Of a stretch of DNA of 64,000 nucleotides, positions 1 to 64,000 are shown one piece after another. Each line of letters opens with the position of its first letter. The stretch's first letter is position 1. The position numbers and the translations under genes were made by a program. The DNA is taken from positions 1-64,000 of the IMG/VR virus record IMGVR_UViG_3300028832_000131. One strand, written 5' to 3'. The notes beneath the pieces are model-generated. The model searched no databases and had not been told where the DNA came from. It saw only the letters and a list, made by a program, of their open reading frames with translations. The DNA comes from a virus (Duplodnaviria > Caudoviricetes).

Positions 1-246
1 AGACTTGATTTAGTAACTAGACAATTAACTCGTGATGAAATAGTTGATTTCTTTGCACAAATTAAATTACGTCCTACTATGGAAGTAAAGTTTTTAAATC
101 CATTTACTAATACTTGGAAAACAATAAGTGCTTATAGAGGAGATAGAATTGCTCAGGCTGCTTATCCAGTTCGAGTAACTGAGGGAGTAAATAATGCTTT
201 AGTTGAAATCTTTAATCCAGTATCAATAGCATTAATAGAATTGTAG
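1..246 (+). CDS. 3' part of distal-tail-like protein (full copy at 46794-47267)
   Basis: Near-identical to the 3' half of the 157 aa ORF; TAG at 244-246. Confidence 0.8.
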   Translation, partial: RLDLVTRQLTRDEIVDFFAQIKLRPTMEVKFLNPFTNTWKTISAYRGDRIAQAAYPVRVTEGVNNALVEIFNPVSIALIEL

Positions 247-383
247 GTGTTATATGGTAAGCGAAGAGTTTATAAATGAGTGTAAAAATTATGCTTATGA
301 AAACCGATATGGAAAAATAGAGTTTTCAAGTCCCTCATTAGAATTAAATCAAAGCAATAAAATACAAGAGTTTACTATAGATG
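1..383 (+). repeat. Near-identical direct repeat of 47022-47404
   Basis: Manual alignment shows only 3 differences (128, 173, 262). Divergence starts at 384/47405. Confidence 0.9.
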
Positions 384-1939
384 GTGGATGCTATGTTGAT
401 GGAGATATAGTTGGTAGTGTATACGTTAAAAAGTTTAATGCTAATTTAATAGATGCTTTAGACGACACTATAGAAAATAGAGAGTTTGATGCAAGTGTTG
501 GAGTTAAATATACTGTTACCGAAGAAGTAGAAGATGAAGACGTTGAAACCGAGGTTACGGAATATATTGACATGGGTTCTTATATTGTAGAGAAACCTAA
601 GGATGAACAAACTGAAAATCTGACTTCATTTGTTGGCTATGATTTATTAATGCAACACCTAGACGAAAAATACCAAACTTCATTAGATTATGAAAACGAA
701 ACAATAACAATAGCGGACGTTTATGATGAGTTATGCACTACATTGGAATTAACCCCTGTAACAACAACTTTTACTAATAGCACTATTGAAGTAGAGGCTA
801 ATCCATTTGTAGGTGGTGAAACAAATCGTATAGTATTAAATGCTATTGCTAAAGTGGCTTGTGCATTTGTAGATATAGACTATAGCACAAATGAGATAGA
901 TTTAAAGTGGTTAAGTAGTAGTTTAGACTATACGTTTGCAACAAGTGACTTCTCTTCTTTAGAGGGCGGAAAAACGGTATATGGGCCAATCAATTCATTA
1001 ATATTAAAAAGTGGTGCTGTTGATAGCGAAAACGTATCACAAGAAGATGCCGAAAGTATTGCACAAAATGGGGAGCATCAATTAGTTATTAGTGAAGATT
1101 ATTTCTTATATAATGAAACCAAAAGGCAAGAGGCTCTAACAGCAATATGGAATAAAGTAAATGGATTAACTTATACTGAATGTACTTTAACAACATATAC
1201 TGGAAAGCCTTTCTTAAAAATAGGCGATAAAATACGTATATATTTAGACGAAGAAAATTATATAGATAGTTATGTATTACAACATAATTTTACTTATGAC
1301 GGAGCATTTAAAAGTATAATTAAATGTCCTGTATTAACTGAACAAGAAGTTAAAACAAAACAAAACGTAAGTTTAGGGGAAAAATTAAGACAAACCGAAA
1401 TAATTGTTAATAAGCAAGAAGGAACTATATCTTCTACGGTATCACGAGTAAGTGATATAGAAACTAAAGAAAATAACGATTATATTGAGTTAATGGGAAA
1501 GTTTAACGATTATGAACCTTCTGGAAATTATTCTCAATTAGAAACTAGGCTATCTACGTTAGAAACAGATACCTATTTAAAAACAGAGATTCAATCAATA
1601 TTAAAAGGAACTTATTACGATGAAAACAACAATCAAATAGTAAGTGAAATTGTTAAAACAAATAGTGCTACATTTGATGAAAATGGAATGACTTACGAAA
1701 AGAGTGGTGCTAATACTAAAACAACTATTAATGAAGTAGGAGTTAACGTAAAAGATAATAACAACAATTCGATTTTGTTTGCTGGATATGTTGATAATAA
1801 TAATACGCAGTATTCTGCTTATCAAGGTCAAACAATAGTTGCTACAGATAACATTATGGTAGACCACTATTTAGTAGTTGGCTCTCACAGTCGTTTTGAA
1901 GATTATGAAACAGGAACAGGCTGTTTCTATATAGGGTAG
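254..1939 (+). CDS. Minor tail / tail-tip (hub-like) protein
   Basis: 561 aa, follows the tape measure and distal tail genes, homolog of 47275-48936. Confidence 0.7.
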   Translation: MVSEEFINECKNYAYENRYGKIEFSSPSLELNQSNKIQEFTIDGGCYVDGDIVGSVYVKKFNANLIDALDDTIENREFDASVGVKYTVTEEVEDEDVETEVTEYIDMGSYIVEKPKDEQTENLTSFVGYDLLMQHLDEKYQTSLDYENETITIADVYDELCTTLELTPVTTTFTNSTIEVEANPFVGGETNRIVLNAIAKVACAFVDIDYSTNEIDLKWLSSSLDYTFATSDFSSLEGGKTVYGPINSLILKSGAVDSENVSQEDAESIAQNGEHQLVISEDYFLYNETKRQEALTAIWNKVNGLTYTECTLTTYTGKPFLKIGDKIRIYLDEENYIDSYVLQHNFTYDGAFKSIIKCPVLTEQEVKTKQNVSLGEKLRQTEIIVNKQEGTISSTVSRVSDIETKENNDYIELMGKFNDYEPSGNYSQLETRLSTLETDTYLKTEIQSILKGTYYDENNNQIVSEIVKTNSATFDENGMTYEKSGANTKTTINEVGVNVKDNNNNSILFAGYVDNNNTQYSAYQGQTIVATDNIMVDHYLVVGSHSRFEDYETGTGCFYIG

Positions 1940-1950
1940 GTGATAGATAA

Positions 1951-4179
1951 ATGGCATTTACGTATGGAACAATAACTTATGGTAAAAATGATAGTGGTAA
2001 CATAATTTATTACAACACAACCCCTGTTTACCAAGTAAGATTAGGCTATCAAGTTAATTCACAAGATATTGAGTTAAACAAGTCAAACATAACATTACAA
2101 TTAGAAGTACGTTCAGTAAATAGTCAATATATAACTTATGGTTATAATCAAACGACTACAATAGACGGAACAACTTTAGGCTCAAAAACATTTGACTTTA
2201 GAAGTACAAATGTATGGCAAATATTTGGTACTAGAACATTTGACGTAAGTCATAATGCAGACGGTACTTATTCGGTAGAAAAAAGTGGTTCATTTACTAC
2301 AAATGTTAGTGGTACAAACAGACCTAAATCAGGTAGTGCAACAGTACAAGTTACATTACCTACTATTCCTAGAGCAAGTACAATAACTGTTAATGATGCA
2401 AATATAGGTAGTAGTACAAATATAGTAATTAATAAAGCAAGTGCAAGTTTTACTACTACTTTATCATATAAAGCAAGTGGTCAAAACAACTGGACTACAA
2501 TAGTTACTAAAACTCCTAACCAAGTTTATGGTTGGACTGTTCCTACAAGTTTTTACTCTTTAATACCAAACAGTAAAACTATAAGTTGTGAGTTTAAAGC
2601 AGAAACATTTAGTGGTGATACTTTAGTAGGGGAAAAAACTACTACGGCTACATTTACTGCAACAGGAAACCCAATAATAAACAGTTCAAGTGCTATTGAT
2701 ATAAATCCCATAACTGCTAATTTAACAGAAGGAACAAGTACAAGTAGTAAAGTGGTTAAATATGCCTCTAACGTACAAGTATCAGTAAATGCAAGTGGGC
2801 AAAATGGTGCATCAATAAGTTCTATAACTGTTAACGGAACAGCATTAACATTAAGTGGTACTAATCCTAAAACAGGTTCAATAACAATTAATGGTGCAAG
2901 TACAAACGTATTTACAATAGTTGCAACCGATACCAGAGGCTATCAAACAACTACAACAAAAACAATGACAATAGTGAATTATGTACCATTATCAATAAAT
3001 GCAACAATAAAAAGAAATCAACCAACAGATAACAAGATAAATATAAATGCAAGTGGTAATTATTTTGATGATAGTTTTGGCAGTCAAAGTAATACATTAA
3101 CAGTTGAATATAGATATAAAGAAAGTACGGATAGTTGGACAGGGCATAATTGGTTGTCTGATATGACAGTAAGTAAAAGTGGAAATACATATACTGCTTA
3201 TAAACAATTAAGTAATATGGATTATACCAAACAATATGATTTTGAAATTAAAGCAACTGATAAAGTAGGAACAAAATCAATAACAGGTATAAGAGTTTCA
3301 AAAGGAACACCAGTATATTGGTGGGATGATGACCAATTTAACATAAATGGTAAATTATATACAAGTAATGCTGGTAGAGAAGATTATGCTGCATTTGGAT
3401 TCACCTATGATGGTGCAGGTAATATGAGGCATAAAAGAAGTGATGGTGGAGATAACTTTGGTATTGATAAATATGATGGAACAAGAATGTTGTCATTCTG
3501 GCCTGAAAGTGGAAATGCTGTTATTAACGGAAGTGCAACATTAACTGGTTTAACTGTAAATGGTAATGCAGGTACTAATAATATTGTAAAGGGTGGAACA
3601 ATAGAAGGACAAGCAAACTTTGAAACAGATACTTATACAAAACAGTCATTTATGGGTAGTACAAATGTTGGTGGTACTTGGTATAATCTTATAAATGTAA
3701 GACACCGTAATGGTAGTGGAGATGGAACTAGTTATGGACTTCAAATGAGAAGTGTTTTAACGTCAGCAGGAAGTGAACTAGAATACAGAAATAATTATGG
3801 TGGAAGTTGGAGTGGTTGGACAAAAGTTGGATATACAACAGGTTCAAATACAAATGGTTATTGGATTAAATATGCTGATGGAACAATGGAATGTTATAAA
3901 ACAGTAACAGGAACAGTTAATATTACAACAAGTTGGGGTAATGGATATACTACTGGTAATGCTAATACAGTTGATTTAGGTAATTTTCCACAAACATTTA
4001 CAGCAGAACCAAATATACAAGTTACGGTAAGACGTGGAACAGGTGGTTATAATTTTTGGTTAGGAACAGTTAGTGATAGTACTGCTTCTTATGCAGGGAA
4101 AATAAGTTTATTGCGTTTTACTTCTGCTAGTAGTGTCGGATATATATTGTGGGTAAGAGCAATAGGAAAATGGAAATAA
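1951..4179 (+). CDS. Tail fibre/baseplate receptor-binding protein, DUF859-like
   Basis: Thr/Ser/Asn-rich beta protein with LPTIPRAS motif. C-terminal NTNGYWIKYADGTMECY domain typical of fibre tips. Confidence 0.7.
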   Translation: MAFTYGTITYGKNDSGNIIYYNTTPVYQVRLGYQVNSQDIELNKSNITLQLEVRSVNSQYITYGYNQTTTIDGTTLGSKTFDFRSTNVWQIFGTRTFDVSHNADGTYSVEKSGSFTTNVSGTNRPKSGSATVQVTLPTIPRASTITVNDANIGSSTNIVINKASASFTTTLSYKASGQNNWTTIVTKTPNQVYGWTVPTSFYSLIPNSKTISCEFKAETFSGDTLVGEKTTTATFTATGNPIINSSSAIDINPITANLTEGTSTSSKVVKYASNVQVSVNASGQNGASISSITVNGTALTLSGTNPKTGSITINGASTNVFTIVATDTRGYQTTTTKTMTIVNYVPLSINATIKRNQPTDNKININASGNYFDDSFGSQSNTLTVEYRYKESTDSWTGHNWLSDMTVSKSGNTYTAYKQLSNMDYTKQYDFEIKATDKVGTKSITGIRVSKGTPVYWWDDDQFNINGKLYTSNAGREDYAAFGFTYDGAGNMRHKRSDGGDNFGIDKYDGTRMLSFWPESGNAVINGSATLTGLTVNGNAGTNNIVKGGTIEGQANFETDTYTKQSFMGSTNVGGTWYNLINVRHRNGSGDGTSYGLQMRSVLTSAGSELEYRNNYGGSWSGWTKVGYTTGSNTNGYWIKYADGTMECYKTVTGTVNITTSWGNGYTTGNANTVDLGNFPQTFTAEPNIQVTVRRGTGGYNFWLGTVSDSTASYAGKISLLRFTSASSVGYILWVRAIGKWK

Positions 4180-4196
4180 AAAAGGAGAGTGATAAT

Positions 4197-4391
4197 ATGA
4201 AAACAGTATTAGAAAGATTTAAAAGTCCAGTAGTTTGGTGTCAATTAGTAGTTTTAATTGCAGAGATACTAAAACTAATTGGTGTTTATGAAATGCCTAC
4301 TGAAACAATAAGTACAATACAAGATATTATTACAATAGCATTTCAAGTGTTTGCTGGTATAAATAATCCTGCAGATAAAGATAATTTTTAA
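4197..4391 (+). CDS. Small holin-like membrane protein
   Basis: 64 aa with two hydrophobic segments. Start moved to ATG 4197 behind SD AAGGAGAG. Confidence 0.55.
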   Translation: MKTVLERFKSPVVWCQLVVLIAEILKLIGVYEMPTETISTIQDIITIAFQVFAGINNPADKDNF

Positions 4392-4404
4392 ATAGGAGGT
4401 ATAT

Positions 4405-4758
4405 ATGAATATTAAAATTACACGAGGTGATACTGCTAAGTTCTCTTTTGTTCGCAAAGACAAAAATGGTAATGTAATTTTATCACAACCACAAGCGATA
4501 TATTTTAGTGTAAAAACTAATGGTTACGCAAAACAACCATTAATACAAAAAACACTAGAAGATATGGAGTTTGATAGTGAAACAGGTAAATATATATTTT
4601 ATATTAACCCCGAAGATACAAATGAGTTATCTTATGGAAAATACGAATATGATATTGAAGTAAAAGATACAATAGATAGTATTTCATACACAAAAACAAT
4701 ATCATTAGGGTGTTTCGAAATAAATAAAGAAATAACATTTGTATCTAACGAGGTGTAA
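4405..4758 (+). CDS. BppU-like baseplate/fibre adaptor domain protein
   Basis: MNIKITRGDT...YEYDIEV pattern typical of BppU N-terminal-like domains; position among tail genes. Confidence 0.5.
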   Translation: MNIKITRGDTAKFSFVRKDKNGNVILSQPQAIYFSVKTNGYAKQPLIQKTLEDMEFDSETGKYIFYINPEDTNELSYGKYEYDIEVKDTIDSISYTKTISLGCFEINKEITFVSNEV

Positions 4759-4759
4759 T

Positions 4760-5821
4760 ATGGAACAAGAGATACAAGTAATAAAAGAGGACTTTGAAAA
4801 AGAAATTGTTATTCAAAACGAAGAAATTGGTGTTATACCGACTGGAACAAAACAAATAACTGAAAATGGCACTTATGACGTAGCAAAATATAAAAATGCG
4901 AATGTATCAATACCATTACCAACAGGAACAATTAATATATTTCAAAATGGTGAATATAATATTAAAGATTACGAATTAGCCAACGTAAATTTAACAAGTT
5001 TATATACAGGACACGCAGACGTAGAAGGACTAACTGCAATAGGTTGGACTAGCAACGATATAAACTATTTCCAACAAAATGGTATAAATTGGAATGAAGA
5101 ACTAGATAATTATTATAAATTACGACCAGACGAATTAACTGGCGTAGTAAGTAATAGTACAAGATATATGCCAAAAGATACAACATTATCTAATTTTCAT
5201 TATCGTAATACTTTAATTGCATTACCTTATATTGATTTTAGCGATAAAGTTAGTTGGAATGGAACTTTTAGGTCTTGTTATAATTTGACGACTATACCAC
5301 AATTTGATACAAGTTCGGCTACTATTATGTCATCATTGTTTGATAGTTGCTATAACTTAATAAGTATACCTTTGTTAAATACCAGTAATGTAACGACTAT
5401 GAATAGTATGTTTTCTAGTTGCTTTAATCTTAAAAATATACCTTTATTAGATACTAAAAATGTAACTGATATGAAAAATATGTTTGTTTCTTGTTTGTCA
5501 CTAAAATCTATTCCGCAGTTTAATACTGAAAATGTTACAACAATGCAAAGTATGTTTAATAGTTGTAGAGCGTTGGTTGATATTCCAATATTAAATACAA
5601 GTAAAGTTACGAACTTTAGTTCAATGTTTGGTGGTTGTCATATTTTAAGTGAGAATAGTATAAATAACATATTAAAAATGTGTATAAATGCAACGTCATA
5701 TACAGGAACAAAAACATTGTCTTATATTGGGTTAGCAAGTAATGATTATCCTTCTACAATGATACAAGGCTTATCAAATTATCAAGATTTTATAAATGCA
5801 GGTTGGACAATAGGTTATTAA
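4760..5821 (+). CDS. Tail-associated protein with DUF285/BspA-like leucine-rich repeats
   Basis: About 6 repeats of ~24 aa (IPxFDTSxVTxMxSMFxSCxxL) and N-terminal ITENGTYDV repeats. Confidence 0.7.
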   Translation: MEQEIQVIKEDFEKEIVIQNEEIGVIPTGTKQITENGTYDVAKYKNANVSIPLPTGTINIFQNGEYNIKDYELANVNLTSLYTGHADVEGLTAIGWTSNDINYFQQNGINWNEELDNYYKLRPDELTGVVSNSTRYMPKDTTLSNFHYRNTLIALPYIDFSDKVSWNGTFRSCYNLTTIPQFDTSSATIMSSLFDSCYNLISIPLLNTSNVTTMNSMFSSCFNLKNIPLLDTKNVTDMKNMFVSCLSLKSIPQFNTENVTTMQSMFNSCRALVDIPILNTSKVTNFSSMFGGCHILSENSINNILKMCINATSYTGTKTLSYIGLASNDYPSTMIQGLSNYQDFINAGWTIGY

Positions 5822-5837
5822 AAAGGAGGTGAGATAA

Positions 5838-6656
5838 ATGAGTAAAGTGTTTACAAGTGAAGAGTTTGTAGAAAAACTAAAGTGGTTTACTACATTACCA
5901 AATGTTTACTATAGTGGTAAGTATTGGAGTCAGTTAAATGACAAAGGACAATGGAGAAACGACTGTGTGCTTTCCGTAAAAAGTTTGCTTTGGCAATTCA
6001 GTGGCGATAAAAACAAATATCGTGGAGGAACAATATATAAATCAAATGGAGTGGCGGATTTTAGTTGTAATGGTGCATTAAGTTATTGTACTAATGTAAG
6101 TACGAACTTTGCAAACCTAACTGCAGGTGAATATTTATGTATGAAAGGCACTAAGTACAATCATACAGGTATTTACTTGGGTAATGGTAAAGTTTTTGAA
6201 ATGACAAGTTGTAGTGCGTGGGGAGTTAAGAAAGCCGTAATAAGCGATATAGATAGCAAAGGTAATCGTTCTTACAAGGGAGTTAAATGTTTAAAGTGGA
6301 CATATCACGGTAAACTAATATATATAGATTATACTAATGCTCCTGTACCAATGGGGCAAGTTGCTATACTACAAGATACTATGAACAAACAATGGAATTG
6401 TGGCTTAGCCGTAGACAACTCGTTTGGACCACTAACTAGAAAAGCATGTAGAGAGCATCAACTAACTTATGGATGCAATGCTCCGATAATGGTTAAGTGG
6501 TTACAATGTAGATTAAAAGAATTAGGATATAATTTGGAGGCAGATTCGCATTTTGGACCAATTACGAAAAAATGTGTCATTAGTTTCCAGAAAAAAATGC
6601 ACTTAAATCCAGATGCTATAGTGGGTGAAAACACATACAAAGCATTAACAGAGTAG
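5838..6656 (+). CDS. Endolysin (NlpC/P60-CHAP-like catalytic domain plus peptidoglycan-binding repeats)
   Basis: DCV...HTGIYLGNGKV catalytic motifs; C-terminal LAVDxSFGPxT repeats. Confidence 0.8.
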   Translation: MSKVFTSEEFVEKLKWFTTLPNVYYSGKYWSQLNDKGQWRNDCVLSVKSLLWQFSGDKNKYRGGTIYKSNGVADFSCNGALSYCTNVSTNFANLTAGEYLCMKGTKYNHTGIYLGNGKVFEMTSCSAWGVKKAVISDIDSKGNRSYKGVKCLKWTYHGKLIYIDYTNAPVPMGQVAILQDTMNKQWNCGLAVDNSFGPLTRKACREHQLTYGCNAPIMVKWLQCRLKELGYNLEADSHFGPITKKCVISFQKKMHLNPDAIVGENTYKALTE

Positions 6657-6674
6657 GGGAAGAAGGAGTAAAAT

Positions 6675-7001
6675 ATGGTTGAGACGATAATTAAAACGGC
6701 GATTGGTTATATAATACCTGCTGTATTTGGATTTTTAATAGCAAAACTTACAAGTTATAGAAAAAAGAATAACAGTATTAAAATAGCAATAATGACTATT
6801 TTACAAAGTAATATATCAAATACATTCTTCTTATATGACCCTATAAAAAAAATACCTGATTATTTATACAAGAACATATTAAATCAAGACAAGTCTTATA
6901 AAGCATTAGGTGGCAACGATTATATAGAAGCAATAATGCAAAAAATGAAAAAATGGGAAATTATTAGAACAGACATATTGCATGATAAACCTCAAATATG
7001 A
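6675..7001 (+). CDS. Membrane protein, holin-like
   Basis: N-terminal TM helix, directly after the lysin, conserved in B (54028-54354). Confidence 0.5.
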   Translation: MVETIIKTAIGYIIPAVFGFLIAKLTSYRKKNNSIKIAIMTILQSNISNTFFLYDPIKKIPDYLYKNILNQDKSYKALGGNDYIEAIMQKMKKWEIIRTDILHDKPQI

Positions 7002-7007
7002 TATAAT
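6978..7007 (+). promoter_or_regulatory. Sigma-A-type promoter
   Basis: TTGCAT-18-TATAAT with extended TG. The -10 box is lost in the B copy. Confidence 0.6.
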
Positions 7008-7013
7008 TAATTT

Positions 7014-7235
7014 GTTAGACGAGTTGTGTATCTTTGGGTCATTATGACACCATCAAGTCTGGTTGGGAGATGCACTACCAGATAACTCAATACTAACATT
7101 AATTATGCGTTGATAATATGTAAAAATGGTTACTTATACACCTAGACCGTATGGGATTTACCGTTAGAAATGTATAAGCATATTATTGGCGAAAGGTAAA
7201 ATCGCATTAGAGGTGGAGAAATCTGCCTCTATTTG
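7014..7235 (+). ncRNA. Putative structured ncRNA (genome A only)
   Basis: Multiple perfect stems, two potential pseudoknots, terminal GAAA-tetraloop hairpin, no ORF. Confidence 0.6.
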
Positions 7236-7250
7236 TTTAAGGAGAAATAA

Positions 7251-7541
7251 ATGGAAGAAGAAATTAAAGAAATACGTGAAGAAATAAAAGCCATACACGA
7301 AATAGCATTACAAAATAAAAAGGCTACTAAAACTAATGCTAAAAACATAAAAAATAATTTTGATAAAATGAATCAAAACACTTTTGTATTAGATATTCTT
7401 AAAGATTATAAAAGTGAAATAGATACTTTAAAGGATATAGTTAAAACAAACAAAAAAACTATTAAAATTATGCTTGTTGTATTAGCATTAATGGTTGTAA
7501 TATTAGCGTTGGTTTGCGTTCATCATTTTATAATAGCGTAG
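7251..7541 (+). CDS. Coiled-coil protein with C-terminal TM helix
   Basis: 96 aa, strong SD, conserved in B (54405-54674). Confidence 0.7.
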   Translation: MEEEIKEIREEIKAIHEIALQNKKATKTNAKNIKNNFDKMNQNTFVLDILKDYKSEIDTLKDIVKTNKKTIKIMLVVLALMVVILALVCVHHFIIA

Positions 7542-7551
7542 GTGAAAGCCT

Positions 7552-7752
7552 ATGAAAAGTTTTAATTTTATTAAAACCGAATATAATTATATTTGTGAAG
7601 AGGCTATGCTTAATGATGATTATAAAAAATTATTAGAAATGGAAATTAAAGGCTATTCCAGAACCAAGATGGCTATGGAACTTTATGTTACGGATTATAC
7701 GCTAGACAAAATGATAGCCGAATTAAAGAAAAAAATTACAAAAGTTTTATAA
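7552..7752 (+). CDS. Small HTH regulator (LuxR/sigma-r4-like)
   Basis: GYSRTKMAMELYVT helix-turn-helix pattern; conserved in B. Confidence 0.6.
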   Translation: MKSFNFIKTEYNYICEEAMLNDDYKKLLEMEIKGYSRTKMAMELYVTDYTLDKMIAELKKKITKVL

Positions 7753-7801
7753 AAACATTATAAGAACATTACAAAATAATGTTCTTTTTTTATGCGACAA
7801 T
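7750..7801 (+). promoter_or_regulatory. Inverted repeat/terminator overlapping a putative activator-dependent promoter
   Basis: AAGAACATTA-N5-TAATGTTCTT plus T tract, AAnACATT direct repeats, TG-n-GACAAT. Conserved in B at ~54890-54965. Confidence 0.5.
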
Positions 7802-7820
7802 TTAAGTGAAAGGAGATAAT

Positions 7821-7943
7821 ATGACTGACTTAATGGAAGAACTTTTAATGATAATGGATGATGAGTGTAAAAATTGCGAAGAATGGCAAAAAAACAAACC
7901 CCTTATAATAAATATTTATATAGGAGACGATGACGATGAATAA
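7821..7943 (+). CDS. 40 aa acidic CxxC peptide (not in ORF track)
   Basis: SD GAAAGGAG; MTDLMEELLMIMDDECKNCEEWQKNKPLIINIYIGDDDDE; conserved in B 54985-55107. Confidence 0.75.
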   Translation: MTDLMEELLMIMDDECKNCEEWQKNKPLIINIYIGDDDDE

Positions 7944-8289
7944 TCAATATATGAGAGAAAACTTATTAAGATATAGAAATCAAATAGACGAAATGTTAAA
8001 TAACAATATGCAGCCCCAATCAATGAATGTATTTAATGTTGGGGGTACTCAAATAGATTTTGAGGCTAGAATGATAGGAAAGGATGAAAAGCCTACCGAA
8101 ATCATGGTACAGAGAAGAACGGCGTTTATCTGTATTGACAACGCAACTTTAACTATAAAAGAAATAAATGGGGATATTAAAGAATATAAAATAACAATAC
8201 CTAAAACTAAAGAACAACTAGAAAACGAGGATTTAAAGAGAAGGGTAAAAGAATTAGAAGATAAATTAAGAGAGAGAGGTAAACAATGA
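7930..8289 (+). CDS. Conserved hypothetical protein of the post-lysis operon
   Basis: Q/N/M-rich N-terminus, conserved in B. Confidence 0.75.
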   Translation: MTMNNQYMRENLLRYRNQIDEMLNNNMQPQSMNVFNVGGTQIDFEARMIGKDEKPTEIMVQRRTAFICIDNATLTIKEINGDIKEYKITIPKTKEQLENEDLKRRVKELEDKLRERGKQ

Positions 8290-8486
8290 ATATAAGTTTT
8301 TTACAGCAAATATTAAAAAGTGGAAATCCACAACAAATGATAATGAATATGATGACTCCGCAGCAAAAACAAATGGCTCAAGCGTTTTTAAATAATCCTA
8401 ATAGAGAACAAGCGTTAGAACAATTAAAGAAAGATTATAAAGTGTCTGACGACCAAATAAACTCTGTTAAAAACGTATTTAGATAA
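8286..8486 (+). CDS. Q/M-rich small helical protein
   Basis: GNPQQMIMNMM pattern, conserved in B. Confidence 0.75.
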   Translation: MNISFLQQILKSGNPQQMIMNMMTPQQKQMAQAFLNNPNREQALEQLKKDYKVSDDQINSVKNVFR

Positions 8487-8520
8487 GATATTAATTAATT
8501 TAATATAGAAAGGAGGATTA

Positions 8521-9027
8521 ATGAATAGTACAAACGGAATTGGTTTAGATTGGAGCGGTCTAATTGGTTTACTTATTATCGCTGGGATATTTGGATACGG
8601 TAATGGGTTTGGATTTGGGGGAAATGGTGCAGTTTCTACTTTAACGAATGCAGAACTTCAAATGGGACTTTACAACCAAACCACTGACAATGCTATAAGA
8701 GGAATATCTGGGCAAGTTGCAGCAGTTAATGATGCAGTATTAATTGGAAAGTATGATAATGCTTTATTAATGAAAGATGCCTCACAACAATTATCTAATA
8801 GCATCGCATCTATCGGTAACTTGGTAGTACAAGAAAATCAGGCTACTAGGGATATGATAATGCAAAATAAAATAGATTCGCTATCTGACACAATCACTAT
8901 TTTACGTGGGGAGAATAGCAATTTAAAACAAACGGCTGAAATCACCCAAAATATATTAGGCAACTTAGCCACAACTGCTCCAAAACCACCATGTTATTAT
9001 GGTTGCGGATGCAATTCCCTTTATTAA
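8521..9027 (+). CDS. Gly-rich membrane-anchored protein with Cys-containing tail
   Basis: TM helix, GFGFGGNG tract, coiled coil, C-terminal CYYGCGC; nearly identical protein in B. Confidence 0.8.
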   Translation: MNSTNGIGLDWSGLIGLLIIAGIFGYGNGFGFGGNGAVSTLTNAELQMGLYNQTTDNAIRGISGQVAAVNDAVLIGKYDNALLMKDASQQLSNSIASIGNLVVQENQATRDMIMQNKIDSLSDTITILRGENSNLKQTAEITQNILGNLATTAPKPPCYYGCGCNSLY

Positions 9028-9044
9028 TATAAAGGTTGACTTAT

Positions 9045-9073
9045 GACTAGACGTAATAAGTCTAGTCTTTTTT
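9045..9073 (+). terminator. Intergenic hairpin plus T tract
   Basis: GACTAGAC-N7-GTCTAGTC-TTTTTT; same stem at 56221-56249. Confidence 0.65.
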
Positions 9074-9087
9074 AGAAAGGAGGAAAT

Positions 9088-9450
9088 ATGTGTAATACGA
9101 TAATATGCTCTAATTTAACTACAGGAACTAACAATGTAGTATTAATACCTAATCAAGAAATTAAAAATCTAACTAATACAGGTAATTATAGATTAATACT
9201 TGCTTGTAATATTCCTGAGGCTACTGCTAATTATCCTGTATTTATTCAAGTAGGAACTAACAATGTTCCTGTCTTATGTAAGTATGGAAATGAAGTGTTA
9301 GCCAATATGTTAAACAGACGAGTTAACTACCCAATAGGTTACGGTAACGAAAACAGTAATTATACTGAAGGCCAATTTATAATCATGAATTGTTGTAATC
9401 TAAATCCAAGAGGAACTGAATCTGGAGTACAAACAACAAAAACTAAATAG
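9088..9450 (+). CDS. Cys-containing beta-rich protein
   Basis: 120 aa, conserved in B (56269-56631). Confidence 0.75.
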   Translation: MCNTIICSNLTTGTNNVVLIPNQEIKNLTNTGNYRLILACNIPEATANYPVFIQVGTNNVPVLCKYGNEVLANMLNRRVNYPIGYGNENSNYTEGQFIIMNCCNLNPRGTESGVQTTKTK

Positions 9451-9461
9451 AAAGGAGAATT

Positions 9462-9668
9462 ATGGGATACGAAGATAAAGTGTGTGATTTTAAAAAATAT
9501 GCTATGCAAACCGTAGATTTAATGGTGGATGCTTACAAATGGAAAGTAATGGCTAACGAATGTGATGATGAGAAATTAGTTGCTAAATACATGATGGTGA
9601 GCGACACATTATTAGATTTATTTATGGAGGAGCATAATGCTATAGGTGAAATGTTTAAGAGTGAGTAA
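9462..9668 (+). CDS. Hypothetical helical protein (replaced by a 146 aa gene in B)
   Basis: Strong SD, followed by hairpin AGAGTGAG-TAA-TCACTCT and T tract. Confidence 0.7.
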   Translation: MGYEDKVCDFKKYAMQTVDLMVDAYKWKVMANECDDEKLVAKYMMVSDTLLDLFMEEHNAIGEMFKSE

Positions 9669-9680
9669 TCACTCTTTTTC

Positions 9681-9709
9681 TTGACAATTAAACTGGAAAA
9701 TAGTATAAT
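9681..9709 (+). promoter_or_regulatory. Consensus sigma-A promoter
   Basis: TTGACA-17-TATAAT; equivalent TTGACA-17-TATATT at ~57160 in B. Confidence 0.8.
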
Positions 9710-9741
9710 TTTTCATTTCGAAGAGGGGAGGTTAGAGTAGA

Positions 9742-9987
9742 GTGGGGTGTATTATAACGTACCAAAAAGAAAATGGTGAAATACTTTTGAGGCCTAGAAT
9801 TAGTAAATATGACTTATATATTGGTAAAGAAACTTCTATGGGTTGGAAAGTTTTAGATATTCATTATGAGTACAACGGAAATTATTATCACGAAGAAGAT
9901 TATTTTCGAGTTTTAAAAAAAGACAATAACACATATAAACAAAGGATTATTAAGTATATAATTCGAACCGTTAATAGTTGGTTATAA
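9742..9987 (+). CDS. Hypothetical protein with its own promoter
   Basis: Homolog at 57189-57473. Confidence 0.65.
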   Translation: MGCIITYQKENGEILLRPRISKYDLYIGKETSMGWKVLDIHYEYNGNYYHEEDYFRVLKKDNNTYKQRIIKYIIRTVNSWL

Positions 9988-10288
9988 AAAAATGGTGCTT
10001 TAAATCAATTTTAAAGCACGTTTTATATCTTTTGACTAAATATACTATCTTATTTGAAACATTAATTGTGATGAGAATATGGCACTAAAACAAGCATATT
10101 ATGAGTTGAACTATAGTTTGATAGACACTTTAAATGTAAAATAAAAAACTTTTTTACAAAAATGTTTAAAATATATTGACTAACGATTTAAAACGTGATA
10201 TGTTTATTTCGTAGATTAGACGAGGATTCCTCGGCTTATATTTTTAAATTAGGTAGTTCCCATAATATATAGTATGAATATTATTAAC

Positions 10289-10316
10289 ACTTAACATAAT
10301 ATAATTTAGACCTAAA
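10289..10316. other. dif/Xer-like recombination site
   Basis: ACTTAACATAA-TATAAT-TTAGACCTAAA in 11-6-11 format; XerD-like arm identical to the one at 57621. Confidence 0.55.
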
Positions 10317-10320
10317 TTAA

Positions 10321-10354
10321 AAACTGAGTCGAAATCCGATTCAGTTTTTTTGTT
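10321..10354 (+). terminator. Intrinsic terminator upstream of the Cro-like gene
   Basis: AAACTGAGTCG-AAATC-CGATTCAGTTT plus T tract. Confidence 0.65.
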
Positions 10355-10376
10355 TAATTTATAGAAAGGAGTAAAC

Positions 10377-10586
10377 GTGGCAAAACAATTAAGAGAACTT
10401 AAATATCCAAACTTATTAGCAGAAATGAGAAGACATGGTGAAACACAAGATGATTTAGGTGAATTACTTGGATTATGTAGAACCACAATTAATTTCAAAT
10501 TATCTGGTAAATATGATTGGACGATAGGTGAAATTGAAATAATCTGCAATCATTACGAAAAAGATTATTATGAATTATTCAAATAA
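10377..10586 (+). CDS. XRE/Cro-like HTH protein
   Basis: TQDDLGELLGLCRTTINFKLSG helix-turn-helix; homolog at 57707. Confidence 0.8.
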   Translation: MAKQLRELKYPNLLAEMRRHGETQDDLGELLGLCRTTINFKLSGKYDWTIGEIEIICNHYEKDYYELFK

Positions 10587-10702
10587 AAAAAGAACTCTAG
10601 GCGACCTGAGTTCTATAAAGACATTGCGTGAGCAGTATTAACTGGTCACACAATAAAATCTTAACATAGAATCTCTAGGAAGTCAATAAGGAAAGGAGAG
10701 AT

Positions 10703-11407
10703 ATGGATAAAGGCTTTATATTCCTACATAGAAAGTTTCTAAAATGGGAATGGTATAGCAATGTTAATGACCGTTTAGTATTTATACATTGTTTGTTAAG
10801 TGCTAATTGGGAAGATGGGTGGTTTGAAGGTAAAAAGATACCTCGTGGTAGTTTTGCTACGAGTTATAAAAATCTCGCTAAAGAGATAGGTATTTCGGTG
10901 CAATCTCTACGAACTTCGTTAGAACACCTAAAATCAACAAACAATATAACACACGAAACTAATAGACAATTCTCAATAATAACAATAAATAATTACAACA
11001 AATACCAGTTAGATAACACACAAGTTAACAAACGATTAACAAACGACCAACAAACGACTAACAACAATATAATAAATAATAATAAATTAATAAATAAAGA
11101 AAGTATATCTAAAGATATACCAAAGAAAGTTTTTAGTAAGCCAACTCTCCAAGAAATTAGTGATTATTGTTTAGAGAGAAACAATGGTATAAATCCTAAT
11201 AAGTTTTATGATTTTTACGAAAGTAAGAACTGGATGATAGGTAAAAACAAAATGAAAGATTGGAAGGCTTGTGTTAGAACTTGGGAGCAACACGAAAGTA
11301 AACAAGATAATTCTAAACTACCTGATTGGTGGGATAAAGATTTTAAGGAAAGGGAAAGAACTGATGAGGATGAACGAGAATTACAAGAACTTATTAGAGG
11401 TTATTAA
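10703..11407 (+). CDS. Replication initiator
   Basis: N-terminal winged-helix (RGSFATSYKNLA), internal iterons, KPTLQEISDYC C-terminal domain. Confidence 0.8.
   Translation: MDKGFIFLHRKFLKWEWYSNVNDRLVFIHCLLSANWEDGWFEGKKIPRGSFATSYKNLAKEIGISVQSLRTSLEHLKSTNNITHETNRQFSIITINNYNKYQLDNTQVNKRLTNDQQTTNNNIINNNKLINKESISKDIPKKVFSKPTLQEISDYCLERNNGINPNKFYDFYESKNWMIGKNKMKDWKACVRTWEQHESKQDNSKLPDWWDKDFKERERTDEDERELQELIRGY
11027..11130 (+). repeat. Putative origin: 3 iterons AACAAACGA at 11-bp spacing, AT-rich tract, palindrome GTATATCT-AA-AGATATAC
   Basis: Copies at 11027, 11038, 11049; palindrome at 11103-11120. Confidence 0.65.
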
Positions 11408-11609
11408 ACAAAGAAAACCTTTAGTAATGGATTTGGGTGATGAAGTTTTACTCCACATGAAATGGGATGAAGAAAGAGTAACACCTGACGGAGTTAAAGG
11501 TTGTTATGTTGATGAAATGGGAATGACTTCAATGAAATTAATACAAGATATTTTACAAGAGAAAGTTTATATTGGTGAACGAAAAGTAACGATAAGAGAG
11601 GATAAATAA
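11271..11609 (+). CDS. Hypothetical protein (true start probably ~11360)
   Basis: ORF overlapping the end of the initiator gene. Confidence 0.5.
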   Translation: MLELGSNTKVNKIILNYLIGGIKILRKGKELMRMNENYKNLLEVIKQRKPLVMDLGDEVLLHMKWDEERVTPDGVKGCYVDEMGMTSMKLIQDILQEKVYIGERKVTIREDK

Positions 11610-12292
11610 TGGAAGATAAGGAAGAAGTAAAGTTGAACTTAAAAGAAAAATTAAATGAAATAAAAAAAGAAGTAAGTATTTTACAAAAGAATAGTGAAGG
11701 TCATGGATATACCTTTGTTGATGAGGAAAGTATTCTACTTAAAGTAAATACTAAAATGGACGAGTTAAGAGTTAGATTGATACCTAATTTTGTACCTCAA
11801 ACAACCAATGTGTTTCCTGTCACTTATGAAAACGCTAAAGGTCAAAACAAGACTGACATAGTAGTACATAGTGAAATGACATTTACTTGGGAAGATTTAG
11901 ATAGTAACGAGAAAGAAGTAAATTACTGGTATATGGTAGGACAACAAGCGGACGGTAGTCAGGCTATGGGAAGTGGACTTACATATACAAATAGATATTT
12001 TCTACTTAAATATTTCAATAGTGCTACTACAAAGGATGACCCTGATGCTATTAGAAGTGCTATGGAAAAAGAAGAGGAGCAAAAGAAATTAAGTGCTACT
12101 CAAACTAAAGTTAAAAAGATATTTGATAAGATGCTTAAAAAATATCAAACACAAGAAAAGATTTATGAAATACTAGGGACTAATAAAGACGACTTCGTAA
12201 AAAATTATAGTGATAATGAGAAATGTAAAACATTACTAGAGCAAATGGAATTAATCGAAAAAGAAAGCGAGAAGAAAAAGAAAGATGCTTAG
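11609..12292 (+). CDS. erf: ERF-family single-strand annealing protein
   Basis: KNSEGHGYTFVD and QAMGSGLTYTNRYFL motifs. Confidence 0.8.
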   Translation: MEDKEEVKLNLKEKLNEIKKEVSILQKNSEGHGYTFVDEESILLKVNTKMDELRVRLIPNFVPQTTNVFPVTYENAKGQNKTDIVVHSEMTFTWEDLDSNEKEVNYWYMVGQQADGSQAMGSGLTYTNRYFLLKYFNSATTKDDPDAIRSAMEKEEEQKKLSATQTKVKKIFDKMLKKYQTQEKIYEILGTNKDDFVKNYSDNEKCKTLLEQMELIEKESEKKKKDA

Positions 12293-12947
12293 TATTGAAG
12301 AAAGAGAAGAAAGAAGAAAGCAAATAGGAGCATCTGAAGTATATAAGTTATTTAATTTTGATAGCCAAGATGCACAGGATTTGTGGGAATTAAAGATTGG
12401 CTTACAAGATTATCAAGAGATAGACAATGATGCAATTATGGCGGGAAACATTTTAGAAGAGGAGTGTTTGAAATATTACGAAAGAACAAATAATTTAAAA
12501 CTTGTTTATAATGCTCGTATTCCTTCTAAAGAAATAATTGGTTTGGTAGCAAGCACGGATGCTTATGAGCCTGACTTTGGTATTCCTGTTGAAAATAAAG
12601 TTATAAACGAGAAGACTTGGTTATCATGGATTGCTAAGAGAAGTGGTAATGCGGAGTATGAAGGAATTAAATTAATCATTCCTAAATCATATTACTATCA
12701 ATTACAAACTCAAATATATGTAATGGATGCGGATGAAGGTGTATTTAATATAAACACACTAACCGATGAGGAACAAGAAAATCCAATTATGGTAACAATT
12801 ACTGATTTACATAATAAACAAATCCGAATTAAAAGAGACGATGAGGCTATTAACGAAATTAAGAAAAGAGTCAAATATATGCTCCATTGTATGAAATATA
12901 AGATTAGACCTAGTGAATTAGATTATTTAGAGAAAGAGGTGTTCTAG
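12285..12947 (+). CDS. YqaJ-like recombination exonuclease
   Basis: IGASE, GNILE, ASTD, ENK, YYQLQTQ motifs. Confidence 0.8.
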   Translation: MLSIEEREERRKQIGASEVYKLFNFDSQDAQDLWELKIGLQDYQEIDNDAIMAGNILEEECLKYYERTNNLKLVYNARIPSKEIIGLVASTDAYEPDFGIPVENKVINEKTWLSWIAKRSGNAEYEGIKLIIPKSYYYQLQTQIYVMDADEGVFNINTLTDEEQENPIMVTITDLHNKQIRIKRDDEAINEIKKRVKYMLHCMKYKIRPSELDYLEKEVF

Positions 12948-12949
12948 TT

Positions 12950-13180
12950 ATGCAAATATTTTATGACAACTTTGATAATGTGTTCATAATGAAAGAAGAT
13001 ATAAACAAATGGTTGGGAGAACATTTTTCTAAAGACCGCATTTCAATAAATGATTTATTAGCAACTATAGAAGATTTAGATAGCGAAGTAGAATGTTTAA
13101 AAGAAAAAATCAATTTATTAGAAAACAAAGATAATGAAATTGATGATGACTACATTGAAAGGATAAGGTTAGGTATATGA
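12950..13180 (+). CDS. Hypothetical coiled-coil protein
   Basis: ORF in operon context. Confidence 0.6.
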   Translation: MQIFYDNFDNVFIMKEDINKWLGEHFSKDRISINDLLATIEDLDSEVECLKEKINLLENKDNEIDDDYIERIRLGI

Positions 13181-13392
13181 AATTGGATGACTTTAGACTA
13201 CCTACTACTTATTCGATTGTAGAGTGTAAATGTGGGGAGGTTTTGCATTTTCACCATAATTTCCCAGCAATATGTAATAGATGCGGTCATAAAGTTTATC
13301 CAACGGAATTATGGAGATTTAGAGATTTAATGAAGAAAACTTTGATTGAAAGGAAGAGAGAAGAAAATGAACAAAGTGTTTTTAAGAGGTAA
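13177..13392 (+). CDS. Small zinc-finger protein
   Basis: CKCG...CNRCG; homolog at ~60850-61057. Confidence 0.65.
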   Translation: MKLDDFRLPTTYSIVECKCGEVLHFHHNFPAICNRCGHKVYPTELWRFRDLMKKTLIERKREENEQSVFKR

Positions 13393-13804
13393 TTTAACTC
13401 GAGACGTAGAAACAAAACAATCTAGCAACGGAAATTGGATGGCTCGTTTTGGAATAGCCGTTCGTAGAGATTTCAAAAATGCTGACGGGGAGTATGATTC
13501 TGATTTTATTAACTGTCTTGCTTATAACAAAATCGCCGAAATGTTAGGCAAATACTTTCACAAAGGTAGTGGAATTATTGTTATTGGGCATATTCAAACA
13601 GGTAGTTATGATGATAGAGACGGAAAGAAGGTTTATACTACTGACGTTATTGTAGAAACAGTAGAGTTTGATAGAAGTAATTCTACCAAAGAAGAAAAAG
13701 AGGAAAAACCAAAGGTTGAGGAAAAACCTAAACAAAAACTAAGTAATGACCCATTCGCTGATTTTGGAAGACAAATGTCAGTTGATGATGATTTACCATT
13801 TTAG
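13367..13804 (+). CDS. ssb: Single-stranded DNA-binding protein
   Basis: NKVFLRGNLTRD OB fold and acidic DDDLPF tail. Confidence 0.9.
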   Translation: MNKVFLRGNLTRDVETKQSSNGNWMARFGIAVRRDFKNADGEYDSDFINCLAYNKIAEMLGKYFHKGSGIIVIGHIQTGSYDDRDGKKVYTTDVIVETVEFDRSNSTKEEKEEKPKVEEKPKQKLSNDPFADFGRQMSVDDDLPF

Positions 13805-13812
13805 GAGGAATT

Positions 13813-14292
13813 ATGGACATAAAGAAAAGTTTAAAAATTAATTATAAGTTAGGTAGTAATTATTTACTATTTCCAACTCATGATGGTTGGGTGTTAATGA
13901 GAAGTGGTTCTTATAGACCTATAATGAATAGTAATGACAACACTGATGAACAATTAGATAAGTTTGTAAAGGAACATAGAGAATATAATGCTCTAACAAT
14001 ATTAACTAGATATACAATTATTGCTAATTTAATTATCTTGGGTTTGTGTGTTTTAAATCTATTTAAACACTCAACAACATTATCTTATTTTTGTTGGGGA
14101 GCATTAATGGTTTTACTACCAATGTTAATTTTAATTAATTACATGATAGTAGAAAACAAAAAAGTTTATCACAAAGTGTTAAATGAAGACCAAATATATT
14201 ATGCAAAATTATTAGCGGAAACAAATAAAAAAGAAAGGAAAAGCACTAGGTTAAAAAAGGGAGAAAAGAGGTCTAGTGAAGTACAAAAGTAA
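13813..14292 (+). CDS. Two-TM membrane protein
   Basis: Two hydrophobic segments. Confidence 0.6.
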   Translation: MDIKKSLKINYKLGSNYLLFPTHDGWVLMRSGSYRPIMNSNDNTDEQLDKFVKEHREYNALTILTRYTIIANLIILGLCVLNLFKHSTTLSYFCWGALMVLLPMLILINYMIVENKKVYHKVLNEDQIYYAKLLAETNKKERKSTRLKKGEKRSSEVQK

Positions 14293-14602
14293 GCACGTTT
14301 TAATAGACGGTCATGACTTTCCAAGTAAAATGGAAGGTAATCGTTATCTAAAACTTAAAGAGATGCTAAAACAAGAAAAAATATCCAACTTAGAATTGCA
14401 ACCTGCATTTATATTACAAGAAGGATTTACAAGAGACGGAAAGAAATATCGCCCTATTACGTATGTAGCGGATTTTAGATACAAAATAGGGGACAAAGTA
14501 ATAGTGGAAGACGTTAAAGGCTTTAAGACTAAAGAATATCAAATAAAAAAGAAACTATTGCTTTACAAGTATGAGGGTTTTGAGTTTAAAGAAACGAGAT
14601 AA
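14276..14602 (+). CDS. DUF1064-like PD-(D/E)XK endonuclease (resolvase candidate)
   Basis: FPSKMEG, YVADF, VEDVKG motifs. Confidence 0.75.
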   Translation: MKYKSKHVLIDGHDFPSKMEGNRYLKLKEMLKQEKISNLELQPAFILQEGFTRDGKKYRPITYVADFRYKIGDKVIVEDVKGFKTKEYQIKKKLLLYKYEGFEFKETR

Positions 14603-14612
14603 GGAGTGAATT

Positions 14613-14915
14613 ATGAAGGAAAGAAATTATGGTGAAATAACTACTTTTGAAACTAGAAAAGAGAGTTATGACCAAGTTGATAAGCAAAAAAGATATGCTC
14701 AAATTAAAGAGATATTATCTGAGTGGGGAGAATTAACCGCCAAACAAATTGCTGTCATCATGTTTAAAAAAGGTTATATTCCTACTTCCGAGAGAAACTA
14801 CTCAAGTCCTCGTTTGACTGAACTATGTATCTCTGGTGAAGTAGAGGTTGTTGGAAAAACTAAATGTGAGTTTAGTGGAAAGACAGTAAGTGTCTTCAAA
14901 TTAAGAGAGGAATAG
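14613..14915 (+). CDS. Winged-helix DNA-binding protein
   Basis: LTAKQIA...SERNYSSPRLTEL; homolog at 61487. Confidence 0.65.
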   Translation: MKERNYGEITTFETRKESYDQVDKQKRYAQIKEILSEWGELTAKQIAVIMFKKGYIPTSERNYSSPRLTELCISGEVEVVGKTKCEFSGKTVSVFKLREE

Positions 14916-14917
14916 TT

Positions 14918-15223
14918 ATGAAAGAGGAGTTTAGAAAAATGTGGGGCGGATTCGTTGAGTGGTATAAATACATGAGAAATTATAAAACCAACAAGAATTA
15001 CGATGCAATTAAAGAGCAAGAATGTGTGGCTAAAGATAACGAAATTGAACGTCTAAAGAAAGTACTTGACGAACGTACAGTTATTGGAAAAGAAAAGGAT
15101 AATTTAATTAAAATATTGTTAGATAGGTTAGATTCAAAGAATCAACAATTAAGTGATGCAAAGAAAGAATTACAAAGCAAGGGGGTAAAGAAAAAATCAA
15201 GAAAGTCGAATACAAATGTGTAA
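14918..15223 (+). CDS. Coiled-coil hypothetical protein
   Basis: ORF with SD. Confidence 0.6.
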   Translation: MKEEFRKMWGGFVEWYKYMRNYKTNKNYDAIKEQECVAKDNEIERLKKVLDERTVIGKEKDNLIKILLDRLDSKNQQLSDAKKELQSKGVKKKSRKSNTNV

Positions 15224-15401
15224 TATGCCATAAGCAACTAGAAAACAAAGATACCATAAGATTGGCTAAACAACTTTATGGTATCTCCTATGTTGGTGGG
15301 CATCAAACAGTTAGAAAGTATGATTTTTGCAAAGATTGTTATAGACACTTTGCAGCGTGGATTAAAAAACATAATTCACAATAAAGGGAAAAGGAGCGAA
15401 A

Positions 15402-16427
15402 ATGAGTAATATTTATGTAAAACAAATGCAACAATTAGGATTAAATCCTAAACAGTATGCGGAATTAATTGATATACCTTACGAGGTAGTTAAAAACTTC
15501 ATTTATGGAAAAGAGGGTGAGTATGAAATGGGGTTAGGAGATTTATTAAGAAAAAATATGTTTAGTAAGCATCAAGAGGTAGAAAGAAATATTGAAAATG
15601 CAAAGATAAAAGCGGCTGAGATTAAATATCAAAGTCGAGAAAATCCAAGAGATTGGTATGAAAATGTATATACCCCTGAACTATTATTAAATACACTAAA
15701 ATTAAAAACAAGGGTAGAGTTTGAAAGAAATTATGACATTATACTTGAAGGAGAAAGAGCATCTAAGTGGTTTTATAATTGCTTAACTGGTAAAACTAAT
15801 TATGATAATCACGAAATTAATTATGAAAAGCAAGCACAATTTATTGAACAATTATATGATATTTTAGTTAATGGAAATGTAGAAAAATATAAAAGAGAAA
15901 CACCTATAGAAACAAAGATATTTCCAACTGAAAGAAGGCCAATTAAAAATGGTAATTATAAAAACAAATATTTTAAATGGTTTGCTGATTTCAACCTTAA
16001 ACAATACATGAAAGAAAACGGACTTCGAAATGAAGATTTATGTAAGAAATTAGGTGTAGGAGTAACAACTGTAAGTCATTTAATAAATAAGAGACATTAT
16101 ACTAAGAGAACATTACAAAAATTATATAACTTTGTAAATGCTAATATTAAAGAGACAAAGCCAACAGTTATTAAAAATACTGAAGAGTTTACAATTCCTA
16201 TAGAACCAAAAGAAGACGATATAAATGTAATTACTATACCAAGTGATAAGGTTATAAGAGGTAGCATTGAATATTTTACGGAGAAAAAAGAACCTGAAAC
16301 AATGTTTACTAAACATGAAAATAATATTGAAAATACCAATAATGATTTATTAAAGAAAATCTTAAAAAATCGTTTAACTGAAGAAGAAAAAGAACTAATT
16401 AAAATATTTGGTGGAGTTATAGATTAA
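15402..16427 (+). CDS. Multi-HTH DNA-binding protein
   Basis: N-terminal and internal XRE-like HTH segments (LCKKLGVGVTTVSHL). Confidence 0.55.
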   Translation: MSNIYVKQMQQLGLNPKQYAELIDIPYEVVKNFIYGKEGEYEMGLGDLLRKNMFSKHQEVERNIENAKIKAAEIKYQSRENPRDWYENVYTPELLLNTLKLKTRVEFERNYDIILEGERASKWFYNCLTGKTNYDNHEINYEKQAQFIEQLYDILVNGNVEKYKRETPIETKIFPTERRPIKNGNYKNKYFKWFADFNLKQYMKENGLRNEDLCKKLGVGVTTVSHLINKRHYTKRTLQKLYNFVNANIKETKPTVIKNTEEFTIPIEPKEDDINVITIPSDKVIRGSIEYFTEKKEPETMFTKHENNIENTNNDLLKKILKNRLTEEEKELIKIFGGVID

Positions 16428-16453
16428 AGAAATTAAATCAAAATTAAAGGAGA

Positions 16454-16945
16454 GTGATTAAAATGTTTCCAAATAGAAATTGTGAAGGTAAATTATATTT
16501 AACTACAACTACTGGTGGACTAAGTTATGGAAAAGATATGTATCAAAAAATAGAAAGTATTGAGGGAGATAGTGACGGTAATATAACTATAAAGGGAATA
16601 ACATATTTACCAACAACATATCCAATTCCAGCGGTTTGGAAAGAGTGGAAATCCCCATTTGACGTAGACCCAGAATTAATAACATTTGATTTACCAAAAA
16701 AATATATAATCAATGATAAGGTTTGTGTATTGGTGTGGGAAGATGGTAAAATAACCAAAATAAAAAAGAGTCCTGACGATGATTATGACCCTGTTAAAGC
16801 ATTTTTATGGGCTTGGTTTCAACACACTTGTAGTTTACCTAAATGGAAAGCCAACAAATATCTTGCTGAAGTAGAAGAGAATTGTATAAATAACATAACT
16901 AAAAAGAAACCTAAAAAGAAGAAAACAGTAATAGAGGAAATATGA
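16454..16945 (+). CDS. Hypothetical protein
   Basis: ORF with SD; DDDYDPVKAFLWA motif. Confidence 0.65.
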   Translation: MIKMFPNRNCEGKLYLTTTTGGLSYGKDMYQKIESIEGDSDGNITIKGITYLPTTYPIPAVWKEWKSPFDVDPELITFDLPKKYIINDKVCVLVWEDGKITKIKKSPDDDYDPVKAFLWAWFQHTCSLPKWKANKYLAEVEENCINNITKKKPKKKKTVIEEI

Positions 16946-17358
16946 AAGTTGGAGATTATATAAGAAACAAATATGGTTTTGCCAAGTTTGTTAAAATTGA
17001 GCAAAACACATTGGGTGATGACCTATATGTTTTTGATAATAATATATGTTGGTTTACTGATAATGAAGGTAATGAAAGAAAAGATATGCCTTTAACAAAC
17101 AGAATATTTGTTACACCACAAATTGAATTAGATAAAGTTAGACAAAGTTCTAATATAGAAGATTTAATTGATGCTTTAGATTTGTTATTTATTGATATAA
17201 GTCCTGATGATTATGGTGGAATAGTAGTTCCTAGAATTGCTGAAACTGAACGAGAATTAGAAATATGGAAAAAAAAGTTTAAAAGTGGAGAATATATTCT
17301 AAAAGGAGTAGTTCCAAAAGAGGTAATAGCAACATATACATATTGGATAGGTGATTAA
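16942..17358 (+). CDS. Hypothetical protein
   Basis: MKVGDYIR start typical of phage accessory genes. Confidence 0.65.
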   Translation: MKVGDYIRNKYGFAKFVKIEQNTLGDDLYVFDNNICWFTDNEGNERKDMPLTNRIFVTPQIELDKVRQSSNIEDLIDALDLLFIDISPDDYGGIVVPRIAETERELEIWKKKFKSGEYILKGVVPKEVIATYTYWIGD

Positions 17359-17958
17359 ATGAGGGAATATACCATATATCTTCATCGTTTGAAAAGAGAT
17401 AATAGAGTATATATAGGTATAACAAAGCAAGAACTTACTAAAAGATGGCAAAATGGTTTAGGTTATATTCGTTCAAGTTATTTCTATAATGCGATTAAAA
17501 AATATGGTTGGAAATCTTTTGAACATATCGTTTTGTTTAAAAATCTTACTAGAGAGGAAGCACAAGAAAAAGAAAAAGAACTAATAAAAATATTTAGTTC
17601 TAATTTAAAAGAATATGGCTTTAATATTAGCGAAGGTGGCTTTGCACCAATAATAACAGAGGAGCAAAAAATAAAAATAAGCAACAGTGAAAAAGGTAAG
17701 AAAATTAGTAGAAAAACTATTGAGAAAGCCAACGCAACAAAAAGAAAAAGATATTTAGAACATGGCTTAACTGATAAACAAAAAGAACATTATAAGAATA
17801 TGATAAAACCAATAGTATGTATTGAAACCAATAAAGTATATTATGGACACAAAGAATTAAAAAAAGATAATTTTATTCCTAATAGTGTTTATTTGGTTTG
17901 TAGAGGAATTAGAAAAACTGCTAGTGGTTATCATTGGAAGTATTATGTAAAGGAGTGA
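17359..17958 (+). CDS. GIY-YIG homing-endonuclease-like protein with NUMOD-type C-terminus
   Basis: IYLH...VYIGIT, YGFN and ASGYHWKY motifs. Confidence 0.8.
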   Translation: MREYTIYLHRLKRDNRVYIGITKQELTKRWQNGLGYIRSSYFYNAIKKYGWKSFEHIVLFKNLTREEAQEKEKELIKIFSSNLKEYGFNISEGGFAPIITEEQKIKISNSEKGKKISRKTIEKANATKRKRYLEHGLTDKQKEHYKNMIKPIVCIETNKVYYGHKELKKDNFIPNSVYLVCRGIRKTASGYHWKYYVKE

Positions 17959-18620
17959 TAATTATTATTTACGTTATTATGGCAGGTGGTCAATATCAAG
18001 ACTTTGAAACACCAAAACAATTAACTGTAATTAATGGTGAGTGTTTAGTAGATAGAACAATTCGTTTGTTAAGGGAAAACGGAATAAAAGACATATACAT
18101 TACTAGCAACGATAAAAGGTTTGATTATAGCGATGCCCCTAGGCTAAAACATTACAATTCATACAAAGTGGAGGACGGTATTCAATATGGATATTGGTTG
18201 GATGCCTTTTTTCCACTATTTAAGCCTACCGAGAAAGTGTGTTTCATGTTTGGAGACGTATATTATACTGAAGAGGCAATTCGCACGATAGTGGACTTAG
18301 AATGTACTAAAAACACCTTATTTGGTACAAGTGATGCTAAAAACGAGAATCACGAGAATTGGGGAGAACCATTTGCTTATAAAGTGGTCGATTATAAGGC
18401 TTTTATGGAAGGTATAGAGGCGGTAAAGAAAATGCAAGACGATGGATTAACTAAACGTATGCCTATTGTATGGGAACTGTATCGTTATTTAAACGGCTTA
18501 GACATTAATGTTCAACAGGTTTTGGATGAAACTTATGTATGTGTTGATGACGGAACTATGGACGTTGATACCTTAGATAAGGTAGAAATGGTTCGAAAGA
18601 GGTTCGAAGATAATGAGTGA
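17934..18620 (+). CDS. Nucleotidyltransferase-like protein (GT-A/NTP transferase; true start ~17955)
   Basis: VIMAGG...PKQL...GECLVDRTIRLL, MFGDVYY motifs. Confidence 0.7.
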   Translation: MEVLCKGVIIIIYVIMAGGQYQDFETPKQLTVINGECLVDRTIRLLRENGIKDIYITSNDKRFDYSDAPRLKHYNSYKVEDGIQYGYWLDAFFPLFKPTEKVCFMFGDVYYTEEAIRTIVDLECTKNTLFGTSDAKNENHENWGEPFAYKVVDYKAFMEGIEAVKKMQDDGLTKRMPIVWELYRYLNGLDINVQQVLDETYVCVDDGTMDVDTLDKVEMVRKRFEDNE

Positions 18621-19029
18621 AGAAAGATTACAAGAAATAAAAGATAGTCTAACAGAAGAATTAAATAGTATTGATTATTATGGAAGTGAAACAGCAAAAG
18701 AAGGGTTAGAACTATACAATGAAGTAATTAGATTAAAAAAGCAAAATGAAACATTAAAGCAAAATAATATAAATGAAATATTAAAAAATGATTTATCAAT
18801 ATGTGCTAAACAATACAAAAAAAGTGAAGAAAAATTAGAAAAAGCAAACAAGAAAATAGAAAAAGCAAACAAGAAAATAGATAAAGCAATAGAATATATA
18901 GAAAATACACCATTATATGAAACAACATACGATTATAATATGGAAGAAGAACTAGAAATACAAAATGTTAGTGATGAAACAGCAAGTAATGATTTATTAA
19001 ATATATTAAGAGGTAATGATGAAAAATAG
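18613..19029 (+). CDS. Coiled-coil accessory protein
   Basis: 21-bp tandem repeat (EKANKKI x2); IDKAIEYI...LLNILRG shared with 62883-63305. Confidence 0.65.
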   Translation: MSEERLQEIKDSLTEELNSIDYYGSETAKEGLELYNEVIRLKKQNETLKQNNINEILKNDLSICAKQYKKSEEKLEKANKKIEKANKKIDKAIEYIENTPLYETTYDYNMEEELEIQNVSDETASNDLLNILRGNDEK

Positions 19030-19204
19030 GTCATATATAGTAGCATTTACAATATTTCCAAAGTATTATGGAAGTTTTAAAACAAAATTTGAAGTATTTA
19101 GTGATTATAAAATGGCATATAATTTTTATAAAAATTTAATGACAGAAGATAAATGCTTTTATAAACAAGTATTTAAGGAAGAATTAAGAGGTAAAGATAA
19201 ATGA
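19016..19204 (+). CDS. Hypothetical protein
   Basis: Translationally coupled ORF. Confidence 0.55.
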   Translation: MMKNRSYIVAFTIFPKYYGSFKTKFEVFSDYKMAYNFYKNLMTEDKCFYKQVFKEELRGKDK

Positions 19205-19290
19205 TAGGAATAATAGTATTAAGTTTTATAATTGGTGCAAGTATAGGTTTTTTTCTTGCTTGTTGTTTAAAAGTGGGGAAGGATGATTAA
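19201..19290 (+). CDS. 29 aa single-TM peptide (not in ORF track)
   Basis: MIGIIVLSFIIGASIGFFLACCLKVGKDD, coupled at both ends; analog at 62590-62676. Confidence 0.6.
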   Translation: MIGIIVLSFIIGASIGFFLACCLKVGKDD

Positions 19291-19904
19291 TGGATAATAT
19301 TCTATTAACTATAATAGTTCCTGTATACAATTATCCTGAAGTAGATAAAGCACTAGATAGCATACCCCAAAGGAGTGATATTGAAATATTAATTGTTGAT
19401 GATGGCTCAACTGATGAGACACCAAACGTAATTAATAAGTGGATATTTAGTCATTTATTTCAAAATGTTAGAGTAATAAGACATGGTTGGAATATGGGTT
19501 TGGGTGCTGCTAAAAATACGGGATTCGATAATGCTAAAGGTATGTATGTTACACAATTAGATAGCGATGATTATTTATACACTAACAAATACAACAAAGT
19601 AATTAATCAACTTGACGGAAAAGATATAGTTTATATTGATATGCAAGTTAATGATGGCTTAGTATTTGCTATAGACGAAAGTAGTAGAAGAGGTTTTTGT
19701 TCTGGCTGTGCTAGGTTGATTAGAAGAGATTTTTTAGGAGACATAAGGTGTCCTGAAATACAAGCAGGGGAAGATTGGTATTTAAGTGAAGAGTTACTAA
19801 AGAAAAAACCAACCGAAAAGTTTACAAGAGTAGTAGCATATCACTATAATTATCCTCGAGAGGGTAGTTTGTATGATAAATTAGTAAAAGGAGAAATAAA
19901 ATGA
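19290..19904 (+). CDS. GT2-family glycosyltransferase
   Basis: IIVPVYN, VDDGSTD, GAAKNTG, LDSDD, GED motifs. Confidence 0.9.
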   Translation: MDNILLTIIVPVYNYPEVDKALDSIPQRSDIEILIVDDGSTDETPNVINKWIFSHLFQNVRVIRHGWNMGLGAAKNTGFDNAKGMYVTQLDSDDYLYTNKYNKVINQLDGKDIVYIDMQVNDGLVFAIDESSRRGFCSGCARLIRRDFLGDIRCPEIQAGEDWYLSEELLKKKPTEKFTRVVAYHYNYPREGSLYDKLVKGEIK

Positions 19905-20089
19905 AAAGTTTAGTTAATACCAAGAAAGTATTTATGTATGACACAAACGGGAACTTGTTAAAAGTGTTCCCCACTTCATTTGAATGTGCCGATTTCTTTG
20001 ACAAGCCCCCACAATACATTTATTACAATATCAAATACTTTAAGAAGATACGAAAAGACGGAAAATGGTATGTAATAAAACGTAATTAA
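19901..20089 (+). CDS. Stand-alone NUMOD1-like protein
   Basis: VFMYDTNGNLLKVFPTSFECA motif. Confidence 0.6.
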   Translation: MKSLVNTKKVFMYDTNGNLLKVFPTSFECADFFDKPPQYIYYNIKYFKKIRKDGKWYVIKRN

Positions 20090-20105
20090 TAATTTAAGGA
20101 GCAAA

Positions 20106-20438
20106 ATGGAGGATTGTATAAAATATATGGATAATTTTGAAATGGAAATTATTGCATTAGAGGGGTTAATGAAAAGAACGGACGATATTAAGATGCAACA
20201 ACTCCTAGAAATAGAGGTAAGCAATAAAAAAACACTACTGTCAAAGTACCGTAGTGTCCTAAGTAATATATCATCAAATGATATATGCTGTCGTCTATTT
20301 GCGAAGATACTGGGAGGTCTCCCCCCCACTAAAGCAGTAGAAGACGTTGCAAAAGAGAATTATTATAGAGATATTAAGCCAAATAGTTTATCGGCTATAT
20401 GGAGATATTATTCAAAAATCAAAGATTTATTGGAATGA
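20106..20438 (+). CDS. Putative late-gene transcriptional activator
   Basis: Last gene of the replication arm, immediately before the repeated late-promoter motif; helical C-terminus. Confidence 0.45.
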   Translation: MEDCIKYMDNFEMEIIALEGLMKRTDDIKMQQLLEIEVSNKKTLLSKYRSVLSNISSNDICCRLFAKILGGLPPTKAVEDVAKENYYRDIKPNSLSAIWRYYSKIKDLLE

Positions 20439-20470
20439 TAGTGAAATGAGAGTAGATTATAGGGTATATT
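20431..20470 (+). promoter_or_regulatory. Putative late promoter P-L1
   Basis: GTGAAATGAGAGTA-N10-TATATT; same architecture at 31237-31266. Confidence 0.65.
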
Positions 20471-20508
20471 TATGGTGTCATAGAGGGTAGCACACCCCCT
20501 TTCCCTCT

Positions 20509-20760
20509 ATGATGCTCCTATATAATGAAAAGGAAGGTATAATGAGTTATATAAGCAAAATAGATACAAAGTTTATTACGTTTATTAATAGAAAGTATGG
20601 GACTACTTTCATTTATTTTGATGATTATATTTTGTGGCTTTATAAAGCAAAAAATAACAACAAAGATAACTATTATAGCCAATTAGAAAAAGATTTATGG
20701 GAGTATTCGGATTTTCAGACGGGTAGTCCCCGTTTAAATGGAAGAACAACAAAGAGGTGA
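20509..20760 (+). CDS. Hypothetical protein (true start probably ~20541)
   Basis: ORF abutting terS. Confidence 0.5.
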   Translation: MMLLYNEKEGIMSYISKIDTKFITFINRKYGTTFIYFDDYILWLYKAKNNNKDNYYSQLEKDLWEYSDFQTGSPRLNGRTTKR

Positions 20761-21438
20761 GTGTGCGTGAAAAAGTTTTCTCAAGAAAGTATAAATAAGA
20801 GGGTAGCAGCCACCCTAGAAAACAGTGATAAAAAAGAAATGGCTAAGCAAAAAATGATTCAAGAAATCAAAGAGGAATCAAAGGGGATGCTACTCCCCAA
20901 CTTAAAAGAAAAAATGGAAAAAACTACGGAGTTAATTCTTAGTTTATTAAAAGAAAAAGATATTAGTAATATACAAATCATGTCATATATTGCGAAGGGA
21001 AGTTTACTTGAAAATGCTTTGGGTAGGAGTGTAGGGTACACCCCCCAAGAATTAAGCATTGGATTCGACTTATACCTAGATATGATTAATAAGATAAATG
21101 AAATTAAGCCCTTTCCCCCCACAGTAGAAAGTTTTGCTAACTTTATGGGGATAAGTAGGGATACTTATAACAATTATCTAGTGGATGCGGATAGGAAAGA
21201 TATTATGAGTTATATACACTCATATTTATTAGGAGTCCTAGCCACCTCCTCCCTAACAGGTGAAACAAAGGAAATATCTAGTATCTATTTACAAAAATCA
21301 ATGGGCAAAGTAGAGCAAGTTCAACCGATTGTGGTAGAGCATAAAAAGATAGCCAACTTAGAAGATATTAATAAGCGACTTGCCGACCTATCAAAAGATA
21401 ATATTATTAATGCGGAATATGAAGAAAAAGAGGATTAA
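20761..21438 (+). CDS. terS: Terminase small subunit (gp3-like DNA packaging protein)
   Basis: FPPTVESFANFMGISRDTYNNY motif; downstream of the late promoter. Confidence 0.65.
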   Translation: MCVKKFSQESINKRVAATLENSDKKEMAKQKMIQEIKEESKGMLLPNLKEKMEKTTELILSLLKEKDISNIQIMSYIAKGSLLENALGRSVGYTPQELSIGFDLYLDMINKINEIKPFPPTVESFANFMGISRDTYNNYLVDADRKDIMSYIHSYLLGVLATSSLTGETKEISSIYLQKSMGKVEQVQPIVVEHKKIANLEDINKRLADLSKDNIINAEYEEKED

Positions 21439-21460
21439 ATAAATCCTCTATTTTTTTTTA
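21429..21460. terminator. Terminator between convergent terS and recombinase
   Basis: AGAGGATT-N5-AATCCTCT plus T tract. Confidence 0.7.
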
Positions 21461-21500
21461 GCAAACTCACACAAAGCACACCATAAAGCAAGTATTACTA

Positions 21501-22169
21501 TTAATACAAATCCCAATCTAAATCCTCCTGTAACTTTGCTAGAATCTCTTTATAATCTTTAGTTCCATATCTAGCATAACATAATTTTATTTTTCTCTCG
21601 AACGATACTAATGGAACATTTAATATCGAACAAGCCGCTCTCATACCTGTATTAGTATCTACCATATATTGTAATACCTTAATAAAGTTTTCACGAGTAG
21701 ACCTATCGGAATATGCTCTACCTAGTTTCTTCCCACTTTCACGTACCGCTCTTAATCCTTCTTTAGTTCTTTCACTTATAATGTCTCGTTCAAATTGTCC
21801 TAGTACCGAGAAAATACCTAGTAATAAACTTGTGGTAGAGTTTGGTTGTTCCCCAGCCCTTAACTCGAATCCTTCTTTAAAAATAATTACGTTAATTTTT
21901 CTTTTTTGTACTAAATCAGTTATTAATTCTAATGTTCTAATAACTCCACCACGAGAAAGACGAGATAAACTTTCTACTATTAAGGTATCACCCTCCACCA
22001 TAGTAGCCATAAGTTCATCAAATACAGGACGATTGATTTTTGTTCCTGTAAACTTTTCTTCCACGTAAGTACAATTATTATTATTTATATAGCCTCTATC
22101 CTTAAATATTTGTATTTGTCTATTAAACTCTTGTGAATCTCTTGAAACTCTTATATAACAATAAATCAT
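21501..22169 (-). CDS. Small serine recombinase (resolvase/invertase family)
   Basis: YIRVSRDSQEFNRQ, GDTLIVESLSRLSR, ERDIISERTKEGL motifs, C-terminal HTH. Confidence 0.9.
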   Translation of the reverse strand: MIYCYIRVSRDSQEFNRQIQIFKDRGYINNNNCTYVEEKFTGTKINRPVFDELMATMVEGDTLIVESLSRLSRGGVIRTLELITDLVQKRKINVIIFKEGFELRAGEQPNSTTSLLLGIFSVLGQFERDIISERTKEGLRAVRESGKKLGRAYSDRSTRENFIKVLQYMVDTNTGMRAACSILNVPLVSFERKIKLCYARYGTKDYKEILAKLQEDLDWDLY

Positions 22170-22223
22170 AAATCACCTCATAAATCGGTCATATTATACC
22201 ATATTTCCTTTCTTTTTTCAACA

Positions 22224-22454
22224 TTAATCTTCTTCTTTGAATAAATCTTTTCTTGTGGTTTTAGAGGATTCGTGTACGACAAAGTATTCAATATCAGTCA
22301 TATCTCTATCCGCTATTAAATCTAGTGTTCTAACATTTCCCTGTCTATCTTCTACCTCTAAAACATTTTGTAGTGGGAATAAAATCCCGTTGTGTGTGTT
22401 TTCAATTTGCACATTATTTACTTTTGTAATTCTAATTATATCTTTATCACTCAT
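22224..22454 (-). CDS. Early-region hypothetical protein
   Basis: ORF with SD. Confidence 0.6.
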   Translation of the reverse strand: MSDKDIIRITKVNNVQIENTHNGILFPLQNVLEVEDRQGNVRTLDLIADRDMTDIEYFVVHESSKTTRKDLFKEED

Positions 22455-22531
22455 TTTAAAAACCTCTCTATTATAATATTATATCATCATTTTAAATGGA
22501 AGGGAAGGGAATAGACCCCACCCCCCACTTT

Positions 22532-23065
22532 TTAATATGTACGCACAGGTAAAACTAACCCTAATTCTTTATCTTCGTTTTCAAAGTATAATGGTTGTAA
22601 TTCGCCTTGATAGTAGATTTTACTATCTTTACCAATAATATCTAACATATTCTTTAAAAACTTTGCTTGATATTGACTACCGCCAAGTTTATATAAAGCC
22701 ATTTCACGACCTTTATGATTCTTAATAAACTCCTTTAAATCATCATAATCAATAGTTAATTCGTTATTTCTATCAAAGTTTCCATTAAAATAATTCATTA
22801 TTACACTAGGATACTTTGCATAAATGATAGAGCCTACCCCGTGTTCATCATGATATTTTTTAATATCTATACCATATTGTTTAATTTCATCATTAGTAAT
22901 AACTAATGGTAAGGGAATATTTTCTTCTTTAATCATAATAGCATGGTAGGAGTCCGTTACGCATTTATACTCCCCAAAAATCCCATATCCCGTTAATACA
23001 GGATTCGTATGAGTCTTTTTGCTTGCTACTCGTTTAATAGCATTTAATCTAGTTTTCTTATTCAT
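22532..23065 (-). CDS. Early-region hypothetical protein
   Basis: 177 aa ORF, coupled to the upstream gene. Confidence 0.7.
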   Translation of the reverse strand: MNKKTRLNAIKRVASKKTHTNPVLTGYGIFGEYKCVTDSYHAIMIKEENIPLPLVITNDEIKQYGIDIKKYHDEHGVGSIIYAKYPSVIMNYFNGNFDRNNELTIDYDDLKEFIKNHKGREMALYKLGGSQYQAKFLKNMLDIIGKDSKIYYQGELQPLYFENEDKELGLVLPVRTY

Positions 23066-23492
23066 TATTTTTCAACTCCTTTACAATCTTATTAATTGTT
23101 TTTTTATCTAAAATAATCTCGTTATCCCAATGTTTAATAATATAATCTAAATTACCAATTATTTTGTTTGATTGTTCTAATAACATATTTACTACAAATG
23201 CCTCCGCACTTTCAAATGGATTCAAATTGCAACCTGTCATGTTTACAAAGTTTTCATATAAATCCCCAAAGTCATCCCAATATTTATGTATAAGTTCGAT
23301 ACTCCAATAAGTAGAGTAGGTAAATGAGCCGTCTACATTTTCCCCCTCAAATAACTTGTATCCTAAATCACAAGCATATATTTTTTGGTCTTTATATTGC
23401 TCTAATCTATCTATAATTAAATCCTTAACTAAGTCTTCCCATGATTCATAGGTATCCATTAATTCTTCTACCCAATGTTTATTATTATCCAT
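23058..23492 (-). CDS. Early-region acidic protein
   Basis: 144 aa ORF, coupled. Confidence 0.7.
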   Translation of the reverse strand: MDNNKHWVEELMDTYESWEDLVKDLIIDRLEQYKDQKIYACDLGYKLFEGENVDGSFTYSTYWSIELIHKYWDDFGDLYENFVNMTGCNLNPFESAEAFVVNMLLEQSNKIIGNLDYIIKHWDNEIILDKKTINKIVKELKNNE

Positions 23493-26400
23493 TATTTTTC
23501 CTCCTTTAATTCCTTTAATTTTTCTTCTAAATCAACAAAGTGCATAGTATATAGCCCCCCGTCTTTTGTCTCAAAACCGAACTTATACTCGTTAGCAAAA
23601 ATAAACTCATATCCCATTTTTTTGCAATATGCTCTTGCAACTCTTGTTAATTCTTCTTTACTTGCATATTTACTCATTATCTAATCCCTCATATTCTTGT
23701 TTAATCTCGTCTAGTAATTCATATAAACTTTCAATACTACCCCCGTAGGATATATCGTATTTTACTTTATTGTCCTCTATAAATTGTATTAAATAATCAT
23801 GTAAATTAAAATTACCTGTCATTAAAACTCCTCCTTTAATAATTCATATTTCCCTGTAATAATATCTTCTATAATGTACTCTTCATTGTTGAAAAATCCA
23901 ACCCAATCTTTTACAATTATTTGATAATCAAAATCCGTCATGTTTATAGTTAATAAATCACTCGTTTTATTTTCTATGTCATATTGAAAATCAAAGCCTT
24001 TATTATCTTTCCATATAACGAAATCTTCAGTTTCATAAATCTTTTCTAACATAGTACCACCCCCCCATTAAAATGGTATTTCATCTTCTTTTAATTCGCT
24101 ATTTAATAAATCTAATAAATCTAAATCTTCATATAATCTATAGCAATATACCTGTATAATATCAATTAAATCGTTTTTTAATTCTTCATCACATTTATCT
24201 AATATTTTTGATAATTGCTCAACTCTTTCACTATCTTCTTCAATACTATTATCCCATATACCATTAATCTCATAACTAATGTCATTATATACATTTTTTA
24301 ATATGTCTATTTTTTTCATTATTTTTCCTCCTCGTGTTTTTTATTACAAATTACACTATTCAACTCGTTTTCATATTCTCTTAACGTTTTAAATAATAAT
24401 TTTCTAAACTCACGATTATATATAAAATCAATGTTGTTTTCCATAATCATAATTGCAATATATTCTTGTTCTAATAAATCAAGAGATAAACTCTCTGCAA
24501 CCTCTTTTAATAATGCTTTCTCTTCATCAGTAAAAATAATTTTTTTATCCATATATACCTACCCCCCCTTTAACACACATTATCCTCGTGCAAAGTTTCC
24601 ACAGATTCAAAATCCATATCTTCAAAATACATATCTAGCCACTCTTTATCTTCATCATCATGGATATTATATGGATAACAATATTCTCTAGTTAATATAT
24701 ATTTACTAGATTCGTTTACCCTGTCTACCCATTTTTGAATATCGTTTTTAATACCATCTAGCCAATTTTTGTATTTTTTTGTTTCCATGATTCTTGTCAT
24801 TTTATCCGCATCAACATAATAATCATCAACAATTATGTCAAAGTCTTCTATATATCTTCTAATAGTAAAGTCAACACTATCAACCCATAGGTTTTCCCCA
24901 TAGATATTAATGCCTTCATCATTAATCTTAAATCCTTTAATGGAGTCTATCCACCCCCCCTGACTATTGCTATCTAGGTAGACCTCATCAAAGGAAATGT
25001 TTTTAAACTCGTATCTTAAATTGTCTAACTCCATTTTATACTCCTCGTATAAATCGTCTTGGTATCTCATGTAAATATCTTCTTTATGTCTATCAATTTC
25101 TTCTTCTTTTTCTTCATCAGTTAACTCGTCCCAACTCTTTATAGTATGGAGTGTTTCACGGATAGATTCTTGCTCGTGTCCGTCTTCTTCATATATTTTA
25201 GTAATGTCTACTTGTCTATATTTTTTCATTATTTTACCTCCCTCATATCGTCTTTAGTCCAACATATAACTTTAAAAAATAATCCTTCATAATTGACACA
25301 TAACATATCATCATCATTATATTTTTTTATTGCATCAAGTATTAGAAAGCAAGTATCACATACATAATCATCCCCACACTTTTTAAACTCTTTTAAAGTC
25401 TTTTTGGTGTCCTTAATAATGTCTTTTTTGCTCCCCAATAAACAAGTATCATTGTCGTATATTTTTCCCATTATTCTATTACCTCCTTAATTGAATGGAG
25501 TAGGGGGAGTCCCCCCTCTAACTCCTGTATATTTTTCATAATGCTATTGTGCATTGTATCGTATTTATTCATTTATACCACTTATAATTAAATCTTTTAA
25601 ATAGTCTATAAACTCTTTTAAATCTTCATCAGTTTCAAAATCCTCAAAATCATTGTCTTGATAGTCGCATATATCCCCACATACACTATCGTACTCGGTT
25701 ATACTATCCCATTGCTCGTTTCTATCTCTAACAACACACAATAAATCCTGTAAATAGTCTATTTCATCAATATATTTTTCTCGTAAACTCATATTAATCC
25801 ACCTTCTTTATATCTAAATCCAACTCGTCATTAATAGCCTCTAGTATTTCATCATCATCAATGTTATATGTTTTTAGTAAATTAATTAAATTATCACACA
25901 TAATCATTAAATCATCCATGTCAACCTCCATGGTGTAGTTAGCATTGTCAAGACAAGCCATGTATCCTGTAGTTTTATACATAATTAATCCTCCTCGTCA
26001 TAATTGTGTTTTCTATCCCATATCTCTTTTACCTGTTTATTATCAATAAAAGAGTAGCAACTTAATGAATAAATCTCGTTAAGTTTATCCAATATATCAC
26101 AAGCCTCGTCAACACTCTCAAAAAAGTCTTTATAATCCTCGTCATCACGGGGGATAGCCCCGTCATCCGCATAATTTATCATACTAGATAAAGAATCTAT
26201 AATTTTACCTAACATATCTTTACTTATCATTATTTAACCTCCTTAATCAAAGAGCCTTCTTTAAATAACTTGTCAATTTCATCCCACGTTAATCCACATT
26301 GTCTAAAAAACTCTTTTTGGTGTCTTGTGGTCGTTTGTGAATATTTACCAAAATAATTGTAAGTAATTACTCCTGTCCCGTAAACTTGTGTCTTTTTACC

Positions 26401-28244
26401 GACAAGTGTCCCGTAAGAATATAATCTATAATCCACCACATTGTTGTTAGAAACAACCTCTACTCGTGCTTTACCATAAAAGTTTTGTCTTGAATCATAA
26501 ATACATGATAAATCAAATGTCATATTATTCTACCTCCTAAATAATCCCGTTTTCTCTATACTCCTGTAAAAGTCCGTATCTCTTGCCTATAGTCTCAAAA
26601 AATGTATTAATTTCAACTAACTCCCCATAACTCCATGATAAACTTGAAAAGTTATATTGATAGTCTTTTGCCAACTCAATAGCATTGTCTTTTTTTTCTT
26701 TATAAGTATCCCCACTAACAGATAATTTTAAAAGCATTAAATCTTTAGTAAAGGGGGAAAAAGTATCATTGTGAAAAGCCTCCCACCCGTATTTATTGTT
26801 ATAATAGATAGAAAACTCCTCTATATCATCAATAGTATACTTTACTAAAAACATATTATTTTACCCCCTTTTCTCTATCAACTAAATACTTGTGTTTAAA
26901 TACAAGTGAATCAGTCGCTCCAATACCACCTCTAACACTCATAATATAGTCGTGTCTTATTAAAGCAATAATATTACCGCTATCCACTAAATTATGCTCG
27001 TCATAAATAATGGTATACTCGTAATCATTTTGCTCGTTAAACTTTATTATTTTTCTAATGCCTTCATCACTTAATTGTAGTCCTGTATTAATTACTTTTT
27101 CTACTCTTGTAAATCCTAAATCCTTAATATCATCAATAGTTATTTTTTCCATAAATACCTCCTAAAATCTACTTGCGGTGTAAAACTCTTTAGTATCCTC
27201 GTCATAATATACTCTTATAGCACAACCGCTCCAATACCCTTGTGTATTTAAACAAGCCTGTAATTGATTCATTAAATAATCCTCGTCATCCATGAATATA
27301 AACTCGTTATAATCATCCATAATCTTTAAAAAATCGTCTAACATTTTTTTATTTACTTTTACCATAATAGCCTCCTATAAATAACGACCTTTTTCTTCTA
27401 ATGCGGATAAAATATTTCTAATGGATAGCCATGTCCCGTTAATATAACAACCGCACTCCATAGACCACTCATCATCCTCATCAATGTCATACTCTCGTCT
27501 TAATATTTCCTCAATTTCTTCTATAGTTAATCTCATATATACCTCCTACCATATTTCCTTTATAGATATTTTATTTTTGGTGCAACTTAATTTATAACGA
27601 GGGGGAGTATCATATTGGTCTATCTCGTAGGTATACCATATTTCATTGTCTTTTAATTTAAAATCCCCCATAGAATCCTCGTTGTGTAGGTTTAAATGCT
27701 CCGCCAATTTATCCGCCTGTTTCTTGCTATTACATAGAATAGTAAACTTGTTAGAATATAAATATTCTTGTCCTTTAATCGTTTTACTTATAATAAACAT
27801 ATTTTTACCTCCATTTTTGTACCCCACCACCCCTTTTTTCATCGGTAGAAAAATAGGGGAGGGGCAATTTTATTTTTCCTCTTTCTTTACTATATTTTTA
27901 TAATAATAATCATTTATAAATTGTCTTCTTTCCTCAAATGTTTTATCACTCGTTATAATATCGTTGTTTATAAAATTATAAATATTTATTAAATCGTTTT
28001 TATTAAAAATTGTCTTTAAATCCTCATTATTTTTATCGTCTTTTATAGTTAAAACATAATAGCCGTAAAAATAAGCCTTTACTTGTGTAATATTTATTTC
28101 ATAATTGTTTTTTTTATCGTAAATTGTTATTAAATCTTGATATTTTATCATATTTCCTCCGTTTTTCATCATCAGTTTATCATCGTTTTTCCTCAGTAAT
28201 GCCTTTTTATGAAAAAACTTTATTTTTTTATCATTTTTTATCAT
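23492..28244 (-). CDS. Cluster of ~18 short, mostly acidic, co-oriented early ORFs (23492-23677, 23670-23822, 23822-24052, 24068-24319, 24319-24552, 24570-25229, 25229-25471, 25565-25792, 25794-25982, 25985-26230, 26230-26523, 26537-26854, 26856-27152, 27162-27365, ~27375-27536, 27546-~27800, 27870-~28150)
   Basis: Tightly packed, each with an AGGAGG/GGGG-type SD on the minus strand. No function recognisable by eye. Confidence 0.75.
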
Positions 28245-28589
28245 GCACGCACGTACGGAAGAAGATTCTACTCAATTTTACGTTGTTTTTCTTTAGTCGC
28301 ACGCACGCACGTGGAAAAAGTTTTTCCAAAAAGTAGGGGAAGAAGATTAGAGAAGTTTTTTAAAAAAGATTCTTTTCATCCTGTCCGCTCGTTTATGCTC
28401 TTTTATGCTCTTTTTTTGCTCCTGTTGTGGTCGTGATTCTCTTCTTTAATCTTCTATAAAAAAATTATAAAATAACAATTCAAGTGGCTATAATATCCGC
28501 TTGACTCGTTAATAATACCATGGTTTTTTGTCAGTAATGCTTTTTTATGTTTTTATTTAAAATAATTATAAATAATTAAATAATAGGAT

Positions 28590-28705
28590 ATAAAAAAGCC
28601 GTTATTATATGGATAAAAGCCAATAAATATTATCTAAAAGCCGTTTATAAGCCGTTAATATAAACATATTAAAACAATAAAAGCCCGTTAAATAGCCGTT
28701 AAAAT
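28590..28705. repeat. AAGCCGTT repeat cluster in a non-coding gap
   Basis: Copies at 28596, 28638, 28649; variants at 28681 and 28693. Confidence 0.65.
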
Positions 28706-28794
28706 GCCATAGAATAGGTAGTTATATTATGTTAAGTTGTTTATATAATAAAAAAATAACATTGTTTTTTGGTCCAATGTTATTTTATAATTTT

Positions 28795-29367
28795 TTATCC
28801 CTCGTTTATCTCGTTTATATAACGCATATATTCACTAGATAAGCCAATTATATATTTATCTTGTAATAACTCTTTTATTCCGTTGTCAATGTCTTTAATT
28901 ATGTAATTTTTTAATACTCTATAACTTTTTTGTAAATCCTCGGTCATGTCTTTTATCGTGTAATATTCTTTTATGTATCTTAAATCATGGTTAATTTTAT
29001 TATATTTGTATAGAATCCACGTTTTTTGTAATAATTTAATGTCTTTTTTATTCTTTAAATCATAAATAGCAAGTTGTTTATTTTTTATCCCGTTTTTAAT
29101 TGCATCTTGTTTATTGTTATAATGTCTTGAAATGTCAACATAAATAAGCCCGTTATCTTGCCATAATCCAACATATTGCCCCGCTTTTAGTAGGTGTTTA
29201 TATGTTATAATGTCCGCCTTTATCTCGTTAATGTCGGTTGGTTGGTGCGTTTTCTCGAATCCGTAAAGACTACACATAAAGCCATTTTTTAGAGTTGCCT
29301 CCTGTAAATCTCTGGTTAATGTTGCCCCCGTTTTAATCCATTTTTTTAATTGCTCGTCATTTATCAC
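28795..29367 (-). CDS. Early hypothetical protein
   Basis: 190 aa; YVGLWQDNGLIYVDISRHY motif. Confidence 0.7.
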   Translation of the reverse strand: MINDEQLKKWIKTGATLTRDLQEATLKNGFMCSLYGFEKTHQPTDINEIKADIITYKHLLKAGQYVGLWQDNGLIYVDISRHYNNKQDAIKNGIKNKQLAIYDLKNKKDIKLLQKTWILYKYNKINHDLRYIKEYYTIKDMTEDLQKSYRVLKNYIIKDIDNGIKELLQDKYIIGLSSEYMRYINEINEG

Positions 29368-29384
29368 TTTTTAAATCCTCCGTT

Positions 29385-29783
29385 TTAAAATCCTTCGTTT
29401 ATGTATTGTCTTTTTAGCTCGTGTCCGTTGCCGTTTATAATCTTTTTTAATTTTAGTAAACTTTTTATGTCGTCTTTTTTGTTAAATTGCTTTTGTAAAT
29501 CCTCTTTTTTTTCTTTTGTTAATCTTGTTATGCCGTTTATGTTTTTATAATCCATTAAGTAAAAATTAAATTGTATGTTGTAATAATCGTTAATTGCTCC
29601 ACGCATGCAAGTCTGATATTGAAAACTTTCCCAAGTCCTGTTGTAATAAGTTATTTTATATTCTGGTACTATTCTATTGTTTACTATAAATTGTACTTTA
29701 TGCCCCCAATTATAGTAATTTTCGTATGTTTTACAATTAAATTGATAATTAAACCCGTTAATTTTTTTAGTTAATATTTCCAC
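29385..29783 (-). CDS. Early hypothetical protein
   Basis: 132 aa; YYNRTWESFQYQT motif. Confidence 0.7.
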   Translation of the reverse strand: MEILTKKINGFNYQFNCKTYENYYNWGHKVQFIVNNRIVPEYKITYYNRTWESFQYQTCMRGAINDYYNIQFNFYLMDYKNINGITRLTKEKKEDLQKQFNKKDDIKSLLKLKKIINGNGHELKRQYINEGF

Positions 29784-29798
29784 TTTTTCACCCCCTTA

Positions 29799-30152
29799 TT
29801 AAATCCAGTATTTCATTTCTTGTAAATCTTCTTTACATGGTGTAAATATTAAGTCGTTAAAATAATCGTTGTATAAATCTTTTATTTCTTGCGGTGTTTT
29901 ATCTTTTAAAATCATGCTTTTAATGTTTTTTACTTGCTCAATCATTTTAAAAATTAAATCTCTTCTTTTTATTGTGTCCCCGTTTTTCTCGTTTTCTTTT
30001 TGTTGCTCCTCATAATAATTAATTGCATTATATAAAGCCAATAAATCATCATTTTTATTAATTAGTTGCTTTCTTGTCTCCTTGTCCGTTTTTTTATTGT
30101 CTATCTTTTTTTGATTCTTTATAAATTGCTTTTCTATTTCTTTTTTAGTCAT
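29799..30152 (-). CDS. Early hypothetical protein
   Basis: 117 aa with SD. Confidence 0.65.
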   Translation of the reverse strand: MTKKEIEKQFIKNQKKIDNKKTDKETRKQLINKNDDLLALYNAINYYEEQQKENEKNGDTIKRRDLIFKMIEQVKNIKSMILKDKTPQEIKDLYNDYFNDLIFTPCKEDLQEMKYWI

Positions 30153-30266
30153 AATATTTTTTTACTCCTTTACATTTTTATTTTATTATGTTATAATGTA
30201 AAAAGTCGGTTGTAATATATCTTATAATCGGCGGTTGTTATGGAAGACCCCGCAAGTCGTCAATTT

Positions 30267-30443
30267 TTAGCGGTCGTCTTCTTTTTTTATGCTCTTTAAT
30301 AACTGATATAATATAATGTAATATAGTGTTATATCTAACATGGATATATTATTATAAGTCATGTTATATAATAATAATAGTAATATAATCATGTATAATA
30401 ATATTTTATATGCCGTCTTTAGTTTATATCTTTTTTTAGTCAT
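30267..30443 (-). CDS. 58 aa two-TM protein, first gene of the early operon (not in ORF track)
   Basis: SD AAAGGAGG; MTKKRYKLKTAYKILLYMIILLLLLYNMTYNNISMLDITLYYIILYQLLKSIKKEDDR. Confidence 0.7.
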   Translation of the reverse strand: MTKKRYKLKTAYKILLYMIILLLLLYNMTYNNISMLDITLYYIILYQLLKSIKKEDDR

Positions 30444-30531
30444 GATTCTTTTTTTCTACCTCCTTTATTGAATCCCCTGTTATTGAATCCGCTCTAATAA
30501 AGATATATCACTTTTAACTTTTTACAATTAT

Positions 30532-30560
30532 ATTGTATCATAATAATATAATATTGTCAA
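30532..30560 (-). promoter_or_regulatory. Strong sigma-A early promoter
   Basis: Minus strand TTGACA-17-TACAAT with extended TG. Confidence 0.8.
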
Positions 30561-31227
30561 TAGTTTTTTAATAAAAAAATATTATTTTTTTTCTTTATTT
30601 GTCAATGTCTTTTTGTATCATATATTATTTTTAAATATAATCTTTTTTTGTATCCGTTTATTAATCCATATATATCGGCTTTTAGAATCTATTTTAATTA
30701 CTTTTTTAGAATCCTTATTCTTTAATACCTGTTATTTGTCTTTAGGTTGTATCGGCTTTTAGTTGTCTATAGTTTATCATGTTATTATGTCTTGTTTTCT
30801 TGGTGTTGTGTGTTGTGTTGTGCCTGTGTTTTTGGTGGAAGGTTAAAAAAGTTTTTGCTTGTCTATAAATCAAAAAATATAATGATGCTTTTATAATATA
30901 TTATTTTATTTTTATAAAAAAATTAATCTATAAATTGATAATAAAATATTGTTGTTTTTGTGTTGTCTTTTCTTGTTTTCTTGTATTGTAAACGGTCGTC
31001 AGTAATACCCCGTCCCCTATATAGAGAGCGACACCCCCCTATATTTTACCCCCTCAAACATACCAAAAATAACAAAAGAGTCGAGTGGCATTATACTCAA
31101 ACATACAAAAAAATCAAAAGACTTCATTCGCATTTTACTCAACCCACTCAAGGGTATCGCATAATCAAAAGAGCCTGTTTACGGACGGGAAGTACTGGAA
31201 ACTCCAATAAAGTTACACTTTTTTTTC

Positions 31228-31266
31228 GAAATGAGAGTGAAATGAGAGTAAATGATATGATATAGT
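31228..31266 (+). promoter_or_regulatory. Putative late promoter P-L2
   Basis: GAAATGAGAGT x2, then N10-TATAGT. Confidence 0.65.
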
Positions 31267-31270
31267 GAAG

Positions 31271-31505
31271 ACGGAATGAATAGAACCTAGAGCAGAAAAG
31301 TTCCATCACCTCCTCTTAACGTGTGTGGTAATGCTCGACATTCATTCCTCCTTTCTAGTCACAAGTTGACGATTACTAGGGTGCTTAGGCACAAGAGATA
31401 CCGAGGGTTTTGTCGTAGTGTCCTGTAGAAGTGCGTTTGAGATTTTTTAACTTTCTACAAATCGGTATCTCCGATACCTAGTAATACTGAAGGAATACTA
31501 GAAAT
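31271..31505 (+). ncRNA. Putative structured ncRNA with anti-SD loop
   Basis: Stems 31273-81/31340-48, 31372-80/31477-85 and 31395-404/31462-71; loop CAUCACCUCCUCUU. Confidence 0.55.
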
Positions 31506-31656
31506 TAGATAGAAGATATATTTTTAATAAAAAGTAGTTAAGAATGTTGATATATATAGATAAAAGTGGGGTAGCGAAATGTATCGAAGTTGATATATAG
31601 TTTTAATGAAAAACCGAGAACGTGCTATCAAGAATGATACTAATTAAGGTGGTTTT

Positions 31657-32169
31657 ATGGATAAATCGGGTTATATTGTCGATAGTGACGGTGTAATAGT
31701 TCGTAATGTAGGCAATATAGATAATTTATTTGAGGTTGAGGCGGGAGATAGAATACTTCGCAAGAAGAACTTAGAAGGAGTAGATAAGTTAGTCGAGATT
31801 AAGATGCGATTTGCGAAGGTCAATTATGTAGTGTTTGGAGATATAATTGATAAATACCCCGTGTTTGCTAAAATGATTAAATTAATTGGATATTATAGTG
31901 GTCGGTTAATGTATAAAAATGGTGTTAGTGTTAATCGAAGAAACTTATCTAAGGCTTGTGGTGTTTCTAATGCTACTATTAATCGTCAATTAAGAGGTTT
32001 AATTAATGATGACGTTATTAAGGTTGTGAGAGAGGGTCGTGAGGCTGCTTATTTCGTCAATCCTTATGTCGTTCATTTAGGAAAAAAAGTTAATTTATCT
32101 TTATATGAGTTGTTTAAAGATACGATTTATCGAGAAAATTACGAGAAGACGTTGAGGAGTGATAAATAA
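31657..32169 (+). CDS. RepL-like HTH protein
   Basis: LSKACGVSNATINRQLRGL...YFVNPY motif. Confidence 0.6.
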   Translation: MDKSGYIVDSDGVIVRNVGNIDNLFEVEAGDRILRKKNLEGVDKLVEIKMRFAKVNYVVFGDIIDKYPVFAKMIKLIGYYSGRLMYKNGVSVNRRNLSKACGVSNATINRQLRGLINDDVIKVVREGREAAYFVNPYVVHLGKKVNLSLYELFKDTIYRENYEKTLRSDK

Positions 32170-32414
32170 TGCCTACTATAAGTGAAATGAGGGCTATAGA
32201 TTTAGTTCATCCTAATTACCTATATCGTCTTTATAAAGATTACAAGTATTTATATGATTTTTGGGAGAACAATCGAAACACCCGAAGAGTTTCTGATGAA
32301 GATATGCGAAATAGAATTAAGTATATTTTAAAGAATAATGTTAAACAGAGGGATGAGATTGCGACTTTATGTTGGATTTTAGGAGAGGAAGATGCGAGAA
32401 GGATTAACTATTAA
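32169..32414 (+). CDS. Hypothetical protein
   Basis: Coupled ORF. Confidence 0.6.
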   Translation: MPTISEMRAIDLVHPNYLYRLYKDYKYLYDFWENNRNTRRVSDEDMRNRIKYILKNNVKQRDEIATLCWILGEEDARRINY

Positions 32415-32613
32415 ACAAAGAATTACTTTAGAGTGCATAGATAATTACATTAACGAACACGGATATAGCCCTACTTATCAGGAATTAGCCGCTGAATTAA
32501 GTTGTGACATTAATACTGCTTATAAGAAGGTTGTTATTTTAACCGATAAAGGCTATGTTACTTCGGTTAATGGGAAATCGAGAACTTTGAAGGTGATTAA
32601 GAGATATGATTAA
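32392..32613 (+). CDS. LexA-like DNA-binding domain protein (no peptidase domain)
   Basis: HGYSPTYQELAAEL...KGYV...GKSRTL. Confidence 0.75.
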   Translation: MREGLTIKQRITLECIDNYINEHGYSPTYQELAAELSCDINTAYKKVVILTDKGYVTSVNGKSRTLKVIKRYD

Positions 32614-32902
32614 TGTTTCTGATTATATTAAGTTAATTTTAGAGAAGAAAGGCTGGACGAGAGTGAGACTTTGTGAGGAAATTAATAAGATTGAGGCGAA
32701 GTTGGGTGAATCTCGTACTACGAAAAATGTTTTAAGTTATTATTTAAACGGTGACTTTGCTTTTAGACCTAAGATACTTGCGAAGTGGGAGAAGGCTTTA
32801 GGTTTAAAGGAGGGAACTTTAGTTAATATGGTTTTACCTCCGATAACTAAGGAGGGAAAAGACGAGTTAAGAGAGACGATTGAGAGACTTAGAAAAGTAT
32901 GA
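32606..32902 (+). CDS. XRE-type HTH protein
   Basis: KGWTRVRLC...KWEKALGL. Confidence 0.6.
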   Translation: MINVSDYIKLILEKKGWTRVRLCEEINKIEAKLGESRTTKNVLSYYLNGDFAFRPKILAKWEKALGLKEGTLVNMVLPPITKEGKDELRETIERLRKV

Positions 32903-33348
32903 TGGGAGGAAATATGGGAAAGATATTATTAGTAAGTCAAAGTGAGAACGATACTTGGTTCGTAAATGGTATTTCTATTGGTGTTAGACAACCTAGAAAC
33001 ATTTGGGGAGATAAGATTAAGGAAGTATTAAAGGAGAAACACATAGACGAAGATACTTTTATTAGCACTATGGGAACAAGTTATAGAGAGAACATTGAGA
33101 GAGTTTTAAAAAACGAGGAAATACCTAAAAAACAATTATTAGATAAAATACTTAAATATTTAGAGAAGGAAATTGATTACTTCCAAGATAAACAATTAAA
33201 GAACGTAATTGTTAATGACTCTCGAATGGTGGTAGGGGAGTATGAAACTGATGCTCGTGCTATGGACGTAAAAAAAGAACTTGACGAGATAATTTTAAGT
33301 AGTTTTCAAAACGGTAAACCTATAATTATAAAATTACCTAAGGAGTAG
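32899..33348 (+). CDS. Protein with an internal XRE-like HTH
   Basis: KIKEVLKEK...IERVLKNEEIP...ILKYL. Confidence 0.5.
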   Translation: MMGGNMGKILLVSQSENDTWFVNGISIGVRQPRNIWGDKIKEVLKEKHIDEDTFISTMGTSYRENIERVLKNEEIPKKQLLDKILKYLEKEIDYFQDKQLKNVIVNDSRMVVGEYETDARAMDVKKELDEIILSSFQNGKPIIIKLPKE

Positions 33349-33350
33349 TT

Positions 33351-33614
33351 ATGCTAAAAGTAATTGATAATTATGACTTAAAATATTTATCGAGATATGG
33401 TTTTAAAAGATATAATTATTTACCGTTATATGTAAAAACAATTTATTATGATAAAAATAAACTTTATGTATGGGTTGAATATGAAATAGACACTAAAACA
33501 CGAAAAATAGAGTTTAAAACTGTAAACATTGGGGAACAACCTCAAAAGTTTCCTGTAGATAATACGTTGTTTGATATGATGCAAGATAAAATATTAGAAA
33601 AAGTAGAGGAGTAG
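33351..33614 (+). CDS. Hypothetical protein
   Basis: ORF with SD. Confidence 0.6.
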   Translation: MLKVIDNYDLKYLSRYGFKRYNYLPLYVKTIYYDKNKLYVWVEYEIDTKTRKIEFKTVNIGEQPQKFPVDNTLFDMMQDKILEKVEE

Positions 33615-33617
33615 TGT

Positions 33618-35357
33618 ATGTTAAAGGTAGGGGACAAGATAGAATTAAAACCTAAACAAAATACTCTAAAAGATACGTTTTTAGGCGTTTGTGAGGCTCT
33701 TCGAAGTGATAGATTGTCCGAGGAAGAGAAACTCGAATGGTCTGAGACCGCCTTAAATGTGCTAGAAATGTGGTATAATCAGGAAGATATGGAGTCAATA
33801 GGGGTAGCAAAGAAAAAATTGATTCCTGCCTTATATAATTTAATTAATAAAGGGAGCATAAATAATATGGCTCTCTTTTTTGATTATTATAGACGAGTAT
33901 ACAGCATTTGTGCGAGACGAGATTTTGAGTGTTTTGTAGATTACATAGAATGGGAGCAGCCTAGGAAGGTTTTGGCTAATAGACGAGAGGTATTAAAACC
34001 TTATATTGATGCTTTACAAGAATTAGCCTTTAATCCAAGACTTCATTATGTAATTGTATGCTACCCACCAAGTTTAGGAAAGAGTTATATTGCGACTTTA
34101 TGGGAGGCTTGGGCTTTCGGTATGAGTATAGATAACTCGATTATTCGTATGAGTTATTCTGATGAGTTAGTATTAGGTTTCTCGAGAACGGTTAAAGGAA
34201 TCTTATGTAGTCCTGCTTTTTGTGAGATATTTACTAATTATCAAAGATATGGTGGCAAACCATTTGAAGTTGAAAGAGAGTCGGATTGGAAGATTAAAAA
34301 TGCTAATGTTCCTAAATCTAACTTAATTTCGAGAACGAGAAGTGGTGCTACTACTGGTGAACGTGCGAACTTTGCTATTATCTTTGATGATATGACTAAA
34401 GGAGCAGAAGAGGCTAATAGTGATAGTGTTCACCGTGGTGTTTATGATAAATGGAACACCGAATGGTGGAATAGACGTGACGGAGAACGATGCAAGTTCT
34501 TATTTGTAGGAACACAATGGACTCCTGAAGATATACTTAACCGAATAATTGAAGATAGAAACAAGATAAGTCCTCTTAGAGAGACGGATAATCCTTATGT
34601 GATGAGAAACGAGGACACTATTGTTATAAGAGTACCTTTGTTTGATGCAGAAGGAAAAACTACGTGTTCTGAGGTTTATCCTCAGGAAATAGCCGAGCAA
34701 ATAAGAGATACTACTGACCCGTTCTTGTTTAGTTGTGTTTACCAACAAGACCCTATCGCTCCTACTGGACGAGAGTTGGCTTGGGAGAACTTATCTACTT
34801 ATATTGAGCCTCCTGAGAACTTAGAACCTTACTGTATGGCGGTAATGGATACTAAAAGAAGGGGAAAAGACAACTTAAACATGTTTATTTGCAAACCTGA
34901 TGGCTGTGGTAAGCATTTTTTGTGGGATTGTATATTTAGTAAGAAACCCATGGAAGAGTTATATAACGACATAATAAATAAAGTAATTGACAATAATATT
35001 ACGACTTTAGTAATAGAAAATAATATAGACGTTTCATTAAAACCTTTATTAGAAGGAAAACTTAGTGAACGTGGTTGGTATACTTGCAAAATTGTTGAAT
35101 TATACAACACCAAAAAGAAGGAAGAACGTATAAAAAACAATTTAGGTGGAATCCAAAAAAATATTATCTTTAAAGACAAGTCTATTGTTAAAGCAAATAC
35201 TGATATTGGTAGATTAATGGATAATATAACGAAGTATTCTTTTGATTATCCTAACAAGTTTGATGACGGGCCAGATGGTGCTGCTATGTATAACTCCGAA
35301 ATCGTTGTTGGGCGAAGTATTTTACAAAAACCGAAGGCTGTGCAAAGAATATTTTAA
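33618..35357 (+). CDS. terL: Terminase large subunit
   Basis: PPSLGKS Walker A, IIFDD Walker B, GTQW, YQQDP, FDDGPD nuclease motif. Confidence 0.95.
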   Translation: MLKVGDKIELKPKQNTLKDTFLGVCEALRSDRLSEEEKLEWSETALNVLEMWYNQEDMESIGVAKKKLIPALYNLINKGSINNMALFFDYYRRVYSICARRDFECFVDYIEWEQPRKVLANRREVLKPYIDALQELAFNPRLHYVIVCYPPSLGKSYIATLWEAWAFGMSIDNSIIRMSYSDELVLGFSRTVKGILCSPAFCEIFTNYQRYGGKPFEVERESDWKIKNANVPKSNLISRTRSGATTGERANFAIIFDDMTKGAEEANSDSVHRGVYDKWNTEWWNRRDGERCKFLFVGTQWTPEDILNRIIEDRNKISPLRETDNPYVMRNEDTIVIRVPLFDAEGKTTCSEVYPQEIAEQIRDTTDPFLFSCVYQQDPIAPTGRELAWENLSTYIEPPENLEPYCMAVMDTKRRGKDNLNMFICKPDGCGKHFLWDCIFSKKPMEELYNDIINKVIDNNITTLVIENNIDVSLKPLLEGKLSERGWYTCKIVELYNTKKKEERIKNNLGGIQKNIIFKDKSIVKANTDIGRLMDNITKYSFDYPNKFDDGPDGAAMYNSEIVVGRSILQKPKAVQRIF

Positions 35358-35429
35358 TAAAAAGGTAAAAAGTCATTGGATTTTTAGACCTAAAAAATAG
35401 AATATTTTTTAAATCCGTGGTAGATAAGA

Positions 35430-35510
35430 AGTGAGCAAACGTGATTTCCCTTTGCAGTTTGCTTAGTGCTACACGGGAGCATAACCGTATTTATATAGTT
35501 ATGTTCCCAA
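35430..35510 (+). ncRNA. Two-hairpin RNA (portal leader or sRNA) antisense to late-gene upstream motifs
   Basis: Stem 35433-40/35457-64 with loop AUUUCCCUUUG, linker AGUGCUACAC, stem 35475-85/35498-508. Confidence 0.65.
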
Positions 35511-35539
35511 TTCTATTAGGGGACGGAATGGGTGATAGT

Positions 35540-37141
35540 ATGGACGAAAACAATGTTGAAAATGTTAATCAAAATGTTGAAAATAACAATGAAACTCCTG
35601 TTTCTACTCCAAGTAGACCAACAGACAGGGTACAAAATCCTGTAATGATTGCTCCTGCCGAATTAAGATTATATGGTAGAAAAGTAATTTATGCGGATTT
35701 TCATGCTGACGAAATGAATACTGAGACGATTAAGAAGATTTTAAATGACGTTTTTAATATTCATGTTCAAAATGCAAGTGAAATTGATTATTTAGAAAAG
35801 TATTATAGAGGTTATCAACCTATTATTGGTAAGAAAAAAGAAGTAAGACCTACCATTAATAACACGGTTGTAGAAAATAATGCGTATTTCGTAACAGAGT
35901 TTAAGAAAAGTTATGTATTTGGTGAGCCTATTCAGTACGTTCAACGTGGAGACGTTGCTAACGAAGAGGTTTCAACCTTAAATAGTTATATGTTAGCCAA
36001 AGACAAGTATCCTAAAGATACTGAATTGGCTGAAAGTATATATGTATCAGGAATAGGACACAGAATAGTACTTCCTAGTTCTGATTATGATAGTCCGTTC
36101 GATATTGAAAACTTAGATAGTAAAAATACGTTTGTAGTATATTCTAGTTTCTTACCTCACGAAAGATTGTTTGCTTTCACTTATACAATAGGTGTTAAAG
36201 ATAGCAATTTAAGAGGTAGTATATATACTAAAAACGCTTATTACGAAGTTAATAAGGATTCAGTAAGTTCGGAGTTTAATGTAGTGTTTAAACAAAATCA
36301 TATATTAGGTGATATACCGATATTTGAATATTGTTTAAATAAATCTAGGTTAGGTATTATTGAAGTAATTATGGATTTGTTAAATCAAATAAACCGAATT
36401 ACTTCTGATGAAATTGATGGATTAGAGCAATTTATTCAAAGTATCTTAGTATTTGTAAACCAAGATATAGATGCTGAGGATTATGCTAGTTTACTTGATT
36501 TAGGTGCTGTAAAAATTGCTACTAGCGACCCATCAAGACCTGCTGACTTAAAGTTGCTATCTAATAACATAGACCATGGTAATACTAAGATATTACATGA
36601 TAGGTTATTAAATACTGCTTTACAAATAATTGGTATTCCTAAAAGTAACGAAAGAACGTCTGGTGGAGATACTGGTCAAGCCCGTATGTTATCAGAAGGT
36701 TGGACTATGGCGGATGAACGTGCTAAACAAGACGAAATGCAGTTTAAACGCTGTGCTAAACCAGAGTTAGAGTTAATTTTAAGAATATGTACTTTATCAC
36801 CTTGGAGTGATATTAATTCATTAACTTTGAAACAAGTTGAACAAAAGTTTACTCGTAATAAGAGTGATAACTTCCTAGTTAAGTCTCAAGGATTGATGAA
36901 TCAAATTAATAGTGGAGTTTCACCTGACGTTGCTATGGCTACTACAGGCTTATATAGTGACACTAACGAGGCTTATAACAAATCAATGGCTTTCTATGGA
37001 GGAGTTGATAATTGGATTAAGTTATTTGTAGGTGAGGCTAACAAACAACTTAGGGAAAAGAAGAATGATGAACAGTCTTCTTTAGATAGTGGAGACAACC
37101 CTCCTAAAGAAGGAGAGGAAACTTCAAATGGGGATGAATAA
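35540..37141 (+). CDS. Portal protein, SPP1 gp6-like (start moved from 35441 to ATG 35540)
   Basis: Position after terL; YYRGYQ, FGEPIQY, SGGDTGQA patterns; SD GGGTGA before 35540. Confidence 0.9.
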   Translation: MDENNVENVNQNVENNNETPVSTPSRPTDRVQNPVMIAPAELRLYGRKVIYADFHADEMNTETIKKILNDVFNIHVQNASEIDYLEKYYRGYQPIIGKKKEVRPTINNTVVENNAYFVTEFKKSYVFGEPIQYVQRGDVANEEVSTLNSYMLAKDKYPKDTELAESIYVSGIGHRIVLPSSDYDSPFDIENLDSKNTFVVYSSFLPHERLFAFTYTIGVKDSNLRGSIYTKNAYYEVNKDSVSSEFNVVFKQNHILGDIPIFEYCLNKSRLGIIEVIMDLLNQINRITSDEIDGLEQFIQSILVFVNQDIDAEDYASLLDLGAVKIATSDPSRPADLKLLSNNIDHGNTKILHDRLLNTALQIIGIPKSNERTSGGDTGQARMLSEGWTMADERAKQDEMQFKRCAKPELELILRICTLSPWSDINSLTLKQVEQKFTRNKSDNFLVKSQGLMNQINSGVSPDVAMATTGLYSDTNEAYNKSMAFYGGVDNWIKLFVGEANKQLREKKNDEQSSLDSGDNPPKEGEETSNGDE

Positions 37142-37283
37142 CTCCCCCCATATCGGGAGTGAAAGGTAAATACTTTTACTCCTGTCCAATAAACAAAGAA
37201 AAACAGACTAATATCAACTTTTTCTTTCCTTATGTGTCGCCTTTATAGGTGGCACACAGTAGATATGAATAATAATGGTGAGA

Positions 37284-37357
37284 TTGACAATGCAAACTGC
37301 TACTGCATACCGTATTTTTGTTTGGTGGTAGCGATAACCAGCAAAGAGTAAAGTCAA
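37284..37357 (+). ncRNA. Compact three-way-junction RNA with kissing loops
   Basis: P1 TTGAC/GTCAA, two hairpins whose loops GCTAC and GTAGC are complementary. Confidence 0.5.
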
Positions 37358-37481
37358 CGTAGTTATATCTATTGTGTGGTGCTTATAAAAGCACTAGAAC
37401 TTCTTCTTGTTCTGTTTAGGTAAAAGTCATTAATACGCTATCTATTTTTATAGGTAGCATAGAGTAGATATATAAATAAAT

Positions 37482-37557
37482 GGGTTTATCGTTTAACAGG
37501 AAAGGATTATGGTCTCCAAAACCATTGATTAGGGTTCGAATCCCTATGAATCTGCCA
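37482..37557 (+). tRNA. trnW: tRNA-Trp (CCA)
   Basis: 76 nt cloverleaf, anticodon loop CTCCAAA, T arm TAGGG-TTCGAAT-CCCTA, G73, encoded CCA end. Confidence 0.9.
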
Positions 37558-37683
37558 ATATATCTATTCTATGGTGCTTATAAAAGCATTAAATCTGCTC
37601 ATCATAGAGAGCATAAAATCTATGACACTCTAATAAGTTGGAACGAGGCAACTATAAAAGCGTAAGAGTGGGAGGAAAAATTA

Positions 37684-38316
37684 ATGGAAGAGGCAATTCA
37701 ACAGGTGTTAAGTAATGAAACTTACACTACGGATGAGGAAAGGGTAGATGCTATCAAAAAAGAGTTAGCCAAATTGGTTATCCCTAAAGATAAGTATAAT
37801 GACCTTAGTAGTCGTCTAAAGAATACGGAATCTGAATTATCGGCTTTGCAAACCGAGTATGAAGATTTCAAAAAGTCTAAAATGACTGATGATGAAAAAA
37901 GAGAGAGTGAAAGGAAACAGTTTGAAGAGCAAATAAAGCAAAATGCTATTGCTAAAAGCGATTTAGCGGTACAAAAGTTGTTACTTCAAAACGGTATTGA
38001 AATCAAAGACGAAGATACTGAATTGAAAGAAACACTAGCAACTATTGTTAGCGAAGATTATGATAAATCTCTTAAACTAGCAAATAGTTTTATATCTTTA
38101 ATCAATAAGACTAAAGACCAAACTGCTAAAGAAACAACTACAAAGTTGTTGAACGACACTCCTAAACCAATCGGTGGATTAGACAGTTCGTCTTCATTAA
38201 GTAAAGTTGATATGTTAAAGAAAGACTTAGAAGAGGCTATCAAAAATAAAGATAGCATGAAACAAACTGAGTTAATTAGTCAAATATATCAAGAAGAGCA
38301 TAAAACAGGGATTTAA
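37684..38316 (+). CDS. Capsid scaffolding protein (DUF4355-like)
   Basis: Coiled coil between portal and capsid genes; C-terminal TPKPIGG. Confidence 0.8.
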   Translation: MEEAIQQVLSNETYTTDEERVDAIKKELAKLVIPKDKYNDLSSRLKNTESELSALQTEYEDFKKSKMTDDEKRESERKQFEEQIKQNAIAKSDLAVQKLLLQNGIEIKDEDTELKETLATIVSEDYDKSLKLANSFISLINKTKDQTAKETTTKLLNDTPKPIGGLDSSSSLSKVDMLKKDLEEAIKNKDSMKQTELISQIYQEEHKTGI

Positions 38317-38320
38317 TTGT

Positions 38321-38340
38321 TAGCACTTTTCAAAGGGAAA
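38321..38340 (+). promoter_or_regulatory. Bipartite motif upstream of the capsid RBS
   Basis: TAGCACT-TTT-CAAAGGGAAA. Confidence 0.7.
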
Positions 38341-38364
38341 AAAATATTTTGAGAGGTGATTTTA

Positions 38365-39354
38365 ATGAACACAGGAACAGTACAATCATTTTTAGTTCCT
38401 AACTATTCAGGTTTACTTTACAATAAAGCAAATACTGATACGCCATTCCTTAATTCAATTTCTGGAAGGGTAAAATATACTAACTCAGTTGAGTTCGTTT
38501 GTGGTCAATATTATACGAGTGAAGAAGGTGCAATCCCTAATATTAGTGAAACTGCATCATTAACTGCTCCAGATGCTACTTACGTAACTAGAACTCAATT
38601 AAGTAACGTAACACAAATATTCCATGAAACTGTTGCAGTTAGTTATGCAAAACAATCTAATATGGCAACTTTAGGTGGAGTAAATATTGCAGGACAAGTT
38701 GAAAATCCTACAAACGAGTTAGATTTCCAAACTAACGCAAAAATGAACAAAATTAAGAGAAGTATTGAAAAAACTTTCATCCAAGGTACTTATAACAAGG
38801 CTGCTAGTGATAGCCAAGTAAATAAGACTCGTGGTATTCTTGCTGCTATTACAAGTAACGTAATTGCTGCTAGTGGTGCTGCATTAGACTTATGGTTAGT
38901 TAATGACTTAGTAACTGAAATTAAAGAATCAGGTGGAGACATTTCTAACTTACTAATGCTAGTAAACGCTACTAACCTATTACAATTACATGGTAATGCA
39001 ATAGAAATGGGTATGAAAGTTGGAGAACCTTATGCTAATGCTTATGGTATTATGGTAAGAGATATTCTATTACCTATCGGTTGCGTATTACACTTCGGTT
39101 TAGGTGAGTTTATACCTGACGGAACAGCATTAATCTATAATCCATCAGTTTGTGGACCAGTTGAACAACCAGTTCCAGGAAAAGGTAACTTCTTTAGAGA
39201 AGAACTTGCTAAAGATGGTGCAAGTGTTAAATATCAAATCTTTGGACAAATCGGTCTTGACCATGGACCAGAATGGTATCATGGAAAGATTACTGGTTTA
39301 AGTACTACATTCACTAAACCAGATGGTATCAAAGTTAAGACAGTTAGTGCTTAG
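38365..39354 (+). CDS. Major capsid protein (DUF5309/SU10-like)
   Basis: EEGA, NVTQIFHETVAVS, YQIFGQIGLDHGPEWYHGKITGL motifs. Confidence 0.9.
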   Translation: MNTGTVQSFLVPNYSGLLYNKANTDTPFLNSISGRVKYTNSVEFVCGQYYTSEEGAIPNISETASLTAPDATYVTRTQLSNVTQIFHETVAVSYAKQSNMATLGGVNIAGQVENPTNELDFQTNAKMNKIKRSIEKTFIQGTYNKAASDSQVNKTRGILAAITSNVIAASGAALDLWLVNDLVTEIKESGGDISNLLMLVNATNLLQLHGNAIEMGMKVGEPYANAYGIMVRDILLPIGCVLHFGLGEFIPDGTALIYNPSVCGPVEQPVPGKGNFFREELAKDGASVKYQIFGQIGLDHGPEWYHGKITGLSTTFTKPDGIKVKTVSA

Positions 39355-39385
39355 TAAATAAATCATATTCAAAGGGAGAAGTAAG

Positions 39386-40291
39386 ATGGAAAAGAAAAAA
39401 ATAGTATTATTACAACATTATTACAACGAAATAGGTGGAATTGAAACATTTCTACGAAACTTCTGTAAGAGGTTTGGTGATGAATATGATATGACACTTG
39501 TATGCCGTGAAATAAGTTTTGAAAATGCTATCGTTCTTAGTAAATACGTTAACGTAGTTATTGAACTTACTTCCCCAATAGAGTGTGATATTTGTATTAT
39601 AACGAGTGTTTTGGTTGATGATGAATACTTCAGCCAAATAAGGTATAAAGAAATATATCAAATGATACATTCCGATTGGACGGCTATGAAAAAGTTTTGG
39701 GATTGGAAGTTTCGAGAAAAAGACCCTAATACTAAATACATAGCAGTTAGCGAATGTGCTAGGCAATCTTTTATTAGAGAGTTTAATAAGGATAGTGTAG
39801 TTATACCAAATATATTGGATGATGAAGATTATCAAATAAAAATAGTAGTATTTAGTAGATTAACTGAAGAAAAAGGTTATGCTAGATACTGTACTTTGTG
39901 CGATTTGTTTGAAAAATATGGATATACTTATGTAATAGACGTATTTGGAACTAATCCGCTTAATTACGTTAACTATAAAAACTTGATAATTCATGACCCT
40001 ATACGAGACGGTCAACGAGTTATGAAGGCTTACGATTATGTCGCTCAATGCTCTGATACAGAGTCGTTTTGCCTGACAATGTACGAGGCTTTGCAACAAC
40101 ACGTTCCCGTCTTGGTAACACCGTTTCCTAATGCCGTATTAGACATTAAGGACGGAGAAAATGGTTATATACTACCATTCGATATGAAACTTACTAAGAA
40201 AGATATTGATAAAATAGTTAATAAGATTCCTAAAAATGTTGATTATAAGCAGAAGGGAGTTTACGAGTTATGGAAAAAAATATTAAAGTAA
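39386..40291 (+). CDS. GT-B (GT4-like) glycosyltransferase inside the head operon
   Basis: IGGIETF, SRLTEEKG, SDTESFCLTMYEAL motifs. Confidence 0.85.
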   Translation: MEKKKIVLLQHYYNEIGGIETFLRNFCKRFGDEYDMTLVCREISFENAIVLSKYVNVVIELTSPIECDICIITSVLVDDEYFSQIRYKEIYQMIHSDWTAMKKFWDWKFREKDPNTKYIAVSECARQSFIREFNKDSVVIPNILDDEDYQIKIVVFSRLTEEKGYARYCTLCDLFEKYGYTYVIDVFGTNPLNYVNYKNLIIHDPIRDGQRVMKAYDYVAQCSDTESFCLTMYEALQQHVPVLVTPFPNAVLDIKDGENGYILPFDMKLTKKDIDKIVNKIPKNVDYKQKGVYELWKKILK

Positions 40292-40431
40292 GAGTTACTC
40301 AATATTATAGAGATATTGTAGAGGACACATACTTTACCGCTGGTACAGTTCGCTACTTAGATTATCAACGTGCTAGGGAATTATTAAGTAAAGGTTTAAT
40401 AGTAATAATGGAGATAAGGAAGTGTAAATAA
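40270..40431 (+). CDS. 53 aa ORF overlapping the GT 3' end (not in ORF track)
   Basis: MEKNIKVRVTQYYRDIVEDTYFTAGTVRYLDYQRARELLSKGLIVIMEIRKCK; TAATG coupling to the next gene. Confidence 0.6.
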   Translation: MEKNIKVRVTQYYRDIVEDTYFTAGTVRYLDYQRARELLSKGLIVIMEIRKCK

Positions 40432-40763
40432 TGAGTGATAGTGAGAAAATAATAAAAATGAGAATATCTATTCTTGGAGCATCTGATGATGATTCGCAAG
40501 ACGATTTATTATATTCAATGTTAGACGATGCTAAAAGCATCGCATTAGATACACTTTATCCATTTGACCCAAACGCAGAACTTCCTAGCACATGGAGAAT
40601 GGATATGTGGTTAGTAAGGTGTGCAATCGAACTATACAATAAGAAAGATAACACTAATGTTCAAATGTATACTGAAAATGGTATATCTGTGTCTTATCTA
40701 AGTGGATTAATTTCTAAGTCGTTATTAGACGAATTAATTCCTAAGGCTGGTGTTCCAAAATGA
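40431..40763 (+). CDS. Head-tail connector (gp15-like)
   Basis: Position; AIELYNK...YTENGISVSY. Confidence 0.8.
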   Translation: MSDSEKIIKMRISILGASDDDSQDDLLYSMLDDAKSIALDTLYPFDPNAELPSTWRMDMWLVRCAIELYNKKDNTNVQMYTENGISVSYLSGLISKSLLDELIPKAGVPK

Positions 40764-41134
40764 TACCAGTAAAGGCGAATCCTGAAACTTGGGCTAAAAA
40801 GTTATATATAGCCAGCAAGATTGGAACAGAGTTAGATGATGAGGGTAATGAAGTAAGTACTTATGCTACTCCCGTAGAATATTCCTTTAATTATAGAGGA
40901 GTTAAATCTAATGCTGAAATGGTTGAGTTTGGTGAAAAAGCGAGTATAACTCAAAGAATGGTAATACCAATTTCGTATGACGGAATGTTTAAAGAGTTTG
41001 ACGTAGCATATTTATATGGGACAACTCCTGAAGGAGAATACAATAATGGTGACAAAGCCAATTATGTATTATTGCCTCCTAGAGTTGGTAATTCAGTAAT
41101 AATAATCTATATGCAAAAGATAGTAGGAGAGTAG
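40760..41134 (+). CDS. Head closure protein
   Basis: Position and size. Confidence 0.65.
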   Translation: MIPVKANPETWAKKLYIASKIGTELDDEGNEVSTYATPVEYSFNYRGVKSNAEMVEFGEKASITQRMVIPISYDGMFKEFDVAYLYGTTPEGEYNNGDKANYVLLPPRVGNSVIIIYMQKIVGE

Positions 41135-41141
41135 GTGTTTT

Positions 41142-41312
41142 ATGTATAAGTTCAGTAATGGTGTAGTAGTTTTTACGGAGGAAGATAAAGAGGCTTTCAT
41201 AAAAGCGGGCTATGTTTTAGTAAAGGAAGAAAATGAAAACAAAGATAACAGCGGAACTATCAAGGAACAGTCTAAAGCAAGCAATAAAATTACTTCGAGA
41301 GTTCGAAAGTAA
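41142..41312 (+). CDS. 56 aa hypothetical protein (not in ORF track)
   Basis: SD AGGTG; MYKFSNGVVVFTEEDKEAFIKAGY... Confidence 0.55.
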   Translation: MYKFSNGVVVFTEEDKEAFIKAGYVLVKEENENKDNSGTIKEQSKASNKITSRVRK

Positions 41313-41769
41313 TTATCAAAAAGGTGTGCATGATTCAATAAAATCAGCCACCGAGGCTATGTATAATAAAGTCCTTCAAAACTGTTACGAAAACGGAATA
41401 AGTAATCATACGAGTGAAATCCATTGGGAGTACGATGATTCAAAAAACATTGGGCGAGTATGGACTAACGATATGGTACTAATATTCAACGAAATGGGGA
41501 CAGGAGTAAAAGGACAAAATAAACCTCATCCCAAAGCGGATGGCTGGGAATATGATATAAACGGACATGGCGAACAAGGCTGGTGGTATCCAACAACTGA
41601 TAATGACCCTAATCCAATAAAAAGAATTGGAAAAGACGGTCAATTAAGAGGTTGGACTGCTGGTTTGCCTAGCAGAAGAATGTTTTATGATGCTTACGAA
41701 AGTATGAAAAATGAAATAGGAGACTATGTTGAAATCGAATTGCGAAAAAATATTGGCAATTTATATTAA
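41233..41769 (+). CDS. HK97 gp10-like neck/tail component
   Basis: FNEMGTG...WTAGLPSRRMFYDA motif. Confidence 0.75.
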   Translation: MKTKITAELSRNSLKQAIKLLREFESNYQKGVHDSIKSATEAMYNKVLQNCYENGISNHTSEIHWEYDDSKNIGRVWTNDMVLIFNEMGTGVKGQNKPHPKADGWEYDINGHGEQGWWYPTTDNDPNPIKRIGKDGQLRGWTAGLPSRRMFYDAYESMKNEIGDYVEIELRKNIGNLY

Positions 41770-41783
41770 AGGAGTGATTAAGT

Positions 41784-42269
41784 ATGGTAGTAGAAAATAT
41801 ATTTGATAGTGTGTTCTATCCTGCTTTTAAAGAGTATGTAGAGGCACACAACAATTATTCTGCTAAAGTAGTTAAAATTAATCCTGAAGACAGCAAAGTA
41901 TTTCCTATAATACCTGTTAGACTACTTTCTGTATCCAATAGATATAACAATCTAAACTATGGTGAAGAAACTTATTCTTTTGGTATAGAAATTGATATAT
42001 ATGCCGTAGATACAACAGTTGAGGAAGTTGTTACTGAAAATAGCCAATCAACTGTTATACATAAAAAAGTATCTAAAAAAATGGTTTGCGACAATTTGTG
42101 TGAAATAATAGTTGATTATATAAAAGAAACATATCATTTTACAGTAAGAGTAAATCATGATGCTCCTAACATGGATACAAATGTTCACAGGACATTAATT
42201 CGATTAACTGGAGTATTAGATACTAAATATGGAAATGACAATTTAGTAATATATCCAACTTTGAGATAA
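41784..42269 (+). CDS. Tail completion protein
   Basis: Position before the major tail gene. Confidence 0.65.
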   Translation: MVVENIFDSVFYPAFKEYVEAHNNYSAKVVKINPEDSKVFPIIPVRLLSVSNRYNNLNYGEETYSFGIEIDIYAVDTTVEEVVTENSQSTVIHKKVSKKMVCDNLCEIIVDYIKETYHFTVRVNHDAPNMDTNVHRTLIRLTGVLDTKYGNDNLVIYPTLR

Positions 42270-42288
42270 GCACTTCTAAAAAGGGAAA
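42269..42288 (+). promoter_or_regulatory. Bipartite motif upstream of the major tail RBS
   Basis: AGCACT-TCTAA-AAAGGGAAA. Confidence 0.7.
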
Positions 42289-42309
42289 AAATATGAGAGG
42301 TGATTATTA

Positions 42310-42741
42310 ATGATAGACTTAGGTATTGAACTAAGAGTAAAAGCATCAACAGATGCAAAATATCCTTATGCAAAATTAGTAGCAGTTAAAGGTATGCCTG
42401 CAACAGGACAAGCAGGTGGAAACGTAGAAACAACTACTTCAAGTGACCCAGTTAAAGTATATATTCCAGACCGTCCTGATACAGGAGATATGGACTTCAC
42501 TTATAACTATTCACAAGATAACTTAACAGCAGTTCAAGCAGTATGTGATAATACAGTAAAAGATATTCTTATCAAGTTCCCAGACGGAGCAGGATTTGAA
42601 TACAAAGGTGTATGTCAAACTTGGATTAATGAAGAATCAGTTGGTGGAGTTATGGAATGTACTATTCATACAACACCAAGTGTTGCAGGAACTTATCTAA
42701 ACTCAACACAAGTTGCTGCTAAAATAAGTGCAAGTAACTAG
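42310..42741 (+). CDS. Major tail (tube) protein
   Basis: GGNVETTT...YIPDRPDTGDMDFTYNY motif. Confidence 0.85.
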   Translation: MIDLGIELRVKASTDAKYPYAKLVAVKGMPATGQAGGNVETTTSSDPVKVYIPDRPDTGDMDFTYNYSQDNLTAVQAVCDNTVKDILIKFPDGAGFEYKGVCQTWINEESVGGVMECTIHTTPSVAGTYLNSTQVAAKISASN

Positions 42742-42766
42742 GAAATAAAAGAGAGGGAAATTAACG

Positions 42767-43117
42767 ATGCGAAAATTGAAATTAAAAATCAAGGATGAAG
42801 AATACATTCTTGAATATAACAGAGATTCGATTAAATGGTTAGAGTCAGTTGGTTTTGATATAGAACAACTAACTATTAAACCTCTAACTTATAGGGAAAT
42901 GTTATGGCAATCTTTATTCGTAAAAAACTATGGTAATACAGTAAATCCAAAATTAGCATTAAAACTAATGGATACGTATACTGAAGAACATGGTGCAAAA
43001 ATGACTGCTAAAGTAGTTAAGTTTGCACTAGACGAATACACGGCTTTTTTCAATGCCCTAGCAGATACAAACTCCGAGAAGACGGAGGAAGAGGAATTAG
43101 AGATAATCGAACAATAG
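42767..43117 (+). CDS. Tail assembly chaperone
   Basis: Between the major tail and tape measure genes; slippery T TTT TTC at 43045-43051. Confidence 0.8.
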   Translation: MRKLKLKIKDEEYILEYNRDSIKWLESVGFDIEQLTIKPLTYREMLWQSLFVKNYGNTVNPKLALKLMDTYTEEHGAKMTAKVVKFALDEYTAFFNALADTNSEKTEEEELEIIEQ

Positions 43118-43173
43118 AAGAAGAAGGCAAGAAATATAAAAACTTAACAGATTGGTTTTATGATTTATTACCT

Positions 43174-43557
43174 TTGGCGATAACATACGGTATGTCTGTA
43201 AAAGAGTTTTGGGAAGATAACCCAGACCTGTTCTGGGCATACCGTTTTTCTTATTATAATAATATGAAAAATGAGCAAGAGGCTTTAAACTTCCAATTAT
43301 GGTTACAGGGATTATATTTCCATGAGGCTGTATCTGTAGCATTGTTTAATTCTTTTGGAAAAGGAAAAAAACTTACTTATTCCGACAAGCCTTATATTTT
43401 ATCACAAAAAGAGGAAGAAGAAGAGTATAAGAAACAACAAAAGAAGTTAGAAATACAAATTAAAAATCGTATTTCGGAAATGCAAAAGATAAAGGGCAAA
43501 GAAGAAGAGGCATTACCAAATCAAAAGGGAGAAGGTGGTGAAAACAATAATGGATGA
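43174..43557 (+). CDS. Tail chaperone C-terminal (-1 frameshift) segment
   Basis: The -1 frame is open from 43045 into this ORF. Confidence 0.75.
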   Translation: MAITYGMSVKEFWEDNPDLFWAYRFSYYNNMKNEQEALNFQLWLQGLYFHEAVSVALFNSFGKGKKLTYSDKPYILSQKEEEEEYKKQQKKLEIQIKNRISEMQKIKGKEEEALPNQKGEGGENNNG

Positions 43558-46500
43558 TACACAAAGTTTAGAATTACAACTAAAAACAACTGGTGAAGAA
43601 ACTTTAAAAGTATTAAAAGAAGTTGCTAGTGAAATAACTGGAATTGATGGCTCACTAAAGGACATTAGTAAAACCATTAAAAACGTATCTTCTGTATCTT
43701 CTCAAATAAACGGAATTGATACTTCTGCTAAGAAGGCATCAATAAGTGTAGATAACTTAAATAAATCATTTGGTAAGTTAATTTCATTTGCTGCTATCAA
43801 AAGAATAGGAATTAAGGCTTTTGAGTTTGTAGATTCCGCATCTGATAGGGCGGAGGAATTAAACTTATTTAATGTTATTTTTAAAAACATAACTGTAAAC
43901 GGAGAAAAGACTTTTTCTGAATTAGGACAAGATGCTATGAGATTCCAAAACCAATTAAACGAGGCTTTTGGAACAAATATGACTGAAACATTACGTTATC
44001 AAGGTTTGTTTCAGGCTATGGCAACTAACCAAGGTGTAGAAGAAAAATATGCCTCATTAATGTCAGAAAATATGCTTAAACTAACTTATGATTTAGCATC
44101 TTTATATAATCGTAATGAAAAGACTGTTGCTGAGGCTTTGCGTGGTGGTGTATATGCTGGACAGACTAAACCTTTACGTGGATTTGGTATTGACGTTACA
44201 CAGACTACGATGAAACCATTGCTTGCTGAATTAGGTATAGAAAAATCCGTCAACGAATTATCTCAGGGTGAGAAACAAATATTACGTTATATAGCGACAT
44301 TAAGGCAGGCTCAATCTGCTATGGGAGACTTTGCTGATACAATAGAATCTCCTGCTAACCAATTAAAAATATTTAAACAACAGTTAGCCGAAGTTAAAGT
44401 TGCTATAGGTAATTTATTTATGGGCTTATATGCTAATATACTTCCTTATGCCAATGCTATTCTAATGGTTATTAAGGAAATAGCCAAAGCATTAGCCGAT
44501 TTATTTGGAATAGATACAAAGGACTATAATAGCGGTTTAGCAAGTACTGAAGAAATATATGACGGTATTTCTACAAGTGCAGGAAATGCGGCAAAATCTG
44601 CTAAAGAGTTAAAGAGACAATTATTAAAGTTTGATGAAGTAAATAACTTGACTACTCCTAGCAGTTCAGGAAGTGGTTCAGGAAGTGGCGGAATAAATGG
44701 TGGTATAGACCAAAGATTACTTGATGCGTTAAAAGGATATGATAATTTAATGGGTCAAGTAAAAATGAAGGCTACTGCAATTCGAGACAGAATCATGGAA
44801 TGGCTTGGTTTTACAAAGGAAGTTAACTTGTTAACTGATGAAACGTCTTTCAAATTTGACCATATAACTGGTGGTACTGTATTAGGTGCGTTAGCAGTTG
44901 GTGGAACTATATATACTGGTGTCAAAAAAATATATGACATGGTCATGGCTATATTTGGAAAAAAGGCGGTAGAAGAAACTGGAAGTGCTGTACTTTCAAC
45001 TGCGGCAGGAGGTGCTGCAAAAGGTGCTGGTACTGCGGCTGGAGGTGCTGCAAAAGGTGCTGGTACTGCGGCTGGAGGGAAAGGATTAGCAAGCATAGCA
45101 TCTGCTGTCGGATATACTGATTTAGTGGCTGCTGGTGGAGCATTAGCCTTTATTGCAACAGAAATGTATGACGTAAACGAAAGAGCAAAAGAATTAAATA
45201 CTTTCGAATATAAGAAAACTGGATTAGCAGAAGGCATAGAAGATTTTAATACTTTATTTGGATTAATGAGTTTAAATCCAATAGGAGCAGTATTTAATTT
45301 CAACACAATAAATGATATGTTAGCAACTATGCAAGATGGCATGAGTAATGTAATTACACAAGGTGCAATATTTGATGAAACTATTAGTGAAATATCACAA
45401 GAAAAATTAACAGATTTAATTAATGAGTTTATTACTTTAGATAATATTGTAGGTGAAATGAAATTCACAGGAAAGATTATATCTAAAGATGACGTAACTA
45501 TAATGAAAAATCTGCTTAAAATGATAAAACAAACAATAGTCAAAGAACTAGATGCTGATAAAAATGCCGAACTTGGTAATCTTAAAGTACTTGAAAAAGC
45601 GTTGGGAGCAAAAGATTATAAAAACATAGTTGATAGTATTAAAGGCTTTTATGAAGAACAAAAATTAGCAGTAGAAGAAGGCGAAAAACAAATAAATGAT
45701 ATTATTGCTGCTGCTGCAGAAAGAGGAGGAGCATTAAGACAAGATGAATTAGACAAAATAGATGAAATTAGAAGTACTATGATGGATAACGGCATTAAAA
45801 TAATGACTGAATCTGAGGAAGAATACATTAAGATTACTACTCGTTTAAATCACAACATGGAGGCTTTAACACTCGAAAGAGCATCTGCAATTATAAAGAG
45901 TGCTAAAGAAACAAAAGAGAAAGCAATTCAAGAGGCCGAAGAACAATATGACAATGTTATTTTACAAGCAGAAAAATTACGTCAAGCAGGAATAATTAAT
46001 GAAGACGAATATAACAAAATGATAGATGCGGCTGAACTTGCTAAACAAGAAACAATTCAAAAATCTGATGAACAATATTCTTCTATTCTATCAACCGTAA
46101 AAGAAAAATTAGGCGAAAGTGCTAGTTATGTAGATACTGAAACAGGTGAAATAAAAACGAAAATGGAAGAGTGGAATGAAAACCTAAATACTGGTATTAC
46201 AACAGGATTTGAAGGTTTTAAAACTGGTTTATCAACATTGCTATCTGACATAGGAAGAACATTACTTGGCTGGACTGGTATCTCTACATTTAAAACTAAT
46301 ACTGAAACCGAAATGGGAAGTCTTAAAACAAGTATTGAATCTTGGAAACCAAAGATACCAAGAATATCATGGTCTTCTAATGGTAAACAAACAACAGGAA
46401 CATTAAAGTCTATACTTGAGGCACTTGGATTACCAACCACATTACCTAAACTATCAGTTACTTGGGTAAGTCAATATGCTAACGGAGGATTCCCAGAAGA

Positions 46501-46762
46501 CGGATTATTCTTTGCAAACCATAACGAGTTAGTTGGTAAGTTTAGTAATGGTAAGACAGCCGTTGCAAATAACGAACAAATAATTCAAGGTATTCAAAGC
46601 GGTGTTTATACTGGTGTTCTATCTGCTATGAGTCAAACAAATGCTGGCTCAAGTAAGGTTGACGTAGACGTTTATGTTCATAGCAACGAAGAAGTAGTCG
46701 TAGATAAAATTAATCAAAAAACTAAACAAACTGGTGTGTGTCCAATTAACATACCAGCATAG
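43535..46762 (+). CDS. Tape measure protein
   Basis: ~1070 aa helical protein after the chaperones; contains a 33-bp tandem duplication at ~45003-45078. Confidence 0.9.
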   Translation: MVKTIMDDTQSLELQLKTTGEETLKVLKEVASEITGIDGSLKDISKTIKNVSSVSSQINGIDTSAKKASISVDNLNKSFGKLISFAAIKRIGIKAFEFVDSASDRAEELNLFNVIFKNITVNGEKTFSELGQDAMRFQNQLNEAFGTNMTETLRYQGLFQAMATNQGVEEKYASLMSENMLKLTYDLASLYNRNEKTVAEALRGGVYAGQTKPLRGFGIDVTQTTMKPLLAELGIEKSVNELSQGEKQILRYIATLRQAQSAMGDFADTIESPANQLKIFKQQLAEVKVAIGNLFMGLYANILPYANAILMVIKEIAKALADLFGIDTKDYNSGLASTEEIYDGISTSAGNAAKSAKELKRQLLKFDEVNNLTTPSSSGSGSGSGGINGGIDQRLLDALKGYDNLMGQVKMKATAIRDRIMEWLGFTKEVNLLTDETSFKFDHITGGTVLGALAVGGTIYTGVKKIYDMVMAIFGKKAVEETGSAVLSTAAGGAAKGAGTAAGGAAKGAGTAAGGKGLASIASAVGYTDLVAAGGALAFIATEMYDVNERAKELNTFEYKKTGLAEGIEDFNTLFGLMSLNPIGAVFNFNTINDMLATMQDGMSNVITQGAIFDETISEISQEKLTDLINEFITLDNIVGEMKFTGKIISKDDVTIMKNLLKMIKQTIVKELDADKNAELGNLKVLEKALGAKDYKNIVDSIKGFYEEQKLAVEEGEKQINDIIAAAAERGGALRQDELDKIDEIRSTMMDNGIKIMTESEEEYIKITTRLNHNMEALTLERASAIIKSAKETKEKAIQEAEEQYDNVILQAEKLRQAGIINEDEYNKMIDAAELAKQETIQKSDEQYSSILSTVKEKLGESASYVDTETGEIKTKMEEWNENLNTGITTGFEGFKTGLSTLLSDIGRTLLGWTGISTFKTNTETEMGSLKTSIESWKPKIPRISWSSNGKQTTGTLKSILEALGLPTTLPKLSVTWVSQYANGGFPEDGLFFANHNELVGKFSNGKTAVANNEQIIQGIQSGVYTGVLSAMSQTNAGSSKVDVDVYVHSNEEVVVDKINQKTKQTGVCPINIPA

Positions 46763-46767
46763 ATAAA

Positions 46768-46795
46768 GTGTAGCACTTTCTTTTAAAGGGAAATT
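46768..46795 (+). promoter_or_regulatory. Bipartite motif upstream of the distal-tail RBS
   Basis: GTGTAGCACT-TTCTTTT-AAAGGGAAATT. Confidence 0.7.
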
Positions 46796-47267
46796 GAAAG
46801 ATGGTGATATGATGATACAAGAATATACTCAAGGAGTTTATACTTATAAGTTAGCAAGCCCATCTGTAGTAATATCTAAAGTTAAAATAAACAACGTAGA
46901 TATATCTAAATATTTATCTAACAACTCTCAAGTTGGTTGGTATGACGTTTCTAGGAATAGTGGACGTGATACTACTACTGCTGACGGGAAAATGATACTT
47001 AATGTTATATCTACTAAATATAGACTTGATTTAGTAACTAGACAATTAACTCGTGATGAAATAGTTGATTTCTTTGCACAAATTAAATTACGTCCTACTA
47101 TGGAAGTAAAGTTTTTAAATCCATTTACTAATACTTGGAAAACAATAAATGCTTATAGAGGAGATAGAATTGCTCAGGCTGCTTATCCAGTTCAAGTAAC
47201 TGAGGGAGTAAATAATGCTTTGGTTGAAATCTTTAATCCAGTATCAATAGCATTAATAGAATTGTAG
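46794..47267 (+). CDS. Distal-tail-like protein
   Basis: Directly after the tape measure gene; SRNSGRDT...YRGDR motif. Confidence 0.65.
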   Translation: MKDGDMMIQEYTQGVYTYKLASPSVVISKVKINNVDISKYLSNNSQVGWYDVSRNSGRDTTTADGKMILNVISTKYRLDLVTRQLTRDEIVDFFAQIKLRPTMEVKFLNPFTNTWKTINAYRGDRIAQAAYPVQVTEGVNNALVEIFNPVSIALIEL

Positions 47268-47274
47268 GTGTTAT

Positions 47275-48936
47275 ATGGTAAGTGAAGAGTTTATAAATGA
47301 GTGTAAAAATTATGCTTATGAAAACCGATATGGAAAAATAGAGTTTTCAAGTCCCTCATTAGAATTAAATCAAAGCAATAAAATACAAGAGTTTACTATA
47401 GATGATGGTTGCTATGATAATGGTGATATTGTAGGATCTGTGTATGTAAAGAAACTAACAGCCAAACTTATAGATGCTATTGAAGATAACATAGAAAATA
47501 GAGAATTTGATGCTAGTGTTGGTGTTACTTATAATGTGGTTGAAGAGATTGACGGTGAAGACGTAGAGAGTGAAGAAACCGAATATATGGACTTAGGCTC
47601 ATACATAGTAGAGAAACCTAAAGACGAACAAACGGAAAACTTTTCATCATTTGTTAGTTATGACTTGTTAATGCAACATTTAGATGAAAAATATACGACT
47701 TCATTAGATTATGAAAATGAGACTATAACAATAGCAGACGTTTATGAAGAAGTATGTAGTTTACTAAATGTAACACCAGTAACATTAACATTTACAAATA
47801 GCACAATTCAAGTTGAAGATAATCCATTTGTAGGTGGAGAAACAAATCGTATGGTATTAAACTCTATTGCAAAAACTGCTTGTGCATTTGTAGATATAGA
47901 TTATGATACAAATGAAATAGATTTAAAATGGTTAAGCAATAGTTTAGATTATACCTTCGAATTAAGCGATTATTCGTCCTTAGAAGGCGGAAAAACTGTA
48001 TATGGACCAATTAACTCATTAATAATAAAAAGTAGTGCTATAGATAGCGAAAACGTGTCTTATGATGATGATGAAAGCATTGCACTATATGGAGAACACC
48101 AATTAGTTATAAGTGAAGATTATTTCTTATATAATGCAGATAAAAGAGAAGAAGCTTTAATGCCTATATGGAATAAAGTAAATGGACTAACGTATACAGA
48201 ATGTAGTTTGACTACTTATACTGGTAAACCATTTTTGAAAAAAGGTAGCAAGATAAGAATATACAAAGACGAAGAAAATTACATAGATAGTTATGTATTA
48301 CAACACCAATTTAAGTTTGATGGTGCATTTACAAGTATAATCAAATGTCCTGTATTAACAGAACAAGAAATAAAAACAAAACAAGACATAAGCTTAGGCG
48401 AAAAACTAAGACAAACCGAAATAATTGTTAACAAACAAAACGGAACAATTACAAGTGTAGTATCGAGAACAGATCAATTAGATACAACAGTAAATAATAA
48501 CTATCAAGAAATTATTAACAAGTTTGATGCTTATGCTCCACAGTCTGCAATAGTAGATATACAAACACAAGTACAAAACATTCAAACAGACACATACAGT
48601 AGAACACAAATAGATACTATGATGATAGATGGTACTGTAAAAAAAGTACAAACAGCAAGTGCTACTTATGATGAAAGTGGAATGACTTATGAAAAAAGTA
48701 ACTCAAATGCAAAAACAACAATAAATGAGGTTGGAGTACAAGTTAAAGACTCTAACACTAATAACACAATATTATTTGCTGGTTATGTAGATGGTAATAA
48801 TACACAATATACTGCATATCAAGGACAGACAATCGTAGCAACCGACAATATTATTGTAGACAATTATTTAGTTATAGGAACACATAGCAGATTTGAAGAT
48901 TATGAATCAGGAACAGGTTGTTTCTTTATAGGGTAG
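47275..48936 (+). CDS. Minor tail/tail-tip protein (B allele)
   Basis: Homolog of 254-1939. Confidence 0.75.
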   Translation: MVSEEFINECKNYAYENRYGKIEFSSPSLELNQSNKIQEFTIDDGCYDNGDIVGSVYVKKLTAKLIDAIEDNIENREFDASVGVTYNVVEEIDGEDVESEETEYMDLGSYIVEKPKDEQTENFSSFVSYDLLMQHLDEKYTTSLDYENETITIADVYEEVCSLLNVTPVTLTFTNSTIQVEDNPFVGGETNRMVLNSIAKTACAFVDIDYDTNEIDLKWLSNSLDYTFELSDYSSLEGGKTVYGPINSLIIKSSAIDSENVSYDDDESIALYGEHQLVISEDYFLYNADKREEALMPIWNKVNGLTYTECSLTTYTGKPFLKKGSKIRIYKDEENYIDSYVLQHQFKFDGAFTSIIKCPVLTEQEIKTKQDISLGEKLRQTEIIVNKQNGTITSVVSRTDQLDTTVNNNYQEIINKFDAYAPQSAIVDIQTQVQNIQTDTYSRTQIDTMMIDGTVKKVQTASATYDESGMTYEKSNSNAKTTINEVGVQVKDSNTNNTILFAGYVDGNNTQYTAYQGQTIVATDNIIVDNYLVIGTHSRFEDYESGTGCFFIG

Positions 48937-48946
48937 GTGATAATTA

Positions 48947-51208
48947 ATGGCAAGAACAGATTGGCAAACAATTAGTGGTTCAACAAATAACAATTCGGCA
49001 TTCTTTACAGGTATAAGATGGCGATATAGAGATGATTTATTTGGAACAGGCGAATATCCTAGCGATAGAGTTTCAAGTAATACTGATATTATTGAATACC
49101 AACCATTTGTAGGTAAAAAGAGTTCATCATATACCTCAAATTATTATTCTAACTGGTTATCATCTAATTATAAATACTCATACAATACAACAAGTGGAAA
49201 TGATCCTGATGCTGCAAGTAATCAATTAAATGTATCAACAACATTCAGATTTGATAAAGCTAGTGTTAATTCAACGTATTACTTAACACAAGGTAGTTTA
49301 TCTGCTGGTAATGTAATGAATACAAGTTCATCAAATACTTCAAGAATTATAGAAGTACCACATTGTACAGATGGAACAAGCAAATTAAGATTGTATTTCT
49401 ATTTTGCTGGTAATTCAAATACTTCGTTTAGATATGCTGAAACAAACGGAATTGTTACACTTGAAACAATACCAAGAGCAAGTTCAATAACAGTAAATGA
49501 TGCCAACATAGGAAGTAGTACAAATATAGTTATAAACAAAGCAACAGCAAGTTTTACTACAACATTGGAATATTCAACGGATAATAGTACATGGAATACT
49601 ATTGTAAGTAAAACGAATAATCAAGTATATGGTTGGACTGTGCCTACAAGTTTTTATTCACTAATACCTAATGCTAAAACAATAACTTGTTATTTTAGGG
49701 CAACAACATATTCGGGGGATACAAATGTTGGAGTTAAAACTACACAAGCTATATTTACTGCAACAGGAAATCCAGTAATAAATAGTTCAAGTGCAACAGA
49801 TACAAACAGCACGACAGTAGCATTAACTGGTAATAGTGCAAATATGGTTAAATATGCTTCTAATGTTCAAATATCGATTAATGTAAGTGGACAAAATAGT
49901 GCAAGTATAAGTTCAGTAACAGTAAATGGAAACAATGTAACATTAAGTGGCACAGATCCAAAAACTGGTTCTATAACATTTGTTGCTGCAAGTACAAATT
50001 CATTTGAAATAAAAGTAACAGATAGTAGAGGTTATCAAACAACAACTACTAAAACAATGACTATGGTAGATTATATACCATTATCAATTAATGCAACAAT
50101 AAAAAGAAATCAACCAACTGATGAAAAAGTAAATATTAATTTTAGTGGTAATTATTACAATGGTAGTTTTGGTGCTGAATCAAATACGTTAGTAGTTCAA
50201 TATAGATATAAAGAAAGTACAAGTTCAAGTTGGGGAAACTGGACTAATGTAACAGCAACAATAACTGATAATACATATAGTGGTTCAACACAAATAAGCA
50301 ATATTGATTATACAAAGCAATATGATTTTGAAATTCAAGCAATAGATGAAATACAACCAAAACCTATTGTAGGTATAAGAGTATCAAAAGGAACACCAGT
50401 ATATTGGTGGGATAATGACCAATTTAATCTAAATGGTAAATTATATACAAGTAATGCTGGTAGAGAAGATTATGCTGCATTTGGATTTATTTATGATGGT
50501 GCAGGTAATATGAAACACAAGAGAAACGATAGTGGTGATAGCTTTCAAATTCAGGCATACAATGGAACAGCTACTGTTGGAATCAATCCTGAAAGTGGTA
50601 ATGTAAATGCTAATGGAAAAACAATTTCAAACAATGGATTTTATTCAAGAGAAACAGGTGAAGTTGGAACACCAAGTGGCACAGGTACATTAATGATTAA
50701 AAGAGCAACTAATAGTGAAGCACCAAACAATGGAGTAGTATTAGAGTATGGAAATTCAACAACGTGGACAGGTCAATTATATATAGGTGATAATGCCGAC
50801 CAAGGTGTTTATTATAATGGGTGGTCTAATGGAACAAGAGGCAGTTGGAAAAAATTAATGTTTATAACTGAAACAGGTAGTAATAGCAATGGTAATTATA
50901 TGAAGTTTGATGATGGAACACTAATTTGTACAAAAAGAATAACAGGAACAGTAAATATTTCTACAGGTTGGGGAAATGGTCAAACTTCTAGTGGAATAAG
51001 TCTAGGTAATTGGGCTTATGAATTTACTGATGAGCCAGTAACAACTGTATCACCAAAAAGAGGTACAGGTGGTTATAACTATTGGTTAGGTGCTTTACAA
51101 GATACGTCAAAAACATTTGTAGGTAATATAACACTATTACGTTTCACTTCATCTAACAATGTTAATTACATTATATATGCTACTGGAATAGGTAGGTGGA
51201 AATCATGA
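48947..51208 (+). CDS. Tail fibre/RBP, DUF859-like (B allele)
   Basis: Shared central region with 1951-4179; different N-terminus and pre-terminal domain. Confidence 0.7.
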   Translation: MARTDWQTISGSTNNNSAFFTGIRWRYRDDLFGTGEYPSDRVSSNTDIIEYQPFVGKKSSSYTSNYYSNWLSSNYKYSYNTTSGNDPDAASNQLNVSTTFRFDKASVNSTYYLTQGSLSAGNVMNTSSSNTSRIIEVPHCTDGTSKLRLYFYFAGNSNTSFRYAETNGIVTLETIPRASSITVNDANIGSSTNIVINKATASFTTTLEYSTDNSTWNTIVSKTNNQVYGWTVPTSFYSLIPNAKTITCYFRATTYSGDTNVGVKTTQAIFTATGNPVINSSSATDTNSTTVALTGNSANMVKYASNVQISINVSGQNSASISSVTVNGNNVTLSGTDPKTGSITFVAASTNSFEIKVTDSRGYQTTTTKTMTMVDYIPLSINATIKRNQPTDEKVNINFSGNYYNGSFGAESNTLVVQYRYKESTSSSWGNWTNVTATITDNTYSGSTQISNIDYTKQYDFEIQAIDEIQPKPIVGIRVSKGTPVYWWDNDQFNLNGKLYTSNAGREDYAAFGFIYDGAGNMKHKRNDSGDSFQIQAYNGTATVGINPESGNVNANGKTISNNGFYSRETGEVGTPSGTGTLMIKRATNSEAPNNGVVLEYGNSTTWTGQLYIGDNADQGVYYNGWSNGTRGSWKKLMFITETGSNSNGNYMKFDDGTLICTKRITGTVNISTGWGNGQTSSGISLGNWAYEFTDEPVTTVSPKRGTGGYNYWLGALQDTSKTFVGNITLLRFTSSNNVNYIIYATGIGRWKS

Positions 51209-51286
51209 TTAGTTTTATTGTAGGATTTATGTTAGGTGCTTTTATAGGTATGATGATAATGGCATGTATTCAAATAAATAAAGGAG

Positions 51287-51511
51287 ATGATAAAAATGGA
51301 GAAGATTAAAAAAATTAGTAAATACACCATGAATATTTTAGCAATGATAAATGCGTTAATTATAGGATTAAGTCCAATATGGAATTGGCAACTAGATAAA
51401 ATTACAGATAGTATAGCAATTATTATAGGTGTAATTGGTTTATATTTAGTAGGTGGCAAATTATTTGAAGTTGAAGAAATAATACCAGAAGAAGAGGACA
51501 AAGAAGAATAA
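51287..51511 (+). CDS. Small holin-like two-TM protein
   Basis: Two hydrophobic segments; same slot as 4197-4391 but unrelated sequence. Confidence 0.55.
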   Translation: MIKMEKIKKISKYTMNILAMINALIIGLSPIWNWQLDKITDSIAIIIGVIGLYLVGGKLFEVEEIIPEEEDKEE

Positions 51512-51527
51512 ATAAAAAGGACGTGAC

Positions 51528-53072
51528 GTGATGAATAATATAAATATATTAATTGAAAAGGCAACAAGAGAAGTACATTTATCAAAAAGTGTAATTGGTA
51601 ATGATGGTGAAAATCTACAAGAAAATTTAGTTTTCTCTTTTGATGAGTTTGTAGACGGAACAGCAAGAATTGAATTATTAAAATCAAACGAAGAAAAATC
51701 ATATATTATGTTAGAAAAGGTAGATGAAACATACCAGTTACCTATAAAATCAGTATTAACAAAAAGCGGAAGACTAAACTTACAATTAGTCATTACACAA
51801 GGTAGTGATGATGAAGAAATACCAATATTTAAAAGCAATAAGTTTTATTTGGTAATTAATTCGAGTATTAATGCAGAAATAGAAGAAGAAGAGGAATATC
51901 CACAATGGATAGACGTAGCTAATACAAAATTAAATGAAATAGATGAAGCTTTGGAAGATCTACAAGAAAAAGTGGATAATGGATATTTTAAAGGTGACAA
52001 AGGTGATACAGGTGATAGAGGTCAAGACGGTGTTAATGGTAAAGATGCAAAAATAAATGGAGTAAATACAATATCATTAATTGCTGGAGATAACATTACA
52101 CTAAATCAAAGCGGCAACGAATTAGAAATAAGTGCAACAGGTGGAAGTGGTGGTGGAGCAGTAAATAGCGTAAATGGTATGACTGGTGACGTAATTATAA
52201 ACATACCAGAAATACCAAAAAATGTAAGTTCATTTACAAATGATGCGGGTTATCTAACAGAGCATCAAGATTTGAGTGGAAAACAAGATAAAATAGATAA
52301 TTCAAATAAATTAAATGCAGATTTAGTTGACGATAGTACAAGTACAAATAAATTTACAAACGCAACAGAAAAAGCAACGTGGAACGCAAAAAGTAATTTT
52401 AGTGGCAATTATGAGGATTTAACTAATAAGCCAGATTTAAGTAATTATCAAACAATAATAGATAGTACGCATAAACTAGGTGCAGATTTAGTTGATGATA
52501 GTACAAGCGAAAATACATTTTTCTATATTGGGAAAATGAGTGATTTAAGCACAACAAATTGGTTAGATTTAAGAAAAGCAAAAAAAGGTGTATATTTGCC
52601 AGATAAAACATATAATTATATGATAGATGAATTGGATAGTGATTATTCAACGTCATCAACTATAAGATATTATGAATTACAAACAATTTTTGTTCTAAAA
52701 GAAATAAATGGTATTGCAACACCAAGTGAAAATCTATATTTTGCATACGCCATTGCATTTGGAGAAGAAGATGGCTCACCTTTACTTGTGAAGTTTTACG
52801 TAAACACAACAAGAAAAATTGATTTTCAATCGGTGTCATTCGCAGATGCAAAAATGATTGGTACAGGTGGACAAACAATAAATGGACAAAAAACATTTAC
52901 TTCTATACCAAAACAGAATAACACAAATGCTCCAACATTAGATAGTCAATTTACAAATAAAAAATATGTAGATGATAGTATATCTAATAAAATTTGGATA
53001 GGTACACAAGAAGAATATGATGCAATACTAACAAAAGACGAAAACGTATTGTATTTCATTCGAGAGGCATAA
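51528..53072 (+). CDS. Tail fibre protein with BppU-like N-terminus and short collagen-like segment
   Basis: GDKGDTGDRGQDG repeat, internal DLVDDSTS repeats, C-terminal IWIGTQEEYDA. Confidence 0.7.
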   Translation: MMNNINILIEKATREVHLSKSVIGNDGENLQENLVFSFDEFVDGTARIELLKSNEEKSYIMLEKVDETYQLPIKSVLTKSGRLNLQLVITQGSDDEEIPIFKSNKFYLVINSSINAEIEEEEEYPQWIDVANTKLNEIDEALEDLQEKVDNGYFKGDKGDTGDRGQDGVNGKDAKINGVNTISLIAGDNITLNQSGNELEISATGGSGGGAVNSVNGMTGDVIINIPEIPKNVSSFTNDAGYLTEHQDLSGKQDKIDNSNKLNADLVDDSTSTNKFTNATEKATWNAKSNFSGNYEDLTNKPDLSNYQTIIDSTHKLGADLVDDSTSENTFFYIGKMSDLSTTNWLDLRKAKKGVYLPDKTYNYMIDELDSDYSTSSTIRYYELQTIFVLKEINGIATPSENLYFAYAIAFGEEDGSPLLVKFYVNTTRKIDFQSVSFADAKMIGTGGQTINGQKTFTSIPKQNNTNAPTLDSQFTNKKYVDDSISNKIWIGTQEEYDAILTKDENVLYFIREA

Positions 53073-53073
53073 T

Positions 53074-53172
53074 ATGAAAATAACTAATGATATAAAATTT
53101 TATGCAGGAACAAATGAGATTATAAAAGTATATAAAGGAGAAGAAATAATATATACTATGGATAAAAAATGA
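53074..53172 (+). CDS. 32 aa fibre-associated peptide (not in ORF track)
   Basis: MKITNDIKFYAGTNEIIKVYKGEEIIYTMDKK. Confidence 0.5.
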   Translation: MKITNDIKFYAGTNEIIKVYKGEEIIYTMDKK

Positions 53173-53191
53173 AAACAAAGGAGGTGAAAAT

Positions 53192-54007
53192 ATGGGAAAA
53201 GTATTTACAGCACAACAATTTATAGATAAATTAAAATGGCTTGTTAATGACGTTCCTAACGTGTATTATAGTGGCTCTAATTGGTCTAAACTTAATTCAA
53301 GTGGTAAATGGCAATTCGACTGTGTATTGTCCGTTAAATCGCTTTTATGGGGCTTTAAAGGAGATAAAAACTTATTTAGAGGGGGAACAGTATATAAATC
53401 TAATGGAGTAGCAGATTTTAGCTGCAACGGAGCATTAAATTATTGTACAGACGTTAGCACTAATTTTAATAATTTAGTGGCAGGCGAGTATTTATGTATG
53501 AAAGGAACTTCTCACAACCACACAGGTATTTATTTAGGCAATGGAAAAGTGTTTGAAGATACAACAGGTTGGGGTACTAAAAAAGCTATAATAAGTGATA
53601 TAGATAAAAATGGTGTACGTAGTTATAAAGGTGTTAAGAGCCTTAGATGGACGTATCATGGCAAATTAAATTATATAGATTATTCTAATGAGCCAAAACC
53701 TATCAATCAAGTAATGATATGGCAAGAAGCAATGAATAAACAATGGAATTGTGGACTTGCAGTAGACGGATCATTTGGTCCTGCTTGTACTAAGGAAGCA
53801 ACAAAACATTACTTACATTATGGAATAAAAGCACCTATTATGGTTAAGTGGCTTCAAACAAGATTAAAAGAATTAGGTTATTCACTAGCAGTGGACGGAA
53901 GCTTTGGACCAGACTGTCGCAAAAAAGTCAAAGACGTACAAAAACGTTTTGGATTAGCAGTCGATGGAAATGTCGGTCCTGCAACAACTAAGGCATTAAC
54001 AGAATAA
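53192..54007 (+). CDS. Endolysin (B allele)
   Basis: Homolog of 5838-6656. Confidence 0.8.
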   Translation: MGKVFTAQQFIDKLKWLVNDVPNVYYSGSNWSKLNSSGKWQFDCVLSVKSLLWGFKGDKNLFRGGTVYKSNGVADFSCNGALNYCTDVSTNFNNLVAGEYLCMKGTSHNHTGIYLGNGKVFEDTTGWGTKKAIISDIDKNGVRSYKGVKSLRWTYHGKLNYIDYSNEPKPINQVMIWQEAMNKQWNCGLAVDGSFGPACTKEATKHYLHYGIKAPIMVKWLQTRLKELGYSLAVDGSFGPDCRKKVKDVQKRFGLAVDGNVGPATTKALTE

Positions 54008-54027
54008 GGGAAGAAAAGGAGTAGATT

Positions 54028-54354
54028 ATGGTTGAGCAAATAATAAAAACTATAATTAGCTATTTAGTCCCTGCATTAATAGGTTTTCTTATTGCACAAG
54101 TAACTGGTTATAGAAAGAAAAACAATAGTATGAAAATTGCAATAATGACATTATTACAAAGTAATTTGACAAACACATATTTCTTATATGATGATGAAAA
54201 AACTATACCTGACTATATATATAAAAATTTTCTTAACGAATTAAAAGCATACGAAGGATTAGATGGTGATGATTACGTTCACACTATTGCAGAAAAAATG
54301 AAATCATGGAAGATTATTCGTACAGATATATTGCACGATAAACCACAAATATAG
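54028..54354 (+). CDS. Holin-like membrane protein (B allele)
   Basis: Homolog of 6675-7001. Confidence 0.5.
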   Translation: MVEQIIKTIISYLVPALIGFLIAQVTGYRKKNNSMKIAIMTLLQSNLTNTYFLYDDEKTIPDYIYKNFLNELKAYEGLDGDDYVHTIAEKMKSWKIIRTDILHDKPQI

Positions 54355-54364
54355 TAAGTTTATG

Positions 54365-54390
54365 AGGCGGTTTATTCCGCCTTTTTTTAT
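54365..54390 (+). terminator. Intrinsic terminator
   Basis: AGGCGG-TTTATT-CCGCCT-TTTTTT, occupying the slot of the 7.0 kb RNA in A. Confidence 0.75.
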
Positions 54391-54404
54391 AAAGGAGAAA
54401 TCAA

Positions 54405-57089
54405 ATGGAAGAAGAAATTAAAGAAATAAGACAAATTGCATTAGAAAACAAAAAAGCAATTCAAGAGCATACTGAAAATATAAAAGAAAGTTTTGAAAAA
54501 ATAGAACAAAACTCGTTTGTTTTAGATATTATTAAAGATTATAAAAACGAAATTGATACATTAAAAGACATTGTCAAAACAAACAAAAAAACAATTAAGA
54601 TTATGTTAGGTATACTAATATTTATGTTAATTTTATTAGGAGTTGTTTGTTATCATCATTTAATAATCGTGTAGGTGAAAGCCTATGAAAAGTTTTAATT
54701 TTAGTAGAACTGAATATGAATACATTTGCGAAGAAGCGATGCTTAATGAAAAATATAGAAAACTTTTAAAAATGAAAATATTAGATTATTCAAGAGCCAA
54801 AATGGCAGATGAATTAGGCTATAGTATTGATACGATAGATGATATGGTGGCAGAGTTAAAGAAAAAAATAAAAAAAGCAATATAATTACTAAAAACATTG
54901 CCAATTTTAATACCAAAAATACTACAAGAACATTACAAAACAATGTTCTTTTTTTATGCAATAATGTAAGTGAAAGGAGATATTATGACTGAATTAATGG
55001 AAGAACTTTTAAAAATAATGGATAAAGAATGCGAAGAATGTAAAGAATGGCAAAAAAACAAGCCTCTCATAATTAATATATATGTAGGAGATGATGAATA
55101 TGAATAATCAATATATAATAGATAATTTAGTAAGACAACGAGAAAAGATAGATGATATGCTACGTGGCTATCAACAACCTCAACCAATGAATGTATTTAA
55201 TGTGGGAGGCACTCAAATCGATTTTGAGGCACGTATGATAGGCAAAGACGAGAAACCAAGTGAAATTATGGTACAACGTAAAACAGCGTTTATATCGTTG
55301 GATAATTCGTTATTAACTATAAAAGAAATTAACGGAGATATTAAAGAATATAAAATACAAATACCAAAAACAAAAGAACAAATTGAAAATGAAGAGTTAA
55401 AGAGAAAAATTAAAGACTTAGAAGACAAATTAAGAGAGAGAGGTAAATAATATGAATATGAGTTTTTTACAACAAATAATTAAAAGTGGTAATCCAAAAC
55501 AAATGATATTAAATATGATGACACCACAACAAAAGCAAATGGCAGAAGCTTTTTTAAATAATCCTAACAGAGAACAAGCTTTGAAAGATCTGATGAAACA
55601 ACATAACGTAACAGATGAACAAATAAACTCTGTAAAAAGTATTATTAAATAAGATATTAATATTATTAATATAGAAAGGAGGACACAATGAACGGAACAA
55701 CAGGAATTGGGTTAGATTGGAGTGGTCTAATTGGATTACTTATCATAGCTGGGATATTTGGATATGGTAATGGGTTTGGATTTGGAGGCAATAATGCAGT
55801 ATCTACTTTGACAAATGCTGAGCTTCAAATGGGACTATACAATCAAACTACTGACAACGCTATTCGTGGCATATCAAGTCAAGTTGCTACCTTGAATGAT
55901 ACTGTCTTAATGGGTAAGTATGATAACGCATTACTAATGAAAGATGCGTCACAACAACTATCTAATAGTATTGCATCTATTGGTAATTTAGTAGTACAAG
56001 AAAATCAGGCTACTAGAGATATGATAATGCAAAATAAGATTGATTCATTATCAGACACAATTACAATTCTACGTGGAGAGAATAGTAATTTAAAACAAAC
56101 CGCTGAAATCACCCAAAATATTTTAGGTAGTTTAGCTACTACTGCTCCAAAACCACCATGTTATTATGGATATGGTTGCGGTTGCAATTCTCTATACTAA
56201 GGTATAGATTGACTTATATTGACTAGACACTATAAGTCTAGTCTTTTTTAAAGAAAGGAGGTAATAAAATGTGTAATACAATATTTTGTTCAAACGTAAC
56301 AACTACTGATACAGCAGTTGTATTAATTCCTAATCAAGAAATTAAAACTTTAGAAAACGTTGGTTGTTATAGATTAATTATATGTTGCAACGCTACTGCT
56401 ACTAGCAACTTGCCTGTATTTATTCAAGTAGGGACTACTAATATTCCTGTGTTATGTCATGCAGGTAATGTAGTATACTCTTCACAATTAACTAAACGTA
56501 AAAATTATCCAATTATATATGGAAACGAAAACCCAGAATATACTAATGGACAATTTGTAATACAAGGTAATATATGCCCAAGAGCTGCAACTATACCAGC
56601 AGTACAAACAACAACACAAAAAGTTAAATAAAGAATGGAGGTGAAAGTATGATAAAGGAATATATAAATAAAATAGGAAATATAAAAGATTCGAATAAAA
56701 TGGATAAATTAGGAGAAATGTTAGAAAAATTAATATATAATTTAAAAGATGAACACGAAGAAGAATATGAAAAATATAAAACAGAATTATACGAATTAGC
56801 TTATGGGAAAAAGATAAGTAGAGAAATGGCAGTAGAGTGGGTGAATAGTATGAAACCATTAGGAGAATACTGGACTATAGACCAAACTACAAATGCTATG
56901 CAAACGTTAGGATATAATTTAGATTCAATAGATTTTTATGTAGCGGCTAATATGATAATGAACGATTATAGTGATTTATTAGAAGAGGAAGAAGAATTAG
57001 CATTAAAAATGGCTTATGATTGGTTAAATGATGAAGATGCTAAAGATAATAAATTATATTGTTATTGGAAGCATATAGTAAAAAAATAA
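54405..57089 (+). CDS. B alleles of the post-lysis operon (54405-54674, 54685-54885, 54985-55107, 55091-55450, 55452-55652, 55688-56200, 56269-56631, plus B-specific 56649-57089)
   Basis: One-to-one homology with 7251-9450. Confidence 0.8.
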
Positions 57090-57188
57090 GAGCATTAAAC
57101 TCTTATTTTTCTTTAGGATAACACCTACTACGGACTAAATATATTATACCATATAAGTTTGACAAAAGCGAGTATATAGTGTATATTA

Positions 57189-57473
57189 ATGCACTTAAAA
57201 AGGGGGTGTATATTTGTGAATTGTATTGTTACATACCAAAAGTCAAACGGGGAAATATTTATAAGACCATACGACCACTCTTGTTTTGCAATGAGTAAAA
57301 GAGTAGGGGACGAAACTTCAATGGGTTGGACTATAATTGATATACATTATAAATACAAAAACAACTATTATTGTTTTGATGATTTTATAAAGTTGTTCAA
57401 TAGAGAAGTTAAAGAAAAATTAAACAAAAAAATGTTAAAATTCGTAATAAGAAAATTAAACAAATTAACTTAA
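57189..57473 (+). CDS. Hypothetical protein (B allele of 9742-9987)
   Basis: CIVTYQKSNGEIFIRP...GDETSMGW shared motif. Confidence 0.65.
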   Translation: MHLKRGCIFVNCIVTYQKSNGEIFIRPYDHSCFAMSKRVGDETSMGWTIIDIHYKYKNNYYCFDDFIKLFNREVKEKLNKKMLKFVIRKLNKLT

Positions 57474-57620
57474 ATATATTGACATTAATATTGTAAACCT
57501 GAAATAAAAAATAAAGGAATTACAAAAAAAGTATTGACGAAGCAACAAAAGTATTATAAAATTGACTTGTAAATAGATAGAGGGACAAGATAATTTTTAC
57601 CTTTTTTTGCTATATGTAGT

Positions 57621-57648
57621 ACTTAACATAATATATATTACAACAATT
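57621..57648. other. dif/Xer-like recombination site
   Basis: ACTTAACATAA-TATATA-TTACAACAATT. Confidence 0.55.
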
Positions 57649-57706
57649 TAGCCGAAATAGGTAAAACACTTATTTCGGTTTTTTTGTATCTATAGAAAGG
57701 AGAAAC

Positions 57707-57910
57707 ATGAAAGAATACAAATACCTTAACTTATTTTATGAGATGAGGAAAAACAAAGAGTTTTTAAAGGACGTAGCAGAGTTGTTAGACGTAACACCAC
57801 AAACAATAAGTGCTAAGTTAGCGGGAGAACATGATTGGACAATAGGTGAGATCGAAACACTATGCGAACATTACAATAAAGACTATTACGAATTATTTAA
57901 AAAAGATTAA
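57707..57910 (+). CDS. XRE/Cro-like HTH protein (B)
   Basis: Homolog of 10377-10586. Confidence 0.8.
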   Translation: MKEYKYLNLFYEMRKNKEFLKDVAELLDVTPQTISAKLAGEHDWTIGEIETLCEHYNKDYYELFKKD

Positions 57911-58043
57911 TTATGAATTGTGGGTATAAAAAAAGACCTCTAGGCGATGGCTGAGGTCACGTAAATAATACGCACAAAAAAATTACTTACAAACTATATT
58001 ATACAACAAATGAAATTATAAGTCAATAAAGAAGGTGAGATAG

Positions 58044-58763
58044 ATGGGTTATATACAAATTGACAGAAATATTAGTAATAATTGGATATGGCAAAAAACA
58101 CCGTTTTCTTATGGACAGGCTTGGATAGATTTATTGTTATTAGCAAATTATAAAGAAAATAAAAGAATAAAAAATAACGAAATAGTTATCTCTAATAGAG
58201 GAGAAGTAAACTTATCAATATTATATTTATCTAATAAATGGGGTTGGGACAGAAAAAAAACAACAAGATTTTTAGAGCTACTAGAGAGAGATAACATGGT
58301 GGAACTTAACAAATCTAAAAATGGGACAACGATAAGGATAACTAATTACAATATATATCAACAAAATCAAGTAGATACGAAACAAAAAATGGGACAACAA
58401 AAGGACAACGAATGGGACAACAACTCCCCATATATAAATAAAGAAAACAAAGAAATAAATAATATATATAAAGAAAGTATATCTAAAGATATACCAAAGA
58501 AAGTAGAAACAAAATATTTTGAAAGTTTAAAAGTAAATACATTGTTTAATGAGTTTTTAGAATTACGAAAGAAGATAAAAGCAGTAAATAGTGAAAGAGC
58601 TATAAACACACTAATAAACAAACTTAAAAACTATGATGAAGATACTCAGTACAAGATGATAGAAAATTCTATAGTTAATTCTTGGAAAGACGTGTATGAG
58701 CTTAAAGAACAAAAAAGAAAGGATAATGTTTTAGATACATTAAGGGAAATCTATAATGAGTAA
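58044..58763 (+). CDS. Replication initiator (B)
   Basis: Winged-helix N-terminus; ATGGGACAAC iterons at 58321, 58389, 58412. Confidence 0.8.
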   Translation: MGYIQIDRNISNNWIWQKTPFSYGQAWIDLLLLANYKENKRIKNNEIVISNRGEVNLSILYLSNKWGWDRKKTTRFLELLERDNMVELNKSKNGTTIRITNYNIYQQNQVDTKQKMGQQKDNEWDNNSPYINKENKEINNIYKESISKDIPKKVETKYFESLKVNTLFNEFLELRKKIKAVNSERAINTLINKLKNYDEDTQYKMIENSIVNSWKDVYELKEQKRKDNVLDTLREIYNE

Positions 58764-59286
58764 AAAAGAAATATCAAAAATAATTTTACTATTAAAAACT
58801 TCATATCCATACGCATTTAAAGATATGGAAAGAGAAGATATAACGAACATGGTAGACCTCTATGAAGAATTATTTAAAGAGAATACTTATGAAGAGGTAT
58901 TAACTGCTATCAAATGTATAGTAACTACAAACGAATATATGCCAGCAATCGCTACCATAAAAGCGAAGATATATGAACTAAGCCACCCGCAGCAAGAAAG
59001 TAATAGTGACTTATGGGATAGTTTACTAAAAGCGATTGGCAATAGTAGTTACCATTCAGAAGAAGAGTTTGAAAAATTACCGTTGTTAGTTAAAGAGTAT
59101 ATAAGAAGTCCAAGACAATTACAAGAAATGGCTACAATGCCTAGTGATGAAATACATACAGTAGTTAAAGGACAATTTTTAAAACAAATCGAAATTATAA
59201 AACAAAATTATAAAGAAAGTGAAATAACAGGAAGAAACTTATTACAAGAAAAAGGATATATAAAATTAGAAGAGGTGATTGATTAA
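58756..59286 (+). CDS. Helicase loader/inhibitor (SPP1 G39P-like)
   Basis: LLLKTSYP...YMPAIATIK pattern directly after the initiator. Confidence 0.6.
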   Translation: MSKKEISKIILLLKTSYPYAFKDMEREDITNMVDLYEELFKENTYEEVLTAIKCIVTTNEYMPAIATIKAKIYELSHPQQESNSDLWDSLLKAIGNSSYHSEEEFEKLPLLVKEYIRSPRQLQEMATMPSDEIHTVVKGQFLKQIEIIKQNYKESEITGRNLLQEKGYIKLEEVID

Positions 59287-59939
59287 TGGAAAACGTAAAA
59301 AGTTTAAATGAAAGTATTATGGCAATAAGAGTTAAATTACAAAACGCACAATTAAAGAAAACAGGAAAGAATAGTTTTGCTGGATTTGATTATTTTGAAT
59401 TAGCAGACTTTTTACCAAAGCTAAATGAATTAATGTTAGAAGAAGGATTAAATGATCTATTTACTATTGAAACAGATATGAATGAAACAATGGTAGCTAA
59501 ATTGACTTTGATAAAAGGTGAAGAAAAACAAGAATATAGAATGCCTTTTAAACTATTCGAAACACCAACTAACTTAAAGAAAGATAAAGATACTGGTGAA
59601 ATAAGAGAAGTTAAAAGTATGCAAGATATTCAGTATTTAGGAGCATTAAATACATACTATAAACGTTATCTATACCTAAACGCATTTGGAATAACAGACG
59701 GTGACGTAATTGATGCAATAGATAATACTGATATTGAAAACAAAAAGAAAAGTAAACAAGATCTAAAAGCAAGTCCAAAACAAATTGATATTATAGCTAA
59801 AAGATATGTAGGCGAAAACTTAATTAAATTGCTTAAAGCAAACGAAATTGAAAAGATAGAAGATTTACCTGCAACAAAAGCTAGTGAAATTGTTAAATGG
59901 ATATTTGAAGAAAACAAGAAAGATGAAGGAGATAAATAA
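59286..59939 (+). CDS. erf: ERF-family SSAP (B)
   Basis: KTGKNSFAGFDYFELADFLP; LGALNTYYKRYL. Confidence 0.8.
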   Translation: MENVKSLNESIMAIRVKLQNAQLKKTGKNSFAGFDYFELADFLPKLNELMLEEGLNDLFTIETDMNETMVAKLTLIKGEEKQEYRMPFKLFETPTNLKKDKDTGEIREVKSMQDIQYLGALNTYYKRYLYLNAFGITDGDVIDAIDNTDIENKKKSKQDLKASPKQIDIIAKRYVGENLIKLLKANEIEKIEDLPATKASEIVKWIFEENKKDEGDK

Positions 59940-59941
59940 TT

Positions 59942-60253
59942 ATGGAATTAATTAAAATAGAAAACGGATTAGAGGTTGCAAGTGAAGAATTAATAAATGC
60001 AGCATTAGAGATTAAGTTTTTAGAAGAAAAATTAAAAGCAAAAAAAGATGCTCTTACACTAAGTCTTTTAGAAGAAATGGAAAGTAAAGAAATTAAAAAA
60101 ATAGATACCCCTGACGTAGTTATATCTTACATTGGAGAAAGTGAAAGGGAAACATTCGATTCTAAGAGATTTAGAGAAGACTATCCAGATATGTATGATG
60201 AATATACCCGATTTAGCATAGTGAAACCTTCAATAAGGATAAAAATAAAATAA
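59942..60253 (+). CDS. Hypothetical recombination-module protein
   Basis: ETFDSKRFREDYPDMY motif; between SSAP and nuclease. Confidence 0.6.
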   Translation: MELIKIENGLEVASEELINAALEIKFLEEKLKAKKDALTLSLLEEMESKEIKKIDTPDVVISYIGESERETFDSKRFREDYPDMYDEYTRFSIVKPSIRIKIK

Positions 60254-60267
60254 TATGGTGATAGATA

Positions 60268-60882
60268 ATGGAAGAATGGAGCATAAAGGGTGGAACATTA
60301 GAATATGACGATGAAGCACATTGCTACATATACGAGGGAATGATATTACCAAGTATTACACAAATCTTACAAACTAAGTTTGGTAAAAAATACGAAGGTG
60401 TAGAAACTAGGATATTAAATAGAGCTGCTGAAAAGGGAACACTAATACATAAAGCAATAGAAAAATTATGTAAGACTGGTGAGATGGAAGATTACAAAGA
60501 GGTACGTAACTTTCTATTCTTACAAAAACATTATCAGTTTAATGTTATTGATAACGAAGTACCAGTTGTATTGTTTAAAGATGATATTCCTATAGCTGCA
60601 GGTCGATTAGATCTTGTATTAGAAATAAATAACGGATTATATCTAGGTGATATTAAAAGAACCTCAGTACTTGATAAAGAATATTTAGGTTATCAATTAA
60701 ATCTTTATCGTATAGCATATCAACAATGTTATGAAAAGAAAATAAAAGGTCTAAGAGGAATCCACCTAAGAGATGATAAACGAAAGTTTGTACCAATTCC
60801 AATTAAAGAAGAAATGGCATGGAATTTGGTTGAAGAATATAAGAGGTGTGAAGATGAAAATGAAAAAGGACTCTTGTTTTAA
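60268..60882 (+). CDS. PD-(D/E)XK (Cas4-like) exonuclease
   Basis: LPSITQIL, AEKGTLIH, AGRLDL, DIKRT, QLNLY motifs. Confidence 0.8.
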   Translation: MEEWSIKGGTLEYDDEAHCYIYEGMILPSITQILQTKFGKKYEGVETRILNRAAEKGTLIHKAIEKLCKTGEMEDYKEVRNFLFLQKHYQFNVIDNEVPVVLFKDDIPIAAGRLDLVLEINNGLYLGDIKRTSVLDKEYLGYQLNLYRIAYQQCYEKKIKGLRGIHLRDDKRKFVPIPIKEEMAWNLVEEYKRCEDENEKGLLF

Positions 60883-61057
60883 TAAGTATGATAACTGCGT
60901 AAAGGTATATTGCAAATGCGGACGTTCAACACACTTTTTTAGAAATCATTCTGTAGAGTGTAATCATTGCGGACGTATGGTATATCCAACAAAAGAATGT
61001 GAGTTTAAAGAGAAAATGAAAATGAAATTGAGAAAGGAATTAAGTAAACATGAATAA
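60773..61057 (+). CDS. Small zinc-finger protein (true start ~60854)
   Basis: CKCG...CNHCG. Confidence 0.6.
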   Translation: MINESLYQFQLKKKWHGIWLKNIRGVKMKMKKDSCFNKYDNCVKVYCKCGRSTHFFRNHSVECNHCGRMVYPTKECEFKEKMKMKLRKELSKHE

Positions 61058-61478
61058 AGTATTTTTAAGAGGAGTAGTAACTAAAGATATAGAATTAAAA
61101 TCCACACAAAATAAAACAGCAATGACAAAGTTTAGTATTGCAGTAAGAAGAGATATAAAAAACGCTAATGGAGAATATGATACAGATTTTATTAACTGTA
61201 TTGCATTTGGCAAAATAGCTGAAACAATAAGTAAGTACTTTCATAAAGGTAGTGGAATACTTGTAATGGGGCATATTCAAACAGGTTCTTATGAAAAAGA
61301 AGATGGAGGTAGAGTATATACTACTGACATTATCGTAGAAAATATTGAGTTTGATAGAAGCAATTCAAATAAAGAAACTGAGAAAGAGAAAGAAGAACCA
61401 AAACAAAAACTAAGTGATGAACCATTTGAGAGTTTTGGTAGACAAGTTACTATAGATGAAAGTGAATTACCATTTTAG
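61050..61478 (+). CDS. ssb: Single-stranded DNA-binding protein (B)
   Basis: OB fold and DESELPF tail. Confidence 0.9.
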   Translation: MNKVFLRGVVTKDIELKSTQNKTAMTKFSIAVRRDIKNANGEYDTDFINCIAFGKIAETISKYFHKGSGILVMGHIQTGSYEKEDGGRVYTTDIIVENIEFDRSNSNKETEKEKEEPKQKLSDEPFESFGRQVTIDESELPF

Positions 61479-61486
61479 GAGTATGT

Positions 61487-61789
61487 ATGGAAGAAAGAAG
61501 ATATGGTGAGGATATATCTTTTGAAACTAGAAGAGAAAGTAATGACAAAGTAGATAAGAAAAAAAGATATAACCAAATAAAAGAGATTTTGAAAGAGTGG
61601 GGAGAATTAACAGCTAAGCAAATTGCAGTAATAATGCAAAAGAAAGGTTATATACCTACGTCAGAAAGAAATTTTACAAGTCCAAGACTAACTGAATTAT
61701 GTATATCAGGTGAAGTAGAAATTGTTGGAAAAGAAAAATGTGAGTTTACTGGAAAGACAGTTAGTGTATTTAAGTTAAGAAATAATTAA
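61487..61789 (+). CDS. Winged-helix protein (B allele of 14613-14915)
   Basis: Near-identical motif SERNFTSPRLTEL. Confidence 0.7.
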   Translation: MEERRYGEDISFETRRESNDKVDKKKRYNQIKEILKEWGELTAKQIAVIMQKKGYIPTSERNFTSPRLTELCISGEVEIVGKEKCEFTGKTVSVFKLRNN

Positions 61790-61802
61790 TATAGGGGAAT
61801 GG

Positions 61803-63784
61803 TTGAAAGAAAGGGAAATTATGAAAATTATAATAGATATATTTGTAATCGTATCATGTATAGCAATTATTTATATAGCTATCCATTATCTAATTATTGA
61901 TATAAATAACGCTAAAAGAATAGAGCAAATTGATGAAGAAAAAAATAACACACAAATACAAATATATGAAATAAATCGAAGAGTTGTAGCGTTAGAAAAG
62001 GAAAATCAAGATGAGGAACGAGATAGTACTAGAAAAAATAAAACAAGCAATAAGCATACTGGACGAAATAGATGAGATGATTGACACACAATCTATTGAA
62101 ATACAAAACACAGATCTACAACTAAGTGACTTATATCATTTGATAGAAAATAACGAATTAAGTGATTCAGCTAGTATAAACGTTGTTAAGAAAATACATT
62201 ATTTAAGGCAATTAAGACGTAGTTTAAATAATGAACACGAAATAGAAAACACTTATAATATACACAAATCAAAATTATCAGGTAAAGATACAAGACAGTT
62301 TTTATTACATGAAGTATATAAAACAGTTAAAAGTCTTGGCTCTAAATATAAAAACAGGATATTAACTGAGGAGGATATTCAAGAAATAATAGAACCTAAA
62401 AAGAAAAGAGGAAGACCTCCTAAGGAGAAAATAAATGAGAGAGAAAATTGAAACCTATAAATTATTAATTACAGAAGAGTTAATACGAGTAGATTTAGAA
62501 AATAAGAAAGAAAACAAACAAGAATATCTAAAAATGACTAGAGTAGATTACTTAAAAAGATTGTTAAAATTGTTAAAGATGGTGGAAGAATGATTGAGTT
62601 TATATTAGGATTTTTATTTACAATATTTTTAATAGCAGTAATAGTATTTTGTTTAATAGTAGGAGGTGATAAATAATGAAAGCATTATTATTAAAAGCAA
62701 GTGATTATGATTATCAAGAAAAAATTGAAGTAAATACAATAGAAGATTTATTAAAAATAGATAAGTCTTTAATTATCGAAAGTGATGAAGAAACATTAGA
62801 TATTTTTAAAAACAGCGATAGTGATGATTTTGAAATGGTTATAACAATTTATGATGATTATATAGAGTAGGTGATAAGTTAAATGAATAATGAAATAAAA
62901 GAAATATTAGATTATTTAAAAGAGTTTATTGATGAAGATAGATTAGAACAAATTAATCTTAATAGATGGTTTATTAGTTCATTATTAGATTACATAACTA
63001 ATTTACAAGAACAATTACATCAAGCGAGTTTAGATATTCAAGAATTAACTGAAAGAGATATTGAATGTCCTAGTTGGTGTGATAAATTAACTAAATTACA
63101 ACAAGAAAATCAAGATTTAAGTAGAATGTGTGAATTATATGGTAAATCTTTGTATAATGCAGAATTAACAGATTATAAATCAAGAATAGATAAAGCAATA
63201 GAATATGTTAAAGAGTGTTATACACAACCACCTAACATAGAAAACTTTATGCACGAAGGAGAAATGAATTATTTATTAAATATATTAAGAGGTGAAGATA
63301 AATGACAAAAGAAGAATTTAAAAAGAAATGGGAAAGTGATGATGATGGTGGTGGAATAACAAATGAAGATATAGCAAGTTGTTATATTGAATGGGGATTA
63401 GGAAGAGCACCATATTCACAAACAATAGATTATGTTATTTGGAGAGTATGTGAAAGTGCTAATACAAATGACAAAAAGTATTGGGAGAAAAGAGCATTAA
63501 GGAGCGATGAATAAATGTTAAAGATTAAAGATTTACAAAGATTAATTGTAGAAATACAGCATTATGAAATGGAATTGTTTGAGGCATTAGATGAAGATTA
63601 TCCTGATAATAGAATTGTAAGAGCAAAAGAAAGAGCAATATATAATCGATTAGATAAAATCACGAATGATATTGTATTAAAAGAAAAAATAAGGTTATGT
63701 ATTCAACAAGGAATGTGGAATACAAAAGATTATACATTTAAGCCAATATTTGATAATTTAAGAAATATTGGACTTGAAGTTTAG
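61803..63784 (+). CDS. Accessory ORFs of the B replication arm (61803-62075, 62011-62451, 62590-62676, 62676-62870, 62883-63305, 63302-63514, 63515-63784)
   Basis: Coupled ORFs with SDs; functions not recognisable. Confidence 0.65.
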
Positions 63785-64000
63785 TAGAAAAGGTAGAGTG
63801 ATAAAGAAATGCATATGACAGTAAATATTGATAGATATATTGAAGACATGGAACAATGGAAAAAGACAAGAGAAGAGAATGATAAATTGAAGCAAGAACT
63901 CCAAAGAAAAGATAATATAATAGAAAAAGCAATAGAATACGTAGAACATAATACTTTTCAAAATAGTGGTGGTGATTGGATATTTACATTTTATGAAGGA

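Follow-up and report, generated by a model that had tools for sequence, protein, structure and literature searches.

A probable accessory RNA gene of about 225 nt, structured and modular, in the slot that holds ROOL in related phages

The window analysed here, a stretch of 64,000 nt of viral DNA, contains an ORF-free unit of about 225 nt that runs from a promoter to a terminator at 7014-7238 on the plus strand. On balance, we consider it probable that this unit is an independent gene for a structured non-coding RNA, accessory and modular in nature, which acts in trans and is a positional alternative to ROOL. Along with GOLLD, ROOL is one of the abundant RNAs of phages whose structures have been solved and whose function is unknown. 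A sequence-only reading of the DNA had proposed a mobile or dispensable structured ncRNA at this place, and this proposal is supported by near-isogenic alleles with and without the RNA and by domains that recombine independently. The ends and the abundance of the transcript are predictions from the sequence.

The window belongs to a 74,104-base IMG/VR virus record, in which one phage genome is present twice in tandem as diverged copies, A at 1-47021 and B from 47022 onward. The two genomes are about 71-84% identical over aligned blocks. The tandem period is ~47 kb, and at the join (1-300 and 47022-47321) the first 300 bases are 99% identical. Filled and empty alleles of the RNA slot were also found on separate short contigs, both from the runs SRR11060108 and SRR8543131; there, contigs with the identical A-type 108-aa protein have a gap of 249 nt and those with the identical B-type protein a gap of 50 nt. 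As A-type and B-type contigs occur separately in both runs, the assembly may have joined two strains that co-existed, in which case the 74-kb record is a chimera and not one molecule.

The RNA unit lies at the end of the lysis module of genome A. Upstream of it, a DUF285 tail-region protein is followed by an endolysin that has a PG_binding_1 domain (5838-6656) and by a 108-aa membrane protein of unknown function (phrog_4105; 6675-7001, plus strand); after the gap of 249 nt comes a 96-aa coiled-coil/TM protein (7251-7541, plus strand). The last of these is the first gene of the post-lysis operon, has a homologue 3' of ROOL in the related genome L002 and is followed by more small genes up to a DnaD-like replication gene. 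Homologues of the 108-aa protein flank every slot allele, as found by a homologue search and retrieval of the contigs. In the contig L074 (1-990), a separate Phage_r1t_holin gene and an M23 peptidase endolysin precede this homologue; judged from this arrangement, the 108-aa protein is probably the third gene of the lysis module and not the holin.

The predicted promoter is strong and of the sigma-A/sigma-70 type (plus strand, 6978-7007), with TTGCAT at 6978-6983, an 18-nt spacer and the extended -10 box TG-n-TATAAT at 6999-7007. The last codons of the 108-aa gene contain the -35 box, and the promoter overlaps the stop codon of this gene at 6999-7001. It was read in the sequence, and relatives have homologous promoters; a consensus promoter scanner passed over it, as its -35 hexamer has only three matches in six positions. 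A perfect TATAAT is located 5-7 nt 5' of the clamp helix P0 (see below) in every cassette, in four different upstream contexts. At the other end, the unit closes with an intrinsic terminator (7208-7238, plus strand), which consists of a 10-bp stem with a GAAA loop (hairpin 7208-7231, -13.2 kcal/mol) and the tract UUUGUUU. This is the sole terminator-like hairpin with a T-run in 6400-7800. It also occurs in the empty and the ROOL alleles, and the RBS of the next gene (7239-7244) follows directly. The sigma-A promoter ahead of an ORF-free region and the terminal GAAA-tetraloop hairpin had both been recognized in the sequence-only reading, all coordinates of which agree with the sequence. The terminator loop is GAAA (7218-7221 in the window) in all three alleles that join D1 and D2 (A, L047 and L048), and UUUAUU, AAAA or UUUU in empty or ROOL alleles (54371-54376; L073; L002). 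Docking of the GAAA loop into the RNA is conceivable; as A, L047 and L048 are closely related, common ancestry may likewise account for its presence.

The plus strand folds better than its dinucleotide shuffles (z = -2.66; 2 of 200 shuffles as good), as the proposal of a structured RNA demands, and the minus strand gives z = -2.57. From the three full-length RNAs, RNAalifold independently recovered P0, P1, H1, H2, stems a and b and the terminator. P0 is an outer clamp that had been missed before. Its 5' strand, UGUUAG at 7013-7018, coincides with the predicted 5' end of the transcript (start at about G7014), and its 3' strand, CUAACA at 7093-7098, was assigned by alignment pairing and RNAalifold (both on the plus strand). 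The clamp thereby encloses domain 1.

Domain 1 (D1; 7021-7088, plus strand) comprises the stem P1 (7021-7026/7083-7088), the hairpin H1 (7035-7052), the hairpin H2 (7058-7063/7077-7082) and a pseudoknot between the junction 7027-7034 and the H2 loop 7067-7074. This is the architecture proposed earlier, and it is kept by compensatory changes in five variants, which are the whole set for D1. The pseudoknot strands are UGUAUCUU / GAGAUGCA in the window and UGAGUUCU / AGAACUUA, UGUAUUC / GGAUACA, UGUGUUG / CAACACA and UAUGUUU / AAACAUA in the others. There are thus five different strand pairs in five variants, each complementary to its own partner. The mean duplex energy is -7.8 kcal/mol for cognate against -2.9 kcal/mol for non-cognate strands, and the true loop-junction assignment is the single best of 120 permutations. 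Tested sequence by sequence, 3-19 of 2000 shuffled loops were as good. In H2, a C-G pair is changed to U-A and a U-A pair to G-C, and in P1 a G-U pair is changed to G-C. On the MAFFT alignment, 89.7% of the D1 cells are paired, compared with 33-52% when partners are slid; the former value is an underestimate, as the loop of L047 is misaligned by one column. Between phages, the identity is 62-73% in the D1 core and 100% in P0/P1. Hence, the fold of D1 is kept while its sequence drifts. Few unpaired bases of D1 are strictly conserved, and this domain may provide a scaffold instead of an active site.

Domain 2 (D2; 7108-7191, plus strand) is a bulged hairpin, defined by co-variation and RNAalifold. 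Stem a (7108-7120/7179-7191) is followed by a 12-nt bulge, UAAAAAUGGUUA (7121-7132), stem b (7133-7140/7171-7178) and an apical part (7141-7170), in which conserved (A/G)GAC(A/C)G and GAAA(A) elements flank a variable tip. The former element reads UAGACCG in the window and UGGACAG in most homologues. The alignment holds eight copies, four joined to D1 and four stand-alone. Over 23 pairs in these copies, 96.7% of the cells are paired versus 21-44% with partners slid; both partners are changed in 10 pairs, and no shuffle out of 500 scores as high. Five of the eight copies (the four stand-alone ones and L055) were found with an exact 20-nt word over the bulge and stem b, so the invariance of these two parts is partly by construction. 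The co-variation itself arises in stem a and the apical stem. The strand of the RNA is set by 17 G:U cells in D2 as the plus strand. With compensatory changes in D1 and in the stems of D2, both modules are under selection for their fold.

The model proposed earlier for this domain holds in part. Its stems 7109-7120/7179-7190 and 7133-7140/7171-7178 co-vary. L048 and L055 do not conserve the outermost stem (ATGCG 7105/CGCAT 7203), and in its place RNAalifold lengthens stem a by the pair C7108-G7191. A second pseudoknot had been suggested between the loop ATTTACC (7156) and GGTAAAAT (7195); between 65 and 383 of 1000 shuffled partners are as good, and the 3' partner is missing in L055. Thus, one of the two pseudoknots stands, namely that of D1, and the one in D2 is unsupported. 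D2 is followed by a 3' tail, AAAGGUAAAAUCGCAU (7192-7207, plus strand), which is conserved in A, L047 and L048 and resembles GCAAAGGUA after the alternative 3' domain of L006.

An ORF with an RBS common to four homologues was found on neither strand, in agreement with the earlier description of the region as ORF-free. A mini-frame from the AUG at 7126 in the D2 bulge (7126-7167 in the window; MVTYT-x-G/R-Q/P...) is readable in all eight copies of D2. We rejected it as coding: it has no Shine-Dalgarno sequence, its stop varies from 9 codons up to read-through of stem b in L061, and third positions are conserved rather than first and second ones, which is the opposite of coding.

A cmscan against Rfam, as had been advised, assigned the RNA to no family (gathering threshold on the window; E <= 10 on 6900-7320). 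The ROOL model (RF03087) gave no match at E <= 10 in 6900-7320 and none in the window or the whole record. With 15 homologous or related loci searched at E <= 0.1 included, the sole hits of these scans were ROOL in L002/L049 and a tRNA. The models of hammerhead, twister, pistol, hatchet and HDV-like ribozymes had no match at E <= 10. A tRNA was not detected in the element or in seven homologous loci (ARAGORN or Rfam model), and P0 is followed by UUAAUU and not by CCA. The sole tRNA of the window is a tRNA-Trp (CCA) at 37482-37557, 30 kb from the RNA slot. Among GenBank phages and PLSDB plasmids, no similar DNA was found.

The slot between the two flanking genes is occupied differently in related phages. 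It is empty in genome B (54355-54404, plus strand), where a stop codon, a terminator hairpin (54364-54383) with T-tract and an RBS follow one another without -10 box, P0 or RNA. The same two flanking genes border the slot in B, in agreement with the sequence-only reading, which had noticed that B retains a 50-bp terminator and has lost the -10 box. The allele of L073, the flanks of which are close to those of A, is empty as well. The RNA consisting of D1 and D2 is present in A, L047 and L048, ROOL in L002, L049 and L050, and other small RNAs in L006, L046, L062 and L074. In L002 (a complete genome of 49.5 kb), L049 and L050, ROOL lies between the same flanking genes, the same stop-overlapping promoter and the same terminator. 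Full-length ROOL scores 168.1 bits in L002 and 166.7 bits in L049 (gathering cut-off of RF03087, 99.1). In L002 and L049 it is enclosed by the same P0 clamp, GUUAGUUG.../...CAACUAAC, and D1 therefore occupies the position of ROOL. The ROOL-bearing complete genome lacks D1 and D2, and the present record lacks ROOL.

The remaining alleles vary further. In L006, P0 is closed on a short loop and followed by a different 3' domain (D2'). In L046, P0 carries compensatory changes (GAUAG/CUAUC) and is combined with another insert and D2'. The L074-L077 allele encodes a 140-nt promoter-to-terminator RNA (L074:1319-1531, identical in L075-L077). This RNA contains a 24-nt CU-rich, anti-Shine-Dalgarno-like tract, CUUCCUUUCCUUCUCCUUUCUUCU, which suggests that RNAs of the L074 type may be base-pairing regulators. 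In L078, the promoter leads straight into the operon. A second promoter after the terminator was found in L006, L046, L062 and L074. With a promoter and a terminator of its own by sequence (transcription being predicted) and empty alleles in B and L073, the RNA has the features of a moron.

Homologues were obtained from other metagenomes, namely L047, L048, L055 and L088, in addition to L062, the 5' domain of which is identical. Relatives of the 108-aa protein led to L047 and L048, and DNA-pattern scans to L055, L062 and L088. In L047 and L048, the same RNA sits in the same slot. Elsewhere it is flanked by genes for a minor head protein and a scaffold protein (L055, a metagenome contig) or located 3' of an endolysin, an HNH gene and a 96-aa ORF (L062, an IMG/VR contig) or in a divergent intergenic region (L088, an IMG/VR contig). 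Most loci of more distant relatives of the 108-aa protein have gaps of < 100 nt. Between A and L047, the identity is 100% for P0/P1, 94% for D2 and 98% for the tail and terminator, compared with 74% for the 108-aa gene. Hence, P0/P1, D2, the tail and the terminator are more conserved than the neighbouring genes, and the D1 core drifts at about the pace of these genes.

The D1 of L062 is 100% identical to that of the window and is joined to a different 3' domain (D2'). D2 alone occurs in non-coding regions of phages or prophages, in L053, L058/L059 (between HNH and putative terminase genes, the latter being our own reading of open frames), L060 (a rumen MAG of Erysipelotrichaceae) and L061 (an Agathobacter genome). 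The only pointers to hosts come from these stand-alone copies. As seen in L062, L055, L088, L053, L058, L060 and L061, D1 and D2 recombine independently. The D2 motif is rare: a covariance model found no further copies in the window or in 55 loci and was positive in one of 151 genomes in the family of G002. A pattern scan of IMG/VR for the bulge plus GACAG returned, beyond L058/L059, only chance matches in coding sequence. A scan with a promoter-P0 word yielded 67 loci, among which L088, L062 and L132 (the L006 record) are real.

Two of these loci carry longer ORF-free arrays of > 700 nt on the minus strand, with D1 first (L055:1900-2565 and L088 at about 1900-2619). Their further modules are D2 or D2' (AUGCAC...GUGCA), a GGGGUACGUUGUAUAGCGUAC hairpin, a GAGUAGAUAU/AUAUCUAUUC stem around variable inserts and then AUGGUGCUUAUAAA. 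Neither the arrays nor the other small RNAs of the slot have a match in Rfam. Genes resembling HNH or homing endonucleases adjoin three of the four stand-alone D2 copies and the L062 cassette (L053:1282-1923, L058:2325-2717, upstream of 6945 in L060 and L062:667-927). RusA-like genes, according to our own reading of the translations, lie downstream of D2 in L053 and L060. The adjacency of HNH genes to D2 may reflect co-mobility.

Among known systems, ROOL (RF03087) is a phage-borne RNA of unknown function (PMC5737381), which forms an RNA-only nanocage according to cryo-EM (bioRxiv 10.1101/2024.12.08.627333 / PMC12286853). The present RNA resembles it in being phage-borne, accessory, ORF-free and pseudoknotted, and as phage cargo it shares the slot, promoter, P0 clamp, terminator and flanking genes with the ROOL of L002, L049 and L050. 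It differs in size, about 225 nt compared with about 580 nt, and in the lack of a match to the model at E = 10. It also lacks the features of the ROOL class, having one supported pseudoknot and no multistem junction beyond P1/H1/H2. ROOL is the closest known entity, and the relation is one of position and cassette, not of homology. GOLLD and other orphan large phage RNAs are structured cargo that is often swapped with tRNAs or other RNAs. The RNA described here is much smaller, has no match in Rfam and, unlike these, is not beside a tRNA. AgvB, an anti-sRNA of EHEC lambdoid prophages (PMC4104026), represents moron sRNAs, with which our RNA shares its own promoter and terminator, an accessory slot near late or lysis genes and absence in close relatives. 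AgvB acts through a short antisense seed with Hfq in Gram-negative hosts, whereas the present RNA is almost fully structured, has no evident seed and is not related in sequence. The put RNA of HK022 and attenuator leaders have a similar order of promoter, folded RNA, terminator and gene. Unlike put or riboswitch leaders, however, our RNA has no antiterminator, its terminator is found without the RNA in other alleles, and the RNA precedes unrelated genes. The pRNA of phi29 is comparable as a small phage RNA with a hairpin like a three-way junction, and some D2 copies are near head or terminase genes (L055, L058); no Rfam pRNA match and no self-complementary loop pair were seen here. Phages that use pRNA also differ from phages of the window type, which encode terminase genes (terS according to the sequence-only reading; in L058, the open frames already mentioned).

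A different explanation is that the unit is a cis-acting leader of the post-lysis operon, in which the promoter at 6978 drives the genes from 7251 onward and the RNA modulates read-through of the terminator 7208-7238, either as a riboswitch or attenuator or in the manner of HK022 put. We consider this quite improbable, and a riboswitch-like leader, one of the roles suggested earlier, is disfavoured. In A, L047 and L048, the RBS follows directly after the terminator without a second promoter, so that the promoter of the RNA is the only nearby one for 7251-7752, and the imperfect T-tract UUUGUUU makes some read-through likely. However, folds of the nascent transcripts of A, L047 and L048 leave the 5' arm of the terminator essentially unpaired; no alternative pairing sequesters it in any of the three, and no antiterminator was thus found. 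The same junction of terminator and RBS stands without the RNA in B and L073 and after ROOL, and L006, L046, L062 and L074 have a second promoter after the terminator. The downstream genes also differ. They encode a coiled-coil TM protein in A and a scaffold protein in L055, where D1 and D2 lie between head genes; in L088, in a divergent intergenic region, other RNA modules follow, and stand-alone D2 is near HNH and RusA-like genes. Because an antiterminator is lacking, the terminator stands without the RNA and the RNA precedes unrelated genes, a leader of the riboswitch type is unlikely. For the window allele, the absence of a second promoter before the gene at 7251 leaves room for some cis role by read-through, polymerase-modifying and put-like.

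The unit could also encode a trans-acting sRNA that pairs with an mRNA or sRNA of host or phage by an unpaired segment, be it the 12-nt bulge, the linker or the 3' tail. Its anatomy is that of a moron sRNA gene, accessory and with its own promoter and terminator; the L074-L077 allele of the slot has the CU-rich tract, and there is precedent in AgvB and others (PMC4104026). We nevertheless regard such base pairing as very unlikely, as most of the RNA is tied up in conserved helices and a pseudoknot, the D1 strands, which vary most, do so with their pairing preserved, unlike a free seed, and a C-rich or CU-rich seed is missing in the window allele. It is extremely improbable that the unit is a functionless remnant of recombination, for example of a ROOL cassette that has decayed, or an element of the DNA (a hairpin or a site where protein binds) without a role as RNA. 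Many alleles occur at this slot, a recombination hot spot; the arms near P0 resemble the ROOL cassette (GUUAG..UUGU..CUUUG), and the minus strand also folds better than its shuffles. However, compensatory changes preserve every helix and the pseudoknot, and the parts of the RNA named above outlast the neighbouring coding sequence in conservation. The dedicated promoter is maintained in the four contexts. A minus-strand RNA or a DNA cruciform was rejected, as the 17 G:U cells would be A-C mismatches there. Decay of ROOL was likewise rejected, as homology in a pairwise alignment with the L002 cassette is confined to the promoter, the terminator and the first bases, and the ROOL model is silent here even at E = 10.

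According to the reading that we prefer, an accessory RNA acting in trans, a group of uncultured, rumen-type phages would carry an exchangeable cassette for RNA expression where the lysis module ends. Transcription is predicted to start near G7014, the first base of the P0 clamp, which would bury the 5' end in P0, and to end at the late-operon terminator, which would bury the 3' end in the terminator hairpin. The RNA would then accumulate as a discrete and stable folded molecule. Its three-dimensional fold would be what acts, either in binding a partner (protein or RNA) or in self-association, and not long antisense pairing or control of the next gene in cis. The invariant unpaired bases of D2 look like a binding site and would be the likeliest contact surface, and the co-varying pseudoknot of D1 may serve as a structural core or as a specificity element. 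Functionally, the RNA would be accessory and moron-like, standing in for, or offering an alternative to, what ROOL provides.

That D1-D2 may do the same job as ROOL is suggested by position alone, the two being similar in neither sequence nor fold. A broader proposal is that the P0-clamped slot serves phages generally as a platform on which RNA cargoes with one job are exchanged; D1-D2 would then replace ROOL functionally in miniature form, for instance as an RNA particle that self-associates or captures a partner. We regard this proposal as unlikely. If it were true, the near-isogenic triad of empty slot, 225-nt RNA and ROOL would give a direct handle on ROOL-type function, and a specificity determinant would be marked by the D1 pseudoknot, which drifts fast while its pairing is preserved.

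D1 and D2 are two new RNA modules with covariation support and without an Rfam family. Together, they form a new RNA family within the orphan structured RNAs of phages, with an unusually clear allelic series. An RNA of 225 nt can occupy the place of ROOL, and the same cassette of promoter, 5'-end clamp, terminator and flanking genes is found with ROOL, with this or another small RNA or with nothing, which means that these RNAs are accessory and exchanged as modules.

Follow-up and report, generated by a model that had tools for sequence, protein, structure and literature searches.

A conserved two-hairpin RNA between the terL and portal genes of gut and rumen phages and its predicted two-part pairing with virion-gene leaders

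The question raised by the gap between terL and the portal gene of this phage is whether it gives rise to an RNA that pairs with the leaders of capsid and tail genes, and what such pairing would do to these genes. The window, i.e. the whole stretch of 64,000 nt analysed in this study, represents the first 64 kb of a 74,104-b IMG/VR virus record, in which two siphovirus-like genomes are joined, a partial one (1 to about 28.3 kb) made up of the tail-to-early part and a complete one (about 28.3-74.1 kb). Window positions 1-28300, from the tail fibre to the early genes, run parallel to record positions 47022-73961 with 66-85% identity between the partial genome and the matching part of the complete one, and this one-and-a-half-genome record suggests the co-assembly of two related phages or a chimera rather than a terminal repeat. 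The locus under study, hereafter the guide RNA, sits in the complete genome, where terL (33618-35357) is followed by a gap of 182 nt, the portal gene, a tRNA-Trp, a scaffold-like gene and the major capsid gene (MCP), and then by a glycosyltransferase-like gene, head-tail genes, the tail tube gene (MTP), the chaperone, the tape-measure gene (TMP) and Dit. A megablast search of INPHARED with the terL-portal-capsid region gave no match. During annotation, a portal start at GTG 35441, which would add a 33-codon N-terminal extension, was ruled out, as the gap length varies out of frame in relatives and the PHROG portal profile match begins only at residue 35 of the longer ORF.

We observed that positions 35425-35515 fold into two hairpins with -30.5 kcal/mol and a z-score of -5.6, and none of 200 shuffles folded equally well (Table 1). 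These are the two hairpins that an earlier sequence-only reading of this DNA had described, and all the letters it quoted were correct at the coordinates given for them. The loop of hairpin 1 carries AUUUCCCUUUG, with the core UUCCCUU, and the linker between the hairpins is written AGUGCUAC in its near-invariant form and AGUGCUAC(AC) in its extended form. Relatives were collected in three sets, comprising 27 IMG/VR loci obtained with the portal protein as query, 20 element-bearing prophages out of 40 loci with a related portal, located in gut and rumen MAGs of 1.2-1.6 Mb that are labelled Bacilli, Bacillota or Tenericutes, and 63 metagenome loci. More than 100 related loci of phages and prophages of Bacillota from the gut and rumen were thereby found to carry the guide RNA, and the gap RNA is present in every relative whose portal is at least 55% identical. 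The covariance model built from it (R1) matched 41 of 41 related loci with a single copy in each, and in the model-based alignment of 40 distinct sequences 98.1% of the cells were paired and 11 pairs displayed double changes, as against 88% paired cells in shuffles and 38-57% when the partners were slid. Compensatory double changes occur in seven of the eight pairs of the hairpin 1 stem, whose sequence is wholly different between clades with the pairing kept. The loop core UUCCCUU is invariant across relatives save L119, L108, L122 and L123, and variants of the linker are accompanied by matching changes in the targets. Hairpin 2 shows no sequence change within the main clade, and co-variation of its arms appears in the distant clade L172-L177 (55-59% portal identity). 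Its conserved G.U pairs are valid on the + strand only, as they would be A.C on the opposite strand, and the folded strand is therefore the + strand.

In line with the sequence-only reading, which did not recognise the RNA as a described family, Rfam 15 gave no family for the guide RNA at either gathering or E-value thresholds. At the gathering threshold tRNA alone was returned, and the best sub-threshold match over the terL-portal gap reached 16 bits, where 49.8 would be required. Searching 151 genomes of the host order with the guide RNA model disclosed no loci beyond two already known. As a side observation, the 5' half of hairpin 2 (GGGAGCAUAACCGUA, window 35475-35489) is unchanged throughout the main clade while the stem of hairpin 1 drifts freely, which suggests an additional sequence-specific role such as a protein partner; a search of the genome for sites complementary to hairpin 2 found nothing specific.

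Table 1. Coordinates of the guide RNA locus and of the target leaders in the window (limits of the RNA and all pairings are predicted)
Feature	Position	Strand	Remarks
Candidate extended -10 element TGgTAGATA	35418..35426	+	ends about 7 nt before hairpin 1
Guide RNA, predicted, about 85 nt	35433..35516	+	hairpin 1, linker, hairpin 2, U-rich tail
Hairpin 1	35433..35464	+	stem 35433-40 with 35457-64; loop 35441-56 shows seed 1
Linker, seed 2 (AGUGCUACAC)	35465..35474	+	near-invariant among relatives
Hairpin 2 and U-rich tail, terminator-like	35475..35518	+	35475-85 with 35498-508
GGGGAC	35519..35524	+	just before portal SD; can pair with GUUCCC of the 3' arm of hairpin 2
Portal gene	35540..37141	+	start ATG 35540, SD GGGUGAU; PHROG portal match, frame check
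MCP leader element	38321..38367	+	A-box 38321-27; B-box 38331-40; likely start ATG 38365
MCP cis hairpin	38324-35 with 38347-58	+	would sequester SD 38351-60
MTP (tail tube) leader element	42269..42312	+	A-box 42269-74; B-box 42280-88; start ATG 42310
MTP cis hairpin	42271-77 with 42296-302	+	SD 42295-304
TMP leader element, degenerate in this phage	43509..43552	+	A-box GGCAUU; B-box 43524-31; likely start ATG 43550
TMP cis hairpin	43511-17 with 43534-40	+	CAUUACC with GGUGGUG
Dit leader element	46768..46814	+	A-box 46768-77; B-box 46785-95; likely start ATG 46812
Dit cis hairpin	46774-46806	+	takes in SD GGUGA 46803-07

The surroundings of the guide suggest how it may be transcribed. Besides the candidate -10 element of this phage, a -10-like hexamer, mostly TATAAA, precedes the stem of hairpin 1 by 8-9 nt in most relatives, L172 displays TTGACA-17-TATAAA upstream of the guide, and hairpin 2 in relatives has a G+C stem base followed by a U-rich tract. 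The guide therefore looks like a free-standing sRNA gene with its own putative promoter and terminator and with read-through into the portal gene, and the conserved -10 box together with the terminator-like hairpin suggest a primary transcript rather than an RNase P product. In the 60-90 nt 5' of the sRNA in relatives (e.g. L009, L116, L121 and L123), a co-varying hairpin followed by UUUUAUAC stands directly after terL; it resembles a terL terminator, and the sRNA thus seems to be placed between two terminators. On the other side, the pairing of GGGGAC with GUUCCC (window 35498-35524) is an alternative one in which the U-tract would form a loop, and this complementarity ahead of the portal SD co-varies with the 3' arm of hairpin 2, reading GGAAC in L004, GGGGG in L003, GGGAAU, and GGAAGC in L177. 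Since this G-rich segment before the SD resembles a B-box, the guide may also have the portal leader as a target in cis. Moreover, the prophage L124 (about 6530-6690) harbors an extra insert of about 150 nt, structured in appearance, between the sRNA terminator and the portal SD.

The sequence-only reading had claimed that a + strand RNA from this gap pairs in two parts with leaders of capsid and tail genes, and the sites it named before MCP, MTP and Dit are present as described. The reverse complements of loop and linker occur there in antiparallel order between the upstream stop codon and the SD, the A-box (GUAGCACU) being the complement of the linker and the B-box (AAGGGAA) that of the loop. 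The distance between the guide and its targets is 1.9-11 kb. Pairing with the guide would extend over 7+10 bp at MCP, 6+9 bp at MTP and 10+10 bp plus one G.U at Dit, with helix energies in the window of -7.5 to -15.8 kcal/mol for the linker and -11.5 to -14.5 kcal/mol for the loop. The wobble site noted before TMP corresponds to an element whose A-box differs by two wobble-compatible changes in this phage and which is complete in most relatives, and the element found before terL in relatives is absent here. By contrast, the half sites claimed at 42753 (chaperone) and 39370 (glycosyltransferase) proved to be the SDs of those genes.

With regard to chance, the expectation that the matches would surpass shuffled controls was borne out in part. 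When the + strand of the 74-kb record was searched for linker complements of 6 nt or longer followed within 14 nt by loop complements of 8 nt or longer, three sites were obtained against a mean of 0.16 in 200 Markov simulations, and all three lie between a stop codon and an SD. In an energy scan of the genome, however, the Dit site alone stands out, with -30.3 kcal/mol against best matches of shuffled guides that average -25.0 kcal/mol (sd 2.4), one of 40 shuffled guides reaching the value of Dit; the MCP site is about the seventh best cluster, MTP and TMP are ordinary, and MCP and MTP are comparable to some sites in coding regions. The evidence for the sites from the single genome is modest and would by itself leave the claim open, and it is the comparative data that establish them.

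What the sequence-only reading had not recognised is that the target leaders are themselves hairpins predicted to sequester the SD, which would give the pairing a concrete consequence. When the leaders of MCP, MTP, Dit and the degenerate TMP were folded singly, the CAC(U) of the A-box paired with the GGUG of the gene's own SD, and the AAGGGAA of the B-box fell within or adjoining the apical loop, with a part of it in the stem in the MCP leader of the window. The longest-ORF starts at 38356 (MCP, GTG), 43535 (TMP, GTG) and 46794 (Dit, TTG) lie inside these SD hairpins, and the downstream ATG codons listed in Table 1 are the likely true starts.

Some further elements of the window were noticed during this analysis. 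In the partial genome, an additional site resembling A-box and B-box precedes a small early ORF at 14242-14290, with a hairpin of its own (CACUAGG with downstream CUAGUG) and no counterpart seen in the complete genome. The portal-scaffold gap contains two near-identical hairpins (GGUGCUU, AUAA, AAGCAC) at 37378-37400 and 37572-37595, which bracket a structured segment and the tRNA-Trp and whose arms resemble the guide linker and the A-box. At 31304-31357, 16S-like anti-SD sequences complementary to the GAGGUGAU-type SD of MCP and MTP were observed, and the flanks retrieved for the relatives did not contain them.

To survey the targets across relatives, gene starts were set by tblastn protein homology and not by the motif, so the target set is unbiased by the motif, and an element was counted in unique leaders when an A-box with at most two mismatches to GUAGCACU was followed by a B-box. 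The element was detected in 51 of 51 MCP leaders, 41 of 47 MTP, 37 of 43 TMP, 26 of 26 Dit and 38 of 58 terL leaders, so that the terL and tape-measure genes are regular targets in relatives as well. The stems between the boxes vary highly among genes and phages with the pairing retained, and the spacing between A-box and B-box ranges from 3 to about 16 nt. The leader hairpins predicted in about 144-194 unique leaders have mean energies of -9 to -12 kcal/mol and z-scores of -2.9 to -4.2. RNAalifold gave no consensus on a MAFFT alignment that held MCP leaders with stems of unequal length and one spurious row, and leader structure was assessed by per-sequence folding and homology-anchored tallies. 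For 194 leaders, opening of the SD core was predicted to cost 5.3 kcal/mol, and 0.5 kcal/mol when both boxes were held, a drop that is partly built into the constraint, as a hairpin must open when one of its arms is held. The distance from the end of the B-box to the start codon has medians of 19-26 nt, mostly outside the 30S footprint, and both boxes precede the SD, being placed on the anti-SD arm and the loop, in line with the earlier statement that the sites do not cover the SDs.

The guide and its targets were always either both present or both absent. Phages with 31-46% portal identity that lack the guide also lack the target leaders, and no relative was seen that keeps the targets and has lost the guide. 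These more distant phages have a different terL-portal leader. In L184 (about 9900-10060), L186, L190, L193, L196, L197, L208 and L210, with portals 40-46% identical, it is a structured leader in which the ribosome-binding site of the portal gene (AUGGAGGAGAUA) is repeated in one hairpin arm (AUGGAGGGAUUA), the opposite arm is complementary to either copy, and a terminator-like hairpin comes next; this arrangement looks like a switch between SD mimic and anti-SD.

Changes in the guide are matched by changes in its targets, a co-variation for which the sequence-only reading had proposed a test in relatives. As the guide is near-invariant, this co-variation rests on three or four lineages. In L119/L125 the linker carries CUAUAC in place of CUACAC, and three of the four targets (the MCP, MTP and TMP leaders) read GUAUAGCAC, which occurs in none of 86 extended targets of canonical guides (Fisher p = 3e-5, the counts here and below not being phylogenetically independent), and the fourth, the terL leader, keeps G and would form a G.U pair. 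The loop of the same guides is UUCCUU, with two C instead of three, and two of four target loops (MCP and MTP) read AAGGAA versus 2 of about 130 elsewhere. Likewise, the loop of L108 contains CCCUG, and Dit and TMP, two of its four targets, carry CAGGG versus 1 of about 130 elsewhere. In L172-175 a linker A is replaced by G and the TMP leaders read GUAGCACC, where U is found in 18 of 20 elsewhere, and in L113/L029, whose guides are without that linker A, the matching target base is U, C, G, C or G and is no longer conserved.

The spectrum of target changes is also directional. Among 193 leaders, 39 of the 40 substitutions in the A-box GUAGCACU are A to G (26) or C to U (13), and G4 is invariant; for the changes at C5, A6 and C7 the cis hairpin explains the wobble compatibility equally well, and the pattern includes A3 and G4, which lie outside that hairpin. 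Such a wobble-tolerant spectrum is predicted by pairing to a fixed RNA partner and not by a protein-recognised DNA motif. The central claim of two-part pairing is thus supported by five lines, namely the RNA itself with its stem co-variation, about 190 leaders with both boxes, guide-target co-variation in three lineages, the G.U spectrum and the co-occurrence, and we regard it as highly probable that RNA-RNA pairing of guide and leaders is under selection.

Regarding the mechanism, the gap would yield a + strand sRNA of the extent given in Table 1 from its own sigma-70-type promoter, ending at a leaky intrinsic terminator, with the loop UUCCCUU of hairpin 1 and the linker AGUGCUAC(AC) as its seeds. 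Without the sRNA, the leader hairpin would lock the SD through CAC(U) with GGUG and expose AAGGGAA in its apical loop. The loop of hairpin 1 would then kiss the target loop, the guide linker would invade the base of the target stem, and the sRNA would finally hold the anti-SD arm, leaving the SD free and translation on. Action in trans is favored by the terL target, which lies upstream of the RNA gene. If pairing is accepted, activation is its probable outcome on these folding predictions, and the complete proposal, in which an sRNA expressed from this gap pairs in two parts in trans with late-gene leaders, releases their SDs and activates their translation, is on balance a probable one. That the RNA of about 85 nt licenses the whole virion module, by kissing and invading SD hairpins which all bear the same two-part address and lock the chief independent ribosome entry sites (terL, capsid, tail tube, tape measure and Dit), so that these are unlocked together, is put forward tentatively, as a possibility slightly short of an even chance.

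The same two-part pairing could also serve an sRNA that represses the late-gene leaders and is made in the lysogen as well, either as a fail-safe against leaky virion expression or for the exclusion of related superinfecting phages in the style of P1 C4, P4 CI and BTP1 STnc6030. The sigma-70-like, housekeeping-type promoter and the terminator point to an RNA independent of late transcription, which would suit a lysogen; the phages are temperate, with prophages in the 1.2-1.6 Mb MAGs; most known phage antisense RNAs repress; and in some leaders the B-box ends merely 12-17 nt from the start codon. However, the complementarity of the guide extends to the anti-SD arm and the loop and never to the SD or start codon, the SD is released in silico, and the hairpins already sequester it without any RNA. 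The seed is, moreover, near-invariant across 55-88% portal identity, whereas exclusion and immunity systems are expected to diversify into specificity types, and its deep conservation argues against such a role. Repression is therefore considered unlikely, and activation is preferred.

Pairing might instead guide the processing or stabilisation of RNA, with the duplexes or a four-way junction as a site for a double-strand- or structure-specific RNase, so that the late polycistronic mRNA is cut before each major gene or the new 5' ends are protected. The position of the sites just past the upstream stop codon, a natural boundary of translational units, and the two helices of 7-11 bp, each worth -7.5 to -15.8 kcal/mol, would fit such a role, but the helices are short for RNase III, and the overlap of the A-box with the SD-pairing bases in every gene class would be left unexplained, which makes this reading improbable. 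The idea of an external guide for RNase P through a tRNA-like four-way junction was dropped, as no CCA-like tail follows the linker.

Very improbable is a reading without any RNA-RNA pairing, in which the leader holds an inverted copy of a motif (GUGUAGCAC and AAGGGAA) read by a phage protein on DNA or RNA, and the coordinated changes reflect site-protein co-evolution or gene conversion among repeats. The minus strand of the guide leader does have the layout of a target, a box followed by a hairpin with an AAGGGAA loop, and co-evolution of site and protein would likewise alter all copies jointly. Yet hairpins 1 and 2 are rich in G.U pairs that are valid on the + strand only, there is always exactly one inverted copy, fused to a terminator-like hairpin, and the spacing between the boxes is variable, the point on which the sequence-only reading had disfavored a protein-bound DNA box. 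The target changes are likewise G.U-compatible and directional (A to G, never G to A), also outside the cis hairpin, and A to G changes in the guide are tolerated facing an unchanged U. Lastly, it is extremely improbable that the target hairpins are only translational-coupling devices opened by the upstream terminating ribosome, with the leader complementarity of no consequence, since this leaves unexplained the invariant flank GUAG, the loop AAGGGAA, their complement in the leader and the co-variation, even if SD-sequestering hairpins are the textbook means of coupling and the 5' arm starts at most 15 nt from the upstream stop codon in MCP, MTP and Dit, and coupling is in any case compatible with gating by a small RNA.

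The preferred reading, pairing that frees the SD, can be compared with several known systems. The C4 and CI RNAs are excised by RNase P from an operon leader, act on one immunity operon by masking a ribosome-binding site or causing premature termination, and define immunity types. These antisense RNAs of P1/P7 and P4 were reportedly described by Citron and Schuster in 1990 and by Forti, Sabbattini, Deho and colleagues in 1995. The parallel that the sequence-only reading drew with them stands for the two-part pairing and fails for the targets. Like C4 and CI, the guide would be a short phage RNA in the same orientation as its targets, pairing through two short separated segments of a folded RNA, and in its case the two exposed segments and their two target segments co-vary. 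Unlike them, it appears to have its own predicted promoter and terminator and not to be excised from a leader, it would address four or five virion-gene leaders at most 11 kb away, one of them upstream, and it would pair with the anti-SD arm and not the SD, with a seed that is conserved and not diversified. Masking of a ribosome-binding site or premature termination in an immunity operon finds no counterpart here, as the boxes stand upstream of the SD and the targets are virion genes, and no homology of the guide to described C4/CI families was found via Rfam 15.

The anti-antisense activators, such as DsrA, RprA and ArcZ on rpoS, RNAIII on hla and GlmZ on glmS, are mostly single-site, host-encoded and, in enterobacteria, Hfq-dependent, and IsrK of the prophage Gifsy-1 has been grouped with them. 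The guide would share the logic of DsrA and rpoS, as both the SD sequestered in a leader hairpin and the pairing of an sRNA with the opposing arm, which frees the SD, are predicted here. It would differ from these activators in being two-part (loop-loop contact plus strand invasion), phage-encoded and directed at a virion-gene regulon, with an activation that we infer from the predicted structures. CopA-CopT of R1 and RNAI-RNAII of ColE1 are kissing-loop plasmid antisense systems, cis-encoded, fully complementary and repressing. As in CopA-CopT, complementary 7-nt apical loops are present on both hairpins (UUCCCUU and AAGGGAA) next to a single-stranded segment, and a four-way junction would be possible; in contrast to the full complementarity of a cis-encoded RNA, which is not found here, the guide is trans-encoded, its complementarity is limited to two boxes, and it has several targets.

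Late-gene control in phages is known mainly as transcription, through activators, antiterminators and sigma factors, together with local translational coupling. In the Salmonella prophage BTP1, STnc6030 is a 786-nt cis-antisense RNA to the tailspike gene that represses it and mediates superinfection exclusion (PMC12197685). The guide would resemble it as a prophage RNA acting on the mRNA of virion genes, whereas STnc6030 is long, acts in cis on one gene and represses. A 2025 review of phage small RNAs and the further literature searched name no RNA that acts on leaders of capsid, terminase or portal genes.

The guide system would be a case of base-pairing RNA control, and its new part would be the phage virion-gene regulon. 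The leader-guide pair is small enough for reporter fusions despite the uncultured hosts, and the guide element is a compact marker of this phage group in gut and rumen metagenomes. If the proposal is true, it would offer a clean natural case of multi-target activation by kissing and strand invasion in Gram-positive-type hosts. A phage sRNA with a two-part seed and a regulon of virion leaders would then represent a new layer of coordinate post-transcriptional control for assembly genes, and the phages of uncultured small-genome gut Bacillota would possess a post-transcriptional late-gene regulon.

Follow-up and report, generated by a model that had tools for sequence, protein, structure and literature searches.

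Why does the gap between two head genes of this phage hold two copies of one sequence block, each wrapped around a different RNA? The window (the whole stretch of DNA analysed, 64,000 nucleotides from a member of the Caudoviricetes) had been read in the initial annotation as carrying a repeated RNA-expression cassette, whose flanks act as processing signals and excise stable RNAs from a late transcript: a tRNA-Trp as payload 2 and, as payload 1, a small RNA with perfectly complementary loops. Every feature listed there was found, including the TTGAC/GTCAA and ATGCA/TGCAT pairings, and the interpretation as a whole is borne out in part: the shared flanks enclose other payloads elsewhere and payload 1 is conserved, but the short tips of many other copies cannot be cargo. 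Our analysis suggests that the cassette is an RNase III-type processing stalk that would release cargo RNAs and leave hairpin-capped ends, a reading to which we assign a probability of roughly 55%.

The cassette region lies between the portal gene and the next gene (Table 1), with the large terminase upstream and the major capsid downstream. The next gene matched no PHROG family; it occupies the slot where other cassette-bearing phages have a scaffolding gene and is probably a scaffolding gene itself. No sigma-70 promoter or intrinsic terminator was predicted in the gap between portal and next gene, nor at the local hairpins H1 and H3 described below, so the gap is probably read through within a long head-gene transcript, and the cassette region would be part of the late transcript. 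A promoter or terminator role for H1 and H3 was dropped, the intergenic region of the window containing no sigma-70 or intrinsic-terminator consensus, and the candidate small ORFs, of 28 aa within payload 1 and of 61 aa across the tRNA, were set aside because they lack a ribosome-binding site and conservation. ARAGORN and Rfam give a single tRNA in the 64-kb window; among close relatives (35 loci, retrieved via the portal protein) the portal-scaffold gap is a tRNA hot spot holding 0–7 tRNAs. No phage-encoded RNase III and no close cultured relative of the capsid protein were found, and searches of cultured-phage records with the intergenic region or a consensus-like cassette found nothing up to E = 10. 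The source record (G000) has 74,104 bases and is labelled 'linear', and four complete relatives measure 44–49 kb, three of them with direct terminal repeats; the 74-kb record may be a chimeric or concatenated assembly.

Two further elements share the gap with the cassettes. Just downstream of the portal gene, where relatives carry tRNA-Gln or tRNA-Pro, lies a tRNA remnant or 'minihelix'. Alignment to the tRNA-Gln of loci L006 and L008 shows that it has lost 42 internal nucleotides, which held the D and anticodon arms. It keeps a perfect 7-bp acceptor, which together with the T-arm forms a continuous 12-bp hairpin, and is called by neither ARAGORN nor Rfam. Directly after H3 of unit 2 begins a structured leader of the next gene, with 75–92% identity in all 35 relatives, including distant ones that have no cassette. 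RNAalifold predicts 16 pairs in this leader, 4 of them with compensatory changes. A 7-bp hairpin covaries, a further, inner hairpin pairs GUUG with CAAC, and the CACUC/GAGUG stem, which is invariant, lies next to the Shine-Dalgarno sequence. Rfam has no entry for the leader, which may act in translational control.

Two direct repeats make up the flanks common to both units, one 41 nt long with 85% identity and one 37 nt long with 78%, and the 17-mer TGGTGCTTATAAAAGCA occurs exactly twice in the 64 kb; allowing up to 3 mismatches gives 5 matches, against 0.33 expected by chance. The arms of the units are inverted repeats of 33 nt and 28 nt, and the whole-unit folds are more stable than those of dinucleotide shuffles (z = –3.5 and –4.1). 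The pairing of TAGATAT with ATATCTA around each payload, proposed at the outset, is thus present and proves far longer, the stems extending to 27 bp and 29 bp. The outer half of each arm can also fold locally instead, giving hairpins H1 and H3; in unit 1 the 3' strand of H1 doubles as the outer 5' strand of the long stem. The tRNA-Trp of unit 2 has a discriminator G, an encoded CCA and an acceptor stem of its own, which an 8-nt leader parts from the long stem.

Table 1. Positions of the features discussed; entries that carry no locus label refer to the window.
Feature	Position	Strand	Remarks
Portal gene	35441-37141		upstream border of the gap
tRNA remnant (minihelix)	37154..37194	+	acceptor CGGGAGT/ACTCCTG, degenerate T-arm, TCCA
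Unit 1	37231-37400	+	cassette copy
Unit 1 H1 local hairpin	37234..37255	+	GTGTCGCCT / AGGTGGCAC, loop TTAT; fold prediction
Unit 1 long-stem 5' arm	37242..37268	+	27 bp with 37363-37389; R1 63.3 bits; covariation
Unit 1 tip (payload 1)	37269..37362	+	94 nt; three-way-junction RNA; homologues L213, L137
Payload 1 helix P1	37284-37288 / 37353-37357		
Payload 1 helix Pa	37290-37294 / 37304-37308		
Payload 1 helix Pb	37317-37326 / 37337-37345		
Payload 1 complementary loops	37299-37303 / 37328-37332		GCTAC / GTAGC
Unit 1 long-stem 3' arm	37363..37389	+	inverted repeat, R1 model, covariation
Unit 1 H3 local hairpin	37377..37396	+	GGTGCTTA / TAAAAGCACT region; overlaps outer 3' arm
Unit 2	37436-37595	+	cassette copy
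Unit 2 H1 hairpin	37437..37458	+	GCTATCTAT / ATAGGTAGC; fold prediction
Unit 2 long-stem 5' arm	37445..37473	+	29 bp with 37558-37586; R1 65.8 bits
Unit 2 cargo, tRNA-Trp (CCA)	37482..37557	+	ARAGORN; Rfam RF00005 48.7 bits
Unit 2 long-stem 3' arm	37558..37586	+	inverted repeat, R1 model
Unit 2 H3 hairpin	37573..37590	+	fold prediction, swapped/shuffled-strand energies
Structured leader of the next gene	37590..37683	+	begins directly after unit 2 H3
Next gene (probably scaffolding)	37684-38316		downstream border of the gap
Close payload 1 homologue	L213:933-1025		same cassette, then two tRNAs
Distant payload 1 homologue	L137:975-1061		invariant strands exact
~108-nt tRNA-like cargo, one arm type	L139:3800-3930, L101:9383-9513		
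~108-nt tRNA-like cargo, another arm type	L169:102-232, L071:3009-3139, L095:5486-5616		

A covariance model of the cassette arms (R1) matches 17 copies in the window's clade, in which pairing holds in 97.9% of the stem's alignment cells and compensatory changes occur at 17 of 25 pairs; none of 500 shuffles did as well, and slid controls were 29–52% paired. The long stem is the minimum free energy (MFE) fold, or lies within 1.6 kcal/mol of it, in all 17. The local hairpins are conserved alongside it: H1 covaries with its own partner across the clade copies and has a mean energy of –10.35 kcal/mol with that partner, compared with –5.8 when partners are swapped and –3.3 when the outer strand is shuffled, and H3, conserved in sequence, has a mean of –6.6 kcal/mol that weakens to –1.9 when its outer strand is shuffled. 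Beyond the clade, 92 further distinct copies show pairing in 96.9% of cells and compensatory changes at 20 of 25 pairs. The helix of about 26 bp consists of 25 pairs and a G.G mismatch that is fixed across the 92 distinct copies; three of its positions are fixed as G.U (72–76 of the 92 copies), with few non-pairs. Stem length stays at 23–29 bp irrespective of the tip (13 copies measured), long enough for an RNase III substrate, that is, about 20 bp or more of near-continuous double-stranded RNA, or some two turns. A second arm type (GUACUGAUGAUAUAU / AUAUAUCAUUAGUAC) occurs in L004, L014, L050, L140, L072, L134 and L078, often in tandem with the common type; in L004 and L014 it is the one nearer the downstream gene.

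Outside the clade, a scan with the 3' arm matched at least 119 viral contigs, and R1 recovered 96 more copies in 79 viral loci. Judged from these loci, the cassette is a widespread modular element of many uncultivated low-G+C phages in rumen and gut metagenomes. Most of the 96 copies, 89 (93%), are intergenic, and 154 of 179 flanking ORFs (86%) are co-oriented with the element. Reverse-strand R1 scores fall 25–50 bits below the forward ones. The G.U positions, the orientation bias, the intergenic placement and the gap between strand scores together argue for a function in the sense single strand, most simply the transcript, and thus point to action at the RNA level with sense polarity.

Portal relatives at 79–87% identity have the same cassette just upstream of the ~85-nt conserved leader, with tips of 11–119 nt that are mutually unrelated. 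Relatives at 65–71% portal identity lack the cassette and have, besides the leader, a simple hairpin and an array of tRNAs. The five complete genomes of the window's clade carry it at one locus only, and some other phages have copies at two loci. The cassette typically separates the scaffold gene from a portal or minor head gene, or lies upstream of the terminase; these sites are junctions where expression levels must change, and the proteins flanking them belong to several unrelated families. A tRNA lies within 300 nt of 21 of 112 copies (3.3% background), and of the same 112, terminator-like hairpins bracket 8 upstream and 20 downstream. Rfam 15 contains no family matching the cassette arms, and its only hits nearby are tRNAs, one ROOL RNA and one skipping-rope RNA; as far as these comparisons reach, the cassette belongs to no described family and is an uncatalogued phage RNA element. 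The ROOL RNA (L055:3699-4300, minus strand, 183.8 bits) sits within a tRNA array just upstream of a cassette, and the skipping-rope RNA (L139:3656-3739, plus strand, RF02924, 55.3 bits) lies directly upstream of another. Cassette-bearing gaps appear to be islands of non-coding RNA. In the distant relatives L018 (5880-6132), L027 (5880-6165) and L022 (5945-6220), small ORFs are inserted between tRNA-Thr and tRNA-Trp, a further sign that the gap accepts foreign DNA.

If the stem is the constant part of the cassette, the tip is what varies. Looking for other payloads between the same flanks, as had been suggested for payload 1, was productive: they were found in more than 100 phage loci, tRNA-scoring and tRNA-like tips among them. 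Tip length ranges from 7 to 140 nt, and the 113 tips fall into 94 sequence clusters. About a fifth are shorter than 30 nt; these cannot be cargo, and such cassettes are presumably empty. Tips scoring above the Rfam tRNA threshold are those of unit 2 in the window, identified from the start as tRNA-Trp and confirmed by ARAGORN and by RF00005 (48.7 bits for a gathering threshold of 29, model positions 1–71), and of L008 (35.2 bits), L090 (44.5), L075 (41.4) and L112 (42.4). In L008 the acceptor stem of the tRNA is itself the inner part of the long stem, and in L075 and L090 the two are probably fused as well, as the T-arm abuts the 3' arm. A tRNA whose acceptor stem runs into the long stem cannot mature unless the helix is cut or removed.

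A family of tRNA-like cargo of about 108 nt, found across two arm types, shows 9 compensatory pairs. It has D- and T-arms and an acceptor stem fused to the cassette stem, and an expanded arm of about 12 bp with a 31-nt loop replaces the anticodon arm; the L139 copy fell below the reporting threshold in the Rfam search that covered it. The tRNA tips and the conserved cargo families indicate that at least some tips are selected cargo and that the arms are an interchangeable holder. The 17 clade copies had first suggested a locus-specific element with unconstrained filler at its tips, a reading that the wider scan overturned. Between L091 and L103 the flanks are 99–100% identical, and the tips and innermost stem are unrelated; comparisons of this kind indicate that tips are exchanged on short timescales. 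From H1 onward L040 matches L055 at 99.5% identity, and the sequences before it are unrelated, which places a recombination breakpoint at H1.

Payload 1 is the other cargo in the window. Rfam searches with 601-nt and 176-nt queries gave no family and no tRNA at E up to 10, and ARAGORN at a relaxed threshold made no credible tRNA call. The MFE of payload 1 is unremarkable against shuffles (z = +0.33), and support for its three-way junction therefore comes from homologues, not from thermodynamics. Long tips compared by eye revealed 9-mers common to payload 1 and L137, and a motif scan then gave L213. A two-motif pattern matched 115 viral stretches, among which ranking against payload 1 left L213 and L137 as the only real homologues; model R2 run over 884 kb had L137 as its sole other match (21.4 bits), and a third pattern together with R2 over a further 573 kb added no family member. 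A 25-mer of payload 1 had no match in viral contigs, and a 19-mer had 3 in genome contigs (Chitinophagaceae, Xenorhabdus), about the chance expectation.

The close homologue, L213, differs from the window's payload 1 at three compensatory pairs and has identical loops. In the distant one, L137, nearly all helix letters differ: P1, Pa and the base of Pb are rewritten yet paired, and the strands AAUGGU, ACCGUAUUU and GAGUAAAG are invariant in all three members. The three helices are thus kept through compensatory changes, which answers the call in the initial annotation for covariation across relatives; in a model-based alignment of three sequences, two of them close, and fitted to the model, every one of the 51 cells is paired and compensatory changes affect 9 of 19 pairs, compared with 27–51% pairing and 0–1 compensatory pairs in slid controls. 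Complementarity of the loops is likewise kept, as GCUAC/GUAGC in the window and L213 and, with different letters, as CUUAUC/GAUAAG in L137. Composition-preserving shuffles reach such complementarity in 4.5% of cases for the window/L213 lineage and 2.0% for L137; support for the kissing loops comes from two independent lineages only. The L137 loop also complements the window's other loop over 5 nt, and 5-nt loop matches are not rare; we consider the kissing loops plausible, not established. AUGGU (37275-37279) and ACCGU (37309-37313) are complementary too, and could form a helix crossing P1 as a pseudoknot; both are invariant in all three family members and hence give no covariation signal.

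With a P1 helix, two hairpins and complementary loops, with conservation in the junction strands and with covarying helices, payload 1 resembles an aptamer of the purine-riboswitch type. Unlike a purine riboswitch, it gives no RF00167 match at E up to 10, has no expression platform and sits at the tip of a hairpin rather than in a 5' UTR. Its junction strands ACCGUAUUU and GAGUAAAG are not the CUGAUGA/GAAA core of a hammerhead ribozyme. We regard it as likely that payload 1 is a conserved structured RNA, which would accumulate as a stable species.

A unifying model based on these observations is that the cassette marks a cut point of the long phage transcript, which is its most likely role. 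Co-transcribed with the flanking genes, the two conserved arms would pair into the helix of about 26 bp and present whatever RNA occupies its tip. A dsRNA-specific endoribonuclease, most plausibly host RNase III, would then cut the helix; to our knowledge, RNase III is nearly universal in bacteria. The cut would part the portal/tRNA segment from the stretch of message that encodes the next gene product (probably scaffolding) and the capsid. It would also free the tip as a small RNA, in the window a pre-tRNA-Trp from unit 2 and, from unit 1, the three-way-junction RNA of 94 nt. The outer half-arms could then refold, H1 capping the new upstream 3' end and H3 the new downstream 5' end. The loci themselves show how the stem is built, that it has RNA-strand polarity, where it occurs, that its cargo is diverse and that two cargo families, payload 1 among them, are conserved; we infer the cleavage of the stem by RNase III or another nuclease, the capping role of H1 and H3 and the function of payload 1. 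The processing-stalk reading accounts for the conservation of both folds, for tRNAs lying inside a helix, for the placement between genes needed in different amounts and for distant relatives that have only a tRNA array and one hairpin at the same place.

Several observations sit less easily with a processing stalk and have to be set against other explanations. RNase III recognition does not require a conserved sequence of this kind, and the conserved UUAUAGGUAG / GGUGCUUAUAA part could instead mark a site for a sequence-specific protein or a DNA-level site. The conservation of that part is to some degree a matter of ascertainment, as the copies were collected with an arm pattern and with a model derived from it. 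The short tips and the phage's lack of its own RNase III count against the processing stalk, and the terminator-like hairpins around some copies fit an internal processing site less well. The stem might accordingly act uncleaved, as an insulator or stabiliser or as the site of a regulatory protein (for example in antitermination or translational control) for the downstream late genes, with the tips as functionless passengers. The outer arm sequence, the fixed G.U positions and the G.G mismatch, all stricter than recognition of dsRNA by RNase III needs, would suit such an element, as would the conserved structured leader that adjoins the cassette in this clade, the many short tips and the position of some copies between terminator-like hairpins. 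However, tRNAs with an acceptor fused to the long stem could not mature if it stayed uncut, two cargo families are conserved with compensatory changes, and the element precedes unrelated genes; we find this explanation doubtful. Quite improbable, in our view, is a unit that works as a DNA hairpin, either a MITE- or PATE-like mobile element or a single-stranded DNA recombination site, which carries variable cargo and spreads from phage to phage and whose RNA structure is a by-product. Terminal inverted repeats of about 26 nt, tandem copies, several copies in some loci and an occurrence in phages whose flanking proteins differ in family all fit mobility; tips swapped between nearly identical flanks and the breakpoint at H1 fit recombination, and G.T wobbles would be tolerable in a single DNA strand too. 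Yet no empty site appeared among about 180 related loci and no target-site duplication was seen in the flanks, the five complete clade genomes have the element at a single locus, 86% of flanking ORFs share its orientation, and it is kept at the same gene junction across diverged phages.

For payload 1 the alternative is that a duplicated cassette was left with non-functional filler or the remains of a tRNA at its tip, and that the junction and kissing loops arose by chance. Its unexceptional MFE, the lack of an Rfam match and the small family (three known members, two near-identical) leave room for this, and L213 and L137 folded alone have MFE structures without the junction; matches between 5-nt loops are not rare (p about 0.045), and tRNA decay does occur at this locus, as the minihelix attests. 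Chance, on the other hand, would hardly keep invariant strands amid helices that L137 has rewritten and still pairs, at 51 of 51 cells and 9 of 19 compensatory pairs against the slid controls, nor make L137 the sole other match in 884 kb, nor preserve loop-loop complementarity in both lineages (p 0.045 and 0.020). Descent from a duplicated tRNA gene, which the initial annotation had put forward as the finding that would undo its proposal, does not hold: global and local alignments of payload 1 to the tRNA-Trp payload are no better than shuffles, and there is no tRNA signal. Filler is an unlikely account of payload 1.

Processing stalks of the proposed kind have precedents. Phage T7 carries intercistronic RNase III signals (R0.3, R0.5, R1, R1.1, R1.3 and others), sites of about 50–60 nt with an internal loop that are usually cut once and hold no cargo; after the cut, a hairpin protects the 3' end on the upstream side. 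Like the cassette, they are repeated hairpins of conserved sequence, intergenic and co-oriented with transcription in long polycistronic phage transcripts; the cassette, a putative cleavage site, differs in its helix of about 26 bp, its tips of 7–140 nt that include tRNAs and its latent hairpins on both sides. Paired flanks also enclose a stable RNA in the stalks of bacterial rRNA operons and in the precursor of the B. subtilis small cytoplasmic RNA, where RNase III cuts the helix. These stalks resemble the cassette in the long helix that 5' and 3' flanks form around the enclosed RNA; each of them serves one cargo, whereas the cassette stalk is found with at least 94 unrelated tips and is exchanged between phages. 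Correia elements of Neisseria (CREE/NEMIS) form inverted-repeat hairpins in mRNA that bind RNase III and can be cut, changing the expression of adjacent genes, and share with the cassette inverted-repeat ends, intergenic location and variable length (PMC2649163). They are MITEs dispersed over the chromosome in about 120–250 copies; their core is conserved, they contain an IHF site, and their ends form promoters (PMC2649163). In the cassette, by contrast, the core is hypervariable, a genome carries one or a few copies, and orientation is strongly biased. Of the marks of a MITE or Correia element it has the terminal inverted repeats; dispersed copies in the five complete clade genomes, filled versus empty sites among the loci compared and a target-site duplication in the flanks did not turn up.

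A more ambitious view, which we offer tentatively and rate as possible at most, is that the cassette is a horizontally exchanged 'RNA socket' of rumen and gut Bacillota phages, in which a single processing stem serves small RNAs (tRNAs, oversized tRNA-like RNAs and new folds) that are swapped by recombination in the arms. On that view payload 1 would found a new class of phage small RNA and would act either as a junction that binds a ligand or protein or as a decoy for a host defence nuclease.

What is new here is that the cassette reaches well beyond the window: 113 copies combine a conserved stem with interchangeable small RNAs at the tip. Should the stem be a reused processing stalk, each cassette tip is a candidate stable RNA, and more than 90 distinct candidates are in hand. 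The same reading, if true, would explain how tRNAs buried in long helices mature and how the low-abundance portal and terminase messages are separated from the high-abundance scaffold and capsid messages. The conserved arms are also recombination seams, as the H1 breakpoint and the tip swap show, which makes them relevant to phage mosaicism, and the cassettes might be put to use as natural, insulated units for expressing small RNAs.
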